A DNA stretch of 52,757 bases from Candidatus Rokubacteria bacterium GWA2_70_23. Its GTDB lineage: Bacteria; Methylomirabilota; Methylomirabilia; Rokubacteriales; CSP1-6. The stretch lies in assembly GCA_001788395.1 (NCBI GenBank), contig MGBT01000190.1:186-52942 (forward strand). The letters run 5' to 3'. How positions within the stretch are numbered: position 1 is the first letter of the stretch; each line of letters begins with the position of its first letter. Shown piece by piece: positions 1-52,757 of the stretch. The notes beneath the pieces are model-generated. The model did no database searches. It was not told the DNA's origin and saw only the letters and a program-made list of their open reading frames with translations. The translations under genes were made by a program, and so were the position numbers.

Positions 1-1288
1 AGACGATGGACGCGATGGCGCGCGCGGCGGCGATCTTCATCTCGTCGTTGACCTGGCGGGCCCGCACGTCCAGCATGCCGCGGAAGAAGCCCGGGAAGCA
101 GAGCACGTTGTTGATCTGGTTGGGGTAGTCCGAGCGGCCAGTGGCCATGACACGGACGATGCCGTGCACCTCCTCGGGCATCACCTCCGGCGTCGGGTTG
201 GCCATGGCGAAGACGATGGGGTTCTTGGCCATCCGCTGGATGTCCTTGGCGGTCACGACCCCCGGGCCCGACAGCCCGATGAACACGTCCGCCCCCTTGA
301 GGGCGTCGGCGAGCGCGCCGCGCACGACCTTCTCGTTGGTGTGCTCGGCGAACCAGGTCTTGATCGGGTTCATGTTCTCGGTGCGGCCGCGGTACAGCGC
401 TCCCTTGGTGTCGCAGCCGATGATGTGCTTGCACCCCACCGCCATCAGGAGCTTGGCCGTGGCGATGCCGGCGGCTCCCGCCCCGGAGAAAACGACCTTG
501 ACGTCGCTGATCTTCTTCTTGACCACCTGGAGCGCGTTGAGCAGCGCGGCCAGCACCACGACGGCCGTGCCGTGCTGGTCGTCGTGGAAGACTGGGATGT
601 CCAGCTCCTTGCGCAGCCGCTCCTCGATCTCGAAGCAGCGGGGCGCCGAGATGTCCTCGAGGTTGATGCCGCCGAAGATCGGCGAGACGGCGCGCACGAT
701 CCCCACGATCTCGTCCACGTCCTTGGTGGCGAGGCAGAGCGGGAAGGCGTCCACGCCGGCGAACTCCTTGAACAGCACCGCCTTGCCCTCCATCACCGGG
801 ATGGCGGCCCTGGGCCCGATGTCGCCGAGGCCCAGCACCGCCGTGCCGTCGGTGACCACGGCGACGCAGTTCTGCTTGATGGTGAGCGTGTAGACCTTCT
901 GCGGGTCGTCGTGGATCGCCATGCAGACCCGCGCCACGCCGGGCGTGTAGACCATGGAGAGGTCGTCGCGCCCCTTCACCGCCACCTTCCCGCGCACCTC
1001 GATCTTGCCGCCGAGGTGCATGAGGAAGGTCCGGTCGGAGACGTGGACCACCTTGACGCCGGCCACGTGGCGGAGGGCGTCCACGACCTGCTGCCCGTGC
1101 TTGCTGTCGCTGGCGTTGAACGTGATGTCGCGGATGACGGTCTCGGGCCCCATCTGCACGATGTCGATGGCCCCGATGTCGGCCCCCGCGCGCCCGAGGG
1201 CGGAGGTGACCTTGCCGAGCATCCCCGTGCGGTTCCGGATCTCGAGACGGACGGTCATGCTGTAGCTGGCGCTTGGTGAGACCTGCAT
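1..1288 (-). CDS. NAD-dependent malic enzyme with N-terminal ACT domain (partial; 3' end runs off the left edge)
   Basis: Not in the ORF track because it is open at the edge. Reverse translation from ATG 1288 gives MQVSPSASYSMTVRLEIRNRTGMLGKVTSA, then malic enzyme motifs VTDGTAVLGLGDIG, VMEGKAVLFK, INLEDIS, FHDDQHGTA, FAMANP and TGRSDYPNQINNVL. SD AAGGAGG lies upstream. Confidence 0.93.
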   Translation of the reverse strand, partial: MQVSPSASYSMTVRLEIRNRTGMLGKVTSALGRAGADIGAIDIVQMGPETVIRDITFNASDSKHGQQVVDALRHVAGVKVVHVSDRTFLMHLGGKIEVRGKVAVKGRDDLSMVYTPGVARVCMAIHDDPQKVYTLTIKQNCVAVVTDGTAVLGLGDIGPRAAIPVMEGKAVLFKEFAGVDAFPLCLATKDVDEIVGIVRAVSPIFGGINLEDISAPRCFEIEERLRKELDIPVFHDDQHGTAVVVLAALLNALQVVKKKISDVKVVFSGAGAAGIATAKLLMAVGCKHIIGCDTKGALYRGRTENMNPIKTWFAEHTNEKVVRGALADALKGADVFIGLSGPGVVTAKDIQRMAKNPIVFAMANPTPEVMPEEVHGIVRVMATGRSDYPNQINNVLCFPGFFRGMLDVRARQVNDEMKIAAARAIASIV

Positions 1289-1504
1289 GGGCTCGCTCCT
1301 CCTTGATGGATTCTGCCGTGACGCTCGTGTCGCGGCAATGGTCGCCGATCGGCTCTCGCAGGGGCTGGGACAGGCCTGATCGGACCCGTCGGAGCGAGGC
1401 GCTCCCTCGCCCTACGAGCACCTTCCGTCATCGCGCCGGCGTCCGTCCATGAGTCGTTTGTCTCATTTTCTCGTGGGCCGCAGAGGCCGGCGCGGGCGAA
1501 CCGG

Positions 1505-4500
1505 CTATCGGGTCCGGCCCAGGACGAGCTGCCCCTCGGTCTCGCCCTTCTTGACCGGGTGCTGGTTCTGGCCAGTCGCCTCGGGCACCTTCCTCGACAC
1601 GTACGCGTAGACCTCGTCCACGGTGATGACGCCGTCGCCGTCGAGGTCGGCCTTGCCGCGGAGGCCCTCCAGCAGGTAGTACGTGAAGACCCCGTGACCC
1701 AGCTCCTCGCGCTCCTCGCTCACCTCGCTGGCGCGGCTCGCCGTGAGGACCACCCGCCCCCGGGCCTTGCCCAGCCGCGCCAGGAACGCATCGGACACCA
1801 CGGCCCGGCGCGAGGCCGTGACGAAGGTCCGGCCGCCCGTGGCGCCGCTGTAGCAGGCGTCCGAGATGAAGATCACGCGCTCGGCGGAGAGTCGCTGGAA
1901 GATGGTTTCCACCTCGCGCATGGGCAACCCCGTCGTGTAGAGGTCGTTCGGGTCCCCGTCGTAGGGAACGATGTACTTCTCGAGCCCGTCCTCGTCCTGG
2001 CTGGTGGCGTCCGTCTCGGGGGCGCCGTGGCCGGCGTAGTAGATGATCACCGTGTCCTGCGGCGCGGCCTTGCGCTTGAGGTCGGTCCCGAGCACGCTCT
2101 TGATCTTGACCAGCGTGGCCTGGTCGTTCAGCAGGAGCGTGATGTTCTCCTGCGGCACGCCCACGTTGGTCCGCAGGTAGTCGGCAAAGGCCGCCGCGTC
2201 CCGGTCGGCGAAGCGCAGCGATCGGATGCCCTTGTACTTCGAGATGCCGATGACCACGGCGTGGATCTTGCCGCGCTCCACCGCGCGCGTGATGATCACC
2301 GTCCGGGTCGTCGCGAGGTTGTCCCGGTCGTAGGCGGTGACGACGATCTCGTTCCGGCCTTCCTTGAGCGGCACGCGCTCGGAGATCTCCAGGTTCTCGC
2401 TCTCCGACACGGTGCCCGACAGGCCGCGCCCCTGCCGGCGCGTCAGCACCTGGCCGTTCACCTTCAGGTCCACCCAGGCGACGCCCTTGCCGCTGGCGAC
2501 GGCGCCGATGAGCTGGACCCGGTCCGCGGTGACCTGGGCGCCATCCTGCGGAGAGGCCAGTGCGATCACCGGCGGCGCGTTCTGGAGCACGCGGACCACG
2601 GCCGGGCCGCGCACCACGGGCACCGCGATCTCCCCCTTGGCGCTCACGTTCATCTCCGCCACGTCGCGCCTGGCGATCCAGCCGGTGTCCTTCTCCGAGA
2701 TCTGGATCCGGTACCAGTCGCCCAGCTCGCCCGTCACGGCCAGCTGCTGGTCCTTGCCCGCCGAGGCGATGACCGCCGTCTCCGCGCCGGCGCCCCCATG
2801 CACCCTGGCCGAGGCGTCCTTGACCGTGACGAGCTTGTTGGTGACCACGATCTGCGGCGGCGGCCGGCTGTCCACGGGGAGCTTGATCTCCTCGCTCAGC
2901 ATGGCGTTCATGCCGGTCTCGCGGATGAGGAACCGCAGCGGGAGCTGCGCCTCCGCGAGATCGCGCCGCACGGCGAGGTTCACCCGCGCCGTCTTCGTCT
3001 CGTCGGGGGCGAGCGCGCCGAGGGTCGCCGTGCCGCTCGTGATGGCGAGCCCCTGGGTCACCGCGCTCGTCACCTCCACCCGCGTGTCGCGCGCGGCCAC
3101 GGGGCCCACGTTCCGGAGCGTGAGCAGGAGGTCCACCGCCTCGCCCTTCTGGATGCGCCCGTCACCGTTGCCGACCGAGCCGCCGCTGCCGTCGTCGATG
3201 ATCTGGTAGGTATAGGCGAAGCGCGGGCGCGCCGCGCCCCGGATGGCGATCATCGCCTTGAGGGGATCGGGGGCGAAGCCGTTGTACTCCTGGAACTCGA
3301 CCCGCAGGGGGACGGAGGCGTCGCCGCGGTCGCGCGGGACCTGGATGGCGACGCGGTCCTCGGCGCTCTTCCCCCCGTCGATCTTCCCGAGATAGAAGAG
3401 GTGGCCGTCGAGCGCGGCGTCCTCGCTCCGGGTCCGCGCCTGCAGCCGGTAGAGCGGCCCCTTCCCCTTGTTGGTCACCGTGACCGACAGCGTGAGCTCG
3501 CTCCCGGCCGCGGCCTGCAGGGGGCGGATGGACAGTTCCGCCTCGGCCAGCGGCGGCGGAGACGGCGCCGGGCCGATCTCGTCGCCGCGCCGCTTGATCT
3601 TCTCGGCGAGCGCCGGTCCGAGCGTGGGCGCCACGGGCGGGCGCAGCAGCACGGTGCGGTCGCGCCCGCCGGAGGCCACGAGGGCGCCGTCGCGCGACAC
3701 CGCCACCGCCCAGACCGGCCCCTTGTGCCCGGTGAGCGCGGTGCGCTCCGTCCCCGTGGCCACATCCCAGATGCGCACGCTGCCGTCGGCGCCGGCCGAG
3801 ACCATGCTGCGCCCGTCGGGGGAGAAGGCCACGGACTGCACCTCGCCTGCGTGGCCCGACAGCACGCTCCGCTCCCGGCCACTCGCCACCTCCCACAGCC
3901 GGATGGTCCGGTCCGCGGAGCCCGTGGCCAGGAGCGATCCGTCCGGCGAGAAGGCCAGGGCGTGGACCTGGCCGCCGTGCCCCGCCAGCGCGAGCCGCTC
4001 ACCGCCCGTGGCCGTATCCCACAGGCGCGCCTGCGCGTCGCTGCCGCCCGTGGCAAGCGTTCGGCCGTCCGGCGAGAAGGCGACCGTGAAGACGATGCCG
4101 AAGCGGCTCCGCATGGAGCGGATCTCCCGGCCCGCGCGCGGGTCCCAGATCCTGATGCTGCCGTCGTCCCCGCCACTGGCGATCAGGCTGCCGTCGGGCG
4201 AGAAGCCGAGCCCCCGGATGGCGCCGAAGCGCGTGGAGAGGACCCGGACCTCCTTGCCCGAGGCGACCTCCCAGAGGCGAATGGTCGTGTCGCCGCTGCC
4301 GGAGGCAAGGAGCTGCCCGTCGGGAGAGAAGGCCAGCGCCCGCACGGGCCCCGTGTGGCCGCGCAGGATGCGCAGGTCGCGGCCGGTGTCCGGCTCCCAG
4401 AGCCGGATCGTCTGATCGCCGCCGGCGGAGGCAAGCATCCGGCCGCTGGGCGAGAAGGCCAGGGTGAAGACCTCGTTGGTGTGGCCTGCGAGCAGGCGCG

Positions 4501-4627
4501 GGGCGACGTCCTGGGCACGGGCGGGAACGGGCCAGGCCACCGTCGAGCCGGCCAGCGCCAGCAGCGCGCAAGCGAGCCAGCGGATGCTGGAAGTGCTGCG
4601 GTGGGGTGCCGAGCGAGTTTCCCTCAC
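1505..4627 (-). CDS. Exported multidomain protein: signal peptide, 7 WD40 repeats, Ig/CARDB-like and SH3-like domains, C-terminal caspase-like peptidase C14 domain
   Basis: Hydrophobic N-terminus ending ARA-QD. Seven repeats of GH/RF..AFSPDG..W(D/E) type. SH3b-like segment GELGDWYRIQ..TGWI. C14 motifs AVVIGISKY, YYAGHG and SDACYSG. Confidence 0.88.
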   Translation of the reverse strand: MRETRSAPHRSTSSIRWLACALLALAGSTVAWPVPARAQDVAPRLLAGHTNEVFTLAFSPSGRMLASAGGDQTIRLWEPDTGRDLRILRGHTGPVRALAFSPDGQLLASGSGDTTIRLWEVASGKEVRVLSTRFGAIRGLGFSPDGSLIASGGDDGSIRIWDPRAGREIRSMRSRFGIVFTVAFSPDGRTLATGGSDAQARLWDTATGGERLALAGHGGQVHALAFSPDGSLLATGSADRTIRLWEVASGRERSVLSGHAGEVQSVAFSPDGRSMVSAGADGSVRIWDVATGTERTALTGHKGPVWAVAVSRDGALVASGGRDRTVLLRPPVAPTLGPALAEKIKRRGDEIGPAPSPPPLAEAELSIRPLQAAAGSELTLSVTVTNKGKGPLYRLQARTRSEDAALDGHLFYLGKIDGGKSAEDRVAIQVPRDRGDASVPLRVEFQEYNGFAPDPLKAMIAIRGAARPRFAYTYQIIDDGSGGSVGNGDGRIQKGEAVDLLLTLRNVGPVAARDTRVEVTSAVTQGLAITSGTATLGALAPDETKTARVNLAVRRDLAEAQLPLRFLIRETGMNAMLSEEIKLPVDSRPPPQIVVTNKLVTVKDASARVHGGAGAETAVIASAGKDQQLAVTGELGDWYRIQISEKDTGWIARRDVAEMNVSAKGEIAVPVVRGPAVVRVLQNAPPVIALASPQDGAQVTADRVQLIGAVASGKGVAWVDLKVNGQVLTRRQGRGLSGTVSESENLEISERVPLKEGRNEIVVTAYDRDNLATTRTVIITRAVERGKIHAVVIGISKYKGIRSLRFADRDAAAFADYLRTNVGVPQENITLLLNDQATLVKIKSVLGTDLKRKAAPQDTVIIYYAGHGAPETDATSQDEDGLEKYIVPYDGDPNDLYTTGLPMREVETIFQRLSAERVIFISDACYSGATGGRTFVTASRRAVVSDAFLARLGKARGRVVLTASRASEVSEEREELGHGVFTYYLLEGLRGKADLDGDGVITVDEVYAYVSRKVPEATGQNQHPVKKGETEGQLVLGRTR
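3641..4496 (-). repeat. Seven WD40 coding repeats (~126 bp period), one beta-propeller
   Basis: Seven ~42-aa units in the translation, diverged at the DNA level. Confidence 0.85.
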
Positions 4628-4761
4628 CTGAACCCCCTCCCCGCATGTCGCCGCGGGGGGTGCGTGCCGAAGGCAAGCCCTTGCCGGTTGAGCCAGGGTA
4701 GGCCGATTGTACTACCGACTGGCCTCTGCACGCTCCCCCGTCTGAGGGGGGCCGGCGGGGG

Positions 4762-5430
4762 TCACAGGCGGGAGCGGGACCCCCTGGGGGGCTCCACGAC
4801 CAGGGCCGGTGCGACGAGCGGCGGCCGTCGCCGGCGGCCGGCCAGGCGACGCGCCCGGTCCCAGAGCCTCACCCCGAGCAGCAGCACGAGTACCATCGCG
4901 TACCAGTAAGGATCCTGCACGCCCTTCTTGGCCAGCCACAGGTAGTGGAGCGCGGCCAGGACGCCGATCGCGTAGACCAGCGCGTGAAGCCGCCGCCACG
5001 CCCGCGCGCCGAGCCGCCTCACCATGCCCGCCGTCGAGGTGATGGCCAGCGGCACGAGCAGCGTGAGCGCCAGCATGCCGACCGTGATGTACGGCCGCTT
5101 CACGATGTCGGCCCCCATCGTGCCCCAGTCGAAGAAGTGGTCCAGCACGACCCAGACCGAGAAGTGGAGCGCCGCGCAGGCGAAAGCGAAGAGCCCGAGC
5201 AGTCGGCGCAGCGAGACAGGCCACGACCACCCGAAGAGGATCCTGAGCGGCGTCATGCCGAGGCTCGCCAACAAGAGCCTGAGCGTCCAGTCCCCCAGCG
5301 TGTTCGTGACGAAGCTGATGGGATTGGCCGTGAGGCTCCCCGCCCAGGCGCGCCAGAGGAGAAAGCCAAGCGGCCACAGGCCCACGGCCCAGACGCCGGT
5401 CTTCAGCGCGATCCGGGACCGCCGGCTCAC
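4762..5430 (-). CDS. msrQ: Protein-methionine-sulfoxide reductase heme-binding subunit MsrQ
   Basis: 3' part of ORF 4762..5982 from GTG 5430: LTANPI, GDWTLR, RRLLGLFAF..LHF, KRPYITVG, LAITS, WRRLHALVY, LHYLW. Directly downstream of msrP. Confidence 0.9.
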   Translation of the reverse strand: MSRRSRIALKTGVWAVGLWPLGFLLWRAWAGSLTANPISFVTNTLGDWTLRLLLASLGMTPLRILFGWSWPVSLRRLLGLFAFACAALHFSVWVVLDHFFDWGTMGADIVKRPYITVGMLALTLLVPLAITSTAGMVRRLGARAWRRLHALVYAIGVLAALHYLWLAKKGVQDPYWYAMVLVLLLGVRLWDRARRLAGRRRRPPLVAPALVVEPPRGSRSRL

Positions 5431-5453
5431 GTGGCGCCGTTCCGGCCTGCGGA

Positions 5454-6407
<954 letters not shown>

Positions 6408-6570
6408 GGAAGGGCCTCCTGTGGAGCCAGAGTGTACCAGCGATCCGGAGCCCGCGCTGTCACGGCGGTGTCAATTCCTGCACCGCGTCACGCCTCGGGG
6501 GCGCGTCATTATTCTTGAGGCCGGGCGGCGGGGGCGACCCTATGCTGAATGGCACTCTCGAGGGTGCCCC

Positions 6571-7257
6571 ATGAAGACGCGCGCCGTCGCCGCGACACTG
6601 ACCCTGGCCGTGCTCCTCGCCGGCTGCGCCGCCGTGCCGCCCGGCGCCTACTACCCGCTGCCCTCCGACCCCGCCACGGCCCGTGTGGCCCACGTGCTGC
6701 ACCGCGCGGCGGTGGCGGCCGGCGACGATCCGGGCCGCTACAGCTTCGCCTTCGTCAAGACCGAGGTGGTCGCGGCCTTCAGCGACGAGGACGCCATCTT
6801 CTACTTCACCGAGGGCCTGGCGACGCTGCCCCAGCGTATCGTGGAGGCGGTGGTCGCCCACGAGGTGGCGCACGAAGTGCTCGGCCACATCGGCACGCGA
6901 CGCGCGCTGGCGCTTTCCATCACGGCCGGCTTCAGCCTGCTGGGCATCGTGGCGCCCGGTGTGAGCCTGCTGGACTTCGTGGCGAACCCCATCGCGGTCC
7001 GCGCCTTCTCGCGGCGTCAGGAGCTCGAGGCCGACCAGAAGGCGGTGGAGATCCTGCGCGCGATGGGGCATGCCGCCCCGCGCCAGGCTGTCGCGCTGGC
7101 GCTCCGCGCCCTCAGCGCCGCGAGCCCCAGGCCCAAGGAAGATCTGGGCGGGCTACTTGCCAGCCACCCGTCCATGGACGATCGGCTGGCCGCGCTGGAG
7201 CCGCTCGAGGCGCCCCTGCCCCTCGCCTCGCGCCCCAGCGCCGGCCCGGCGAAGTAG
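6571..7257 (+). CDS. M48 family zinc metalloprotease, lipoprotein
   Basis: Lipobox LLAGC, HEVAH (HExxH), SRRQELEAD and SHP motifs. Start moved to ATG 6571. Confidence 0.85.
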   Translation: MKTRAVAATLTLAVLLAGCAAVPPGAYYPLPSDPATARVAHVLHRAAVAAGDDPGRYSFAFVKTEVVAAFSDEDAIFYFTEGLATLPQRIVEAVVAHEVAHEVLGHIGTRRALALSITAGFSLLGIVAPGVSLLDFVANPIAVRAFSRRQELEADQKAVEILRAMGHAAPRQAVALALRALSAASPRPKEDLGGLLASHPSMDDRLAALEPLEAPLPLASRPSAGPAK

Positions 7258-7698
7258 CACCACCCGCGTCCCCGCGATCCGGTCGGCGAGCCCCCGCCGC
7301 TCCGGCCCCAGCAGGAGCACCGTCGAGACGATTCCCAGCGTGAGCGTATCGAGCGCGCCCCCCAGCGTCCGGAGGAGCGCGCGACCATAGCCCGCCCTGG
7401 CGCCGTCCTTTCGCACCACCGCGATCCCGAGCGCCATCTTCCCCGGGGTCTGGCCGCAACCGCCGATGAAGGCCACGCGATAGACGAGGTGGAGCGTCAC
7501 GGCGAGAACGATCACGGCCACCAGCAGCACCAGCCCCTCGAGCGCATCGCGTCTGAGGCCGCGGAGCGCCCAGAGGCCGAGCACGAGCCACATGGCGCAG
7601 ACGGCGACGGCGGCGAGGCCGATCAGCGCATCGAGGAGCGCGGAGACCCCGCGCCGCCCCAGCCCCGCCGGCCGCCGTGCCTCGCGGGGCTCAGTCAC
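7153..7698 (-). CDS. RDD family membrane protein
   Basis: RR..ALLD, GQTPGKMALGIAVV and RRGLADRIAGTRVV are RDD motifs. The C-terminal tail overlaps the M48 gene. Confidence 0.8.
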   Translation of the reverse strand: MTEPREARRPAGLGRRGVSALLDALIGLAAVAVCAMWLVLGLWALRGLRRDALEGLVLLVAVIVLAVTLHLVYRVAFIGGCGQTPGKMALGIAVVRKDGARAGYGRALLRTLGGALDTLTLGIVSTVLLLGPERRGLADRIAGTRVVLLRRAGAGARGEGQGRLERLQRGQPIVHGRVAGK

Positions 7699-9787
7699 GC
7701 GCTCGCTCTCCGTACAGCCGGGTGTACTCCTCCCACGACAGCATCACGCGCTTCACGAAGGCGCGCGTCTCGTTGAAGGGGATCTGCTCCACCCAGACCT
7801 CGAGGTCGTTCCCGCGGCGCGCCGCCCACCACCCGCGCACGCGCGTGGGGCCGGCATTGTAGGCGGCGACGGCAAGCCGCGGATCGGCGAACTCCCGCAG
7901 CAGCCCGGCGAGGAAGACCGCCCCCAGCTCCAGGTTCGGGCCGGGCTCCTCCAGCATGTCCCCGTCCTGGAAGGCGAGCCCCCGCTGCCGTGCCATGGGG
8001 CGCGCCGTTTCGGGCATGAGCTGCATGAGGCCGCGGGCCCCCGCTCGCGAGCGCGCCCGCGGATTGAACGACGACTCCTCCCGCACCACCGCGGCCACGA
8101 AGAGCGGGTCGAGGGCGGCCCGCGCGGCGGCGCCCGTCAGCTCTGCCCGCCAGCCCAGGGGATAGAACATCTCCCAGAACGTGCGCGGAAGCCAGGCATG
8201 CCCCGCCCGCGCCAGCCCAAGAAAATCGCGGCGCAGGATCCGCAGAGCCAGATGATGGCGCGCGGCCTCGGCGTAGGCGGCGGAGACGGCGAACAGTCGC
8301 ACGGGCTCGCCGGCCGCGCGCCGCGCCAGCTCGTCCATCTCGCCGTCGGCCCAGTCGGGGAGGCCCACCGCCCGGAGCGCCTCGACCTTGACGTAGCGCG
8401 GATCGGCCCGGATCGGAGCGAGCGGATCGGCGGGCAGCGCCAACGCTGGGCGGGCCGCCTCGCGCGATGGAACGGGAGCGCGCTGCGCCAGGCGGCGAGC
8501 GGCCAGGACGCCGTAATAGGTCCGCGGCGCGTTCGCCGCCAGCGCGGTCCAGTGGCGCGAGGCTCCCTCCGTCTCTCCTCGCTCCTCGTGGGCGCGCCCG
8601 ATCCAGTAGCCCGCGGCCTCCCGGTAGGTCTGCCCCCCGCGGGTCGCCAGCAGGCGCCCCCAGCGCTGCGCCGCGCCCTGGTGGCTGCCCCGCAGCCAGG
8701 CGAGCCAGCCGAGCCGCCAGAGGGCGCGCGCGCCGTCCTCCGCGTCCGGATACTCGGCGCCGAGCTTGCGGTACACCGCCTCGGCCTCGGGGAGGAGGGG
8801 CGTCGCCTCGAGGAGCTGTGCCTTGAGCCAGAGCGCCTCGGGCGCCTCGGCACTCTGCGGGTGATCGCGCACGAGCTGATCGAGCGTCGCGATGGCAGCC
8901 TGCCGCGATCGCTGCAGGAGCCGCGCCCGCTCGAGCAGCCACGGCGGGCGCCGCTCGGCAGGAGCCAGCGCCAGCGCGCGGTCCACCGCCCGCAGCGCCT
9001 CCTCGGGGCGACCGACGCGCCGCGCCGCGTCCGCCACCACGCGGAGCGCTCGCAGAGCGACATCGCCCGTGGCCCCGTCGCCCAGAAGCGCCTCGGCCTC
9101 GACGCGGGCCGCCGCGGCGACCCCCGCCGCGAGCAACCGCTCGGCCCGGTCGAGCCGCTCCCGAGGCGTCACGGGCGGCACGGTCAGACCGCGATCGGCG
9201 AGGAGCCGCTCCTGCTTCGAGGCCTCCGCGGCATAGGGCGAGGCGGGCGCTCCGATCCAGATCGCACGGAGGAAGCGCAGCGCCTCGGCAGGCTGGCCGG
9301 TGGCCGCGAGGGCCTGGGCCAGCGCATAGCGGGCCCCTGCGCTCTCAGGATGATCGGGATAGCGGTCGAGGAAGCGCCGAGAGAGGAGCGCGGCGCCCGC
9401 ATCATCGCCTGTGCGCGCCGCCTCGCGCGCCGCCAGCAGCAGCGCGTCGTCCAGGAGCGGCCCGTCGCCGGCCTTCTCCGCCGCCTTCTCCGCCGCCTGC
9501 CGCGCGCCTGCCGCGTCACCCAGGCGCGAGAGACTCTCGGCCTGGAGGAGCAGCACGTACTCGGTGATCGGCGTCGGCGCCGCGGCGATGGCGGCGAGCT
9601 CGCGCGCCGCCGCCTTCGCATCCCCGCTGCGGTGGAACGCCAGGGCAGCGACCAGCCGATCGCGCCACTCGGCGCTGAGCCGGACGGGCGAAGCAGGCGC
9701 CGGCGTTCCGGCAGGAGGCTGGGCCGCCGCCCACGTGGCAGTGAGTCCGAGCGCCGCGAGTGCGAGGAGGATGAGCAGCCGCTGCAT
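7691..9787 (-). CDS. Soluble lytic murein transglycosylase (TPR/helical N-terminus + SLT domain)
   Basis: Signal peptide, helical repeats, SLT motifs REESSF, GARGLMQLMP, AAYNAGP and IPFNETRAFV. Confidence 0.92.
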   Translation of the reverse strand: MQRLLILLALAALGLTATWAAAQPPAGTPAPASPVRLSAEWRDRLVAALAFHRSGDAKAAARELAAIAAAPTPITEYVLLLQAESLSRLGDAAGARQAAEKAAEKAGDGPLLDDALLLAAREAARTGDDAGAALLSRRFLDRYPDHPESAGARYALAQALAATGQPAEALRFLRAIWIGAPASPYAAEASKQERLLADRGLTVPPVTPRERLDRAERLLAAGVAAAARVEAEALLGDGATGDVALRALRVVADAARRVGRPEEALRAVDRALALAPAERRPPWLLERARLLQRSRQAAIATLDQLVRDHPQSAEAPEALWLKAQLLEATPLLPEAEAVYRKLGAEYPDAEDGARALWRLGWLAWLRGSHQGAAQRWGRLLATRGGQTYREAAGYWIGRAHEERGETEGASRHWTALAANAPRTYYGVLAARRLAQRAPVPSREAARPALALPADPLAPIRADPRYVKVEALRAVGLPDWADGEMDELARRAAGEPVRLFAVSAAYAEAARHHLALRILRRDFLGLARAGHAWLPRTFWEMFYPLGWRAELTGAAARAALDPLFVAAVVREESSFNPRARSRAGARGLMQLMPETARPMARQRGLAFQDGDMLEEPGPNLELGAVFLAGLLREFADPRLAVAAYNAGPTRVRGWWAARRGNDLEVWVEQIPFNETRAFVKRVMLSWEEYTRLYGERARD

Positions 9788-9800
9788 GCCCTCAGTGTAC

Positions 9801-9841
9801 CCCCTCCCCCTCTCCCCTCGGGGAGAGGGCGGGGTGGGGGG
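9801..9841. repeat. Short GC-rich REP-like palindrome CCCTCTCCC-CTCG-GGGAGAGGG with G-rich tail
   Basis: Perfect stem at 9808-9829 in the intergenic gap, followed by GGGGTGGGGG. Confidence 0.55.
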
Positions 9842-9857
9842 CTGCGGTGCGGCGGCG

Positions 9858-10445
9858 CTACCGGACGGCGGTGGTCCGCGCGGCGCGGCGCGTGTAGAGA
9901 ATGCGCTGGAGCGCCGTCAGGTGGGTGAGGGCGGCGAGCAGCGCCATGGCGGGGACAAGGAGGTTGAAGACGGCGCCCGCGATGAGCAGGATGAGGCGCT
10001 CCGGGCGCTCCATGATGCCGATCTCGCACGCGATGCCGATGGACTGGGCGCGCGCCTTGGTGTAGCTCACCATCACCGTCCCCACGAGGCCCGCCATGGT
10101 GAGAATGCCGCCGGCCGCGTCCCCCGCGCGCTGGCAGAGCAGCAGGATGCCCAGGAGCACCACGAGGTCGGAGTAGCGGTCCACCACGGAGTCGAGGAAG
10201 GCGCCGAAGAAGGACTCCTGCCCCGCCAGCCGGGCCAGCGAGCCGTCGAAGAAGTCGAAGAGCCCGGAGAGCGCCAGGAGCGCGGCGGCGAGCCTGAGCC
10301 GCCCCTCGGCGAAGCTCCAGGCCGCCAGACACGACACCCCGAGCCCGACGACGGTCAGGTGATTGGGCTTGACCCGCGCCCGCAGGAGCAGGCGCGCGAC
10401 GGGATCGCCGATCCACTGGATGCGGCCCTTGTACTGGCTCAGCAT
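9858..10445 (-). CDS. CDP-alcohol phosphatidyltransferase
   Basis: PNHLT and the DFFDGSLAR..GAFLDSVVDRYSD signature. Confidence 0.92.
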   Translation of the reverse strand: MLSQYKGRIQWIGDPVARLLLRARVKPNHLTVVGLGVSCLAAWSFAEGRLRLAAALLALSGLFDFFDGSLARLAGQESFFGAFLDSVVDRYSDLVVLLGILLLCQRAGDAAGGILTMAGLVGTVMVSYTKARAQSIGIACEIGIMERPERLILLIAGAVFNLLVPAMALLAALTHLTALQRILYTRRAARTTAVR

Positions 10446-10457
10446 GTCGCCACCGGA

Positions 10458-13163
10458 CTACAGGGGCTTGAGCAGCGCATCCTCGAGGGCCTCCCGGAGC
10501 CGGTCCATGGCGGCCGGCTCCTCGATGCGGTGCCCCTGCCGGTCGGCGATGTAGAAGGTGTCGTAGGCCTGGTCGATCTCCGTGGCGATGCGGGCGCTGC
10601 CGATGTCGAGCCCGAGCGCGGCGAAGGTGCGCGTGATGAGATAGAGGAGCCCCACGCGGTCCGGGCACTTGACCTCCACCACCGTGTGCGTGTCCGAGAG
10701 GTGGTTGTCCACCGCGATCTTGGGCGGCCCGGGCACGGTCTCCGCGCCGCGGCGCGCGGTGCGGCGCGCGGCCAGGAGATCCTCCACGGACTGCTCGCCT
10801 CGCAGCACGCGGTGGAGCGAGTCGAGCGTGCGGCGCCAGCGCGCGTCCTCCGTCACCGCCTCCCCGAACGGGTCGTTGACCTGGAAGGTGTCGATGGCGA
10901 TCCCGTCGGCCCGGGTGTGGATCTGCGCGGAGAGGATGTTGATCCCCTCGGAGGCGAGCGTGCCCGCGATGAGCGAGAAGAGCCCCGGGATGTCGCGCGT
11001 GGCGATGACGAACTCGGAGGAGCCGAGATCCGGGTAGTGGAACAGCTCGGTGGCCGCCACGGCCTCCTCGAGCCGCTCCACGAGTCGCAGATGCGCGGCG
11101 ATGCGCGGCGGCGAGGTGGTCACGAGGTACCGCTCCGACATCATGGCGAGATGAGCCACGACCGTGCGGCGCAGCCCCTCGCGCCCCAGCTCGTCCCAGA
11201 CGCGGCTGGCGATGGCCTCGCGGTTCGCCCGCTCGGGCCGCCCGCCGGTGAGGCGCGCCATGGTGCGGGCGAAGCACTCCCAGAGGATGCGTGCCTGCCA
11301 GCCCGTCATGACGCCCGGCCCCACCGCCCGCATGTCGGCGACGGTGAGCAGGTAGAGCATCCGCAGCCGCTCGGGCGTCTCCACCACCGCCGCCAGCGAG
11401 GCGATGGTCTTCGGGTCGTCGATGTCGCGGCGCTGCGCGATGTGGGACAGGGTCAGGTGGTGCGCCACGAGGAAGGTGACCGCCGCGGCGTCCTCGGGCG
11501 GCAACGCGATGCGCGCGGTCAACGCCTCGATCAGCGGGATCCCCTTGGCGACGTGCCCGTGGCCCTTCCCCTTGCCGATGTCGTGCAGCAGCATGCCCAG
11601 CATCAAGAGGTCGGGGCGCGCGACCTCGTTCAGCACCTCCGCCGTGCCCTCCGACTCGGCGGACTGCCCGGGCGCCAGCGCCTCCAGGTGCTCCACGGCC
11701 ACCAGCGAGTGCTGATCGGCCGTGAACTTGTGGTAGACGTCGTACTGCACGAGACACGTGAGCGCCCCCCACTCGGGCAGGTAGCGTCCCAGCAGTCCCA
11801 GCTCGTGCATCTCCCGGAGCGTCTGCGTGACCCGTCCCCAGTCGCGGCAGATGGCGCAGAACAGGTCCCGCACCTCGGGGGAGGCCTTCCAGCTCTCGTC
11901 CACGAGGTCCAGCGACTCCTCGAGGGCGCGCTCCACGTCGATCCCCAGCTCGGCGCCCAGCCGGTGCGAATGCCAGAACGCCTTCATGAGCCGGACGGGG
12001 TCCTCGCGGAACGCGCGGCCGTCGGGATCCACCAGATGCAGCCGGCCGTCGAGCACGAAGAGTCCGTCGGCCAGCGCCTCCTGCCGGAGCCGGCGCCCCA
12101 CCGGGCGGGGGCGCGACAGCGTCTCGCGGCAGCGCGCGATGAGCCGCCGCGACACGCGGTGGATCACCCGCGCGTGGAGATAGTAGTCGCGCATGAACTT
12201 CTCGACGCCGAGCGACACGTCGTCGCTCGCGTAGCCGAAGTTCTTGGCGATCTGCGGCTGCACGTCGCGCGAGAGCACGTCGTTCTTGTGGCCGGAGAGG
12301 AAGTGCAGCTCGTTGCGGACCCGCCAGAGGAAGCTGAGGGCCTCGTCGGCCGTGCGCTGCTCCCGGTCGGTGATGAGGCGCTTGTCCGCCAGCTCGCGCA
12401 GCGTGCGCGTGCCGAACTTGGTGGAGGCCAGCCACATGGCCGTGTGGATGTCGCGGAGTCCCCCGGCGGACTCCTTCACATTGGGCTCGCCCATGTACGG
12501 CGAGCCGCCGAACTTCCGGTAGCGCTGGTCGCGCTCGGCGAGCGTCGTCTCCAGGAACTGGGCGAAATCCTTCCGATAGACGTTCTCGGAGAGCACCTTC
12601 CGGAAGCGGGTGAAGAGCCGCCGGTCACCCACGAGGGAGCGCGCCTGCTGCATGGAGGTGCGGCTCGTGAAGTCGGTGCGCGCCATGGCGAGGCAGTCGG
12701 GGAGGCTCCGCACGGAGTGCCCGACCTGCAGCCCCAGGTCCCACAGCGTGTAGAGCAGCCCCTGGGTGGCGCGCTGGACCATGGGCCCCAGGTCTCCGTC
12801 GTAGATCACCATGAGGTCGAGGTCGGAGAGTGGGTGGAGCTCGCCCCGGCCGTAGCCACCGAGCGCCACGAGCACCATGGACACCGGAGGCGCGCCCTCT
12901 TTCTTCGCGTCCTCGACGGCCAGGCGGTAGAGCGTGGAGAGGAAGCCGTCCATGAAGGCCGCGTAGGCCTGGACGGACTGCTGGCCGGAGGCCCCGCCGA
13001 GGTGGGCCGCCCGGAGGAAGTCGACATTGGAGGTGAGGTGCTGGCGGAGGAGCTCGAGGCGAAGGCGCCGGCGGCGCTCGGCCCGCTCGGCCGGCGCGCC
13101 CTCGAGACCCTTCTCGGCCTGGGCCTCCACCCGACGCACCTGGCGAAAGAGCTCCCCCGGCAT
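10458..13163 (-). CDS. glnD: [Protein-PII] uridylyltransferase/uridylyl-removing enzyme
   Basis: ALGGYGRGEL..SDLDL, EPNVKESAGGLRD, HD domain (LLHDIGKG) and two ACT domains. Start 13163 is supported by a TTGACA-N18-TACCGT promoter. Confidence 0.95.
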   Translation of the reverse strand: MPGELFRQVRRVEAQAEKGLEGAPAERAERRRRLRLELLRQHLTSNVDFLRAAHLGGASGQQSVQAYAAFMDGFLSTLYRLAVEDAKKEGAPPVSMVLVALGGYGRGELHPLSDLDLMVIYDGDLGPMVQRATQGLLYTLWDLGLQVGHSVRSLPDCLAMARTDFTSRTSMQQARSLVGDRRLFTRFRKVLSENVYRKDFAQFLETTLAERDQRYRKFGGSPYMGEPNVKESAGGLRDIHTAMWLASTKFGTRTLRELADKRLITDREQRTADEALSFLWRVRNELHFLSGHKNDVLSRDVQPQIAKNFGYASDDVSLGVEKFMRDYYLHARVIHRVSRRLIARCRETLSRPRPVGRRLRQEALADGLFVLDGRLHLVDPDGRAFREDPVRLMKAFWHSHRLGAELGIDVERALEESLDLVDESWKASPEVRDLFCAICRDWGRVTQTLREMHELGLLGRYLPEWGALTCLVQYDVYHKFTADQHSLVAVEHLEALAPGQSAESEGTAEVLNEVARPDLLMLGMLLHDIGKGKGHGHVAKGIPLIEALTARIALPPEDAAAVTFLVAHHLTLSHIAQRRDIDDPKTIASLAAVVETPERLRMLYLLTVADMRAVGPGVMTGWQARILWECFARTMARLTGGRPERANREAIASRVWDELGREGLRRTVVAHLAMMSERYLVTTSPPRIAAHLRLVERLEEAVAATELFHYPDLGSSEFVIATRDIPGLFSLIAGTLASEGINILSAQIHTRADGIAIDTFQVNDPFGEAVTEDARWRRTLDSLHRVLRGEQSVEDLLAARRTARRGAETVPGPPKIAVDNHLSDTHTVVEVKCPDRVGLLYLITRTFAALGLDIGSARIATEIDQAYDTFYIADRQGHRIEEPAAMDRLREALEDALLKPL

Positions 13164-13169
13164 GGCGAA

Positions 13170-13199
13170 ACGGTACATGGCGCGGACCGAGGCTGTCAA
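13170..13199 (-). promoter_or_regulatory. Sigma70-type promoter of glnD (TTGACA-N18-TACCGT), leaderless spacing
   Basis: Consensus -35 at 13199-13194 and -10 at 13175-13170, 6 nt before the ATG. Confidence 0.6.
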
Positions 13200-13239
13200 A
13201 CGTGGCGCAGACGTGGACCCCCGGATACAATGGCTCCCC

Positions 13240-14334
13240 ATGCGACGGCTCTGGCGCGCGGTACTGGATCAGGTGACCCCGTACGAGGCGGGCCCATCGA
13301 TCGAGGAGCTCGAGCGGACGCTTGCCATCGACGGCCTCGTGCGGCTCTCCGCCAACGAGAGCCCGCTGGGCCCCGCTCCCACCGTCATCGAAGCGCTGCG
13401 TCGGGAGGCCCGGCGCGCCCACCTCTATCCTGACGGAGGCGCCACGGCCTTGCGGACGGCCCTGGCGCGGACGCTCCGCGTGCAGCCCGAGTGGCTGATC
13501 GCCGGCAACGGGGCCGACGAGATCGTGTCGTTCATCGCCCGCGCGGCGCTCGACCCGGGGGACGAGGTGCTGATCCCCCACCCGTCCTTCGAGCCCTACG
13601 CGACGGAGGCCATGCTCGGCGGCGGCGCCGTCGTGCGGAGCCCGCTGGCCGGCTACCGGACCGACCTCGACGACATGCGCCGCCGCGTCACGCCACGCAC
13701 GAAGGTCGTCTTCGTCTGCACGCCGCACAACCCGGCCTCGACCATCGTCCCGGCCGGCATGCTCCTGCGCTTCCTCGAGGGGCTCGGCGACGATGCGCCC
13801 ATCGTCGTGGTGGACGAAGCCTATCGCGACTTCTGCGACGACCCGGACACGCCCGATGGGGTGGCGCTCGCGCGTCGCTTCCCCACCGTGATCGCCATGC
13901 GGACCTTCTCGAAGATCGCGGGGCTCGCGGGGTTGCGGGTGGGCTACGCCGTCGCGCGGCCGGAGATCATCGACCGCCTGAACCGCGTGCGCGCCCCGTT
14001 CAACGTCAACCGCTTCGCTCAGGTGGCCGCCGTGGCCGCCCTGGACGACCGCACCCATCTCAAGCGGACGCGCTCGCTGATCCTCGCCGAGCGCCCGCGG
14101 CTCGCCGCCGCGCTCCAGGCGCGCGGCGCCGTGGTGCCGCCCTCGCAGGCCAACTTCCTGCTGGTCCGCGTGGGCGAGCAGGCGGGGCCGCTGCGCCAGG
14201 CGCTGATGAAGGCGGGCATCCTGGTGAGGGACGGGGCGGGCGTGGGCTTCCCGGGACACCTGCGCATCGCCATCGGGACGGCAGAGCAGAACAACCGCCT
14301 GCTCGAGGTCTGGACCCGCACGCTCGCCCGCTAG
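13240..14334 (+). CDS. hisC: Histidinol-phosphate aminotransferase
   Basis: LSANESPLG, YPDGG, GNGADE, PHNP, VDEAY and RTFSKIAGLAGLRVGY (PLP lysine). Confidence 0.93.
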   Translation: MRRLWRAVLDQVTPYEAGPSIEELERTLAIDGLVRLSANESPLGPAPTVIEALRREARRAHLYPDGGATALRTALARTLRVQPEWLIAGNGADEIVSFIARAALDPGDEVLIPHPSFEPYATEAMLGGGAVVRSPLAGYRTDLDDMRRRVTPRTKVVFVCTPHNPASTIVPAGMLLRFLEGLGDDAPIVVVDEAYRDFCDDPDTPDGVALARRFPTVIAMRTFSKIAGLAGLRVGYAVARPEIIDRLNRVRAPFNVNRFAQVAAVAALDDRTHLKRTRSLILAERPRLAAALQARGAVVPPSQANFLLVRVGEQAGPLRQALMKAGILVRDGAGVGFPGHLRIAIGTAEQNNRLLEVWTRTLAR

Positions 14335-14353
14335 AGTCTTTGAAGGACTCTAG
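14331..14353. repeat. 23-bp CTAG-bounded mini-palindrome CTAGAGTC-N7-GACTCTAG
   Basis: Perfect 8-bp inverted repeat joining the hisC stop CTAG to the CTAG of the adjacent element. Confidence 0.7.
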
Positions 14354-14562
14354 CAGCCTGCTGAAAAACTCGCAGGCTGCTCAAAAAGGTCCAGATGCGA
14401 GGCGGCGCCCGACGGCCGCACGCGAGGCGTACTCCGCTTGGCGAGCCGAGCCTGAGGCGAGGCGAGCGGATCCGGAGATCCGGGCGAGCGTGAGCGAGCC
14501 ACGTTGAGCGTGCGGCCGAGGGCGCCAACGAAGCAGATGGGCCTTTTTCAGCAGCCTGCTAG
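14350..14562 (+). mobile_element. MITE-like structured repeat, copy 1 (full length, CTAG at both ends)
   Basis: TIRs CTAGCAGCCTGCTGAAAAA / TTTTTCAGCAGCCTGCTAG (18/19 match). Near-identical copies at 41937-42132 and 51587-51798. Confidence 0.8.
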
Positions 14563-14942
14563 CGGCGCTTGGTCGTGGTGCCGTTGCGCGCGGAGGGCTT
14601 CGTGGCCGCGGGCTTCGCGGTGGCGGCCCTGCCCTTCGGCGCCTGCACCGCGGCGAGCCGGGAGAGCGCGTCCTCCCGCTCGGCGCGCAGCGTCTTGACC
14701 TGCTGCTCGAGAAGCGTCACGCGCTGGTCGGCCTGGGCCGACTTCGACCGCAGCATCTCGGCCTCCGCGTACACGTCCTTCAGCTCGGCCCGGAGCCGCT
14801 GCGTCTCCGTGCGGCTCTCCGCCCACTTGCCCCAGAGCACGGCCACGAGCACCGCGAGCACGAGTGCCGCAGCGATCAGGAACCACGGGCGCCGCGGCCG
14901 GATGAGATCCGAGCCGCGCCCGTCCACCTCCGTCATCTCCAT
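14559..14942 (-). CDS. Hypothetical membrane-anchored coiled-coil protein
   Basis: SD GGAGGAG before ATG 14942, one TM helix, then a heptad-like charged helix. Confidence 0.7.
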   Translation of the reverse strand: MEMTEVDGRGSDLIRPRRPWFLIAAALVLAVLVAVLWGKWAESRTETQRLRAELKDVYAEAEMLRSKSAQADQRVTLLEQQVKTLRAEREDALSRLAAVQAPKGRAATAKPAATKPSARNGTTTKRR

Positions 14943-15024
14943 CGACTCTCCTCCGCGCAGTATCATGGGGCGAGTCTAGCACCCGCCGCCGCCGGGCCGC
15001 GAGGAGTTTGGTACGATACGCGCG

Positions 15025-15366
15025 ATGAAGGACAGCCGGCTCGTGGTGTCCGATCGGGTCAAGGCCGAGCGCGAGGCCGCCATCGTGGACCGGGCCATCG
15101 AGAAGGCCTTCGCCGGGCCCGCGCGCCAGCGATCGGCGAGACGTCTCGGCGAGATGGCACTGCTCTTCCAGGCCCCCGCGCGCGGGGAGCCCGCCGCCCT
15201 CGCGCTGGCCGCCGCGGCGGTGCTTCGCGACGAGTCGCTGCCCGCCGAGTCCCTCCCCCTCGTGCGGGCCATGGCCGCGCGGGGACTCGAGCTCGGGGGA
15301 GAGGCCGCCCGCGGCCGCGTCAAGGCCACCGAGGTGAGCCGGGCGCCCGCCCCGCGCGGCCAGTAG
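15025..15366 (+). CDS. Hypothetical protein
   Basis: TACGAT -10 box 7 nt upstream, normal codon style, ends 1 bp before the next gene. Confidence 0.6.
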   Translation: MKDSRLVVSDRVKAEREAAIVDRAIEKAFAGPARQRSARRLGEMALLFQAPARGEPAALALAAAAVLRDESLPAESLPLVRAMAARGLELGGEAARGRVKATEVSRAPAPRGQ

Positions 15367-15367
15367 C

Positions 15368-16306
15368 ATGATCCCCGGCCTCCGTGTCGGCCACGCCACC
15401 GACGCCGTCGGGCTCACGGGCTGCACGGCGATCCTGCCCGACCGGCCCGCCGTCGGCGCCGTCGAGGTCCTCGGCCGCGCGGCGGGAGTGTACGGCATCG
15501 AGTTCCTCGACACGCGCCACCTGGCGCCCACCACACATGGCGTCGTGCTGGCCGGCGGCAGCGCCTTCGGGCTCGCGTCCGTCTGGGGCGTCATGCAGTA
15601 TCTCGAGGAGCGCGGCGTGGGCTTCCCCGTGGGCGTGACCGTGGTGCCGCTCGTGGCCGGCGCCATCATCTTCGATCTCGGCGTGGGCGATCACCGCGCC
15701 CGCCCCGACCGCGCCATGGGCTATGCGGCGGCGGCCGCCGCGCTTCCCGGCCCCGTCACCGAGGGCAATGTGGGCGCAGGCACCGGCGCCACCGTGGGCA
15801 AGCTCCACGGCCACGAGCGGGCCATGCGCGGCGGCCTCGGCGCGGCCGTCGCCGAGCGCGCGGGCGTGACGGTCGGCGCGGTGATGGTGGTCAATGCGGT
15901 GGGCGATGTGCGCGACCCCGAGACGGGCCGGCTCATCGCGGGCGCGCGGGACGCCCGGGACGGCCGCCGGCTCATCGACACCGCGGCAGCCCTCAGCGCC
16001 GGAGCGCCCCGCCCGGCCTTCCGGCCGATGCACACCACCATCGGCGTGGTGGCGACGACGGCCGTCCTCACCAAGGAGGAGGCCCGGCGCGTGGCCCGGC
16101 TCGGCGCCCAGGGCTTCGAACGGGCGCTGTCCCCGCCCCATCTCGACACGGACGGCGACACGCTCTTCTGCCTGTCGGTCGGGGACGCGCGCGCGGACGT
16201 GGGAGCCCTGGGGGGAGCCGCCGCCGAGGTCGTGGCTCGGGCCATCGCGCGCGCCGTCCGCGCGGCGACGTCCCTCCCCGGCCTCCCCGCCGCGCGCGAT
16301 CTCTGA
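15368..16306 (+). CDS. P1/S58 family peptidase (DmpA-like aminopeptidase)
   Basis: GLRVGH, TGCT, VLAGGSAFGL, EGNVGAGTGATVGK, VVNAVGDV, HTTIGVVAT and DGDTLF. Confidence 0.9.
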   Translation: MIPGLRVGHATDAVGLTGCTAILPDRPAVGAVEVLGRAAGVYGIEFLDTRHLAPTTHGVVLAGGSAFGLASVWGVMQYLEERGVGFPVGVTVVPLVAGAIIFDLGVGDHRARPDRAMGYAAAAAALPGPVTEGNVGAGTGATVGKLHGHERAMRGGLGAAVAERAGVTVGAVMVVNAVGDVRDPETGRLIAGARDARDGRRLIDTAAALSAGAPRPAFRPMHTTIGVVATTAVLTKEEARRVARLGAQGFERALSPPHLDTDGDTLFCLSVGDARADVGALGGAAAEVVARAIARAVRAATSLPGLPAARDL

Positions 16307-16863
16307 GCCACCGCTCTACTTCCACCACCTCAACCACATCCTCCGCGAGGAGGGCCTCCTCGAGGTGGATGCGGCCGGGCGGGTCACGCGTCGGCGCGCC
16401 TGGGCCGCGGGCAACGGCGGCACCGTCCACGTGTACGCGCTCGACGGGGCTCCGCGCGGGACGGTGGACCGGCTGCGCGAGCGCTTCGGCGCCATCCCGG
16501 GCGTCGAGGTCATCGGGCCCGAGCGCTTCGCCGACCTCGGACTGCAGGCGCCGGCCGCCAACCCCATGCAGGGCGACCTCGTGCTCGCCGCCGAGGATGG
16601 CGTCTTCTTCACCGGGCATGCGACCGAGGAGGCGGCGGCCGCGGCCCCCGTCTACCGTGCCGCCCACGGACACCTGCCGCACCTCCCGCGACTGGGCGCG
16701 GCCTTCCTCGCCGCGGGCCCGGGGTTGCGCGCCGGTGCCGGGCTCGGGACAGTCTCCATGCTCGCTGGCGCCGACGGCCGCGCGCCTCCTCGGGATGGCC
16801 CTCCCCGGCGCCGAGGGCGCGCCCCTGCTGGAGGCCCTCGACGAGTCGCTCCACCGGCCATGA
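16307..16863 (+). pseudogene. C-terminal remnant of an alkaline phosphatase-superfamily / nucleotide pyrophosphatase, frameshifted
   Basis: No start or N-terminus. GDLVLAA..HGHLP..FLAAGPG is in one frame and LAPTAARLLG..EG.PL in another, with a frameshift near 16764. Confidence 0.65.
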
Positions 16864-16927
16864 GGGGCATCGTCATCGGCGCCGGACGGGGACGGCGGCT
16901 CATGCCGCTCACCGACGACGTCCCCAA
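16860..16927 (+). pseudogene. N-terminal ~22-codon remnant of a nucleotidyltransferase (NTP_transferase)
   Basis: ATGA-coupled start, MRGIVIGAGRGRRLMPLTDDVP (AGxGxRL motif), then similarity stops. Confidence 0.65.
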
Positions 16928-16945
16928 TCGATCTCCTCCAGCAGC

Positions 16946-17335
16946 CGGCGGAACAAGGCGCGTCAGGGCTGGATCGGCGAGGGCGGCTACGATCCCATCG
17001 TGCCGGCGCTGCGCCGGCTGCGGGGGAGCCAGTACGTGCTCGAGTTCACCATCCCGGTGGCGGGAGACTTTGCGGTGCTGCGCCGGCTCCCCGACGACAG
17101 GCTGATCGGGCTCGGCTGCGTGGGCTGCCGCGGGGCCACGGTAGAGGCCCCCGAGACGATCGCGGATCGGGTGAGCGCGGCGCTCCGCCATGTGGACCGC
17201 GAGCGGCTCTCGCTCAACCCCGACTGCGGCTTCGCGCCGGGCTCGGCCGCCGACATCCCCATCGACGAGGCCTACGCGAAGCTCGGCAGCGAGGCCGCCG
17301 CCGCGAAGATCCTGCGCGACCGATACAGCCCCTGA
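16946..17335 (+). pseudogene. C-terminal remnant of cobalamin-independent methionine synthase II (MetE-like)
   Basis: GGYDPI, YVLEF, IGLGCV..VEAPETI..R and LSLNPDCGFA. The N-terminal part, including the HxC zinc ligands, is absent. Confidence 0.75.
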
Positions 17336-17338
17336 GCC

Positions 17339-19081
17339 TCAGCCGCCGAGCCGCCGGATCATGCCGCTGAGCTCCTCCCGGATCGGGCCCGGGAGCCGCC
17401 CGCCGAATTCCTCGTAGAACTTCCCGAGGTCGCCGAGGGCCTCGAGCCACTCCGCCCGGTCCCAGGCGAGCGCCTGCGCCAGGCGCTCGCGCGGGAGGCT
17501 GAGCCCCGAGAGATCCATGGCGTCCGGCGTCGGGATGAAGCCCAGCGGTGTCTCGACGGCCTTCCCCGTGCCGCGGATGCGCTCGACCATCCACGCGAGG
17601 ATGCGCGCGTTCTCGCCATAGCCCGGCCACAGGAACTGTCCGTCTTCGTCGCGGCGGAACCAGTTCACGCGGAAGATCCTCGGGGGCTTCGCCAGCCGCG
17701 GGCCCATGTTGAGCCAGTGGCCAAAGTAGTCGGCCATGTTGTAGCCGCAGAACGGGATCATGGCCATGGGATCGCGGCGCACCACACCCACCTGCCCCGT
17801 GATGGCCGCCGTGGTCTCCGTGCTCATGGCCGAGCCGAGGAAGACACCGTGCTGCCAGTCGAAGGCCTCGAACACCAGCGGGATCACCCGCGACCGCCGC
17901 GAGCCGAAGATGAAGCCGGAGATGGGCACGCCCTGCGGGTCCTCCCACGCGGGGGACACGGACGGGCACTGGGTCACGGGCGCCGTGAAACGCGAGTTCG
18001 GATGCGCGGCCGGGGCACCACCGGGGGACCACGGCTTGCCCTGCCAGTCCACGAGGCCCGGGGGCGGGTCGGTGCCCATGCCCTCCCACCACGGCTCTCC
18101 GTCGGACGTCAGCGCGACGTTGGTGAAGATGGTGTTGGCCCGCACCATGGTCGTCGCGTTGGGGTTCGTCTTGACGCTGGTGTTGGGCGCCACGCCGAAG
18201 AAACCGCGCTCCGGGTTGATCGCGCGGAGCTGCCCCACCGCATCGACATGGATCCAGGCGATGTCGTCGCCCACCGTCCAGACGCGCCAGCCCGGCAGCG
18301 CCGAGACCATCATGGCGAGGTTGGTCTTGCCGGAGGCGCTCGGCATCGCCGCCGCGAGGTAGGTGACGCGGCCCTCGGGGTCCTCGAGACCGAGGATCAG
18401 CATGTGCTCGGCCATCCACCCTTCCTCCCGCGCCTGCCAGGAGCCGATGCGGAGGGCGTGGCACTTCTTGCCCAGCAGGGCGTTGCCGCCGTAGCCCGAG
18501 CCGATGCTCCAGACCAGCTTCTCCTCGGGGAAGTGGAGGATGAAGCGGCGGTCCGGCGACAGGTCGCCCAGCGAGTGGAGCCCCGCCACGAAGTCCTCGG
18601 GGGCGCGCATGTGGCGGAGCGCGACGCGGCCCACGCGGGTCATGATGTGCATGCTCGCCACGACGTAGGCGCTGTCCGTCACCATGATGCCGACCCGGCT
18701 CATGGGCGAGTCCGCCGGCCCCATGAGGTACGGGATCACGAACATGCGGCGGCCGCGCATGCTGCCGCGGAAGAGGGCCCCGACCCGCTCCTTGCCGTCG
18801 GCAGGCGCCATCCAGTTGTTGGTGGGGCCGGCGTCGTCCCTGGAGCGCGTGCAGATGAAGGTGAGCTGCTCGGTCCGCGCGACGTCGCTGGGGTGGCTCC
18901 GGTGGAGGGAGCAGCCGGGGTAGGTGCGCTGGTTCATCTCGATCAGGGTGCCGGCGCGCAGCATGTCCTCGACGAGCCCGTCGTACTCCTGCCGGGACCC
19001 ATCGGCCCAGATCACCTTGGCCGGCTGCGTGAGCCGGGCCACCTCGTCCACCCATCGCTCGGCGCCGGCGGTGATGCTCAT
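17339..19081 (-). CDS. pckG: Phosphoenolpyruvate carboxykinase (GTP)
   Basis: GSGYGGNALLGKKC, WMAEHM, PSASGKTNLAM, VGDDIAW, AHPNSRF and RRDPMAM. Confidence 0.96.
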   Translation of the reverse strand: MSITAGAERWVDEVARLTQPAKVIWADGSRQEYDGLVEDMLRAGTLIEMNQRTYPGCSLHRSHPSDVARTEQLTFICTRSRDDAGPTNNWMAPADGKERVGALFRGSMRGRRMFVIPYLMGPADSPMSRVGIMVTDSAYVVASMHIMTRVGRVALRHMRAPEDFVAGLHSLGDLSPDRRFILHFPEEKLVWSIGSGYGGNALLGKKCHALRIGSWQAREEGWMAEHMLILGLEDPEGRVTYLAAAMPSASGKTNLAMMVSALPGWRVWTVGDDIAWIHVDAVGQLRAINPERGFFGVAPNTSVKTNPNATTMVRANTIFTNVALTSDGEPWWEGMGTDPPPGLVDWQGKPWSPGGAPAAHPNSRFTAPVTQCPSVSPAWEDPQGVPISGFIFGSRRSRVIPLVFEAFDWQHGVFLGSAMSTETTAAITGQVGVVRRDPMAMIPFCGYNMADYFGHWLNMGPRLAKPPRIFRVNWFRRDEDGQFLWPGYGENARILAWMVERIRGTGKAVETPLGFIPTPDAMDLSGLSLPRERLAQALAWDRAEWLEALGDLGKFYEEFGGRLPGPIREELSGMIRRLGG

Positions 19082-19171
19082 GTGGGAGGGTCTCCTCGCT
19101 TCAGTGGGGTGAAAGGCCGAAGTGAAGTGGCGGCATTCTAGCACACGGCCCCGCGAGTCCATCCGCGCCGG

Positions 19172-20167
19172 TCACCCCGAGAATCTCGGGAGGACGTGCC
19201 GGGCCATGAGCTCCATGGAGCGGAGCACCTGCGTGTGCGGGAGGCCGCCGAAGTTCGCGATGGCGAGGAAGTGGGTGAACCCCGCCGCCTCGTACAGCCG
19301 CGCGACGCGGACGATCTCGTCGGGGTCGCCGAAGGCCACCACGTTCTGCTCCACCAGCGTCTCGAACGGGCGCTGGACGGCGTACAGCCGCGTGCGCACG
19401 TAGCGCTCCATGGGCTCCCGCGCCTCCGCCCGCGCCCCGGCCGTGGCTTCGGCGCAATGGCAGTGGAAGCCGAACGGCAGCGTGGCCTCCTCCGCCAGGC
19501 CGCCGGCCTGCACGAAGGCCTCCTTGTACAGGGCGACGCCGGCCTTCATCTCCTCGAGGGTCTCGGCGCTGGCGTACGGGATCAGCATCACAGGCAGCCG
19601 CTTGGCGCCGATGTGCAGGGCCGCGTCGGCCCGCAGCGTGGCGACCCACACGGGGGGCCGCGGACTCTGCACGGGCCGGACATTGAGCTGCACGTTCTCG
19701 ATGTGGTGGAACCTCCCCTCGTACGAGAAGCGCTCGCCCGTCCAGGCCCGCAACACGACCTCCAGGGCCTCGTTGAACCGCTCCCGCTTCTCCTCGAGGC
19801 TCAGGCCGAAGCCCGCGTACTCGTGCGTGAGGTACCCCGAGCCCACGCCGAGATTGAGCCGGCCGCCCGAGAGCATGTCCACCATGGCGTAGTCCTCGGC
19901 GGTGCGGAGCGGGTTGTCGAAGGGCAGGACGACGACGGCCGATCCGAGCCGGATGCGCCGCGTGCGCTCGGCCGCCGCGGCCAGCCACACCGGCGGGCGC
20001 GGGATGGCGCCATACTCGTGGAAGTGGTGCTCCGCGATCCAGAACGAGTCGAACCCGAGCGCATCGGCGGCTTCCGCCTGGTCGAGCAATTCGCCGTAGA
20101 GCTCGGTCGCGCTCCGCCTCAGCTCCGTCGGGTAGTGGTCCGCGACGGAGAAGATGCCGAAGCGCAT
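19172..20167 (-). CDS. LLM-class (luciferase-like) flavin-dependent oxidoreductase
   Basis: MRFGIF, GFDSFWIAEHHF, RIRLGSAV, AEDYAMVDMLSGGRLNLGVGSGY. Confidence 0.92.
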   Translation of the reverse strand: MRFGIFSVADHYPTELRRSATELYGELLDQAEAADALGFDSFWIAEHHFHEYGAIPRPPVWLAAAAERTRRIRLGSAVVVLPFDNPLRTAEDYAMVDMLSGGRLNLGVGSGYLTHEYAGFGLSLEEKRERFNEALEVVLRAWTGERFSYEGRFHHIENVQLNVRPVQSPRPPVWVATLRADAALHIGAKRLPVMLIPYASAETLEEMKAGVALYKEAFVQAGGLAEEATLPFGFHCHCAEATAGARAEAREPMERYVRTRLYAVQRPFETLVEQNVVAFGDPDEIVRVARLYEAAGFTHFLAIANFGGLPHTQVLRSMELMARHVLPRFSG

Positions 20168-20931
20168 CACTCACCGTCCTCGTCGTCGAGCGGCGCCGGG
20201 CGCAGGCGGTCCCGCTCGCCGGCGAGCCGGTCGGCCAGCCGCCGGACGTCGTGGAGCCGCGTCTCGCTGAAGCGGAAGCGCGGATCGGTCGCGTAGGCCG
20301 CCCAGCTCTCCATGTAGTCCGTCCGGCTCGAGCCGAGGGCCAGCTCCGAGATCCCCGCCGGGGTGGCGAAGTCCGCCATGATCCCGACCTCGTCGAAGGT
20401 CTCGGGGCGCCGCCCGTCGAGGAAGGCCCTGAGCGCCGGCGGATGGGGACCGTGCGGGAGCCCCACCGGATGCACGGAGACCATGCCCTCGCGGAAGACG
20501 CCGCCCCGGCTGAAGAACTCGCCGACGTGGTAGCCGATGGTCTCGAGGTAATCCAGGTTCTTGTAGTCCATGGCCGCCCGGGGTGCCGTGACGTTCATCG
20601 CCACCGTGGCGTTGGCCACGAGGCGGGCCATCCCGCGGTAGACGTCACACGGGGCCGCGGGTGCCATCACCTCGAGCGCGTGGTGGATCCCGCCGAGGGG
20701 GCGCAGGGGCGAGTCCCACTCCGGCGCGAAGGCGCCGCCATCCAGCACCCGCGTCTCCTCAGGCAGCCAGTTGTTGGGCGGGTAGAGGTGGTAGGTGTGG
20801 CTCACCTTGCCCGCGAAGCCGCCGCGCCCATGCTCCTGCTCGTAGACGTGGCGGAGCAGCGGGCCCGCGTGCGGGGCCCGGGGAACGATCCCGACCTCGG
20901 GAATGCCGCTGAAGTACTCGAGCTTGTCCAT
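20167..20931 (-). pseudogene. Homogentisate 1,2-dioxygenase-like cupin with an apparent in-frame internal deletion (254 aa)
   Basis: HmgA-like N-terminus (EQEHGRGGFAG..YHLYPP) and C-terminal VHPVGLPHGPHP motif. The central part appears to be missing at the MDY|KNLDY junction. Confidence 0.55.
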
Positions 20932-21031
20932 GGCCTGTCCTCCCTGTTGCCCCGCCGCGTCAGCGGGCGACGACGCGGCTCCGGAGCACGCCGATCCAGT
21001 CGATCTGGGAGGCCATGCTAGCATGAGGGCC

Positions 21032-21304
21032 ATGGGACGCCGGGCGAAGGTGATCCGCCTTCCAGGCCCGCCGCCGCCGGCGGGCGAGCCGCCGGGGAGC
21101 GGGCTCGTGGAGGTGCTGCGCTGCCGCGATCAGGGCGAGGCGCTGGTCGTGCGCTCGCTGCTGGACAGCGAGGGCATCGCCGCCGTGCTCCGGGGCCAAC
21201 TGGTGCAGTCCGTCCACCCGTTCAGCGTCGGCGATCAGGGCGAGGTCACGGTGCTCGTCCCCGCCGCCGACGCGGAAGCCGCCCGCCGCATCCTCTCGCG
21301 CTAG
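21032..21304 (+). CDS. DUF2007 (putative signal-transducing) domain protein
   Basis: EALVVRSLLDSEGI..VLVPAADAEAARRIL pattern. TGnTAGCAT -10 box 7 nt upstream. Confidence 0.8.
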   Translation: MGRRAKVIRLPGPPPPAGEPPGSGLVEVLRCRDQGEALVVRSLLDSEGIAAVLRGQLVQSVHPFSVGDQGEVTVLVPAADAEAARRILSR

Positions 21305-22080
21305 CGGTAGAACTTCTCGAGGTTGGGCGTGTCCTTGGCGGTGAAGGCCCGCCCCATCTCCTTCGCTTCCTCCGTGTGGTAGTAGTTCGCCACGAGGTGG
21401 TCGATGCTCATGCGGCTCATCCCGGTCACGCCGTTGTGGCGGGCGTGGAAGGCCGCCTTGAGCGCGGCCAGCGCCTGCGGCCCCCGCTGCTTGAGCTCCT
21501 CGCAGAGCGCCTCGGTCCGGGCGCGCAGCTCGGCGTGCGGCACCACCTCGTTGACGAGCCCCAGGGCCTGGGCCTCCGTGGCGCTGTACTTCCGGTTCAG
21601 GTACCAGATCTCCCGGGCCCGCTTGCGCCCCACCGCGTCCTCCAGGTACCAGGTGCCGAAGCCGGCGTCGTAGGAGCCCATCATGGGACCCACCTGGCGG
21701 AAGCTCGCCTGCGCGCTCGCCACCGTGAGATCGCACATGTTGGCCAGCACATTGCCGCCGCCCACGGCGAAGCCGTTGACCATGGCGATCACCGGCACCG
21801 GCATCATGTCGATCAGCGTGTAGAGGTCCACCACGGGCGGCACGTTGTGGTAGTGGAGCATGCCGTCGCTGGGCTCTTTCTCGCCGCCGAGGCAGAAGAA
21901 GCGGTCGCCGGCGCCCGTGATGACGACGACGCGCACCTGCGTGTCGTGGCGCGCCTCGTTCAGCGCCTGGATCAGCTCGAGCACCGTCTGGCGGCGGAAG
22001 GTATTGCCCTTGTCGGGCCGGTTGATGGTGAGCCAGGCGACGTTGTCCTTCACCTCGACCAGCACATCGGCGTACGCCAT
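21301..22080 (-). CDS. Crotonase-superfamily enzyme, MenB/BadI-like
   Basis: LTINRP, PVIAMVNGFAVGGGNVL..CDLT, QVGPMMGSYDAGFG, REIWYLNRKYSA..GLVNEVV and EAKE. Confidence 0.85.
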   Translation of the reverse strand: MAYADVLVEVKDNVAWLTINRPDKGNTFRRQTVLELIQALNEARHDTQVRVVVITGAGDRFFCLGGEKEPSDGMLHYHNVPPVVDLYTLIDMMPVPVIAMVNGFAVGGGNVLANMCDLTVASAQASFRQVGPMMGSYDAGFGTWYLEDAVGRKRAREIWYLNRKYSATEAQALGLVNEVVPHAELRARTEALCEELKQRGPQALAALKAAFHARHNGVTGMSRMSIDHLVANYYHTEEAKEMGRAFTAKDTPNLEKFYR

Positions 22081-22091
22081 GATGAGACCCC

Positions 22092-22871
22092 CTAGGGAAG
22101 AGAGAGGTGGAACAGCCGTGCGGCGTTGCGCGCGAGCGCCTCGCCCAGGGCGTCGGGATCGGTGCCGCGCAACTCGGCGACGCGCGCGGCGGTGATCGCG
22201 ACGTGGGCCGGCTCGTTGCGCTGGCCGCGGTGCGGATGCGGCGGCAGGTACGGGCAGTCGGTCTCCACCACCAGCCGGTCCTCCGGCACGAAGCGGGCGA
22301 CCTCCGGGAGCGCGCGCGCGTTCTTGTAGGTCACGGGGCCCGCCAGCGAGATCAGGAGCCCGAGGTCGAGACAGCGCGTGGCGACCTCCACGTCGCCCGA
22401 GAAGCAGTGCATCACGCCGCCGATCTCGTCCACTCGCTCCCCGGCCAGGATCTGGAGCGTCTCGTCGTGGGCATCGCGGCAGTGGACGACGATGGGCTTG
22501 CGGAGCGCCCGGGCAAGCGCGATCTGGCGGCGGAAAGCGCGCTCCTGGGCGTCGCGCGGGGACAGGTTGCGGAAGAAATCCAGCCCCATCTCGCCCAGCG
22601 CCACCACCTTTGCGCACCCGCGCGCGAGGCGCTCCAGCGCGTCGAAGTCGGCCTCGGTCGCCGCGCCGGCGTCGTGCGGGTGGATGCCCACGGTCGCGTA
22701 GATCTCGGGATGGCGCTCGGCGAGCGCCACCGCCGCGGGGTTGGTGTCGCGGTCGGTCCCGATGGTGACCGTGGCGCGGACGCCCGCGGCGCGGGCCCGG
22801 GCGAGCACCGCGTCCAGGTCCTCCGCGAACTCCGGGAAGTGCAGGTGTGCGTGCGTGTCCACGAGCGGCAT
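22092..22871 (-). CDS. tatD: TatD family hydrolase
   Basis: DTHAH, GIHPH, GEMGLD, HCRDA, MHCFSG, ETDCPYL and NEP. Confidence 0.95.
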   Translation of the reverse strand: MPLVDTHAHLHFPEFAEDLDAVLARARAAGVRATVTIGTDRDTNPAAVALAERHPEIYATVGIHPHDAGAATEADFDALERLARGCAKVVALGEMGLDFFRNLSPRDAQERAFRRQIALARALRKPIVVHCRDAHDETLQILAGERVDEIGGVMHCFSGDVEVATRCLDLGLLISLAGPVTYKNARALPEVARFVPEDRLVVETDCPYLPPHPHRGQRNEPAHVAITAARVAELRGTDPDALGEALARNAARLFHLSLP

Positions 22872-22916
22872 CAGGCGTCCATCATAGCGGAAGCGGCGTC
22901 CGGAGCGGAAGGCGGC

Positions 22917-23903
22917 TCACGGCGTGACGGTGAAGCGCAACCGGCCGATGAGCTGACCCGAGGCCGTCATCACGTCCACCGTGTACCGCCCGTGGAGCGG
23001 CGGCGTGAGGTCGGTCCGGCGCGACCAGGTGCGGAAGCCCTCCGCCCGGCCCCCCTGCACGGGCGAGAGCGGGATGCGCGCCACCACCTGCCCGTCGCGC
23101 CGCCACACATGCTCGATGGCCTGGCTGAGCCCGGCCGGCGCATGCACGGCCGTGTAGGCGGCGATGCCGCCCCAGCCCGCCACGGTGGCGGCCGGAATGG
23201 ACCCCTCCGTCTCTCCCACCGGCTCGAGGCGCTGCACCTCGCGCGCGGCCGTCGCGCGCGCGAGGAAGAGCGGCGCCGGCGGCACGAGCCCCCGCCCGAG
23301 CCAGACAGCCACCGCGGCGACGAGGGCCAGCGCCGCCGCCCGGCCGTGGGCCTGTCGCCACGTGGCTGCGCCAGGGCGCCTCAGGATCGGCGTCAGCGAC
23401 AGCGCGGCCAGCACGGCGCTGCCCTCGAGCGCGATGATCGGCCGCACGCTCACGAGGGGCAACGCGACATTGAGCGCGGCAAAGACCGAGAAGCCGAGCA
23501 GCGCGTGCCCGAGCCAGGGGCGCGGCGCCACGAGCGCGCGATACCAGGGGTCCACCGCCGTCACGAGCGCCCCCGCCGCCACCCCCGCGAGGAACAGCGC
23601 GTTCACCGACGTCAGGGTCGCGCTCGCGTAGTAGGCCGGCAGGACGAAGAGCAGCAGGTTGTGATAGAGGGTCTGGATCGTGTACTCGGCGGCCTGGAGC
23701 GCGAGCCGCCGCCTCCGCGTCTCGACGGGCACCCGCACCTCGGTCACCACGGCGACGATCAACCACAGCAGGAGCAGGTCGCCGACGATCCAGCCCACAT
23801 GGGGCAGGCCGCGCCGGAAGACGAGGAGCGTGGCGAGCCCTAGCAGGAGCGAGGCGATGGAGATGCCCCAGCGCCTGAGCCACGACGGGATCGCGGAATG
23901 CAC
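22917..23903 (-). CDS. Membrane protein, DUF5924/DUF2914-like (start uncertain)
   Basis: 3' part of the 819-aa ORF: multiple TMs (LLFVLPAYYAS..DPWY) and a C-terminal AYTAVHAP..HVW..GGRAEGFRTWS..G.YTVDV..GQLIG domain. Confidence 0.7.
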   Translation of the reverse strand: MHSAIPSWLRRWGISIASLLLGLATLLVFRRGLPHVGWIVGDLLLLWLIVAVVTEVRVPVETRRRRLALQAAEYTIQTLYHNLLLFVLPAYYASATLTSVNALFLAGVAAGALVTAVDPWYRALVAPRPWLGHALLGFSVFAALNVALPLVSVRPIIALEGSAVLAALSLTPILRRPGAATWRQAHGRAAALALVAAVAVWLGRGLVPPAPLFLARATAAREVQRLEPVGETEGSIPAATVAGWGGIAAYTAVHAPAGLSQAIEHVWRRDGQVVARIPLSPVQGGRAEGFRTWSRRTDLTPPLHGRYTVDVMTASGQLIGRLRFTVTP

Positions 23904-23920
23904 GCGGCGGGAGGAGAGGA

Positions 23921-25807
23921 CTACTTGACCCGGGAGCCCGGGGGGAGATCCTTGTCGGGCATCAGGAGCGACACCGTCCCCTCCGTCGAGCCGGCGAGGA
24001 CCATGCCGTTGGACTCGATCCCCATCAGCGTCGCGGGCTCCAGGTTGGCGACGACGATCACCTTGCGGCCCACGAGCGCTTCCGGCGCGTAATGCTCGGC
24101 GATGCCGGCGACGAGCGTGCGCGTCTCCTCGCCGACCGTCACGGTGAGCTTGAGGAGCTTCTTCGACCTGGCGACCTTCTCGGCCGCCACGACTTCCGCC
24201 ACGCGCAGGTCCACCTTCTTGAAGTCGTCCAGCGTGATTCTCGAGGCAGATGACTGGCCGGCGGCTTGCGACGTCTCGCTCACCTTCACCTCGATGCGCG
24301 GGAAGAGGCCGGGGGCCTTCTGGACGGGCGTGCCCGGGGCCAGGCGGCCCCACTCGAGATCGGCGAGGCTCGGCGCCCCCGTCCCGACGGCGGCTCGGAT
24401 CTTCCCGGCCGCCTCCGGCAGGAACGGATCGAGCACGATGCCGAGGCACCGCAGCGACTCGCCCAGGGTGTACAGCACCGTGCGAAGTCGCTCGGCGTGG
24501 CTGTCGTCCTTCGCGAGCGCCCACGGGGCGGCCGAGTCCACGTAACGGTTGACGCGGCCGACAAATTCCCAGATGGCGGAGAGCGCCCGCTGAAAGGCGA
24601 ACTCCTTCATGGCCTCGTCCACCTCGCGCCGGACACGCTCGAGCGTCTCGCGCACCGAGGCTTCCTCGGCGCCCTCCGGTCCCGGCGCGGGCACGTGGCC
24701 GCGGCCGAAGTTGACGATGAGGGTGGTCGCGCGGCTCGCGAGGTTGCCGAGGTCGTTGGCCAGGTCGGCGTTGAGCCGTCCCACCAGCGCCTCCTCGCTG
24801 AAGGAGGCGTCCAGCCCGAAATTCATCTCCCGCAGGAGGAAGTAGCGGAAGGCATCGTAGCCGTACTTGTCGGTGAGCTGGAAGGCCTCCACCACGTTGC
24901 CGACGGACTTGGACATCTTCCCGCCGCCGAGCGACCAGTAGCCGTGCACGTGGAGCCGCTGGTAGATCGGGATCCCCGCCGCCTTGAGCATGCTCGGCCA
25001 GTAGACGCCGTGGGGCTTGAGGATGTCCTTGCCGATCAGGTGCTCGCAGTGCGGCCAGAGATCCCGGTAGAGGTCGCCGTCGGGGAACCCCAGGGCCGAG
25101 GCGTAGTTGATCAGCGCGTCGAACCACACGTAGGTGACGTAGCCGTCGTCGAACGGCAGCGGGATTCCCCACTGGAGGCGCGACCTGGGCCGGCTGATGG
25201 AGAGATCCTGGAGCGGCTCGCGCAGGAAGCCCAGCACCTCGTTCCGGTAGCGCTCGGGCTGGATGAAGTCGGGGTGCTCCTCGATGTGCGTGATCAGCCA
25301 CTCCTGGTACTTCGACATCCGGAAGAAGTAGTTCTTCTCCTTGATGAAGGTGAGCGGGGTCTGGTGGTCGGGGCACTTGCCCCCGACAATCTCCTTGTCC
25401 GTGTAGAACCGCTCGCAGCCGAAACAGTAGTTGCCGCCGTACTCGCCGAAGTAGATCTCCCCCGCGTCGTGGAGCGTCTGGAGGATCCGCTGCACCACCT
25501 GCTTGTGCCGCGCCTCCGTGGTGCGGATGAAGTCGTCGTTCGTGATGCCGAGGCGCCGCCAGGTGGCGCGGAACGCGGCCGCGATCTCGTCGGCGTAGGC
25601 CTGGGGCGACACCCCGGCCTGCGCCGCCGCCTGGGCGATCTTGTCGCCGTGCTCATCCGTGCCGGTGAGGAAGTACACGCGGTCGCCGCGCAGGCGCCGG
25701 TAGCGGCACATGGCGTCGGCCATGATCGTCGTGCACGCGTGCCCAAGGTGCGGGCGCGCGTTCACGTAAAAGATGGGCGTCGTGAGGTAGAACGTGCGTC
25801 GAGTCAT
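23921..25807 (-). CDS. metG: Methionine--tRNA ligase with C-terminal tRNA-binding domain
   Basis: HLGH, LTGTDEHG, YVWFDALINY, IGKDI, KMSKS and an EMAP-like C-terminus. Confidence 0.97.
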   Translation of the reverse strand: MTRRTFYLTTPIFYVNARPHLGHACTTIMADAMCRYRRLRGDRVYFLTGTDEHGDKIAQAAAQAGVSPQAYADEIAAAFRATWRRLGITNDDFIRTTEARHKQVVQRILQTLHDAGEIYFGEYGGNYCFGCERFYTDKEIVGGKCPDHQTPLTFIKEKNYFFRMSKYQEWLITHIEEHPDFIQPERYRNEVLGFLREPLQDLSISRPRSRLQWGIPLPFDDGYVTYVWFDALINYASALGFPDGDLYRDLWPHCEHLIGKDILKPHGVYWPSMLKAAGIPIYQRLHVHGYWSLGGGKMSKSVGNVVEAFQLTDKYGYDAFRYFLLREMNFGLDASFSEEALVGRLNADLANDLGNLASRATTLIVNFGRGHVPAPGPEGAEEASVRETLERVRREVDEAMKEFAFQRALSAIWEFVGRVNRYVDSAAPWALAKDDSHAERLRTVLYTLGESLRCLGIVLDPFLPEAAGKIRAAVGTGAPSLADLEWGRLAPGTPVQKAPGLFPRIEVKVSETSQAAGQSSASRITLDDFKKVDLRVAEVVAAEKVARSKKLLKLTVTVGEETRTLVAGIAEHYAPEALVGRKVIVVANLEPATLMGIESNGMVLAGSTEGTVSLLMPDKDLPPGSRVK

Positions 25808-25826
25808 GGGCACTGTGTGGGCGCTG

Positions 25827-26702
25827 CTACGGCTTGATGTGGGACCGCCCCTGCCAGGTGACCTGCTCGATTGGGACCTCGGCCTCCGTGCCGTCCTGGA
25901 AGCCCACGACCACCGACTGCGTGAGCACGCGCAGCGACTTGACCTTGCCCTGCATGCAGCCGCCGCCCCCGCACTCGGCCTGGCACGCCGAGCCGACCTT
26001 GGGCAGCCGGTGGCGCAGCTCGCCGTAGGTGGAGAACTCGTAGAGCAGGCAGCACTTGAGCCGGCCGCAATTGCCCAGGAGCCGGCCGTCGGTGAGCGGC
26101 ATGTCCTGGGCCTTGGCCATCTTCACCGAGATGGGATCGAACTTCTTCAGGTGCGAGGAGCAGCAGAGCTGCCGGCCGCAGGGGCCGATGCCGTCCATCA
26201 GCTTGGTGGTGTCGCGGGCGCCGATCTGCTTCATCTCGATCCGCGCGTGGAACTCGTGGGCGAGGTCGCGCACGAGATCGCGGAAGTCCACGCGCTCCTC
26301 CGAGGTGAAGGACACCCCGACGCGGCGGCCGGAGGGCTCGATGGCCACATCCACCACCTTCATCTGGAGCCCCTTCGCGCGGGCCATGCGCTGGCAGGTC
26401 TCGACCGCCCGCCCCTCGCGCTCTCGCCGCCCGCGCCACTCGCTCACCTCGGGGTCGGTGGCGCGCCGGAGCACCTTGCGGTAGAGGCGGTCGCGCCTGA
26501 ACTCGGGCAGCGGGCGCCGCGGGCGGCGCACCTCGCCCACGGGGTTGCCGTTTCCCCCCTCGACGACGCAGAAATCGCCGACGTGGAGATCCGTCTCGGC
26601 CGTGAGATAGTCCTCGGCCATCACGGGCTCGCGCAGCCTCACGCCGATCAGGTAGGGAGCTTCCGCCTCGACCGCGAGCCCTGTCTCAGTGGATTCGCTC
26701 AT
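25827..26702 (-). CDS. PSP1 domain / RicT (YaaT) family Fe-S protein
   Basis: RVDFRDLVRDL, QIGARD, GPCGRQLCC and CGRLKCCL.YE. Located between holB and metG. Confidence 0.9.
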   Translation of the reverse strand: MSESTETGLAVEAEAPYLIGVRLREPVMAEDYLTAETDLHVGDFCVVEGGNGNPVGEVRRPRRPLPEFRRDRLYRKVLRRATDPEVSEWRGRREREGRAVETCQRMARAKGLQMKVVDVAIEPSGRRVGVSFTSEERVDFRDLVRDLAHEFHARIEMKQIGARDTTKLMDGIGPCGRQLCCSSHLKKFDPISVKMAKAQDMPLTDGRLLGNCGRLKCCLLYEFSTYGELRHRLPKVGSACQAECGGGGCMQGKVKSLRVLTQSVVVGFQDGTEAEVPIEQVTWQGRSHIKP

Positions 26703-26709
26703 ACCCCCC

Positions 26710-27615
26710 CTAGGCGGCGCCGTGCGCCAGGCGGCTCAGGAGCACTTCCACCGTGAGCCGGGGCGACACGTGGCCTTGAAGCGCCTGCCAGGCTTCCCGG
26801 CACGCGCGGAGTCCCTTGACGATCTCCGGCAGTGAGAGCGCGGCGCTGCGCTCGGCGAGGAGCGTCGCCCGGTCGCGGAAGACGGCCAGGGCCGGATCGC
26901 CGCCGGCCCGGCCGCAGAGCAGGTCGCGATACCAGAGCCACCACGTCTCCACCGCGGACTCGGCGATGTCGCGGTCTCGGCCCACCGCCTCGCCGCTCCT
27001 GAGGATGGCCTCCCCGCCGCGGGCCCGCGCCTCCTCGAGCCAGCGCAGCGCCCGCTCGCGCTCCTCGCCGGCGGCGCCAGGGAGCAGCGCCAGCCCGCCC
27101 TCGGGAACAGCGGGGAGGAAGCGCAACACCTGGCAGCGCGACAGCACCGTGGCCGGCAGCGCGCGGAGCTGGGTCAGGATCAGCACGATCACCGTGTGCG
27201 CCGGCGGCTCCTCGAGCGTCTTGAGAAAGGCCTGGGGCGTCGCCGCCGTCATCCGGTCCGCGTCGTCCACGATGAACACCTTCACCGCGGCCTCGGCCGG
27301 GCGGAGGGAGGCGAGCCGCTCCAGCTCGCGAATATTCTCGATCCTGAGGGCGAGCGGGCCCTTCGGCTTGTCCTCGGGCGGCGTCGGCGCGATCAGGTGC
27401 ACGTCGGGGTGGACGCCGCGCGCCGCGCGCGCGGCGGCGCGACCGCCCGCGGGGGCCACAAGCGCCCCGGCCAAGGCCAGCGCCGTCGTCTTGCGCCCGG
27501 AACCCGTGGGCCCCACGAAGGCGTAGGCGTGGGCCACATGCCCCGTGGCGAGGGCCCGGCGGAGCAGGTCGACCGCCGCGTCCTGTCCGCGGATCTCCGC
27601 GAAGGGGTCGCTCAC
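26710..27615 (-). CDS. holB: DNA polymerase III subunit delta'
   Basis: HAYAFVGPTGSGR, HPDV, AFLKTLEEPP and TVLSRC. Follows tmk. Confidence 0.9.
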   Translation of the reverse strand: MSDPFAEIRGQDAAVDLLRRALATGHVAHAYAFVGPTGSGRKTTALALAGALVAPAGGRAAARAARGVHPDVHLIAPTPPEDKPKGPLALRIENIRELERLASLRPAEAAVKVFIVDDADRMTAATPQAFLKTLEEPPAHTVIVLILTQLRALPATVLSRCQVLRFLPAVPEGGLALLPGAAGEERERALRWLEEARARGGEAILRSGEAVGRDRDIAESAVETWWLWYRDLLCGRAGGDPALAVFRDRATLLAERSAALSLPEIVKGLRACREAWQALQGHVSPRLTVEVLLSRLAHGAA

Positions 27616-28238
27616 CGGTCGAGCCGATCGAGGCGCTCGTCCACGGCGCGCGCGATCTCGGCGGAGAGCGCGTCCGGGGCCTGGTCGGCCCGGAGCACGA
27701 CCACGCGGTTCTTCTCGGCCCGCGCCATCTCGAGGTAGCCCTCGCGGACCCGCTGGTGAAAGGCCAGGTCCATCCGCTCGAAGGCGTCGAGCCTCCGGCC
27801 ACCGATCCTGCGCATGCCAGCCGCGGGCTCGATGTCCAGGACGAGCGTGAGATCGGGGAGCAACCCGCCAGTGGCCAGCGCGTTCAGGTCGCGGATCGTC
27901 TGCAGGTCCATGCCGAGCCCGTAGCCCTGGTAGGCGACCGTGGCGTCGGTGTAGCGATCGGAGAGCACCACGGCGCCCCGCGCCAGAGCGGGGCGGATGA
28001 TCTCCGCGACATGCTGCTGGCGGGCGGCCATGAAGAGGAAGGTCTGGGTGAGCGAGGTGGGCGGCGAGCCCTCATGCTCGAAGAGGGAGCGGATGGCGAT
28101 GCCGAGCGGGGTGCCGTCGGGCTCGCTGGTGTGGACGACCTGGCGCTGGCTGCGACGGAGGTGCTCGGCGAGCCTGACGCACTGGGTCGTCTTTCCCGAT
28201 CCCTCGACCCCCTCGACCGTGACGAGCACGCCGCGCAT
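27612..28238 (-). CDS. tmk: Thymidylate kinase
   Basis: EGVEGSGKTT, LSDRY..AYQG and PDLTLVLD. Confidence 0.96.
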   Translation of the reverse strand: MRGVLVTVEGVEGSGKTTQCVRLAEHLRRSQRQVVHTSEPDGTPLGIAIRSLFEHEGSPPTSLTQTFLFMAARQQHVAEIIRPALARGAVVLSDRYTDATVAYQGYGLGMDLQTIRDLNALATGGLLPDLTLVLDIEPAAGMRRIGGRRLDAFERMDLAFHQRVREGYLEMARAEKNRVVVLRADQAPDALSAEIARAVDERLDRLDR

Positions 28239-28330
28239 GGCCGTACTCTAACACGTGGAAGAATCGGGATCAGAGACAGGCGAGCGGCGGCGGCGGGCGG
28301 AGGGGGCGAAGAGGTCGTCCTCGAGCGGGA

Positions 28331-28555
28331 CTACGCGGGGAATGCTGAGGGTGCCTCAGCCAGGGACGGCTCGGCGCCCGGTCGGCCGCGCCGCTCGGTG
28401 TAGCGGCGTTCCGCCAGCGTGGTGGTCCAGCGCTGGCGCCGGTGCCCGCGCCGTCTGTCCACGATCACGCCCACGTCCTCGCCCAAGAGGTGCACCGTCA
28501 GCTCCTCGTACACCTCGGGCAGCCCCTCCGGTACCACGACCAGGAATCGCGCCAT
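28331..28555 (-). CDS. Small hypothetical protein with DRR/ERR motifs
   Basis: SD GGAGG before ATG 28555. MARFLVVV..VIVDRRRGHRRQ..ERRYTERR. Confidence 0.6.
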   Translation of the reverse strand: MARFLVVVPEGLPEVYEELTVHLLGEDVGVIVDRRRGHRRQRWTTTLAERRYTERRGRPGAEPSLAEAPSAFPA

Positions 28556-28606
28556 GTCTTCCTCCGCTCCCCGCCCTCGCACCATCGCGCGCGGAGTGCC
28601 CCCAGC

Positions 28607-28624
28607 ATATGACCGCGGTCATAT
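28607..28624. promoter_or_regulatory. Perfect 18-bp palindrome ATATGACCGCGGTCATAT, candidate transcription-factor operator
   Basis: Perfect dyad with AT-rich arms in an intergenic region, ~50 bp upstream of the small ORF. Confidence 0.5.
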
Positions 28625-28862
28625 CCAGCGCAAGAGGTCAGACCCCCCCGACCCGGCGGCCGGGCCTGGCGCGCATAGGGCAAATGCATGAGGACCAGGG
28701 GGCCGGAGACGGGCCGGAGCCCCGGATCCGGGCTCGGCGCCGGGGCTGGACCGTACGGACAGGAGAGGCATCCTGCCCCTGGCCCACCGCCTTTCGGGCG
28801 CCCCCTCCCACGCGCTACGGCAGCGGGACGGGGGGGCATCGGGGCGGGGCGCTCCTCGATCC

Positions 28863-29990
28863 TCAGAGGCCGTGGAGCGGGAAGATCTTCTCCCGGATCG
28901 CCTGGACCTGGCGCATGGCGTACTCCTCGGCCCAGCGCCGCGTGTCCACCGGCAGCTCGGCGGGAGGATCCCACAGGGACATCGTCTCGAGGCCGAGCCG
29001 CTTCATGTCCGCGTGCGACTGCGGGGGCAGCTCGGGCGGCAGCGTGATCTCGTTCATCGCCGCCCAGGCGGCCGTCCACGCCCGGGCCACGTTGGGCAGA
29101 TCATAGCCCCCCCCGCCGAGCGCGACGACGCGCGGCCCCAGCTCGAGCAGACGCGTGACCGCGCGCGTAAAACCCTGGATGGACAGGCTCAGGTGGGTCA
29201 GGGGATCGGTCCGGTGGGAGTCGATGCCGAGCTGGAGCACCAGCACGTCGGGCCGGAAGGCGCGCAGCAGCGGCGGCACCACGGCCTCGAAGGCCGGCTC
29301 GTAGATCGCGTCGTCGGTGAAGGGCTGCAGCGGCAGGTTGACGGAACATCCGAGCCCCGCCTCCTGGCCCATCTCCTCCACGAACCCCGTGCCGGGGAAG
29401 AGCCGGTCGCCGCGCTCGTGGGTGGAGATGGTCAGCACGTTCGGATCGTCATAGAAGGCGAACTGCACGCCGTCGCCGTGGTGCGCGTCGATGTCCACGT
29501 AGGCCACGCGCAGCCCGCGCTGCCGGAGCGTCATGATGGCCAGCACCGCGTCGTTGACGTAGCAGAAGCCGCTGGCCCGGTCGCGCATCGCGTGGTGAAG
29601 CCCGCCCGCGAAGTGGAAGGCGCGGTCGGCCTCGCCCTCGGCCACGAGCGTCGCGGCCAGCAGCGAGCCGCCCGCCACGAGCTGCGCCGCGTCCCAGAGC
29701 CCCGGGAAGATCGGGTTGTCGCCCGGGCCGAGCCCATGGCGCGCGGCATGGGGCACCCAGTCGCCCGCGCTCACGGCACGGAGGATCTCGATGTACTCGC
29801 GCCCGTGGAAGCGCGCGACCGCCTCGATGTCCGCGGGCGCGGGCGAGCGGACCGTGACGCCGGACCGGGCCGTGAGGCCGTACCCCTCCATGAGGCGCCA
29901 GGTGAGCCCGAGGCGCTCCATGCGCAGCGGGTGCTCGGGGCCGTAGTCGAAACGGCGCCACTCGTCGGAGTAGATGACCGCCGTCTTCAT
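28863..29990 (-). CDS. acuC: Acetoin utilization protein AcuC / class I histone deacetylase family
   Basis: [39 protein letters not shown] and GGGGY. Confidence 0.9.
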
Positions 29991-30505
29991 TTCTTGGCGC
30001 GGGTGGTCCGGGTCCAGTGGCCGGACTTGCCGCCCGATTTCTCCACGAGGCAGAGATCGGTGAGGACCACGCCGCGGTCCACGGCCTTGACCATGTCGTA
30101 CACGGTGAGACCGGCCACGGCGGCCGCGGTGAGGGCTTCCATCTCGACGCCGGTCTTGTCCACGGTGCGCACCCGCGCCTCGACGGTGATGGACGAGCGC
30201 TTCGCGTCCAGGGCGAAGCGCAACTCCACTCCGGTGATCCTGAGCGGGTGGCAGAGGGGGATGAGGTCCGGCGTGCGCTTGGCCGCCATGATCCCGGCCG
30301 TGCGCGCCACGCCCAGCACGTCCCCCTTGGCCATCTGCCCGGCGCGGACGGCGGCCAGCGTGGCAGGGCGCATCGTGAGGGTGACCCGGGCGACAGCCTC
30401 GCGGACGGTCTCGGCCTTGGCCGAGACGTCCACCATGCGGGCGTCACCCGCCGGGGTGAGGTGGGAAAGGCCACGAAAACCGGGCCTCTCCCGGGAGGCG
30501 GTCAT
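29987..30505 (-). CDS. moaC: Cyclic pyranopterin monophosphate synthase MoaC
   Basis: [39 protein letters not shown] and KSGGKSG. Confidence 0.96.
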
Positions 30506-30530
30506 TGTCCGAGGTGCTCGGCGGGTCCCG

Positions 30531-30761
30531 TCAGGCGTGCGCGCCGGCCCGAGCCTGGCGCATGATGGCCTCCATCCGGTCCTTCGCGATGAGCTTGAGC
30601 TTCTTGAGCTCGCTGACCCGCCACTGCTGGTCCGTCGTGAGGAACCCGCGGGTGTTGAGCCCCGCCAGCTCCTCTTCATATTTCTTGTGCTCCTCCCGCA
30701 GCTTCCGGAACTCGTGGTTCTCGGCGGCCAGACGCTCGATCAGGGGCTCCGAGTCAGCCAT
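30531..30761 (-). CDS. DUF465 (YdcH-like) small coiled-coil protein
   Basis: [20 protein letters not shown] pattern. SD AAGGAGG. Confidence 0.8.
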
Positions 30762-30816
30762 GCGGGGACCTCCTTGGAACGGGGTTCGAAACGTCGCGGC
30801 GACCTTTCTCATTACG

Positions 30817-30846
30817 CTTATACCCCCGGACATTCCGGGGCGTCAA
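30817..30846 (-). promoter_or_regulatory. Putative promoter TTGACG-N18-TATAAG with an inverted repeat in the spacer
   Basis: Hexamers at 30846-30841 and 30822-30817. A CCCCGGA-N3-TCCGGGG dyad lies between them. Confidence 0.45.
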
Positions 30847-30864
30847 GACCTGGGTGACGCGCTG

Positions 30865-31956
30865 TCACGCCTTGCGCGAGCGGAGCAGGTGCGGGGCCGT
30901 GGCCTTGAATTGCGCCGTCACGCTGACGCCCTCGGCCAGGTGCAATTCCTCGACGGAGCGATGGGTCACCAGCGCCGCCAGCGGAAACCCGCAGTCAATG
31001 ATGACGCGCACATGGGGACCGGAGGGGATCAAACGCACCACCCGGCCCGGGAGCCGGTTCCTGGCGCTCGAATGGGCGGCGGCGGGCCCGCCCGCGGCAA
31101 GAGTCACGTCCTCGGGGCGCAGGCAGAGCCGCACCCACTCGCCGGGCTCGGCGGGCTGCGCCACCTCGATGGTCCCCGGGCCCGCCTCCAGCAGCGACAG
31201 CGCTCCGTCGCGCCCGATCACGGGGCAGTGCAGGATCGTCTCCACACCGACGAAGCGCGCCACCTCCTCGGAGGCCGGGGCGCGGAAGACCTGGGCCGTC
31301 TCGTCCACCTGCAGCAGCCGCCCGTTCATGAGGACGGCCACGCGGTCGCCCAGCGCCAGCGCCTCCCCCCGATCGTGGGTCACGAGGACCGTGGTGATCC
31401 CCTCGGCGCGGAGGATCGCGCCCAGGTCCTCGATGAGCCCCTCGCGCGTCGGCTGGTCGAGCGCCGCGAACGGCTCGTCCAGGAGGAGCAGCTCGGGCTC
31501 CAGCACGAGCGCCCTGGCCAGCGCCACGCGCTGCGCCTCGCCGCCCGAGAGCGTCCGTGCCCGCCGCGCCGCAAGGGCGCCGATGCCGAAGCGATCGAGC
31601 CAGCGCGCCACGCGCGGGCCCAGCCCCGCGGCCTCCGCGGAGCGAAACCTGAGCCCCAGCGCCACGTTGTCCCGGACGCTGGCGTCGATGAGGAGCGGCT
31701 CCTGGAAAACGCTCGCCATCCGGCGTCTCACGGCGAGGCCGTGCCGCGGCGTCACCGGCTCGCCCCGGAACCGCACCTCGCCCGCGGTGGGCGCCTCCAG
31801 GAGGCCGATCACGCGGAGCAGGGTGGACTTGCCCGCGCCGTTGGGGCCGATCACCACCAGGATCTCGCCCGGCGCCACGGCCAGCGACGGCACCTCCAGC
31901 ACCGTCCGCGCGCCATGCGCCACCGCCACGCGCGCGCACTCGACCACGGCGCTCAT
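30865..31956 (-). CDS. tupC: ABC transporter ATPase with TOBE domain, TupC-like (tungstate)
   Basis: GPNGAGKS, LSGGEAQR, LLLDEP and C-terminal SSARN..FKATA TOBE. Context with tupA/tupB. Confidence 0.75.
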   Translation of the reverse strand: MSAVVECARVAVAHGARTVLEVPSLAVAPGEILVVIGPNGAGKSTLLRVIGLLEAPTAGEVRFRGEPVTPRHGLAVRRRMASVFQEPLLIDASVRDNVALGLRFRSAEAAGLGPRVARWLDRFGIGALAARRARTLSGGEAQRVALARALVLEPELLLLDEPFAALDQPTREGLIEDLGAILRAEGITTVLVTHDRGEALALGDRVAVLMNGRLLQVDETAQVFRAPASEEVARFVGVETILHCPVIGRDGALSLLEAGPGTIEVAQPAEPGEWVRLCLRPEDVTLAAGGPAAAHSSARNRLPGRVVRLIPSGPHVRVIIDCGFPLAALVTHRSVEELHLAEGVSVTAQFKATAPHLLRSRKA

Positions 31957-33074
31957 GCGTGGGGGAGCACGTGGATCGAGCCGCGGTGCATGGAGATCGC
32001 CCAGCGGTGCTCCCGGCCGATCTCGAGCATCTCGTGCACGAGGCGGGGCACCTCGATCTCCAGGTCGTAGGCCTCACGCGCGTGGGGCGCGGCGCCGTCC
32101 ACCGCGAAGGAGAGCGCCCACGTGGCGCCCTGGTCCACCTGGCCGACGACGCGCCCCTCCATCCGGTTCATGTAGTGCGTGGGGTCGGGCCCGGGCCGGT
32201 CCTTCCGGATGAGACGCACGTACTCGGGCCGGATGAAGAACACCACGGGCGTCCCCGGGGGCGGGAGCCAGCCGCGCGAGGGCGAGTTGATGGCCTCCAG
32301 CGTGTAGCCGCGCCAGCGAAGCTGGATGATCTCGGGCGTGGCCTTGAGCACCGTGCCGTCCAGGATGTTGCGCACACCCAGGAGGCGCGCCACCTGTGCG
32401 GAGGCCGGGCGCGAGAGCAGCTCGGACTTGGGGGCCGCCTGCACCACGCGCCCGTCATCGTAAATGACGATGCGCTCGGCGAGCTGGAAGGCCTCGGTGA
32501 GGTCGTGGGTGACGAGCACGGTCGGGACGCCCCACTCGCTCACGATCTGCATGAGCTCCTCGCGCAGCAGGCGCCGGAGCGGCGCGTCCAGGGCCGACAG
32601 CGGCTCGTCGAGGAGCAGCAGCCCCGGGTCCACCGCCAGCGCGCGCCCCAGCGCCACCCGTTGCTGCTGGCCGCCGGACAGCTCCCGCGGCCGGCGGCGC
32701 GCCTGCCCCCCAAGGCCGAGGCGATCCATCACCTCGGCGACGCGCCGGTGCCGAGCCCCCCGGGCCAGCGCGCGCAGGCCGTAGCCCACGTTGTCCTCCA
32801 CGCTGAGGTGAGGGAAGAGCGCGTAGCCCTGGAAGACGTAGCCGAGCCGGCGCTCCTGCGGGCGCACGTTGATGCCCCTGGCGCTGTCGAAGAAGACCCG
32901 GCCGGCCACCACGATCCGCCCCTGGTCGGGGCGCACGAGCCCGGCCAGCGACTGGAGCGTGAGCGTCTTGCCGGCGCCCGAGGGACCGAAGAGTGCCACG
33001 ACCTTCTCGCCAGCCTCCCAGGTGACATCCAGCGAGAACCCCGGCAGCGCTGTCTTGATCGAGAGGGAGAGCAT
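31953..33074 (-). CDS. modC: Molybdate ABC transporter ATPase
   Basis: FGPSGAGKT, GYVFQGYALFPHL and LSGGQQQR. Follows modB. Confidence 0.82.
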   Translation of the reverse strand: MLSLSIKTALPGFSLDVTWEAGEKVVALFGPSGAGKTLTLQSLAGLVRPDQGRIVVAGRVFFDSARGINVRPQERRLGYVFQGYALFPHLSVEDNVGYGLRALARGARHRRVAEVMDRLGLGGQARRRPRELSGGQQQRVALGRALAVDPGLLLLDEPLSALDAPLRRLLREELMQIVSEWGVPTVLVTHDLTEAFQLAERIVIYDDGRVVQAAPKSELLSRPASAQVARLLGVRNILDGTVLKATPEIIQLRWRGYTLEAINSPSRGWLPPPGTPVVFFIRPEYVRLIRKDRPGPDPTHYMNRMEGRVVGQVDQGATWALSFAVDGAAPHAREAYDLEIEVPRLVHEMLEIGREHRWAISMHRGSIHVLPHA

Positions 33075-33081
33075 CAGCCGC

Positions 33082-33738
33082 CTAGAAGCGGAGCCGCGCC
33101 AGCCGGCCGAGACCCATGAGGAGCACCGTCACGCCCGCCACTGCCAGGAGCGCCAGCGCATTGGCCTCGGCCATGCGGTTCTGCTGAACGTGGTCGTAGA
33201 TGGCGAGCGGCAGCGTCTGGGTGAGCCCCGGGATGCTCCCCGCCACCATCAGCGTGATGCCGAAGTCTCCCAGCGCGCGGCAGAAGGCGAGCACCGTGCC
33301 GGCCACCACCGAGCGCCAGGCCAGCGGCAGACTGATGGACCAGAAGATGCCCCACTCCGAGCGCCCGAGCGTGCGCGCGGCCTGCTCGAGCCGCTCATCC
33401 ACCGACTCGAACCCGGCCTGCGCGGCCTTGATGAGGAGCGCGATGGAGCCGACACACGCGGCAAGGACGGCGGCCCGCCAAGTGAACGCCAGCTCGATGC
33501 CGGCGGCGTCGAAGGCGCGGCCCACGGGTCCGCGGCGGGCGATCAGGAGCAGGAGGTAGTAGCCGAGCACCGTGGGCGGCAGCACCAGGGGCAGCACCAC
33601 CGCGGCCTCCAGCAGATCGCGCCCGGGGAAGCGCCGGCGCGCCAGCGCCCAGGCAAGCGGCAGCCCGATGGCGAGCGTGAGCAGGGTGGCCAGTCCGGCG
33701 ACCCGGAGGGACAGCCAGACGGGGAAGAGGTCGGGCAC
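33082..33738 (-). CDS. modB: Molybdate ABC transporter permease
   Basis: LSLRVA, LPLVLPPTVLGYYLL, EQAARTLG, RALGDFG and TQTLPLAIY. Confidence 0.93.
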   Translation of the reverse strand: MPDLFPVWLSLRVAGLATLLTLAIGLPLAWALARRRFPGRDLLEAAVVLPLVLPPTVLGYYLLLLIARRGPVGRAFDAAGIELAFTWRAAVLAACVGSIALLIKAAQAGFESVDERLEQAARTLGRSEWGIFWSISLPLAWRSVVAGTVLAFCRALGDFGITLMVAGSIPGLTQTLPLAIYDHVQQNRMAEANALALLAVAGVTVLLMGLGRLARLRF

Positions 33739-33741
33739 GGC

Positions 33742-34518
33742 TCAGGACTCTCCCGGAACGAGAAAGCCGTAGCGCTTCATGATCGGCCGGCCCTCCGTCC
33801 CCTGGACGAGCTGGAGGAAGGCGAGGCCGAGCTCCGGCCGGCCGCTGCGCCTCACCACCGCCGCCATCTGGTCGAGCGGCCCGTGCAGACGCGGGTCAAT
33901 GAGGACGACGTCCACCTCGGGGACGGAGGCGATGGAGAGCGCCACGATGGCGGCCTCCACGGCGCCTGCCTGGAGGAGCTGGAGCGTGTGGCGGATGTTC
34001 TCGCCGTAGACGAGCCGAGGCCGGAGCCGCTCCCAGAGCCCGAGCGCCTGGAGCGCCTCCTTCGCCGCGCGCCCGTAGGGAGCGTGATCCGGATTGGCGA
34101 TGGCGAGACGGCGCACCTCGGGACGGAGAAGGTCGCCCAGCTCCCGGAGCGCCACCCCCGCCCTCTTCGAAACGGCCAGGACGATGCGTCCCTGGGCGTA
34201 CAGCGACTGCGTCTCGGGGATGATCGCGCCGGCCCGGGCGAGATCGTCCACCAGCGCGCGGTCGGCGGAGAAGAAGACATCCGCGGGCGCCCCGTGCTCG
34301 ATCTGGCGCGCCAGCAGCCCGCTCGACCCGAGCACGAGAGTCACCCGCACTCCGCTCCGCTGCTCGAAGAGTGGCACGACTTCCTTGAAGGCGAAGGCCA
34401 GATCGGCGGCCGCGAACACGGTGATCGCTCGCCTGGCCGGCTGCGCCGCCGCCTGGCCCGTGAGCGAGGGCATGGCCCATAGCACGGCCGCGGCGGCGAG
34501 CGTCCAGAATCGCCACAT
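33742..34518 (-). CDS. modA: Molybdate ABC transporter substrate-binding protein
   Basis: Signal peptide, VFAAADL, GSSG.LARQIEHGAPADVF.SA, AIANP.HAPYG and GENI. Confidence 0.93.
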   Translation of the reverse strand: MWRFWTLAAAAVLWAMPSLTGQAAAQPARRAITVFAAADLAFAFKEVVPLFEQRSGVRVTLVLGSSGLLARQIEHGAPADVFFSADRALVDDLARAGAIIPETQSLYAQGRIVLAVSKRAGVALRELGDLLRPEVRRLAIANPDHAPYGRAAKEALQALGLWERLRPRLVYGENIRHTLQLLQAGAVEAAIVALSIASVPEVDVVLIDPRLHGPLDQMAAVVRRSGRPELGLAFLQLVQGTEGRPIMKRYGFLVPGES

Positions 34519-34528
34519 GGTGGTCTCG

Positions 34529-34557
34529 ATTGTGCGAGGCGACACCGGCCGCGTCAA
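34529..34557 (-). promoter_or_regulatory. Putative internal promoter for modABC (TTGACG-N17-CACAAT)
   Basis: Near-consensus hexamers with 17-bp spacing, 10 nt before the modA ATG. Confidence 0.55.
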
Positions 34558-34607
34558 CCGCCATGCCTGCACCTCGCGCCAGGCCATGGTCCCGGGGCTC
34601 TCCCATC

Positions 34608-34634
34608 TGCGGGGGCCCAGAGATGGCCCCCGCA
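34608..34634. repeat. 10-bp-stem hairpin TGCGGGGGCC-N7-GGCCCCCGCA between tupB and modA (REP-like or attenuator)
   Basis: Perfect inverted repeat with no U-tract. Confidence 0.5.
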
Positions 34635-34661
34635 CTCCCCCGGCGCAGCGCCCCCGCGGGC

Positions 34662-35357
34662 TCACCCGCGGGGGCGCTGCTGGATCCACGTGAGCGCCCA
34701 GTTCACGAGGAAGGTGAGGAGGAGCAGGATCACCGACAGCGCGATGGCGATGTCGAAGTTCCCCTTGCTCGTCTCGAGGACGGTGGCCGTCGTGAGCACG
34801 CGCGTGGAGCCCTTGATGTTGCCGCCCACCATGAGGGAGGCCCCCACCTCGGAGATGACGCCGCCGAAGCCGGCCATCACCGCCGCCAGCATGGGCAGCC
34901 GGGCCTCGCGCAGGAGCGCGCCGACCATCTGCGCGCGCGAGGCGCCGAGGGCCAGCATCTGCAGCCGGAACGCCGCGGGGATCTGCTGGACGGCGGCGAG
35001 CGTGAGACCGGTCACGATGGGCGCGGCGATCACCATCTGCGCCAGCACCATCGCCAGCGGCGTGTAGAGCATCTCGAGGAACCCCAGGGCGCCGTTCCGC
35101 CACAAGAGAATCGTCACGAAGAGGCCGACGACGACGGGCGGCAGCCCCATGCCCGTGTTCACCAGGCTGACGGCGAGCGCGCGGCCCGGAAAGCGCGCGA
35201 GCGCGAGCACGGTCCCCAGCGGGATGCCGATCAGCAGCGACAGCGCGGTCGCGCTCCCCGAGATCTCGAGCGACAGGAGCGTGATCCGCCACACCTCGGG
35301 ATCGCCCGTCAGGAGAAGGCGGAGCGCCTCGATCACGCCCTGGAAGAACAGGCTCAC
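34662..35357 (-). CDS. tupB: Tungstate ABC transporter permease
   Basis: NTGMGLPPVVVGL, LYTP.AM..AQ, ISEVGA..MVGGNI..TRVLTTA.VLETSKG. Confidence 0.92.
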   Translation of the reverse strand: MSLFFQGVIEALRLLLTGDPEVWRITLLSLEISGSATALSLLIGIPLGTVLALARFPGRALAVSLVNTGMGLPPVVVGLFVTILLWRNGALGFLEMLYTPLAMVLAQMVIAAPIVTGLTLAAVQQIPAAFRLQMLALGASRAQMVGALLREARLPMLAAVMAGFGGVISEVGASLMVGGNIKGSTRVLTTATVLETSKGNFDIAIALSVILLLLTFLVNWALTWIQQRPRG

Positions 35358-35405
35358 GTCGCTGGGTTCCGTGGCAAGCGTCCCACCACGCGGGGCTTGA
35401 TCGTG

Positions 35406-35948
35406 CTACTGCTTCCGCTCTCGCTTGGCCTGCTTGTTCAGGGCTGGCCCTGGCCCATCGTGCTCCAGCGCCAGAAGCACCAGCGGGAGATCCTCCGCTC
35501 GTGCCTCCCTTATGTGGCGCTTGGCATCAGACACCCTGGGGCCCCGATCTGTCAGAAAGACCCCGAGCTTGTCGCTCGGGACGACCAGCACACCCACGTC
35601 GATCTTCCCCTTCTCCAGTGCCTTCCTGAGGTGGATCACGTCGATGACGAGAAGGTCGCTCCTCGCGGACATCTGGATCTCAACCCCGAGACAGACACGT
35701 GTGCCATTGACGGTGTGGCACTTGGTCCAGTCGATGTCTCCGCTCTTGACGCCAGCCCAGGACTTCGGGAACCGCTCGTCGATCAGTCGGCGCACGGCGG
35801 CCCCACCATTCGCGTCACGCTCTTCCTTCACCAGGAGAGGTACACCTCGGAGGATGCTCCGCAGCTCTTCGAGGAGAGGACTGAGACCCAGGCGCTCTAT
35901 GCGCTCGCGAGCCCCATCATAGTGGTGCTCCTCCACGATCTTCGCCAC
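35406..35948 (-). CDS. Putative type II restriction endonuclease, BglII/BstYI-like PD-(D/E)xK fold
   Basis: DIDWTK..GVEIQ (D..ExQ catalytic pattern) and IDVGVLVVP. Starts immediately after the MTase stop. Confidence 0.65.
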   Translation of the reverse strand: MAKIVEEHHYDGARERIERLGLSPLLEELRSILRGVPLLVKEERDANGGAAVRRLIDERFPKSWAGVKSGDIDWTKCHTVNGTRVCLGVEIQMSARSDLLVIDVIHLRKALEKGKIDVGVLVVPSDKLGVFLTDRGPRVSDAKRHIREARAEDLPLVLLALEHDGPGPALNKQAKRERKQ

Positions 35949-36806
35949 TCAGGGCACGACCAAGGTGAACTTCGGATCTGGCCGCTTGAAGACACGCTGT
36001 AGCGTCACAGGGGAGGCGGGCTTCAGATCGGGGACATGTCGCCTGAACCGATCCCGAATGGCGGCGCTGGTCGCTATCTCAGTGCCAAGCCAGTGACGCT
36101 TCAACCCCTCAGCAGCTTCATACGTCGAGCCGCCGCCGCCGAATGGGTCAAGCACGATGTCCCCCTCGTTGGTCGCAACCTGGATGCAGCGGCTGGGAAT
36201 CATCGGCTTCAGCTCATTGATGTGCCACCGGGCCTTGAATTTCTGGTGCCTCGCGGGTGAAGTGTCGTCCCAGAAGTCGGTGAGGTTGAGTCCAAGCGGA
36301 TTCAGGTACTTGCGATGGCCGCCGTAATCCTTCACGTCCTTCCCACAGTGACGACACACCGGCACCGGCAGTCGAACGTGATTGAAGACCCTCGGCTCTC
36401 CCTTGGTGAAGTAGAGGAGGGTGTAATGCGCCGGGTACAGCTTGCGGCCGCGCGGGAAGGTGCCTTTCATCGACAACGCGATCCAATGGCGAAAGAGCAT
36501 TCCCCGCTCTTCGATGTGCGAGGCCAGATGGTAGCCCCATTGCGGGAGGATGTACACGAACAGCGCGCCACCGGGCGTCAGCAGTCGAACACACTCGTCG
36601 AGCCAGGCAAATGACCACTTGAGATAATCACGCTTCTCGAGCGCGTCCTTCATGGCGCCGCGACCGTAATCTTTGCCGAGATTGAATGGCGGGTCCGCAA
36701 AGACGCAGTGGATGGACTCCTCTTTGAGGGCCGAAAACAGGTTGAAGCAATCCGTGCCGTAGAGGAGTCCCAGGTGGGTTGAAAGCTGCGGAGCGAGGCG
36801 CTTCAC
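35949..36806 (-). CDS. Site-specific DNA methyltransferase, beta-class N4-C/N6-A (M.BamHI-like)
   Basis: FADPPFN (motif IV) precedes VLDPFGGGGST (motif I). FRHWIA..LYPAHY..CRHC..KDYGG pattern. GTG 36806 has SD GGAGGAG (alternative ATG 36962). Confidence 0.88.
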   Translation of the reverse strand: MKRLAPQLSTHLGLLYGTDCFNLFSALKEESIHCVFADPPFNLGKDYGRGAMKDALEKRDYLKWSFAWLDECVRLLTPGGALFVYILPQWGYHLASHIEERGMLFRHWIALSMKGTFPRGRKLYPAHYTLLYFTKGEPRVFNHVRLPVPVCRHCGKDVKDYGGHRKYLNPLGLNLTDFWDDTSPARHQKFKARWHINELKPMIPSRCIQVATNEGDIVLDPFGGGGSTYEAAEGLKRHWLGTEIATSAAIRDRFRRHVPDLKPASPVTLQRVFKRPDPKFTLVVP

Positions 36807-37032
36807 GCCCGTCTCCTCCCCGAGAGGAGCGAGCCCGGCGTCACCATGGTCAAGCCCCTCGGTGACAGCCTGAGTCTCAAGGGCATGCGAAAGACTAGCA
36901 CGAGCCTCGCGATTGTCACAAGGCAGCGGGAGGCTGAGCTGACGTCGCGCCCTCCGATCCATGTCGACGCCACCGTAGCTCGCCCAACCGATCCTGCATA
37001 CTGTGCAATGGTGGATACAGCAGGTCGACGCT

Positions 37033-37890
37033 CTAAAGGTCGGCGTCGGTTTTCCCGGCGGCGGGGACAAAGAGCGGCTGGCCGTACTGAGCCTCCCCGA
37101 ATACCTTGATGGCCGCCTGGGCCTCCGACGACAGCATGAAATCGGCGAAGGCCTTTCCCCCGGCAGCGTTCACCCGCGGCCCGCTGGCCGGGGCGACCTC
37201 CAGGACCGAGTAGAGGTTGAGGAGCGGCCGGTCCTTCTCCACGAGAATCGGCAGGCTGATCCGCTTCCGGAAGGCGAGCCAGGTGGCGCGGTCCGTCAGC
37301 GTGTAGGCCCGGCGGTCATCGGCGATGGCGAGGGTCTGGCCCATTCCCTGGCCCGACTCGATGTACCAGGCGCCCCGGGGCTCGATGGCCGCCTGCTGCC
37401 AGAGCGCGATCTCGATGGTGTGGGTGCCCGACCTGTCGCCGCGCGACACGAACCGCGACCGGCTCACGGCGATGCGCCTCATGGCGTCGACCGCCTGGTG
37501 GAGCCCCCTGATCGCCGCCGGGTCCTCGGCCGGGCCGATGAGGACGAAGTCGTTGTACATGACCAGGCGCCGGCGGAGCAGCCGGCCCTCGTCGACGTAC
37601 TTCCTCTCTCGGGCCGGGGCATGCGCGAGCGTCACATCCGCCTCGCCCCGGGCCGCCAGGGCCAGCGCCTGCCCCGTGCCCACCGATATCGTCTTCACCG
37701 TCAGCCCCGTCCTCTTCTCGAACATGGGCACGAGCACGTCCAGCAGGCCGGAGTCCTGCAGACTCGTCGTGGTGGCCAGGATGACGGTGATCGAGACCGC
37801 CGCGCTCGGCTCGGCGAGCCCCGTCAGCAGGGCGCCCGCCAGGAGGACAGCCCGCGCGAGCCTCCGCCACGCCCAGGCCAGGGCCCCCAT
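37033..37890 (-). CDS. tupA: Tungstate ABC transporter substrate-binding protein
   Basis: LATTTS.QDSGLL signature, GTGQAL, HAP, MYNDF, FVSRGDRSGTH, GQGMG and YTLTDRAT. Confidence 0.95.
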   Translation of the reverse strand: MGALAWAWRRLARAVLLAGALLTGLAEPSAAVSITVILATTTSLQDSGLLDVLVPMFEKRTGLTVKTISVGTGQALALAARGEADVTLAHAPARERKYVDEGRLLRRRLVMYNDFVLIGPAEDPAAIRGLHQAVDAMRRIAVSRSRFVSRGDRSGTHTIEIALWQQAAIEPRGAWYIESGQGMGQTLAIADDRRAYTLTDRATWLAFRKRISLPILVEKDRPLLNLYSVLEVAPASGPRVNAAGGKAFADFMLSSEAQAAIKVFGEAQYGQPLFVPAAGKTDADL

Positions 37891-37894
37891 GGGC

Positions 37895-39493
37895 TCAGGC
37901 CGGGGTGAGCACCCGGCCGGCCGGGACGGCGTTGAAGCGGGGCCCGTCCACCACCACCTGCCCGTTCACCACGACATAGGGGATGCCGGTCGGGTGGCGA
38001 TGGGGATCGGGGTAGGTCGCCTCGTCCCGGACGGTCGCCGGGTCGAAGAGCGTCAGGTCGGCAGCGAAGCCCTTGCGCACGAGGCCGCGGTCCTTGAAGC
38101 GGAGCTTGGCGGCCGGCATGCCGGTCATCTTGTGCACCGCCGTCTCCCAGGAGAAGAGCCGCTGCTCGCGGCAGTAGCGGCCGAGCACCCGCGGGAAGGT
38201 CCCGTACATGCGTGGGTGGGGCTTGCCGGGATGGGGCCCCGGCCCCGCGGAGAGACCCAGCGAGTCGGATCCCACCATGACGTGCGGGTGGCCGAGGGCC
38301 TTCGCGACGTTGTCCTCGCTCTGGGAGAAGAGCACCATGGACACGCTCGCCCGCTCCGAGAGGATCAGGTCGAACATCGCCTCGGCCGGAGGCTTGCCGC
38401 TCTGCCGCGCCAGGGCCGCGAGGCTCATCCCCTCGATCTCCGGGCGCGAGCAGGTGGCGATCACGATCTCGTCCCAGCCCGTCGCTCCGGAGAGCGTGAG
38501 CCAGCGCTCGCCGTCCACCAGGCACTCCTCCATGGCGCGCCGCCGGGCTTCGGAATCGGCGAGGCGCCCGAGCAGGCGGGGGATGCCGCCATCGTGCATC
38601 CAGCTTGGCATCAGATTGTCCATCTTCGTGCTGCCGGCGGTATAGGGATAGACGTCGGCCGTGACCTCGACGCCGCGGGCGCGGGCCTCGTCCACGAGGC
38701 GCAGAGCGCGCTCCATCCGGCCCCAGTTCTCCCGGCCGGCCGCCTTGATGTGCGCGATCTGCACCGGCACCCCACCCTCCTCGCCGATCCGGATCGCCTC
38801 GGCGATGGCATCCTCCAGCATCGCCGCCTCGCCACGGATGTGGGAGAAGTAGAGACCGCCACGCCGGGCCATGCTGCGCGCCAGCGCGATCAATTCCTCG
38901 GTGAACGCGTAGAGGCTCGGCGGGTAGACGAGCCCCGTGGAGAAGCCGAAGGCCCCGGCCTCGAGCGCCTCCGCGAGATACCGCTCCATGGCCGCATGCT
39001 CGGCCGCGGTGGGCGGCCGGTTGTCGGGCCCGACCGTGGCGAGCCGCAGCGCGCCCTGCCCCACGAACTGGACGATGTTGACCGAGGGGCCGAGGCGCCG
39101 CAGGTGCTCGAGATACTGGCCGAAACTCTCCCAGGCGATCGGGAGGCGCGAGCCGATCCCACCCGCCCAGGCCTTCACCAGCTCGGCGCGTCCCGGCCCC
39201 ACGGGAGCCGGCGAGAAGGAGCACATCCCCACGACCTCGGTGGTGACGCCCTGGCGCACCTTGGACTCGGCCGAGGGGCAGGCGTGATAGAAGAGGTCGG
39301 AGTGCGAGTGGATGTCGATGAAGCCGGGCGCTACCATGAGGCCGCTGGCGTCGATGACGCGGGCCGCCGCGCCGGCGAGCCCGGGGGCGACATCGGCGAT
39401 GCGGTCACCTTCCACCGCCACATCGTTGCCTTCGCCCGGGGCGCCGCTGCCGTCCAGCACCGTGCCGTTCCGGATGAGGAGCGACCAGGCCAT
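37895..39493 (-). CDS. N-acyl-D-amino-acid deacylase (amidohydrolase)
   Basis: APGFIDIHSHSD, GFSTGLVYPP, SHIRGE, AHIKA, DVYPY, GSD and PHPRMYGTFPRVL. Confidence 0.92.
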   Translation of the reverse strand: MAWSLLIRNGTVLDGSGAPGEGNDVAVEGDRIADVAPGLAGAAARVIDASGLMVAPGFIDIHSHSDLFYHACPSAESKVRQGVTTEVVGMCSFSPAPVGPGRAELVKAWAGGIGSRLPIAWESFGQYLEHLRRLGPSVNIVQFVGQGALRLATVGPDNRPPTAAEHAAMERYLAEALEAGAFGFSTGLVYPPSLYAFTEELIALARSMARRGGLYFSHIRGEAAMLEDAIAEAIRIGEEGGVPVQIAHIKAAGRENWGRMERALRLVDEARARGVEVTADVYPYTAGSTKMDNLMPSWMHDGGIPRLLGRLADSEARRRAMEECLVDGERWLTLSGATGWDEIVIATCSRPEIEGMSLAALARQSGKPPAEAMFDLILSERASVSMVLFSQSEDNVAKALGHPHVMVGSDSLGLSAGPGPHPGKPHPRMYGTFPRVLGRYCREQRLFSWETAVHKMTGMPAAKLRFKDRGLVRKGFAADLTLFDPATVRDEATYPDPHRHPTGIPYVVVNGQVVVDGPRFNAVPAGRVLTPA

Positions 39494-39495
39494 GG

Positions 39496-40038
39496 CTACT
39501 GCCCCGCCTCGATGATCTTCACGGACTTCATCTTGTCGCCCCTCTTGATCTTGTCCACGGCGTCCATGCCCGAGGTGACGATGCCGAACACGGTGTAGTT
39601 GCCGTCGAGGAAGGGCGCCGCCGCGAGGCAGATGTAGAACTGGCTGCCGGCGGAGTCCGGGTTCTGGGAGCGCGCCATGGCCAGCGCGCCGCGGAGATGC
39701 TTCTGCTTGTTGAACTCCGCCTTGATCATGTAGCCGGGACCGCCGGTGCCGTCTCCCTTTGGATCCCCGCCCTGGACGACGAAGCCCGGCTCCACCCGGT
39801 GGAAGGTGAGCCCGTCGTAGAAGCCCTTCTTCGCCAGCGTGACGAAGTTCTCGACCGTCTTCGGCGCGTCGGCGGGAAAGAAGTCCAGCTTGATCTCGCC
39901 GCCCTTCTCCATGGTGATGACCGCTGACTGTTTTACCTTCTTGCCTCCTTGTTGGGCCTCGGCCGCGGGGAACGCCAGCCCCTGGCCCGCGAGCAGCGCA
40001 GCCGTACCCATGACGAGGGCGAGGTGTCGGAACCGCAT
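39496..40038 (-). CDS. Cyclophilin-type peptidyl-prolyl isomerase with signal peptide
   Basis: [39 protein letters not shown] and YTVFG. SD AAGGAGG. Confidence 0.94.
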
Positions 40039-40140
40039 CGGTGGGCCTCCTTGAGAATAGGAATGCGCCATTATGCCAGAGCCGCCGAGCGTGAGCGAGC
40101 CCCGGGGCCCGGCGCGAACGATCCATGGTACAGTGCATGC

Positions 40141-41940
40141 ATGCCGCAGCGTCCTGACATCCGAAACGTCGCCATCATCGCCCACGTGGACCACGGCAAG
40201 ACCACGCTGGTGGACGCCATGCTGTGGCAGTCCGGCATCTTCCGCGCCAACGAGCACGTGGCCGAACGGGTCATGGACTCCATCGACCTCGAGCGCGAGA
40301 AGGGCATCACGATCATGGCGAAGAACACGTCCGTCCACTACCGCGACGTGAAGATCAACATCGTGGACACGCCAGGCCACGCCGACTTCGGCGGCGAGGT
40401 GGAGCGAACGCTGACCCTGGTGGACGGCGTGCTGCTCCTCGTGGACGCCGCCGAGGGACCGCTGCCCCAGACGCGCTTCGTGCTCAAGAAGGCGCTGGAG
40501 GCCGGGCTCCCCCCGATTGTCGTCATCAACAAGATCGACCGCCAGGACGCCCGCGCGGCGCAGGTGCTCGACGAGGTGTACGACCTCTTCATCGACCTGG
40601 ACGCCTCCGAGGACCAGCTGGACTTCCCCGTCCTCTACACGGATGCGCGGAAAGGCGCCGCCACCACGGACCTGCAGGAGGAGGGGAAGACCCTCGCCCC
40701 CCTCTTCGACACGCTCCTGGCCCATATCCCACCGCCGCGCTTCGAGGAGCACCATGGGCTCCAGCTCCGCGCCGCCTCGCTCGACTGGGACGACTACGTG
40801 GGCCGGCTCATCATCGGCCGGATCGTCAACGGCCGCATCCGCCAGTACGATCGGGTGGCCGTCGTCCACCGGGACGGCAGCGTGGAGCATTCCAAGGTCA
40901 CCGTGCTCTACGGCTACGAGGGGCTGAAGCGCGTGGAGGTCGCCGAGGCCTGGGCCGGCGACCTGGTCGCCGTGGCGGGCATCGAGGCCATCGAGATCGG
41001 GGAGACCATCGCGGACGCCGAGACGCCGCTGGCCCTGCCGGTGATGCACATCGACGAGCCCACCGTGTCCATGCTCTTCTCCGCCAACGTCTCGCCCTTC
41101 GCGGGGCGCGAGGGGCGCTTCGTCACCTCGACCCAGCTCCGCGACCGGCTCTGGAAGGAGCGGCGGACCAACGTGGCCATCCACGTCGACGAGACCGACT
41201 CGCCGGACACGTTCCGCCTCTCCGGCCGAGGCGAGCTCCAGCTGGCCATCATCATCGAGACGATGCGGCGCGAAGGCTTCGAGATGGAGGTGGGCAAGCC
41301 CCAGATCATCACCCGGGAGGAGCACGGGCAGACGCTCGAGCCCATGGAGTCCCTGGTGGTGGACATCCCCGAGGAGTTCATCGGCGCCGTCACCCAGAAG
41401 CTCGGCCCCCGGAAGGGCCAGATGACCAAGATGGTGAACCACGGCACCGGCCGCGTGCGCCTCGAGTACCGCATCCCCTCGCGCGGGCTCATCGGCTACC
41501 GCACCGAGTTCCTCACCGACACGCGGGGCACCGGACTCCTGAACCACCTCTTCGACGGCTACGCCCCCTGGCAGGGGGACATCCCCCACCGCGGGAACGG
41601 CGCCATGGTGTCCGACCGCGCCGGCCGGACCACCGCCTACGCCATCGACCATCTCCAGCCGCGCGGCGTCCTGTTCCTCGCGCCGGGCGAGCCGGTCTAC
41701 GAAGGCCAGGTCGTCGGCGAGAACGCCCGCGACAACGACCTCGACGTGAACATCACCAAGGAAAAGAAGCTCACCAACATGCGCGCGTCCACCTCGGACG
41801 AGGCCGCGCGGCTCACGCCGCCGCAGCTGATGAGCCTCGAGCAGTCCCTCGAGTGGATCCGCGAGGACGAGCTGCTCGAGGTCACGCCGAAGTCGCTCCG
41901 CCTCCGCAAGAAGCACCTCAGCGGCCGCCGCCGCTTCTAG
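40141..41940 (+). CDS. typA: Translational GTPase TypA/BipA
   Basis: [38 protein letters not shown] and [11 protein letters not shown]. Confidence 0.97.
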
Positions 41941-42132
41941 CCGGGCCGCTGAAACAGGCCCATCTGCGGAGGTACGGCGCCCTCGGCCGCACGCTCAACG
42001 TGGCTCGCTCACGCTCGCCCGGACCGCCGGATCCGCTCGCCTCGCCTCCGGCTCGGCTCGCCAAGCGGAGTACGCCTCGCGTGCGGCCGTCGGGCGCCGC
42101 CTTGCATCTGGACCTTTTGGGGCGGCCTGGAG
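41937..42132 (-). mobile_element. MITE-like structured repeat, copy 3 (diverged ends, outer left TIR missing)
   Basis: Core is near-identical to the reverse complement of 14372-14562. Begins at the CTAG containing the typA stop. Confidence 0.75.
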
Positions 42133-42138
42133 CGCTGG

Positions 42139-43485
42139 TCAGCGGCCGCGGCGGGGGCCGCGCGAGGGGCCGCCGGGTCGCCCGCCGGGCGAGGCGCCGG
42201 GCCGCCCGCCGCGGGATCCGCCCGAGCGCCCCGGACCGCTGCCGACGCGGCCGCCGCGGGCCGCCATCCGCTGGCGCTTCTCCTCCGCGTAGCGGCGCCG
42301 CTCCTCGCTGGTGGGCTTGATCTCGGGCAGGTACCACTCGTCCTCGGCCCACTCGACCCGGATCTTCTCCCCGATGAACTTCTCGATGGGCTCGAGCTCG
42401 AGCGCCCCCGCCTCGTCGGCGAGGCTGATGGCCTTGCCCGCCGCGCCCGCGCGCGCCGTGCGGCCGATGCGATGGACGTAGTCCTCGGCATCCTGCGGCA
42501 GGTCCCAGTTGACGACGTGACTCACGCCCTCGATGTGGAGCCCGCGCGAGGCGACATCGGTGGCCACGAGAATGGGCAGCGTCCCGTCCTTGAAGTCGTT
42601 CAGCAGCTTGAGCCGCTTCTTCTGGTCCACGTCGCCCGTGAGCGCCCGGGCCTGCCAGCCGTTGCGGCCGAGGCGGTCCTCGAGCCGGCGGGCCTCCTCG
42701 CGCGTGTTGGCGAAGATGAGGATGCGGCTGCCGCCCTCCTGTCGCAGGAGGCCCAGCAGCAGGCTGAACTTCTCCTCGCGCCCCACGTGGTAGAGGACCT
42801 GCTCGGCGTTCTCCGCCGTCTTCTGGTGGGGCGTGATGGTGATCTGCGTGGGATTGTTCATGAACTCCCACGTCAGCTCCATCACCCGGAAGGACAGTGT
42901 CGCCGAGAAGAGAAAGGACTGCCGCTTCTCGGGCTTGGGCAGCTTCCGCAGGATGAAGCGCAGGTCGGCGATGAAGCCCATGTCGAACAGCCGGTCGGCC
43001 TCGTCGATGACGAGCACTTCCACGCGGGCCGGAGACCAGACGAGCTGCTTGAGGTAGTCGATGAGCCGGCCGGGCGTGCCCACCAGGACGTCGCACGCCT
43101 CGCCCAGCTCGTCGCGCTGCTTGGCGTAGTCGACGCCGCCGTACACCGCCAGGATGCGCAGGCCCGTGTGGGCCCCGAGGAGCTGCGCGTCGGCCCGGAT
43201 CTGCACCACCAGCTCGCGGGTGGGGGCGATGATCAGCACGCGGGGCGCCGTCGGCCCGCTGCGGGCCGGCGCCGGGTGGCGCAGGCAGCGGGTGAAGGCG
43301 GCGATCAGGAAGGCCGCGGTCTTCCCGGTGCCGGTCTGCGACTGGCCCGCCACGTCCTTGCCTTTGAGGGCCAGCGGAAGGGCGGCCTCCTGGATCGCCG
43401 TCGCGGTGACGAACCCGGCATCCCGGATGCCGCGCCGGACCGGCTCCGGCAGATCGAGAGCGGCGAGCTCGAGGGCTGTGGTCAT
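42139..43485 (-). CDS. rhlB: DEAD-box RNA helicase, RhlB-like
   Basis: DVAGQSQTGTGKT, PTREL, TPGRL, DEAD, SAT, HRIGRTAR and a Gly/Arg tail. Confidence 0.85.
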   Translation of the reverse strand: MTTALELAALDLPEPVRRGIRDAGFVTATAIQEAALPLALKGKDVAGQSQTGTGKTAAFLIAAFTRCLRHPAPARSGPTAPRVLIIAPTRELVVQIRADAQLLGAHTGLRILAVYGGVDYAKQRDELGEACDVLVGTPGRLIDYLKQLVWSPARVEVLVIDEADRLFDMGFIADLRFILRKLPKPEKRQSFLFSATLSFRVMELTWEFMNNPTQITITPHQKTAENAEQVLYHVGREEKFSLLLGLLRQEGGSRILIFANTREEARRLEDRLGRNGWQARALTGDVDQKKRLKLLNDFKDGTLPILVATDVASRGLHIEGVSHVVNWDLPQDAEDYVHRIGRTARAGAAGKAISLADEAGALELEPIEKFIGEKIRVEWAEDEWYLPEIKPTSEERRRYAEEKRQRMAARGGRVGSGPGRSGGSRGGRPGASPGGRPGGPSRGPRRGR

Positions 43486-44267
43486 GTGGCGTCCGAGGAG
43501 GCCGCGGGCGCCTCCGCCGTCTCCTGTGCGGGGACGGGCTTCTTCGCGCGCCGGCCGAAGATACGCGCCGAGATGATCCCGACTTCATACAGGACGATCA
43601 GGGGGCCGGCCATCAGCGTCTGGTTCACGGCATCGGGGGTCGGCGTGAGGATCGCCGCGATCATGAAGTTGATGAGGATGGCGTACTTGCGATTCCTCGA
43701 CAGGAACTGCGGCGTCACGACTCCGATCATGGAGAGCAGCGTGATCACCACCGGCATCTCGAAGACCAGCCCGAAGGCGAGGGTGAACTTGATGACGAAG
43801 TCCATGTAGCTCGCCACCGAGAGCAGCGGCTGCAGCCCCTGCTCCTGGCCGAAGGAGACGAGGAAGGTGGACGCGAACGGGACGACGACCAGGAGCGCGA
43901 AGGCGCCGCCCAGGAGGAAGAGGAGGGAGCCGACGATCACGAAGGGGGCGGCGTACTTGCGCTCGCGCTTGTGCAGCCCCGGCGAGACGAAGGCCCAGAC
44001 GTTCCAGAGGATCACCGGCATGGCGATGAAGAGCCCCGTGATCATCGCCACCTTCATGTAGGTCCAGAAGGCCTCGGTGGGCGTCGTGAAGACGAGCTTC
44101 ATGTGCATGGCGGCCACCGGCCGCGAGAGGAACTTCATGATGCGGTCGGTGAAGTAGAACGCGATGAGGAGCCCGATCCCCGCCGGCACGAGGCTCCAGA
44201 CGATGCGTGTCCGGAGCTCGCCCAGGTGCTCCATGAAGGACATCTTCGCGTCGTGGGTCTCGGCCAT
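43482..44267 (-). CDS. tatC: Twin-arginine translocase subunit TatC
   Basis: MSFMEHLGELRTR, FVSPGL..ER, FGLVFEMP, AAILTP.PD and LYE. Confidence 0.95.
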   Translation of the reverse strand: MAETHDAKMSFMEHLGELRTRIVWSLVPAGIGLLIAFYFTDRIMKFLSRPVAAMHMKLVFTTPTEAFWTYMKVAMITGLFIAMPVILWNVWAFVSPGLHKRERKYAAPFVIVGSLLFLLGGAFALLVVVPFASTFLVSFGQEQGLQPLLSVASYMDFVIKFTLAFGLVFEMPVVITLLSMIGVVTPQFLSRNRKYAILINFMIAAILTPTPDAVNQTLMAGPLIVLYEVGIISARIFGRRAKKPVPAQETAEAPAASSDAT

Positions 44268-45055
44268 CACCAGTCCGTGAGAAAGTGGCGGAGCTGCCCC
44301 ACGCCGCGGCCCGCCTGGAAGCCGTCCTGGATCGCCCGCGTGACGTAGGCTTTGGCGCGGCGCACGGCCTCGAGCAGCGACTGGCCGAGGGCGAGTCCGG
44401 CGACGATGGCGGCCGAGAACGTGCAGCCGGTGCCGTGGGTATTGGGGCTGTCCACGCGCGGGGCGGAAAGCTCCGTGAAGTCCCGCCCGTCCCAGAGGAG
44501 GTCCAGCGCGTCGCCCTCGAGGTGGCCGCCCTTGACGAGCACGTGTCGGGGCCCCAGCGCGTGGATGCGCCGGGCGGCCTCCTCCATTCCCTCGCGCCCC
44601 GTCACCGAGATGCCGCTCAGCGCCTCGGCCTCGGGGAGATTGGGCGTCACCACCAGCGCCAGCGGGAGGATGCGGCTGATCAGCGCCTGGCGGGCGTCGG
44701 GACGGAGGAGCGGGTCGCCGGACTTGGCGACCATGACCGGGTCCACCACCAGGTGGCGGATCGGATGCTCGGCGAGCACATCCGCCACCGCCTCGATGAT
44801 GGGCGCGGTGGACAGCATCCCGCACTTGGCGGCGTCGGCGCCGAAATCGGACAGGACGGAGCGGAGTTGCTTGGCGACGAAGGCGGGAGGCAGATTCTCG
44901 ACGCCCTGCACGCCCACCGAGTTCTGCGCGGTGACGGCCGTGATCACGGACATCCCGAAGACGCGAAAGGCGGAGAAGGTCTTGAGATCGGCCTGGATGC
45001 CCGCCCCGCCGCCCGAGTCGGACCCGGCGATGGTCAGGGCTCTGGGGATGCGCAT
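44267..45055 (-). CDS. thiD: Hydroxymethylpyrimidine/phosphomethylpyrimidine kinase
   Basis: IAGSDSGGGAGIQADLKT, VDPVM, TPNLPEA, KGGH and HGTGCT. Confidence 0.96.
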   Translation of the reverse strand: MRIPRALTIAGSDSGGGAGIQADLKTFSAFRVFGMSVITAVTAQNSVGVQGVENLPPAFVAKQLRSVLSDFGADAAKCGMLSTAPIIEAVADVLAEHPIRHLVVDPVMVAKSGDPLLRPDARQALISRILPLALVVTPNLPEAEALSGISVTGREGMEEAARRIHALGPRHVLVKGGHLEGDALDLLWDGRDFTELSAPRVDSPNTHGTGCTFSAAIVAGLALGQSLLEAVRRAKAYVTRAIQDGFQAGRGVGQLRHFLTDW

Positions 45056-45735
45056 GGCCTCTTAGTATACGGGATGATGAGGGTGAATTCCCCGCGGATG
45101 GGGCCTCCCGCGAAGCGCTCCGAGAGCGCCTGCGGCGTGCCCTCCACGATCTCTTCGAACTGCTTCGTGAGCTCCCGTGCCAGCACCATCGGCACCTCGC
45201 CGAAGACGGCGGCAACGGCCTCGAGGGAGGCGAGCAGCCGGTGGGGCGACTCGTAGCAGACCACGGTCATCTCGAGCTCGCGGAGCGCCATGAGGGAGCT
45301 GATGCGCCGCCCGGGCTTGACGGGCAGGAAGCCGGCGAAGGCGAAGCGGTCCGCGGGGACGCCGGCCGCCGAGAGCGCCGCCACGACGGCCGACGGCCCG
45401 GGCACGGGCACGACGGGAATGCCGGCCTCCCGCGCCTGCCGCACCAGGAGGAACCCGGGATCGGAGATGCCGGGCGTGCCGGCGTCCGTCACGAGCGCCA
45501 CCGATCGGCCGTCCCGGAGCGTCCGGAGGATGCGCTCGCCCTTGCTGAGCTTGTTGTGCTCGAAGTAGCTCGTCATGGCCACGTGGACGCCGAAGTGGCT
45601 CAGGAGGACGCGCGTCCGGCGCGTGTCCTCGCAGGCGACGAGATCCACTTCCTTGAGCACGCGGAGGGCGCGGAGCGTCAGGTCCTCGAGGTTCCCGATG
45701 GGGGTCGCGACGACGTAGAGGGTCCCCGCGCTCAT
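45034..45735 (-). CDS. rsmI: 16S rRNA (cytidine1402-2'-O)-methyltransferase
   Basis: LYVVATPIGNLED, ACEDTR, DAGTPGISDPG, YESPHR and RELTK..EE. Confidence 0.95.
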   Translation of the reverse strand: MSAGTLYVVATPIGNLEDLTLRALRVLKEVDLVACEDTRRTRVLLSHFGVHVAMTSYFEHNKLSKGERILRTLRDGRSVALVTDAGTPGISDPGFLLVRQAREAGIPVVPVPGPSAVVAALSAAGVPADRFAFAGFLPVKPGRRISSLMALRELEMTVVCYESPHRLLASLEAVAAVFGEVPMVLARELTKQFEEIVEGTPQALSERFAGGPIRGEFTLIIPYTKRPCASPEP

Positions 45736-45864
45736 GGGCACGCCTGTTCTCTCACGGAGTGGGCGCGCCGCGGAGGGCCTCTGTCTCCCGTGTGGAAGGG
45801 AGTGCTGATGCGTGGCCGGCCGGGGAGGGGCCCCCGGCCGGCCGAGCCCAGGAGGGTCGCCGGC

Positions 45865-46200
45865 TCAGCGCCCGCCGCGCCAGCCGCCGTGGCCGGCGCC
45901 GCCGAAGCCGCCGCCGCCCCCGCCGCGCCGCTGCCCGCCACCGCCACCGCCGGTCGGGCCCTTGGCGATCTCGACCTTGATCTGGCGGCCATCGAGCTGG
46001 GTCCCGTTCAGCCGGGACACGGCCTCGTTGGCCTCCTCGGCCGTCGCCATCTCGACGAACCCAAACCCGCGCGAGCGGCCGGTGTCCCGATCGGTCACCA
46101 CGCTCGCGGACTCGACCGACCCCACCGCGGCGAACGCCGCGCGGAGCCCGTCATTGGACGTGGAAAACGACAGCCCACCCACGAACAGCTTCACGGCCAT
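45865..46200 (-). CDS. RRM (RNP-1) RNA-binding protein with Gly-rich tail
   Basis: KLFVGGL (RNP2) and RGFGFVEM (RNP1). Confidence 0.93.
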   Translation of the reverse strand: MAVKLFVGGLSFSTSNDGLRAAFAAVGSVESASVVTDRDTGRSRGFGFVEMATAEEANEAVSRLNGTQLDGRQIKVEIAKGPTGGGGGGQRRGGGGGGFGGAGHGGWRGGR

Positions 46201-46386
46201 TGAAGTACCCCTTCCCCGGCTTCCGCACTGTGCACGGCCAGAACTCGGAAGAAGCTCGGGACGTGGCCCGGCAGCGAGGAGGGTTCCCGATGAACCGACG
46301 CGTGCTGGGCGGTGAAAGTGTACACGACTCGCGGAGCCTGTGCCCCGGACGTTTTCGCAGGGGTGCGGTGAAGCGGGCCCAGTGGG

Positions 46387-47634
46387 TCAGGCAGACTCGG
46401 CCTTCTGCTCCGATATCAGGATGGGCCGGTCCTTGTTCAGGATCGCCTCCCGGGTGACGATGCACTCCTTGAGCCCCGGGATCGACGGCAGATCGTACAT
46501 CACCTCCAGCATCACTTCCTCGAGCACGGCCCGGAGGCCGCGGGCGCCCGTGCCGCGCTTCATGGCTTCGCGGGCCACGGCGGCCACCGCGTCGTCGGTG
46601 AACTTGAGCCGCACCCGCTCCAGCTCGAAGTACTTCTGGTACTGCTTGATAATGGCGTTCCTCGGCTCCCGGAGGATGCGGATGAGCGCGGGCTCGTCCA
46701 GGTCGTGCAGCGTGGCGACCACGGGCAGGCGTCCCACGAACTCCGGGATCATCCCGAACTTGAGCAGGTCCTCGGGCTGCACCATGGCCAGGAGGTCGCC
46801 CACGCGGCGCTCGTCCCGGCTCCGCACCTCGGCCCCGAAGCCCATGCCGCTCTTGCCCACCCGGCTCTCCACGATCTTGTCCAGCCCCACGAAGGCGCCG
46901 CCGCAGAGGAAGAGCACGTTGGTCGTGTCGACCTGGATGAACTCCTGGTGCGGGTGCTTGCGCCCGCCCTGGGGCGGCACGTTGGCCACCGTGCCCTCGA
47001 GGATTTTCAGCAGCGCCTGCTGGACGCCCTCGCCCGAGACGTCGCGGGTGATGGAGGGGTTCTCCGACTTCCGCGCGATCTTGTCGATCTCGTCGATGTA
47101 GACGATGCCGCGCTGCGCCCGCTCCACGTCGTAGTCGGCCGCCTGCAGCAGCCGGAGGATGATGTTCTCCACGTCCTCGCCCACGTAGCCCGCCTCGGTG
47201 AGCGTGGTGGCATCCGCGATGGTGAAGGGGACCTTGAGCATCTTGGCGAGGGTCTGGGCCAGGAGCGTCTTGCCGGAGCCGGTGGGGCCGATCAGGAGGA
47301 TGTTGGCCTTCTGCAGCTCCACCTCGCCGACCTCGGAGCCGGCCTCGATCCGCTTGTAGTGGTTGTGGACGGCGACGGCCAAGATCTTCTTCGCGCGCTC
47401 CTGCCCCACGACGTACTGGTCGAGGAGGGCCTTGACCTCGACGGGCTTGGGGAGGCTCCGGATCTCCCGGCTCTTCTCCTCCTGCCACTCCTCCGCGATG
47501 ATGTCGTTGCAGAGCTCGATGCACTCATCGCAGATGTAGACCGTGGGGCCGGCGATCAGCTTGCGGACGTCGTTCTGGCTCTTGCCGCAGAACGAGCACT
47601 TGAGCGACCCCCCGCCCTCGCGCGCGCGGGCCAT
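46387..47634 (-). CDS. clpX: ATP-dependent Clp protease ATPase ClpX
   Basis: CSFC..CDEC zinc finger, [16 protein letters not shown] and RKH loop. Confidence 0.97.
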
Positions 47635-47644
47635 GGGGCGCGCG

Positions 47645-48274
<630 letters not shown>

Positions 48275-48306
48275 CGGCCGTCTCCTTGCCATGTCGGTAG
48301 TGTACC

Positions 48307-49575
48307 TCAGGAGGTGATCTGGGCGCGCTCGATGAGGAAGTCGAGCGTCCGCGACTCGCGCAGCGAGAGCCGCAGGGTGCCCAGGTCCCCGCTCTTCTCC
48401 ATCATGCTCCGCACTGCCGCCGCCGGCCGTTGGCTGGCCTGGGCGATGCGCTCGACCTCCGCGTCCACCTCGGCGGCGCCGGGCACGAGCCCTTCCTTCT
48501 CGGCGATGGTTTCCAGCAGGAGCGCTCGGCGCACGGCGCGCTCCGCCCCCGGCCGCATCTCCTCGAGCAGCTTCGGGTAGTCCCACGGCAGCCGGTCGGG
48601 ATCCACGCCCTGCTGGCGGAGCCGCTCCCGCGTGTGCTCGATCTGGTGCCCCACCTGCCGGAGCACGAGCGCGTCGGGCACCTGGAACGCGTGCGCCGCC
48701 AGGAGCGCCTCCACCACGGCCTCCTCCAGCGTGCGCCGGTTCTCGCGGGCCCGGCGCGCCTCGAGGTCCTTCCGCAGCTCGGCCTTGAGCGCCTCCAGGG
48801 TCTCGAAGGGGCCCATGGCCTTGGCGAAGTCGTCGTCCAGCGGCGGGAGCACCTTCTCCTTCACCTCTTTCACCGTGACCGTGGCCTCCCCCGCGAGGCC
48901 GCGCAGCGCCTCGGTGCGGTGGTCATCGGGGAAGCGGATGCGCGCCTGGCGTGAGCCGCCGGGACCGAGCCCGATCACCGCCTCCTCGATCTCGGGCATC
49001 ACCGCCCCCTGGCCGAGGACGATCCCGTAATCGGTCTCTGTGCGGGGCTCCATGCCCTCGGGGGTGAGCGTGTAGTCCACGATCGCGAGATCTCCCAGGT
49101 CGGCGGCCCGCTCCACGGCGCGGTACTCGGCGTGGCGCTCCCTCACGTGGCCGAGCGCCTCCTCCACCTCGTCTTCCGCGAAGGGCTTGGGCGCGTGCTG
49201 GACGCTAAGACCCGTGTAGGTCCCGAGCGCGATGGTGGGCTTGATCTCGACGACGGCGGCGAAGGACAGCGGCGCGCCCTCCTCGAGCCGCACCTCCTGG
49301 AGATCCGGCTCCTCCACGGGCTCGATGCGCGTCTCGCTGAGCGCCTGGCGGTACACCTCGGGGATGAGATGGCGCGCCACTTCCTTCTTCACGTCATCGG
49401 CGAAGTGGATCTTGATCATGCTGCGCGGGACCTTGCCCTTGCGGAAGCCTGGCAGCCTGGCTTCCCGCTGCACAAGGGTGAAGGCCCGCTCCCACGCCTG
49501 AGTCACCACCTCCGGCGCCTCCTCCACCTGGAGGCGCCGCTTGCAGGCTCCCAGCTCCTGAATGTCAACTTTCAT
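48307..49575 (-). CDS. tig: Trigger factor
   Basis: PGFRKGKVP ribosome-binding motif, FKBP-like domain, tig-clpP-clpX synteny. Confidence 0.95.
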
Positions 49576-49634
49576 CCCGACTCCTCAGATGTCATTCGCC
49601 TCGCCGCGGCCTCTCCACTCACCCTGCGTCGATC

Positions 49635-49720
49635 TGGTGCGAGAGGGGGGAGTTGAACCCCCACGGGGATGCCCCTCTGGATCCTAAGTCCAGCGCGTCT
49701 GCCAGTTCCGCCACTCTCGC
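49635..49720 (-). tRNA. tRNA-Leu (TAG)
   Basis: GCGAGAG acceptor stem, anticodon arm CTGGA-CTTAGGA-TCCAG, long variable arm, GTTCAA T-loop, encoded CCA. Upstream of tig. Confidence 0.95.
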
Positions 49721-49972
49721 ACGGTTGAATTCGCAGCCCATGGCCGCCGCTGCGGCCTCCCCCTGAAACGCCGCCCCGCGCTACCGCCGCGCTTCGCCGA
49801 GGGAGGCTCCGGAGTGACGCACGTGGCGGGACGACCGCACCCAAGGATAGCACAGGGTCCCCCGCCCTCCACCCGACGAGCGGCGGCGGCTCGGGCTTCG
49901 GCGGATCCCCGCCGTCGCGGCGGTCCCGGCCGCGGCGCCGCCGGCCGGTCCGGCCTGGGAGGCCCGACCGGG

Positions 49973-50407
49973 TCACGGGCCGGCAGCGGTCAGCTCCTGG
50001 CAGTAGGCATAGAGGGCATCGTAGACGGGGAACTGCCGCGCCATGTTCTCGTGGTCGTCGCGGCTGATGAGCCTGAAGCCGCTGGCCACGGCGTAGAGTC
50101 CCGAGGTCTCGGGTGCCAGGCTCCGGGCGTCCGTGTCGGCCCCGCGGACGATCAGGGCCAGGGCGTGGAGCGCCGGGTCGTCGAGCCGGTACGTGTCGAG
50201 GAAGGCGTCGAAGGAACAGCGGTCGCCGTGATGTCCCAGCTCCACCCCCGGGACATCGAAGGGCACGGCGCCCTCGCGCCGCGCCGTCTCCATGACCTCC
50301 GCGTCGGCGACGAAGAGGAACTCGGCCGCGGGATCGAGGAACCTCCGGATGAGCCAGGGGCAGGCGATGCGGTCCACGCGAGCCTTGCGGCGGGTGACCC
50401 ATTTCAT
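49973..50407 (-). CDS. Chromate resistance protein, ChrB C-terminal-domain type
   Basis: MKWVTR..VDRIACPWLIRRF.D..AEFLFV, CSFDAF, IVRGADT and YDALY. Confidence 0.9.
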   Translation of the reverse strand: MKWVTRRKARVDRIACPWLIRRFLDPAAEFLFVADAEVMETARREGAVPFDVPGVELGHHGDRCSFDAFLDTYRLDDPALHALALIVRGADTDARSLAPETSGLYAVASGFRLISRDDHENMARQFPVYDALYAYCQELTAAGP

Positions 50408-50417
50408 CAGTCGTCGC

Positions 50418-51587
50418 TCACCCCCTCGTCCAGAAGAGCAGCAGGCCCACGGCCGCGGCGCCGGCGATGAGCACGGGCTCGGGAATCTTGAAGCGCCAGC
50501 TGAGTCCAAGCGCTACGAGCCCGATCAGGAGCGTCGGGACGTCCACGATGGCCCGGCGGGCGAGGACGAAGCAGGCCCCGGCGATGGCGCCCGCGGCAGC
50601 GGCCGTCACCCCGCCCACGAAGGCCTTGACCTGCGGGTTGCCGCTCACGCGGTCGAACCACGGGAAGGGGATCACGACGAAGAGATAGACCGGCAGGAAG
50701 ACCCCGATCGCTGCCAGCAGCGCGCCCGCCTGCCCCGCCACGAGGTAGCCGATGAAGGCCACGGTGATCACCACGGGCCCCGGCGTGATCATGGCCACCG
50801 CCACGGCGTCCAGGAACTGCTTGTCGTTGACCCAGCCATGCTCCTGGACGACGCCGCCATAGAGGAAGGGGACGATGGCGAGCCCGCTGCCGAAGACGAA
50901 GGCGCCCGCCTTGGCGAAGAAGCCGAGGATCGTGCCGAGCGTGGCCAGCGAGGCGGGCTCGCGCAGGCCCTGGATCAGGAAGAGCGGCAGCGGCCCCACC
51001 GACCAGAGCGCCGCCCGCGCTCCCATCAGCCGGCGCAGCCAGGCCGGGGGCGCCTGGACGAGCAGCGCCACGACGCCGCACATGACGAAGAGCGTCGCGA
51101 TCTCGGACTCGGTCCACGCGGTGACGACGGCCATCACGAAGAAGATGGCCCAGAGCAGCCGGTCCCGGCTCATGGTGAGCCGCGCCAGCCGGTACGCGGC
51201 GCGCACGATGATCGCGATGACGGCGGCGCCCACGCCGAGGAAGGCCGCCTGCATCCACGAGAGCCCCCCGTAGCGCACGTAGAGCATGCCGATAGCGACC
51301 GTCATCACGTAGGAGGGCAGGATGAAGACGAGGCTGACCAGGGTGGCGCCCCAGACCTTGGAATGGATGTAGCCGAGGCAGATGGCGAGCTGGGCGGCCA
51401 GCGGCCCCGGGGCCAGCTGGGAGAGCGCCAGCGCCTTCTTGTACTCCTCCAGGGTGAACCACTTCCGCTGCTCCACCAGGTCCCGCTGCATGTAGCCCAC
51501 GAGGGCCACGGGCCCGCCGAAGCCGAGGGCGCCGAGATAGAGGAAGTACCGGAGGAGCTCGGATAGACTGGGCACGGGGGTCACCAC
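50418..51587 (-). CDS. chrA: Long-chain chromate transporter (CHR family)
   Basis: GFGGP, SQLAPGP, FGSG and MITPGP, in two homologous halves. Confidence 0.92.
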   Translation of the reverse strand: MVTPVPSLSELLRYFLYLGALGFGGPVALVGYMQRDLVEQRKWFTLEEYKKALALSQLAPGPLAAQLAICLGYIHSKVWGATLVSLVFILPSYVMTVAIGMLYVRYGGLSWMQAAFLGVGAAVIAIIVRAAYRLARLTMSRDRLLWAIFFVMAVVTAWTESEIATLFVMCGVVALLVQAPPAWLRRLMGARAALWSVGPLPLFLIQGLREPASLATLGTILGFFAKAGAFVFGSGLAIVPFLYGGVVQEHGWVNDKQFLDAVAVAMITPGPVVITVAFIGYLVAGQAGALLAAIGVFLPVYLFVVIPFPWFDRVSGNPQVKAFVGGVTAAAAGAIAGACFVLARRAIVDVPTLLIGLVALGLSWRFKIPEPVLIAGAAAVGLLLFWTRG

Positions 51588-51798
51588 TAGCAGTCTGCTG
51601 AAAAAGGCCCATCTGCTTCGTTGGCGCCCTCAGCCGAACGCTCAACGTGGCTCGCTTGCGCTCGCCGGATCTCCGGATATGCTCGCCTCGCCTCCGGCTC
51701 AGCTCGCCAAGCGGAGTACGCCTCGCGTGCGGCCGTCGGGCGCCGCCTCGCATCTGGACCTTTTTGAGCAGCCTGCGGGTTTTTCGGCAATCTGCGAG
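51587..51798 (-). mobile_element. MITE-like structured repeat, copy 2 (full length, inverted relative to copy 1)
   Basis: CTAGCAGTCTGCTGAAAAAGG...TTTTTCGGCAATCTGCGAG, colinear with the reverse complement of 14350-14562. Confidence 0.8.
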
Positions 51799-51884
51799 GG
51801 GCACCCACGTAGAAGGAGCGCCATACCGGCCCACACCATACTCGAAATCCGGCTCCTGTGTGGCGCCACCTGCCCCCGGCCGCG

Positions 51885-52757
51885 TCAGCCGTCGAGCCCG
51901 CGAAGGAAGGTGATCATCTCTGCGTTGACCTCGGCGGGGCGCTCCTGCTGAGTCCAGTGGCCGCAGCCCGGAAGCATCACGAGCCGCCTCAGGCCGGGCA
52001 CCGTTTCCTTCATCTGGTCGAGCGCGCGCCTCTGCATCGCGATGACCAGGTCGCGGTCGCCGGCCACGAACAGCGCGGGCTGCACCACCTTCGCGTGGTG
52101 GTAGGCCGCCATCAGCTCCCAGGTCAGGTCCATGGCGCGATACCAGCTGAGTCCCCCGCGGAAGCCGGTGCGCTGGAATTCGCTCGTGTAGAGGTCGAGG
52201 TCGGCCTCGGTGAGCCACGCCGGCAACAGCGTAGGATCCGTCAACGTGTCGAGGAACCGCGCCGTCTTCGGCATGATGGGACGCCACCCGTGCTCCGGAG
52301 GCGCATCGCCCGAGGCCGAGTAGAGCACCCGGCGGAGCGTCGCGCGCACGTCGCCCTCCAGCTCGACCTCGGCCACCCCCGGCTCCTGGAAATGGAGCAT
52401 GTACATGAAGTGGTCGCCTGCCACCTGACGGAGCGCGGCAGTGGGACGGACCGAGCCCCGCGGCGAGTACGGCACGGAGAGCACCATCGCGGCGCGGAAG
52501 CGGTCGGGCCGCATCAGCGCGCAGTTCCAGGCAACCGGCGCGCCCCAGTCGTGCCCCACGATCACGGCCGTCTGCTCCCCGAGCGCGTCGAGGAGTCCGA
52601 CCATGTCGCCCACGTGGTGGAGGGTCGTGTACTTCTCGATCTCCGCGGGCCGGTCGGTACGGCCGTAGCCGCGCATGTCCGGCGCGACGGCGCGGTACCC
52701 GGCGGCCGCGAGCGCCTGCAGCTGATGGCGCCAGGAGTACCAGGACTCCGGGAAGCC
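51885..52757 (-). CDS. Alpha/beta-fold epoxide hydrolase (5'-partial; starts beyond the right edge)
   Basis: GFPESWYSWRHQ, PDMRGYG, GHDWGA, YMLHFQEPG, SWYR and GHWTQQE. Confidence 0.92.
   Translation of the reverse strand, partial: GFPESWYSWRHQLQALAAAGYRAVAPDMRGYGRTDRPAEIEKYTTLHHVGDMVGLLDALGEQTAVIVGHDWGAPVAWNCALMRPDRFRAAMVLSVPYSPRGSVRPTAALRQVAGDHFMYMLHFQEPGVAEVELEGDVRATLRRVLYSASGDAPPEHGWRPIMPKTARFLDTLTDPTLLPAWLTEADLDLYTSEFQRTGFRGGLSWYRAMDLTWELMAAYHHAKVVQPALFVAGDRDLVIAMQRRALDQMKETVPGLRRLVMLPGCGHWTQQERPAEVNAEMITFLRGLDG

Follow-up and report, generated by a model that had tools for sequence, protein, structure and literature searches.

A short noncoding sequence that recurs within a single contig raises the question of whether it is mobile DNA or a structure that serves its host, and of how its copies came to lie where they do. 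The sequence was found in a 52,757-nt stretch (here called the window) of contig MGBT01000190.1 from Candidatus Rokubacteria bacterium GWA2_70_23.

Copies in the window and in other genomes

Copy 1 lies on the forward strand at positions 14350..14562. It is full length, running from CTAG to CTAG, and was recognized by reading, by alignment, as repeat pairs, and with nhmmer (229 bits; model positions 2-214). Its outer-left terminal repeat, which includes CTAG (14350..14368), differs from the right terminal repeat ending in CTAG (14544..14562) by 1 mismatch, in agreement with the 18/19 match given for these 19-nt ends in the initial annotation. The second, nested left end proposed there was also found; this inner-left repeat (14369..14387) pairs with the right end with 2 mismatches, and together they form the base of a long hairpin. 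Between them, the core (14388..14543) consists of a long imperfect stem, branched in its apical domain, with an A-run before it and a T-run after it, all of these features being read on the forward strand.

The other two copies are on the reverse strand. Copy 2 (41937..42132; nhmmer, 199.9 bits, model positions 16-211) comprises the core and the right end. Its outer-left module is degenerate, although traceable to position 42153, and because a DEAD-box helicase gene overlaps this stretch with its 3′ end, the copy has neither a recognizable outer-left repeat nor a left CTAG. Copy 3 (51587..51798; nhmmer, 218.8 bits) is full length, with CTCG at the left and CTAG at the right, and is located between an alpha/beta hydrolase gene and a chromate transporter gene, all on the same strand. 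The three copies had been described as colinear, with these coordinates and strands, and this was borne out by reading, by alignment (84% mean column identity), and by the repeat finder, which paired the copies at 93 to 95% identity. A 24-mer of the core occurs three times in the window, compared with 0.00 expected.

Reference genomes were scanned with an exact 20-mer from the element core, which identified 33 further loci (referred to below by L numbers). Twelve are in the Rokubacteria MAG MGBV01, 20 are in the Rokuibacteriota MAG JACPCX01, and 1 is in MGTY01000051, a contig labeled Elusimicrobia; none of the contigs carrying these loci is the window itself. An nhmmer profile built from full-length copies returned 39 matches scoring 90 bits or more. 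The window contributed 3 and the loci contributed 36, and 22 of the 39 were full length. As the profile also found copies without the exact 20-mer in the 2-kb flanks (L010, positions 836-1048; L004, positions 1-110), the 20-mer count of 12 to 20 loci per draft genome (MGBV01 and JACPCX01) is an undercount; these counts do not establish the genome-wide abundance suggested in the initial annotation. Copy numbers from draft genomes are likewise lower bounds, since the element lies near contig ends, as expected if the repeat breaks MAG assemblies. In 4 of the 33 loci (L001, L005, L012, and L024), it is at most ~450 nt from a contig end. The copy on the Elusimicrobia-labeled contig (L026) is the most divergent, with 88% identity to its nearest neighbor, and the contig may be misbinned or may carry the trace of a transfer. 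In L032 (1945-2269), two partial copies 129 nt apart with a masked run of N between them could be a tandem pair or an artifact of assembly across the repeat.

The initial description of a dispersed, noncoding, multicopy family with CTAG-bounded inverted terminal repeats holds for unrelated loci in at least three genomes. A BLASTN search of plasmid and phage collections with copy 1 returned no matches. The ∼213-bp element is without coding capacity; indels of 1 and 2 nt are fixed in subfamilies and break the frame, which rules out a coding reading of the ORF beginning MRGGARR. A protein search with the longest ORF of the element (65 amino acids) gave six weak matches among seven candidates, too few to gauge its spread. 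In the open-access literature, no repeat family or MITE was found described for Rokubacteria, nor any MITE associated with CTAG or with stop codons. The element thus appears to be an undescribed family of a familiar kind, resembling a MITE or an interspersed palindromic repeat.

BLAST comparisons of all loci and the window identified no common flanks beyond the element and one neighboring repeat, and among these sequences there were no orthologous flanks that could reveal an empty site. Core identity was 91.6% within genomes and 90.9% between genomes, and the nearest neighbor of a core was often in a different genome, at 97 to 99% identity (e.g., 98.7% for copy 1 and the L012 copy). The family also includes tandem copies, one copy with an internal deletion (L019), and copies that are truncated (L006, L014, L022, L029, and L028). 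Such variants at unrelated loci are characteristic of a repeat family that was active or recombining in the recent past and not of single-copy genes passed on by inheritance. The element is short and noncoding, has terminal inverted repeats, and is present in many copies at nonhomologous sites, and we favor, with a probability of roughly 60%, the reading that it is nonautonomous, MITE-like mobile DNA of ∼213 bp in a Rokubacteria clade.

Several rearranged copies deserve description in their own right. In L033 (1927-2939), a left arm (model positions 1-98) and a right arm (model positions 152-214) enclose 850 bp that hold a complete gene for a fatty acid desaturase (Pfam FA_desaturase), flanked by a leader and a trailer of its own. 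The outer stem is intact, and it looks as though the apical domain has been replaced by cargo. Breakpoints recur just after a 7-nt direct repeat, GCGAGCC, found at model positions 98 and 151; this applies to L014 (1927-2024), to both sides of the insert in L033, to L006 (1927-2077), and to the short copy in L019 (1754-1883). The truncated element in L014 is fused to a cyclopropane-fatty-acid synthase gene, convergent with it, whose reading frame extends ∼26 codons into the element. Copies truncated at the 3′ end lie directly upstream of genes in L006 (1927-2100), L029 (1927-2100), and L022 (1926-2082), the genes that follow encoding a molybdopterin oxidoreductase, an M20 peptidase, and a yceD-like ORF. 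An apparent GTG start codon lies inside the element in L006 and L029, and these two copies have a variant 5′ stem segment in common with the L026 copy. A second repeat family of ∼165 to 190 bp, with ∼30-bp terminal inverted repeats, adjoins the left end of the element at three loci in two genomes (L015, 1752-1926; L018, 2100-2290; L024, 525-700).

Element ends and their position at stop codons

Similarity between copies stops sharply outside the terminal tetranucleotide, and the flanks diverge at once. The left ends (n = 28) read CTAG in 10 copies, CCAG in 7, CTAA, CTGG, and CTCG in 2 each, and CTCC, GTAG, CCGG, CTGT, and CGAG once each. At the right end (n = 29), CTAG was found in 22 copies (two of them after a 1-nt insertion), CTAC in 4, CCAG in 2, and CGGG in 1. 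The copy boundary is CTAG or one of its decay products; in bacteria, CTAG is generally considered to decay to CCAG or CTGG. CTAG occupies both ends in only 8 of the 22 full-length copies, which counts against the MITE reading. The tetranucleotide is scarce in the window, with 15 sites compared with 62.75 expected, an approximately 4-fold depletion over 52.7 kb of this ∼70% G+C genome. Four of the 15 are element ends, and 5 of the other 11 serve as stops of ORFs with GC3 support. Despite the depletion of CTAG, the 33 such ORFs of the window use TAG more often than any other stop (18 TAG, 15 TGA, and no TAA).

The main pattern, absent from the initial annotation, is that the element docks on stop codons with strong polarity. 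At the right end, the terminal CTAG or CTAC supplies the TAG stop of an ORF on the opposite strand in 21 of 29 copies. The docked ORFs are long and have the coding signature of the genome (GC3 of 0.88 to 1.0). Nineteen of the 21 cases were scored by script, and the remaining two (copy 2 and L003), shifted by one base, were settled separately. In L015 and L027, TAG has become TGG, and the opposite-strand gene ends four codons inside the element at a TGA. Only 5 of 28 left ends (L004, L016, L017, L030, and L029) hold, in their terminal CTAG or CTAA, the stop of a same-strand gene, giving a right-to-left ratio of 21:5 (two-sided binomial P = 0.0025). This polarity also counts against the MITE reading, since a palindromic target should offer a DDE transposase no preferred orientation.

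Two of the docked ORFs are in the window. The right-end CTAG of copy 1 provides the stop of a 135-amino-acid ORF (14559..14966, reverse strand), its TAG being bases 14559-14561 read on the reverse strand; this ORF has 138 open codons and a GC3 of 0.99, and no Pfam family matched it. On the other side, an aminotransferase class I/II gene (12967..14334, forward strand) is convergent on copy 1 and ends at a CTAG stop of its own, 15 nt before the element. The BipA/TypA gene (39928..41940, forward strand) has its TAG stop (41938-41940) in the right-end CTAG of copy 2. According to Pfam analysis of the flank ORFs, the docked genes are ordinary housekeeping genes. GlnA (L023) has its C terminus at the residue where solved glutamine synthetases end, and the alignment of the BipA protein in the window to solved BipA chains reaches residue 666 of 669; since both C termini agree with the solved chains, neither protein has been truncated by the element.

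By hand classification, about 11 copies lie between convergent genes. Same-strand gene pairs enclose about 10 copies that run opposite to the genes and four full-length copies (copy 3, L016, L017, and L030) that are codirectional with them. Normally adjacent pairs are split in L017 (glmU-glmS), L016 (atpI-atpB), and L007 (ctaA-ctaB-like). The copies between convergent genes are what would be expected of a bidirectional terminator or RNA-stabilizing hairpin that serves the host at gene ends and is kept by purifying selection, however it spread. The high identity of nearest-neighbor cores noted above, found between genomes of different species, is consistent with such a function. However, copies of both orientations are also found within operons (glmU-glmS, atpI-atpB, and ABC transporter operons), where terminating transcription would do harm, and we regard the host-function explanation as unlikely.

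Hairpin structure and its conservation

Copy 1 is predicted to fold into one long hairpin with a free energy of −135.8 kcal/mol (z = −7.7); its complementary strand gave −119.7 kcal/mol (z = −6.4). RNAalifold applied to 28 copies returned the same 60-pair structure as the fold of copy 1, with 97.1% of cells paired, compared with 30 to 42% in slid controls. Nine pairs had changed on both sides, compared with 2.9 in shuffles, and none of 500 shuffles reached the observed number. In the column pair 30/209, which joins the inner-left repeat to the right end, the 28 copies carry CG (12), UA (11), UG (2), GC (1), or other combinations (2). Both pair states occur within one marker-defined subfamily (copy 3 and L007 versus L016 and L017), and L030 carries the UG intermediate. 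This end-to-end covariation points to selection on base pairing, beyond what transposase binding would require.

Conservation is uneven along the element. The column majority is 69% in the outer-left repeat (columns 1-23), 87% in the inner-left repeat, 94% in the core (columns 39-200), and 90% at the right end. Of the terminal repeats first proposed, then, the nested one is conserved and covaries with the right end, whereas conservation is lowest in the outer 19-bp TIR. That conservation peaks in the core rather than at the ends is contrary to what would be seen in a decaying MITE, which needs only its ends; it suits a host function, as does the higher conservation of paired than of unpaired columns (0.968 versus 0.90). 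So does the arrangement of five A residues to the left and five T residues to the right of the hairpin, by which either strand reads as a hairpin followed by a U-run. Nevertheless, a simple terminator scan (14200-14700) called none at copy 1, and the closing stem spans ∼150 nt, unlike canonical intrinsic terminators.

One insertion beside the hairpin also bears on a terminator-like role, although a single case is an anecdote. In L018, a group II intron of ∼1.9 kb (1-1881, reverse strand; RF02003, 100.7 bits, with D5-D6 at the locus edge) interrupts the right end of the element and begins 8 nt past the hairpin base, just after the T-run. Its protein has RVT_1 and GIIM domains and no endonuclease domain. 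Class IIC introns are described in PMC1702495 as inserting a few nucleotides after terminator stem-loops; the L018 intron has the position that such introns take relative to terminators.

The strong fold and the covarying, conserved structure might be those of a small RNA gene family, or some other described RNA, duplicated in the genome. We consider this highly improbable. A check for described RNAs had been suggested at the outset, and no Rfam family matched the element at the gathering threshold in the window; with copy 1 searched at E values up to 10, the best E value was at least 2, which is chance level. A sigma-70 scan (14200-14700) identified no promoter-like site in or beside copy 1, the orientation of copies relative to neighboring genes is mixed, and the boundaries are CTAG and stop codons rather than transcription signals. 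The sole Rfam match in the window was a tRNA gene (49638-49720, reverse strand), and over the loci only a tRNA and the group II intron were called.

Compensatory changes that preserve pairing of the inner-left repeat with the right end would also fit a single-stranded DNA element moved by an HUH/Y1 enzyme (an IS200/IS605-type PATE or a RAYT-type REPIN) without a true target duplication, the recognition unit being the conserved tetranucleotide plus the hairpin. Several asymmetries lean the same way. All five consensus wobble pairs are G·T on the forward strand and none is A·C, and sporadic G·T cells outnumber A·C cells 26:11 (P = 0.02 by cells; not significant by pairs), a bias that suggests one folding strand. 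The ends are unequal, with two repeat units at the left and one at the right, and the four CTAC right ends read GTAG, the REP head motif, on the other strand. A link between orientation and replication was ruled out, however, by copies of both orientations within the 52-kb window and, in L010, by two opposite copies 900 bp apart (i.e., within 1 kb). Its length of ∼213 bp, together with a large conserved apical domain, puts the element far above the size of REP and REPIN units, and no Y1 or RAYT gene was present among the 128 flank and window ORFs scanned. A local hairpin formed by the two left-end repeats was rejected, as only 62.8% of its cells were paired and 105 of 500 shuffles were as good. 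Movement by an HUH/Y1 enzyme therefore seems to us distinctly unlikely, though less so than a small RNA family.

Relation to known elements and proposed mechanism

Returning to the MITE-like reading, a partner transposase was sought in ∼185 kb. Neither a transposase with matching ends nor a longer element with the same ends was found among 45 window ORFs and 83 flank ORFs, and a scan of the same ∼185 kb for the terminal motifs gave 96 matches, none outside known copies. The earlier statement that the window lacks a transposase holds for the 45 ORFs scanned with Pfam, a set that left out short ORFs and ORFs without GC3 support. The only transposase among the 83 flank ORFs, and the only DDE_Tnp_1 match, is ISAs1-like and frameshifted and lies ∼450 nt from the copy in L026; as it bears no similarity to the element ends, it was rejected as a partner. 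The same locus (L026, 1-1500) also carries an IS4-like N-terminal fragment.

The initial annotation attributed the ends to the IS5 family, elements of which make a 4-bp YTAR duplication. CTAG or CTAA at the ends of many copies is compatible with this, in common with IS5-family elements and their MITEs, but the element differs from them in retaining CTAG at both ends in so few of its full-length copies. A TA duplication within CTAG, of the IS630 type, would fit the CTAG-to-CTAG junctions as well, and with no partner in ∼185 kb the attribution to IS5 specifically is not established. The junctions are compatible with C-TA-G at both ends, and the four CTAC right ends with NTAN. IS630 is listed in Table 1 of PMC2577343 (and its reference 60) with a CTAG target and a 2-bp TA duplication. 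Like the MITEs of IS630/Tc1-mariner elements, the element is small and noncoding and has terminal inverted repeats and CTAG at its junctions. Unlike what would be expected of those MITEs, it has an orientation bias and an extra left-end repeat, and the ∼185 kb held no IS630-like partner.

Other families of bacterial repeats offer partial parallels. The Correia/NEMIS, ERIC, and bcr1 elements are imperfect palindromes of 100 to 200 bp that are intergenic and cotranscribed with their neighbors; they fold as long RNA hairpins with suspected effects on termination or mRNA stability. The element differs from these in sequence, in host phylum, and in its precise polar docking on TAG stops. With REP sequences and REPINs, which are associated with RAYT, it has in common a conserved tetranucleotide beside a palindrome, hairpin covariation, and extragenic location. 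However, it is ∼5 to 10 times longer, has a branched conserved core, and is so far known in tens of copies rather than hundreds; a ∼213-bp unit with a 160-nt conserved core falls outside a class defined by palindromic units of 20 to 40 nt, single or in doublets, and a RAYT link.

For the MITE-like element, the following route would account for much of what was observed. A transposase supplied in trans would recognize the ∼18-bp terminal repeats and integrate the element at 5′-CTAG-3′, with duplication of TA (IS630/Tc1-mariner type) or of CTAG (IS5 type). As the remaining CTAG sites would be largely C-TAG stop codons and spacers, insertions would land at gene ends, and they would be tolerated because the duplication returns the stop codon to the gene with its frame intact. 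Once inserted, the element would be transcribed within a 3′ untranslated region or an intercistronic spacer, where the hairpin with its A-run and T-run could serve as a two-way terminator or an RNA-stabilizing structure; such a role would explain why pairing has been maintained.

A bolder alternative combines docking and function. The element might be a strand-specific, hairpin-dependent module that docks on TAG stops in a preferred orientation, is selected as a two-way terminator or 3′-end structure, and has an apical domain that can be swapped for cargo, as the desaturase gene between the intact arms in L033 would exemplify. We judge this unlikely, marginally more so than a host-serving hairpin as such.

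The Rokubacteria are uncultured bacteria with large genomes. In PMC5712423, 8 to 17% of the genome is reported to be noncoding. The element and the second, neighboring repeat family account for part of this noncoding DNA. Both will break assemblies and seed spurious ORFs, and the repeats already give real genes artificial tails or heads in L014, L015, L027, L006, and L029. If a depleted palindrome survives mostly at stop codons, it offers a safe landing site, and genome composition would in this way shape the choice of target. The orientation bias and the structural covariation hint that the host makes use of the hairpin. Three features make the family worth following up: polar docking on stop codons, covariation that keeps the pairing, and stronger conservation of the core than of the ends. 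Should the element prove to be a docking module, it would represent a new way of distributing gene-end signals, and perhaps genes, across a bacterial genome.

Follow-up and report, generated by a model that had tools for sequence, protein, structure and literature searches.

Palindromic repeats such as REP, ERIC and Correia have been known for decades, and whether they act at the DNA or the RNA level is unsettled. In the portions of the published accounts available to us, the ERIC/IRU, Correia (NEMIS) and RUP elements are shorter than 250 bp, non-coding, bounded by terminal inverted repeats (TIRs) with TA at the ends and located near genes, and they are transcribed into hairpins that affect neighboring mRNAs (PMC2229807, PMC3733652). 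RUP has been tied to IS630 by the likeness of its TIRs and by its TA target (PMC2229807, PMC3733652). For the REP/REPIN repeats, compensatory changes and G-T pairs within the hairpins are on record, and the REP family GTAG-24 of P. aeruginosa has an unpaired GA in its stem (PMC3116915, PMC3733652); cleavage by RAYT depends on imperfect pairing (PMC3733652). Sheared tandem G.A pairs have been described in CGAG-rich DNA (PMC10085684).

The window analyzed here, a stretch of 52,757 nucleotides from Candidatus Rokubacteria bacterium GWA2_70_23 (contig MGBT01000190.1), contains at positions 14350-14562 one copy of a palindromic non-coding repeat of 125-215 nt. The anatomy of the repeat matches that of palindromic, TA-targeting MITEs such as ERIC, Correia and RUP, and the logic of its hairpin that of REPINs. 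Our overall reading, to which we give a little better than an even chance, is that it is a non-autonomous, palindromic, MITE-like transposon in which the fold of the strand carrying G-A mismatches (i.e., the G-A strand) is selected, with RNA as the favored form of that strand. The initial annotation had described a long one-strand hairpin at 14372-14558, and the letters match as described. The extent, on the other hand, had to be corrected: a CTAG marks each boundary of the element, at 14350-53 and at 14559-62, and a 5' repeat at 14354-69 is included. The boundaries were set by alignment of 48 long copies with their flanks, all from G000, the window's own draft genome (4.66 Mb, 243 contigs, 70% G+C). 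The parts of this copy, together with the two further copies in the window, are:

14350..14353, no strand: 5' flanking CTAG, the target, of which TA is probably duplicated; CTAG precedes the outer repeat in most copies
14354..14369, + strand: outer 5' repeat (CAGCCTGCTGAAAAAC), in which the terminus is repeated once more in direct orientation; pairing with the 3' end is also possible
14373..14407, + strand: conserved 5' terminus of 35 nt with an A5 tract, a T pairing with G, and CCA-GA-TGC; near-invariant in 47 diverse copies
14408..14434, + strand: 5' arm of the variable central stem, including ACGC-GA-GGCGTAC; sub-families differ in sequence and keep the pairing
14435..14500, + strand: 66-nt cargo module with three hairpins, H1, H2 and H3; missing from the short form
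14440-14467, + strand: H1 of the cargo module, with two GA/GA loops
14468-14481, + strand: H2 of the cargo module
14483-14500, + strand: H3 of the cargo module, with a GA/GA loop and a GTGA loop
14501..14523, + strand: 3' arm of the variable central stem (ACGTT-GA-GCGTGCGGCCG...), which pairs with the 5' arm in the fold and in the alignment
14524..14558, + strand: conserved 3' terminus of 35 nt with GCA-GA-TGG, a T5 tract and CAGCAGCCTG; near-invariant in the alignment
14559..14562, no strand: 3' flanking CTAG; the converging ORF 14559..14966 (- strand) has its TAG stop codon in the CTA, from the ORF list and the sequence
41937..42129, - strand: second long copy, which lacks the outer repeat; a + strand ORF has its TAG stop codon (41938-41940) directly at the 3' end of the copy
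51587..51798, - strand: third long copy, with a GCAA loop; absent at the orthologous site of the sister genome G001

When aligned, the three copies of the window have a mean column identity of 87%. At both ends, the outer 26 nt are imperfect inverted repeats that mismatch at three conserved places, and the A5 and T5 tracts bracket the hairpin on both strands. The element consists of two conserved 35-nt ends, a central stem that is free in sequence but kept in pairing, and optional cargo hairpin modules. The initial annotation had regarded it as unlike a simple MITE, which fails given the 26-nt imperfect TIRs, the CTAG/TA flanks, the empty sites in sister genomes and the absence of coding capacity. 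Like ERIC, Correia and RUP, the Rokubacteria repeat is shorter than 250 bp, non-coding, bounded by TIRs with TA at the ends, and gene-adjacent. Compared by description, however, those elements are A+T-rich, whereas the Rokubacteria repeat is ~70% G+C, and tandem G.A on one strand is not reported in the parts of their descriptions available to us. It further differs from them in its conservation over much of a phylum, in its location on TAG stop codons, in its nested cargo hairpins and in that an IS partner was not found. With the REP/REPIN repeats it shares long hairpins, conserved ends, a free spacer and a location downstream of genes, between convergent or tandem genes (PMC3116915, PMC3733652). 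In contrast, REPs are 20-40 nt long, bear GTAG (or CGTC) as a tag at one end and are associated with a RAYT gene, while the Rokubacteria repeat is 125-215 nt long and has TIRs and CTAG on both sides.

A pattern search of G000 identified 70 copies with both ends, 29 of which were short (~125 nt), 37 long (~185 nt) and four of other lengths, including two tandem composites. The outer 5' repeat was found in 53 of the 70, and also in most of the 36 between-gene copies of G061, a complete 5.65-Mb genome of another family. It is followed by a spacer of 3-14 nt and preceded by C in 45/50, T in 42/50, A in 41/50 and G in 48/50 copies at positions -4 to -1, respectively. The long form differs from the short form by the 66-nt module at 14435-14500, which replaces ~5 nt of the loop. 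This cargo module is polymorphic between sister genomes at two sites (L064/C35 and L081/C39), and both DNA and RNA libraries contain joints that skip 65-69 nt, from 14431-35 to 14501. The module is also found within another CTAG-ended repeat family, and alone or in tandem in G000 (34 matches outside the framework). By inspection, each of the 3' linker alleles AACGAA, AACGCC and GTACCTCC pairs with the 5' GC(G/A)AGGCGG in a register of its own.

Presence/absence polymorphism was observed between near-identical genomes. Copy 3 of the window is missing from the orthologous G001 site, the flanks of which are 98% identical, and at least eight sites filled in G001 or in G002 are empty in G000; the empty alleles retain one (C)TAG, while the filled sites have two. 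CTAG is 12-fold under-represented in G000 (1027 seen vs. ~12,750 expected), yet it directly follows the 3' end in 47 of the 70 copies, and the association is thus not due to chance. CTAG/CTAG flanks were found in 33 of 93 copies in which both flanks were readable. Given that only 4 of the 60 others had the same tetranucleotide on both sides, the flanks fit a duplication of TA better than one of 4 bp. Insertion would occur at the TA within CTAG, and because CTAG sites in a 70% G+C genome are mostly at TAG stop codons, the copies sit directly against gene ends. Among 66 copies of G000 that were placed relative to genes called by our own GC3 heuristic, 61 were intergenic, and by the same gene calls the terminus motif directly followed 102 of 1316 TAG-ending genes.

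In the filled/empty pairs one junction was exact, and at the other 5-25 nt differed between the alleles, even where the flanks were 98-99% identical. Such a difference at one junction is not predicted by a simple cut-and-paste mechanism. We asked whether the palindrome CTAGAGTC...GACTCTAG next to copy 1 could be a footprint of excision and rejected this, as AGTC was not among the 40 commonest 7-mers after CTAG in G000.

The exact 20-nt motif of the 5' end was found in at least 113 stretches, almost only in MAGs labeled Rokubacteria, Rokuibacteriota, Methylomirabilota or NC10. With up to one mismatch, it was present in 140 of 251 genomes of the phylum, while the reversed control gave at most one match per genome. 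By family, the motif was identified in 114/158 genomes of the window's own family and 19/21 of a second family, and in 0/15, 0/6 and 0/20 of three small-genome families (1, 2, and 3, respectively). One 3.8-Mb genome had 572 matches, and viral contigs yielded a single match to the repeat. It should be noted that the phylum tallies of this motif and of DDE_3 (see below) include genomes flagged as unpublished (G242; G078, G119, G088, and G012), on which none of the individual claims depends. Our literature searches found no description of this repeat family or of repeats in this phylum, and a search for CTAG/stop-codon MITEs found nothing matching.

The + strand of 14350-14565 was predicted to fold as RNA at -134.2 kcal/mol, compared to a shuffle mean of -94.7 (z -8.79; 0/200 shuffles as good), and its complement at -118.6 kcal/mol (z -6.24). 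With DNA parameters the two strands were nearly equal (-70.9 for + and -67.9 for the complement); the strand asymmetry at copy 1 is hence 15.6 kcal/mol with RNA parameters and 3 kcal/mol with DNA parameters. A search of the window against Rfam 15 gave no match at the gathering score, and just two chance-level matches with E of 1.6-1.7 (limit E 10). Both tandem GA sites claimed for the stem are present: CCA-GA-TGC opposite GCA-GA-TGG in the outer part (GA at 14394-95 and 14536-37), and ACGC-GA-GGCGT opposite ACGTT-GA-GCGT in the central stem (GA at 14424-25 and 14506-07). The inner part likewise has both of the GA-containing hairpins that were claimed for it. Of the three inner arms proposed by the initial annotation, H1 and H3 stood, being 95.2% paired each in 21 distinct copies, and the CGGATC/GATCCG arm was weak (58.1% paired). 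The minimum-energy fold draws these arms differently; the earlier drawing is favored because the alternative helix of that fold was 72.2% paired in the same 21 copies, compared to 95.2% for H1 and H3.

Of the differences between copies that had been thought to keep the structure, the change of GTGA to GCAA is found in the copy at 51587-51798 and that of GGCTGC/GCAGCC to GGCCGC/GCGGCC in the copy at 41937-42129; the copy numbers given earlier for them may thus have been swapped. The loop variants in the aligned long copies (i.e., GTGA, GCAA, and GTAA) are all GNRA. Covariation, which had been suggested as a check on the fold, was assessed with an RNAalifold consensus of 47 short copies that were <95% identical pairwise and came from many MAGs. 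Thirty-five pairs were predicted, and the helices covary, with changes on both sides in 18 of the 35 pairs. Pairing was retained in 96.9% of cells, compared to 89.3% in shuffles and 31-46% with slid partners, and none of 500 shuffles attained the observed value in any of five pairing measures. The ends are near-invariant, and the central stem is wholly different between sub-families with pairing retained. The GA/GA loops are symmetric 2x2 loops that do not show the pattern of a kink-turn, in which a three-nucleotide bulge adjoins tandem G.A/A.G.

The polarity of the mismatches was analyzed with 63 representatives that were <88% identical, drawn from 216 oriented unique copies. Among the predicted 2x2 loops, 118 were GA/GA on the G-A strand and none on the complement, which reads TC/TC at the same places; GA/GA is by far the commonest kind of 2x2 loop on the G-A strand. 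The 118 loops occur in 53 sequence contexts, and 52 of the 63 copies have at least one. Their closing pairs were A-GA-U on both sides in 46, C-GA-G/C-GA-G in 31, C-GA-G/U-GA-G in 23, and G-GA-G with C-GA-C in 13. The C-GA-G context favors sheared pairs, according to nearest-neighbor and NMR work. In the 54 of 118 loops with C-GA-G on the 5' side (31 opposite C-GA-G and 23 opposite U-GA-G), the context resembles that of the sheared tandem G.A pairs in the RNA duplex GGCGAGCC and in CGAG-rich DNA, and a sheared geometry is predicted from this context. The G-A strand also had more G.U pairs than the complement (223 vs. 153) and was the more stable of the two in 56 of the 63 representatives. A U.G pair is conserved between columns 18 and 121 in 38 of 47 copies, and in the apical stem G-C, G-U and A-U exchange with each other in a way that favors the same strand as G.A. 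Column variation was as follows:

GA columns: 0.021 in long forms (n=70), 0.000 in short forms (n=43)
Paired columns: 0.064 in long forms, 0.044 in short forms
Other unpaired columns: 0.070 in long forms, 0.075 in short forms
Hairpin loop columns: 0.049 in long forms, 0.209 in short forms

The GA columns therefore vary least, in addition to the covariation of the pairs, where the opposite outcome had been named in advance as grounds for giving up the idea of a selected fold; this comparison has some ascertainment bias in that some GA sites lie inside the search patterns. The GA columns of the inner module are outside any search pattern, and the outer H1 loop and the H3 GA are invariant in 22 copies. 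On one strand almost every mismatch is a G-A pair, and the G-A strand therefore seems to be selected for its single-stranded fold. The strand-specific, selected fold proposed at the outset is supported by the counts of GA/GA loops and G.U pairs, by the difference in stability, by GA columns that vary little or not at all, and by the covariation.

The same polarity could arise with no single-strand function, if differences between the left and right ends were read by a duplex-binding transposase, or if mutation or repair were biased within the palindrome. In that case, the inverted repeats and a GCGAG-rich, low-complexity module would yield the hairpin as a by-product. Such an origin would fit with the location of the commonest GA/GA loop (44/118) within the conserved ends, at sites where contacts with a protein would be expected, and, reasoning from the sequence, GCGAG-type direct repeats would self-pair through GA/GA automatically. 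A generic scan of the genome for small GA hairpins, which is swamped by coding sequence, also gave no general excess of GA over TC (367 vs. 348). However, the GA/GA loops are found in 53 contexts, including the unrelated stems of sub-families, and always on one strand; the flanking pairs flip (GGC-GA-GC to CC-GA-GC) while GA is kept; within an inverted repeat, two transversions in the same arm are required before a Watson-Crick pair becomes GA/GA; and the G.U pairs and compensatory changes favor the same strand. We consider this explanation quite unlikely.

The position of the repeat relative to genes was examined in G000 and in G061, in which 39 copies were found in 40 loci and 36 were placed; genes were called by the GC3 heuristic in both. 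A copy was scored at its 3' end when a converging stop codon was within 4 nt of it, and at its 5' end when a co-directional stop codon was at the outermost 5' end. Stop codons were at the 3' end rather than at the 5' end in 30 vs. 9 copies of G000 (p 0.001) and 24 vs. 3 of G061 (p 5e-5). The neighbor on the 3' side was converging in 44 vs. 17 copies of G000 (p 0.0007) and 30 vs. 6 of G061. Between tandem genes, the complement rather than the G-A strand was in the mRNA sense in 19 vs. 9 copies of G000 and 23 vs. 6 of G061 (p 0.002). The G-A strand was thus antisense to the gene that it abuts in some three quarters of cases or more. This usual antisense placement was an unexpected result. A bias relative to genes, which the initial annotation had suggested looking for, was therefore found, while its sense is opposite to that of an RNA formed by the G-A strand in a 3'UTR, and the bias relative to replication is weak. 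With the G-A strand mostly antisense to the abutting gene, the RNA that is likeliest to be made is not the strand with the G.A and G.U pairs. The repeat may act as a two-way hairpin, or terminator-like block, at the 3' ends of genes: the transcript of the abutting gene would bear the weaker complement, and the stronger G-A hairpin would face transcription incoming toward the gene end. An intrinsic, bidirectional terminator is a G+C-rich hairpin with a U tract right after it and an A tract before it; the A5 and T5 tracts are placed accordingly on both strands, and a simple scan, the rule of which takes loops of 3-8 nt and counts at most 20 pairs, scored no terminator-like site at copy 1.

It would also be explained why the G-A strand points against the neighboring gene if the repeat were a small RNA gene, with transcription of the G-A strand starting at a promoter within or next to the outer 5' repeat and ending at the T5 tract. 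The convergent placement against gene ends, the hairpin followed by T5 on the G-A strand, and the phylum-wide conservation of both ends are consistent with such a gene, as is the abundance of the repeat in metatranscriptome libraries. In metatranscriptome contigs, the summed depth of the repeat was 170-1240, compared to 0-4 for the flanks. A DNA run, however, gave a similar excess, and these contigs are strandless and without ends. Moreover, a scan of copy 1 scored no promoter-like site, the outer repeat is missing from 17 of the 70 copies, and conservation does not extend into the sequence 5' of the element. A small RNA gene is accordingly improbable in our view.

Alternatively, the folded G-A strand could be the substrate of single-stranded transposition, as in REP/REPIN-RAYT, IS200/IS605 or IS91, with the hairpins and G.A pairs read by an HUH enzyme. 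Consistent with this are the strict strand polarity of the mismatches, the single orientation of the cargo modules on the G-A strand, the junctions that are exact on one side only, the presence of IS605 and IS91-like HUH genes in G000, and the precedent of REPs with unpaired GA in the stem and RAYT cleavage that needs imperfect pairing (PMC3733652). Against it, the sole Y1 (HUH) gene of G000, a PF01797 match, is the tnpA of an IS605, adjacent to tnpB, and the hairpin ends of this IS605 are unrelated to the repeat; no RAYT was found in G000, and no Y1 match in G042 and G043, both of which carry the repeat. True TIRs with TA/CTAG on both sides also argue against a single-stranded route, and both strands fold almost equally under DNA energy parameters. 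In addition, the replication bias is weak. In G061, where GC skew was sampled at 40 places and switches near 1.2 and 4.1 Mb, the G-A strand was on the G-rich leading strand 30 times and on the other strand 44 times (p 0.13), and in G000 the ratio was 31:33 relative to local GC skew, which is a weak test in a draft genome. Elements derived from IS200/IS605, in contrast, have a strong replication-strand bias and no TIR. Transposition of a single strand is hence an unlikely account of the repeat.

Returning to the MITE-like transposon with a selected G-A strand, its fold would probably be that of an RNA, with a small chance left for ssDNA and an equally small one for neither. RNA is favored because the asymmetry of the strands is seen with RNA and not with DNA energies, the loop variants are GNRA, the bias is linked to genes and not to replication, and the ends are DDE-like. 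The preference for RNA is held at this level within the overall reading because it conflicts with the orientation data and because the transcripts are not strand-resolved.

Movement would be in trans, by a DDE transposase of the IS630/Tc1 type, as suggested by the TA/CTAG target and the style of the TIRs, TA-(G)CAG-N6-8-AAAAA, both shared with IS630/Tc1-mariner elements (one IS TIR of similar style is TA-GTGCAGTGTCCCAAAAATTC at L313). The end of Tc1 presumably resembles that of the repeat as well. By this route, a partner element of 1.1-1.3 kb bounded by TA-GCAGGCTGCTGAAAAAGG would be expected. DDE_3 (IS630-type) genes were found in 92 of 251 genomes of the phylum, and the IS630-type copies are TA/CTAG-flanked. 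One such copy is inserted exactly at the CTA beside the 3' end of a repeat. However, the IS copies examined lack the termini of the repeat (29 IS630 loci had other TIRs), and several repeat-rich genomes are without a DDE_3 match. No match was found in G000 or in seven other repeat-bearing genomes (G006, G041-G044, G052, and G065), one of which has 111 motif matches in only six contigs. Searches for DDE_Tnp_1_2 and DDE_Tnp_1 revealed none with the repeat's termini nearby. The multi-copy proteins of G000 include an IS91-like Y2+integrase, IS110, rve and two proteins without a convincing family, and the termini were not found near the IS91-like, IS110 or rve transposases. Pairs of termini 450-5000 nt apart, as in an autonomous element, were found neither in 238 loci nor in G000. 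Thus, the check for co-occurring HUH/RAYT or DDE genes that had been suggested came out negative: neither an HUH partner, RAYT included, nor an IS630 element with matching ends was identified, and the only Y1 gene of G000 belongs to an IS605 with unrelated ends.

A bolder and unlikely proposal is that a new kind of structured mobile element has the G-A strand as its working form, i.e., a transposon-borne RNA (or ssDNA) whose tandem G.A platforms and conserved purine-rich internal loop would be read by a putative dedicated protein, and into which cargo cassettes would be inserted strand-specifically without duplication, rewriting a few nt at one junction. Apart from this proposal, what is new relative to the known families is the lineage, the conservation over much of a phylum, the location at stop codons, the nested cargo, the complete restriction of tandem G.A to one strand and the antisense placement.

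The repeat carries a built-in strand marker: all of its non-Watson-Crick features favor one strand, and this strand is non-randomly placed at gene ends in two distant genomes. With such a marker, strand-specific transcript mapping or swaps of the mismatches could decide between action at the DNA and at the RNA level. About 100 TAG stop codons per genome are marked by the repeat in a major uncultured lineage of soil and groundwater, which bears on the annotation of gene ends, and the repeat is relevant to assembly because contigs break at its copies. Use of the element as a marker of the lineage is also conceivable.

The 66-nt cargo module, which comprises three hairpins, was also found as a variant in a second family of CTAG-ended repeats in the window's own draft genome (G000), where it is bracketed on either side by (A/G)TGG and both brackets co-vary.

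G000:C240:7890-8010, C57:14040-14160 and ~10 similar places: second family of repeats with CTAG ends (...CGTGGGTGTACGT...GGGCCGGCACTAG)

A different cargo module, CCGCCGTTCGAG...GCGAGACGAG...GATCCGC, was found at four loci of other MAGs (L100, L133, L151 and L158), where it could reside in either arm of the framework (i.e., the repeat without its cargo) and its strand orientation was always identical. AT-richer inserts of the CGCATTCCGCAAT type were found in the repeats of other lineages.

Additional palindromic or hairpin-forming sequences lie beside two copies of the repeat.

Window 14331-14353: small palindrome, CTAGAGTC-TTTGAAG-GACTCTAG, beside window copy 1
L072 (sister genome G002, C267), ~30-230 nt upstream of the element: tandem array of a ~45-nt hairpin unit (GCTCGCCTCGCCGTGAGGCACGGCTCAGCTCGCC...)

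The palindrome takes up the space that separates the element from the upstream ORF (13027..14334), which ends in a TAG stop, and half-matches to this palindrome are present at the empty sites (i.e., orthologous loci without the repeat) on C60 and C123. The orthologous G000 site of L072 is without the array.

Among the genomes scanned, the 20-nt motif of the conserved 5' terminus was by far most dense in G083 (3.8 Mb, 85%-complete), with 572 matches across the whole genome. In the viral collection, it was found in a single 138-kb contig (L375; IMGVR_UViG_3300019487_000004, 4759-4778), possibly from a prophage or from bacterial DNA that was filed there in error. In the single-contig genome G061 of another family, the GC skew switches near 1.2 and 4.1 Mb, and dnaA (C1:3484276-3484758) is ~0.6 Mb off the nearer switch.

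Other features identified in the window and the repeat-bearing genomes were as follows.

Window 49638-49720, minus strand: tRNA gene (Rfam RF00005, 58.1 bits)
G000:C7:13150-14880 (L092): IS605-type element with a 138-aa TnpA and a 401-aa TnpB-like ORF
G000:C52:5737-7440, C4 and C77: multi-copy 567-aa protein with phage-integrase, IS91 zinc-binding and Y2 transposase domains
G083:C25 (L281), 859-1975: IS630-like element with 29-nt TIRs

The IS605-type element has hairpin ends of the GGCTTCAG type, and a diverged second copy of tnpB is found on C84 of G000. The insertion point of the IS630-like element is exactly at the CTA that directly follows the 3' end of the repeat. Thus, the repeats supply fresh CTAG targets to other TA-targeting elements.
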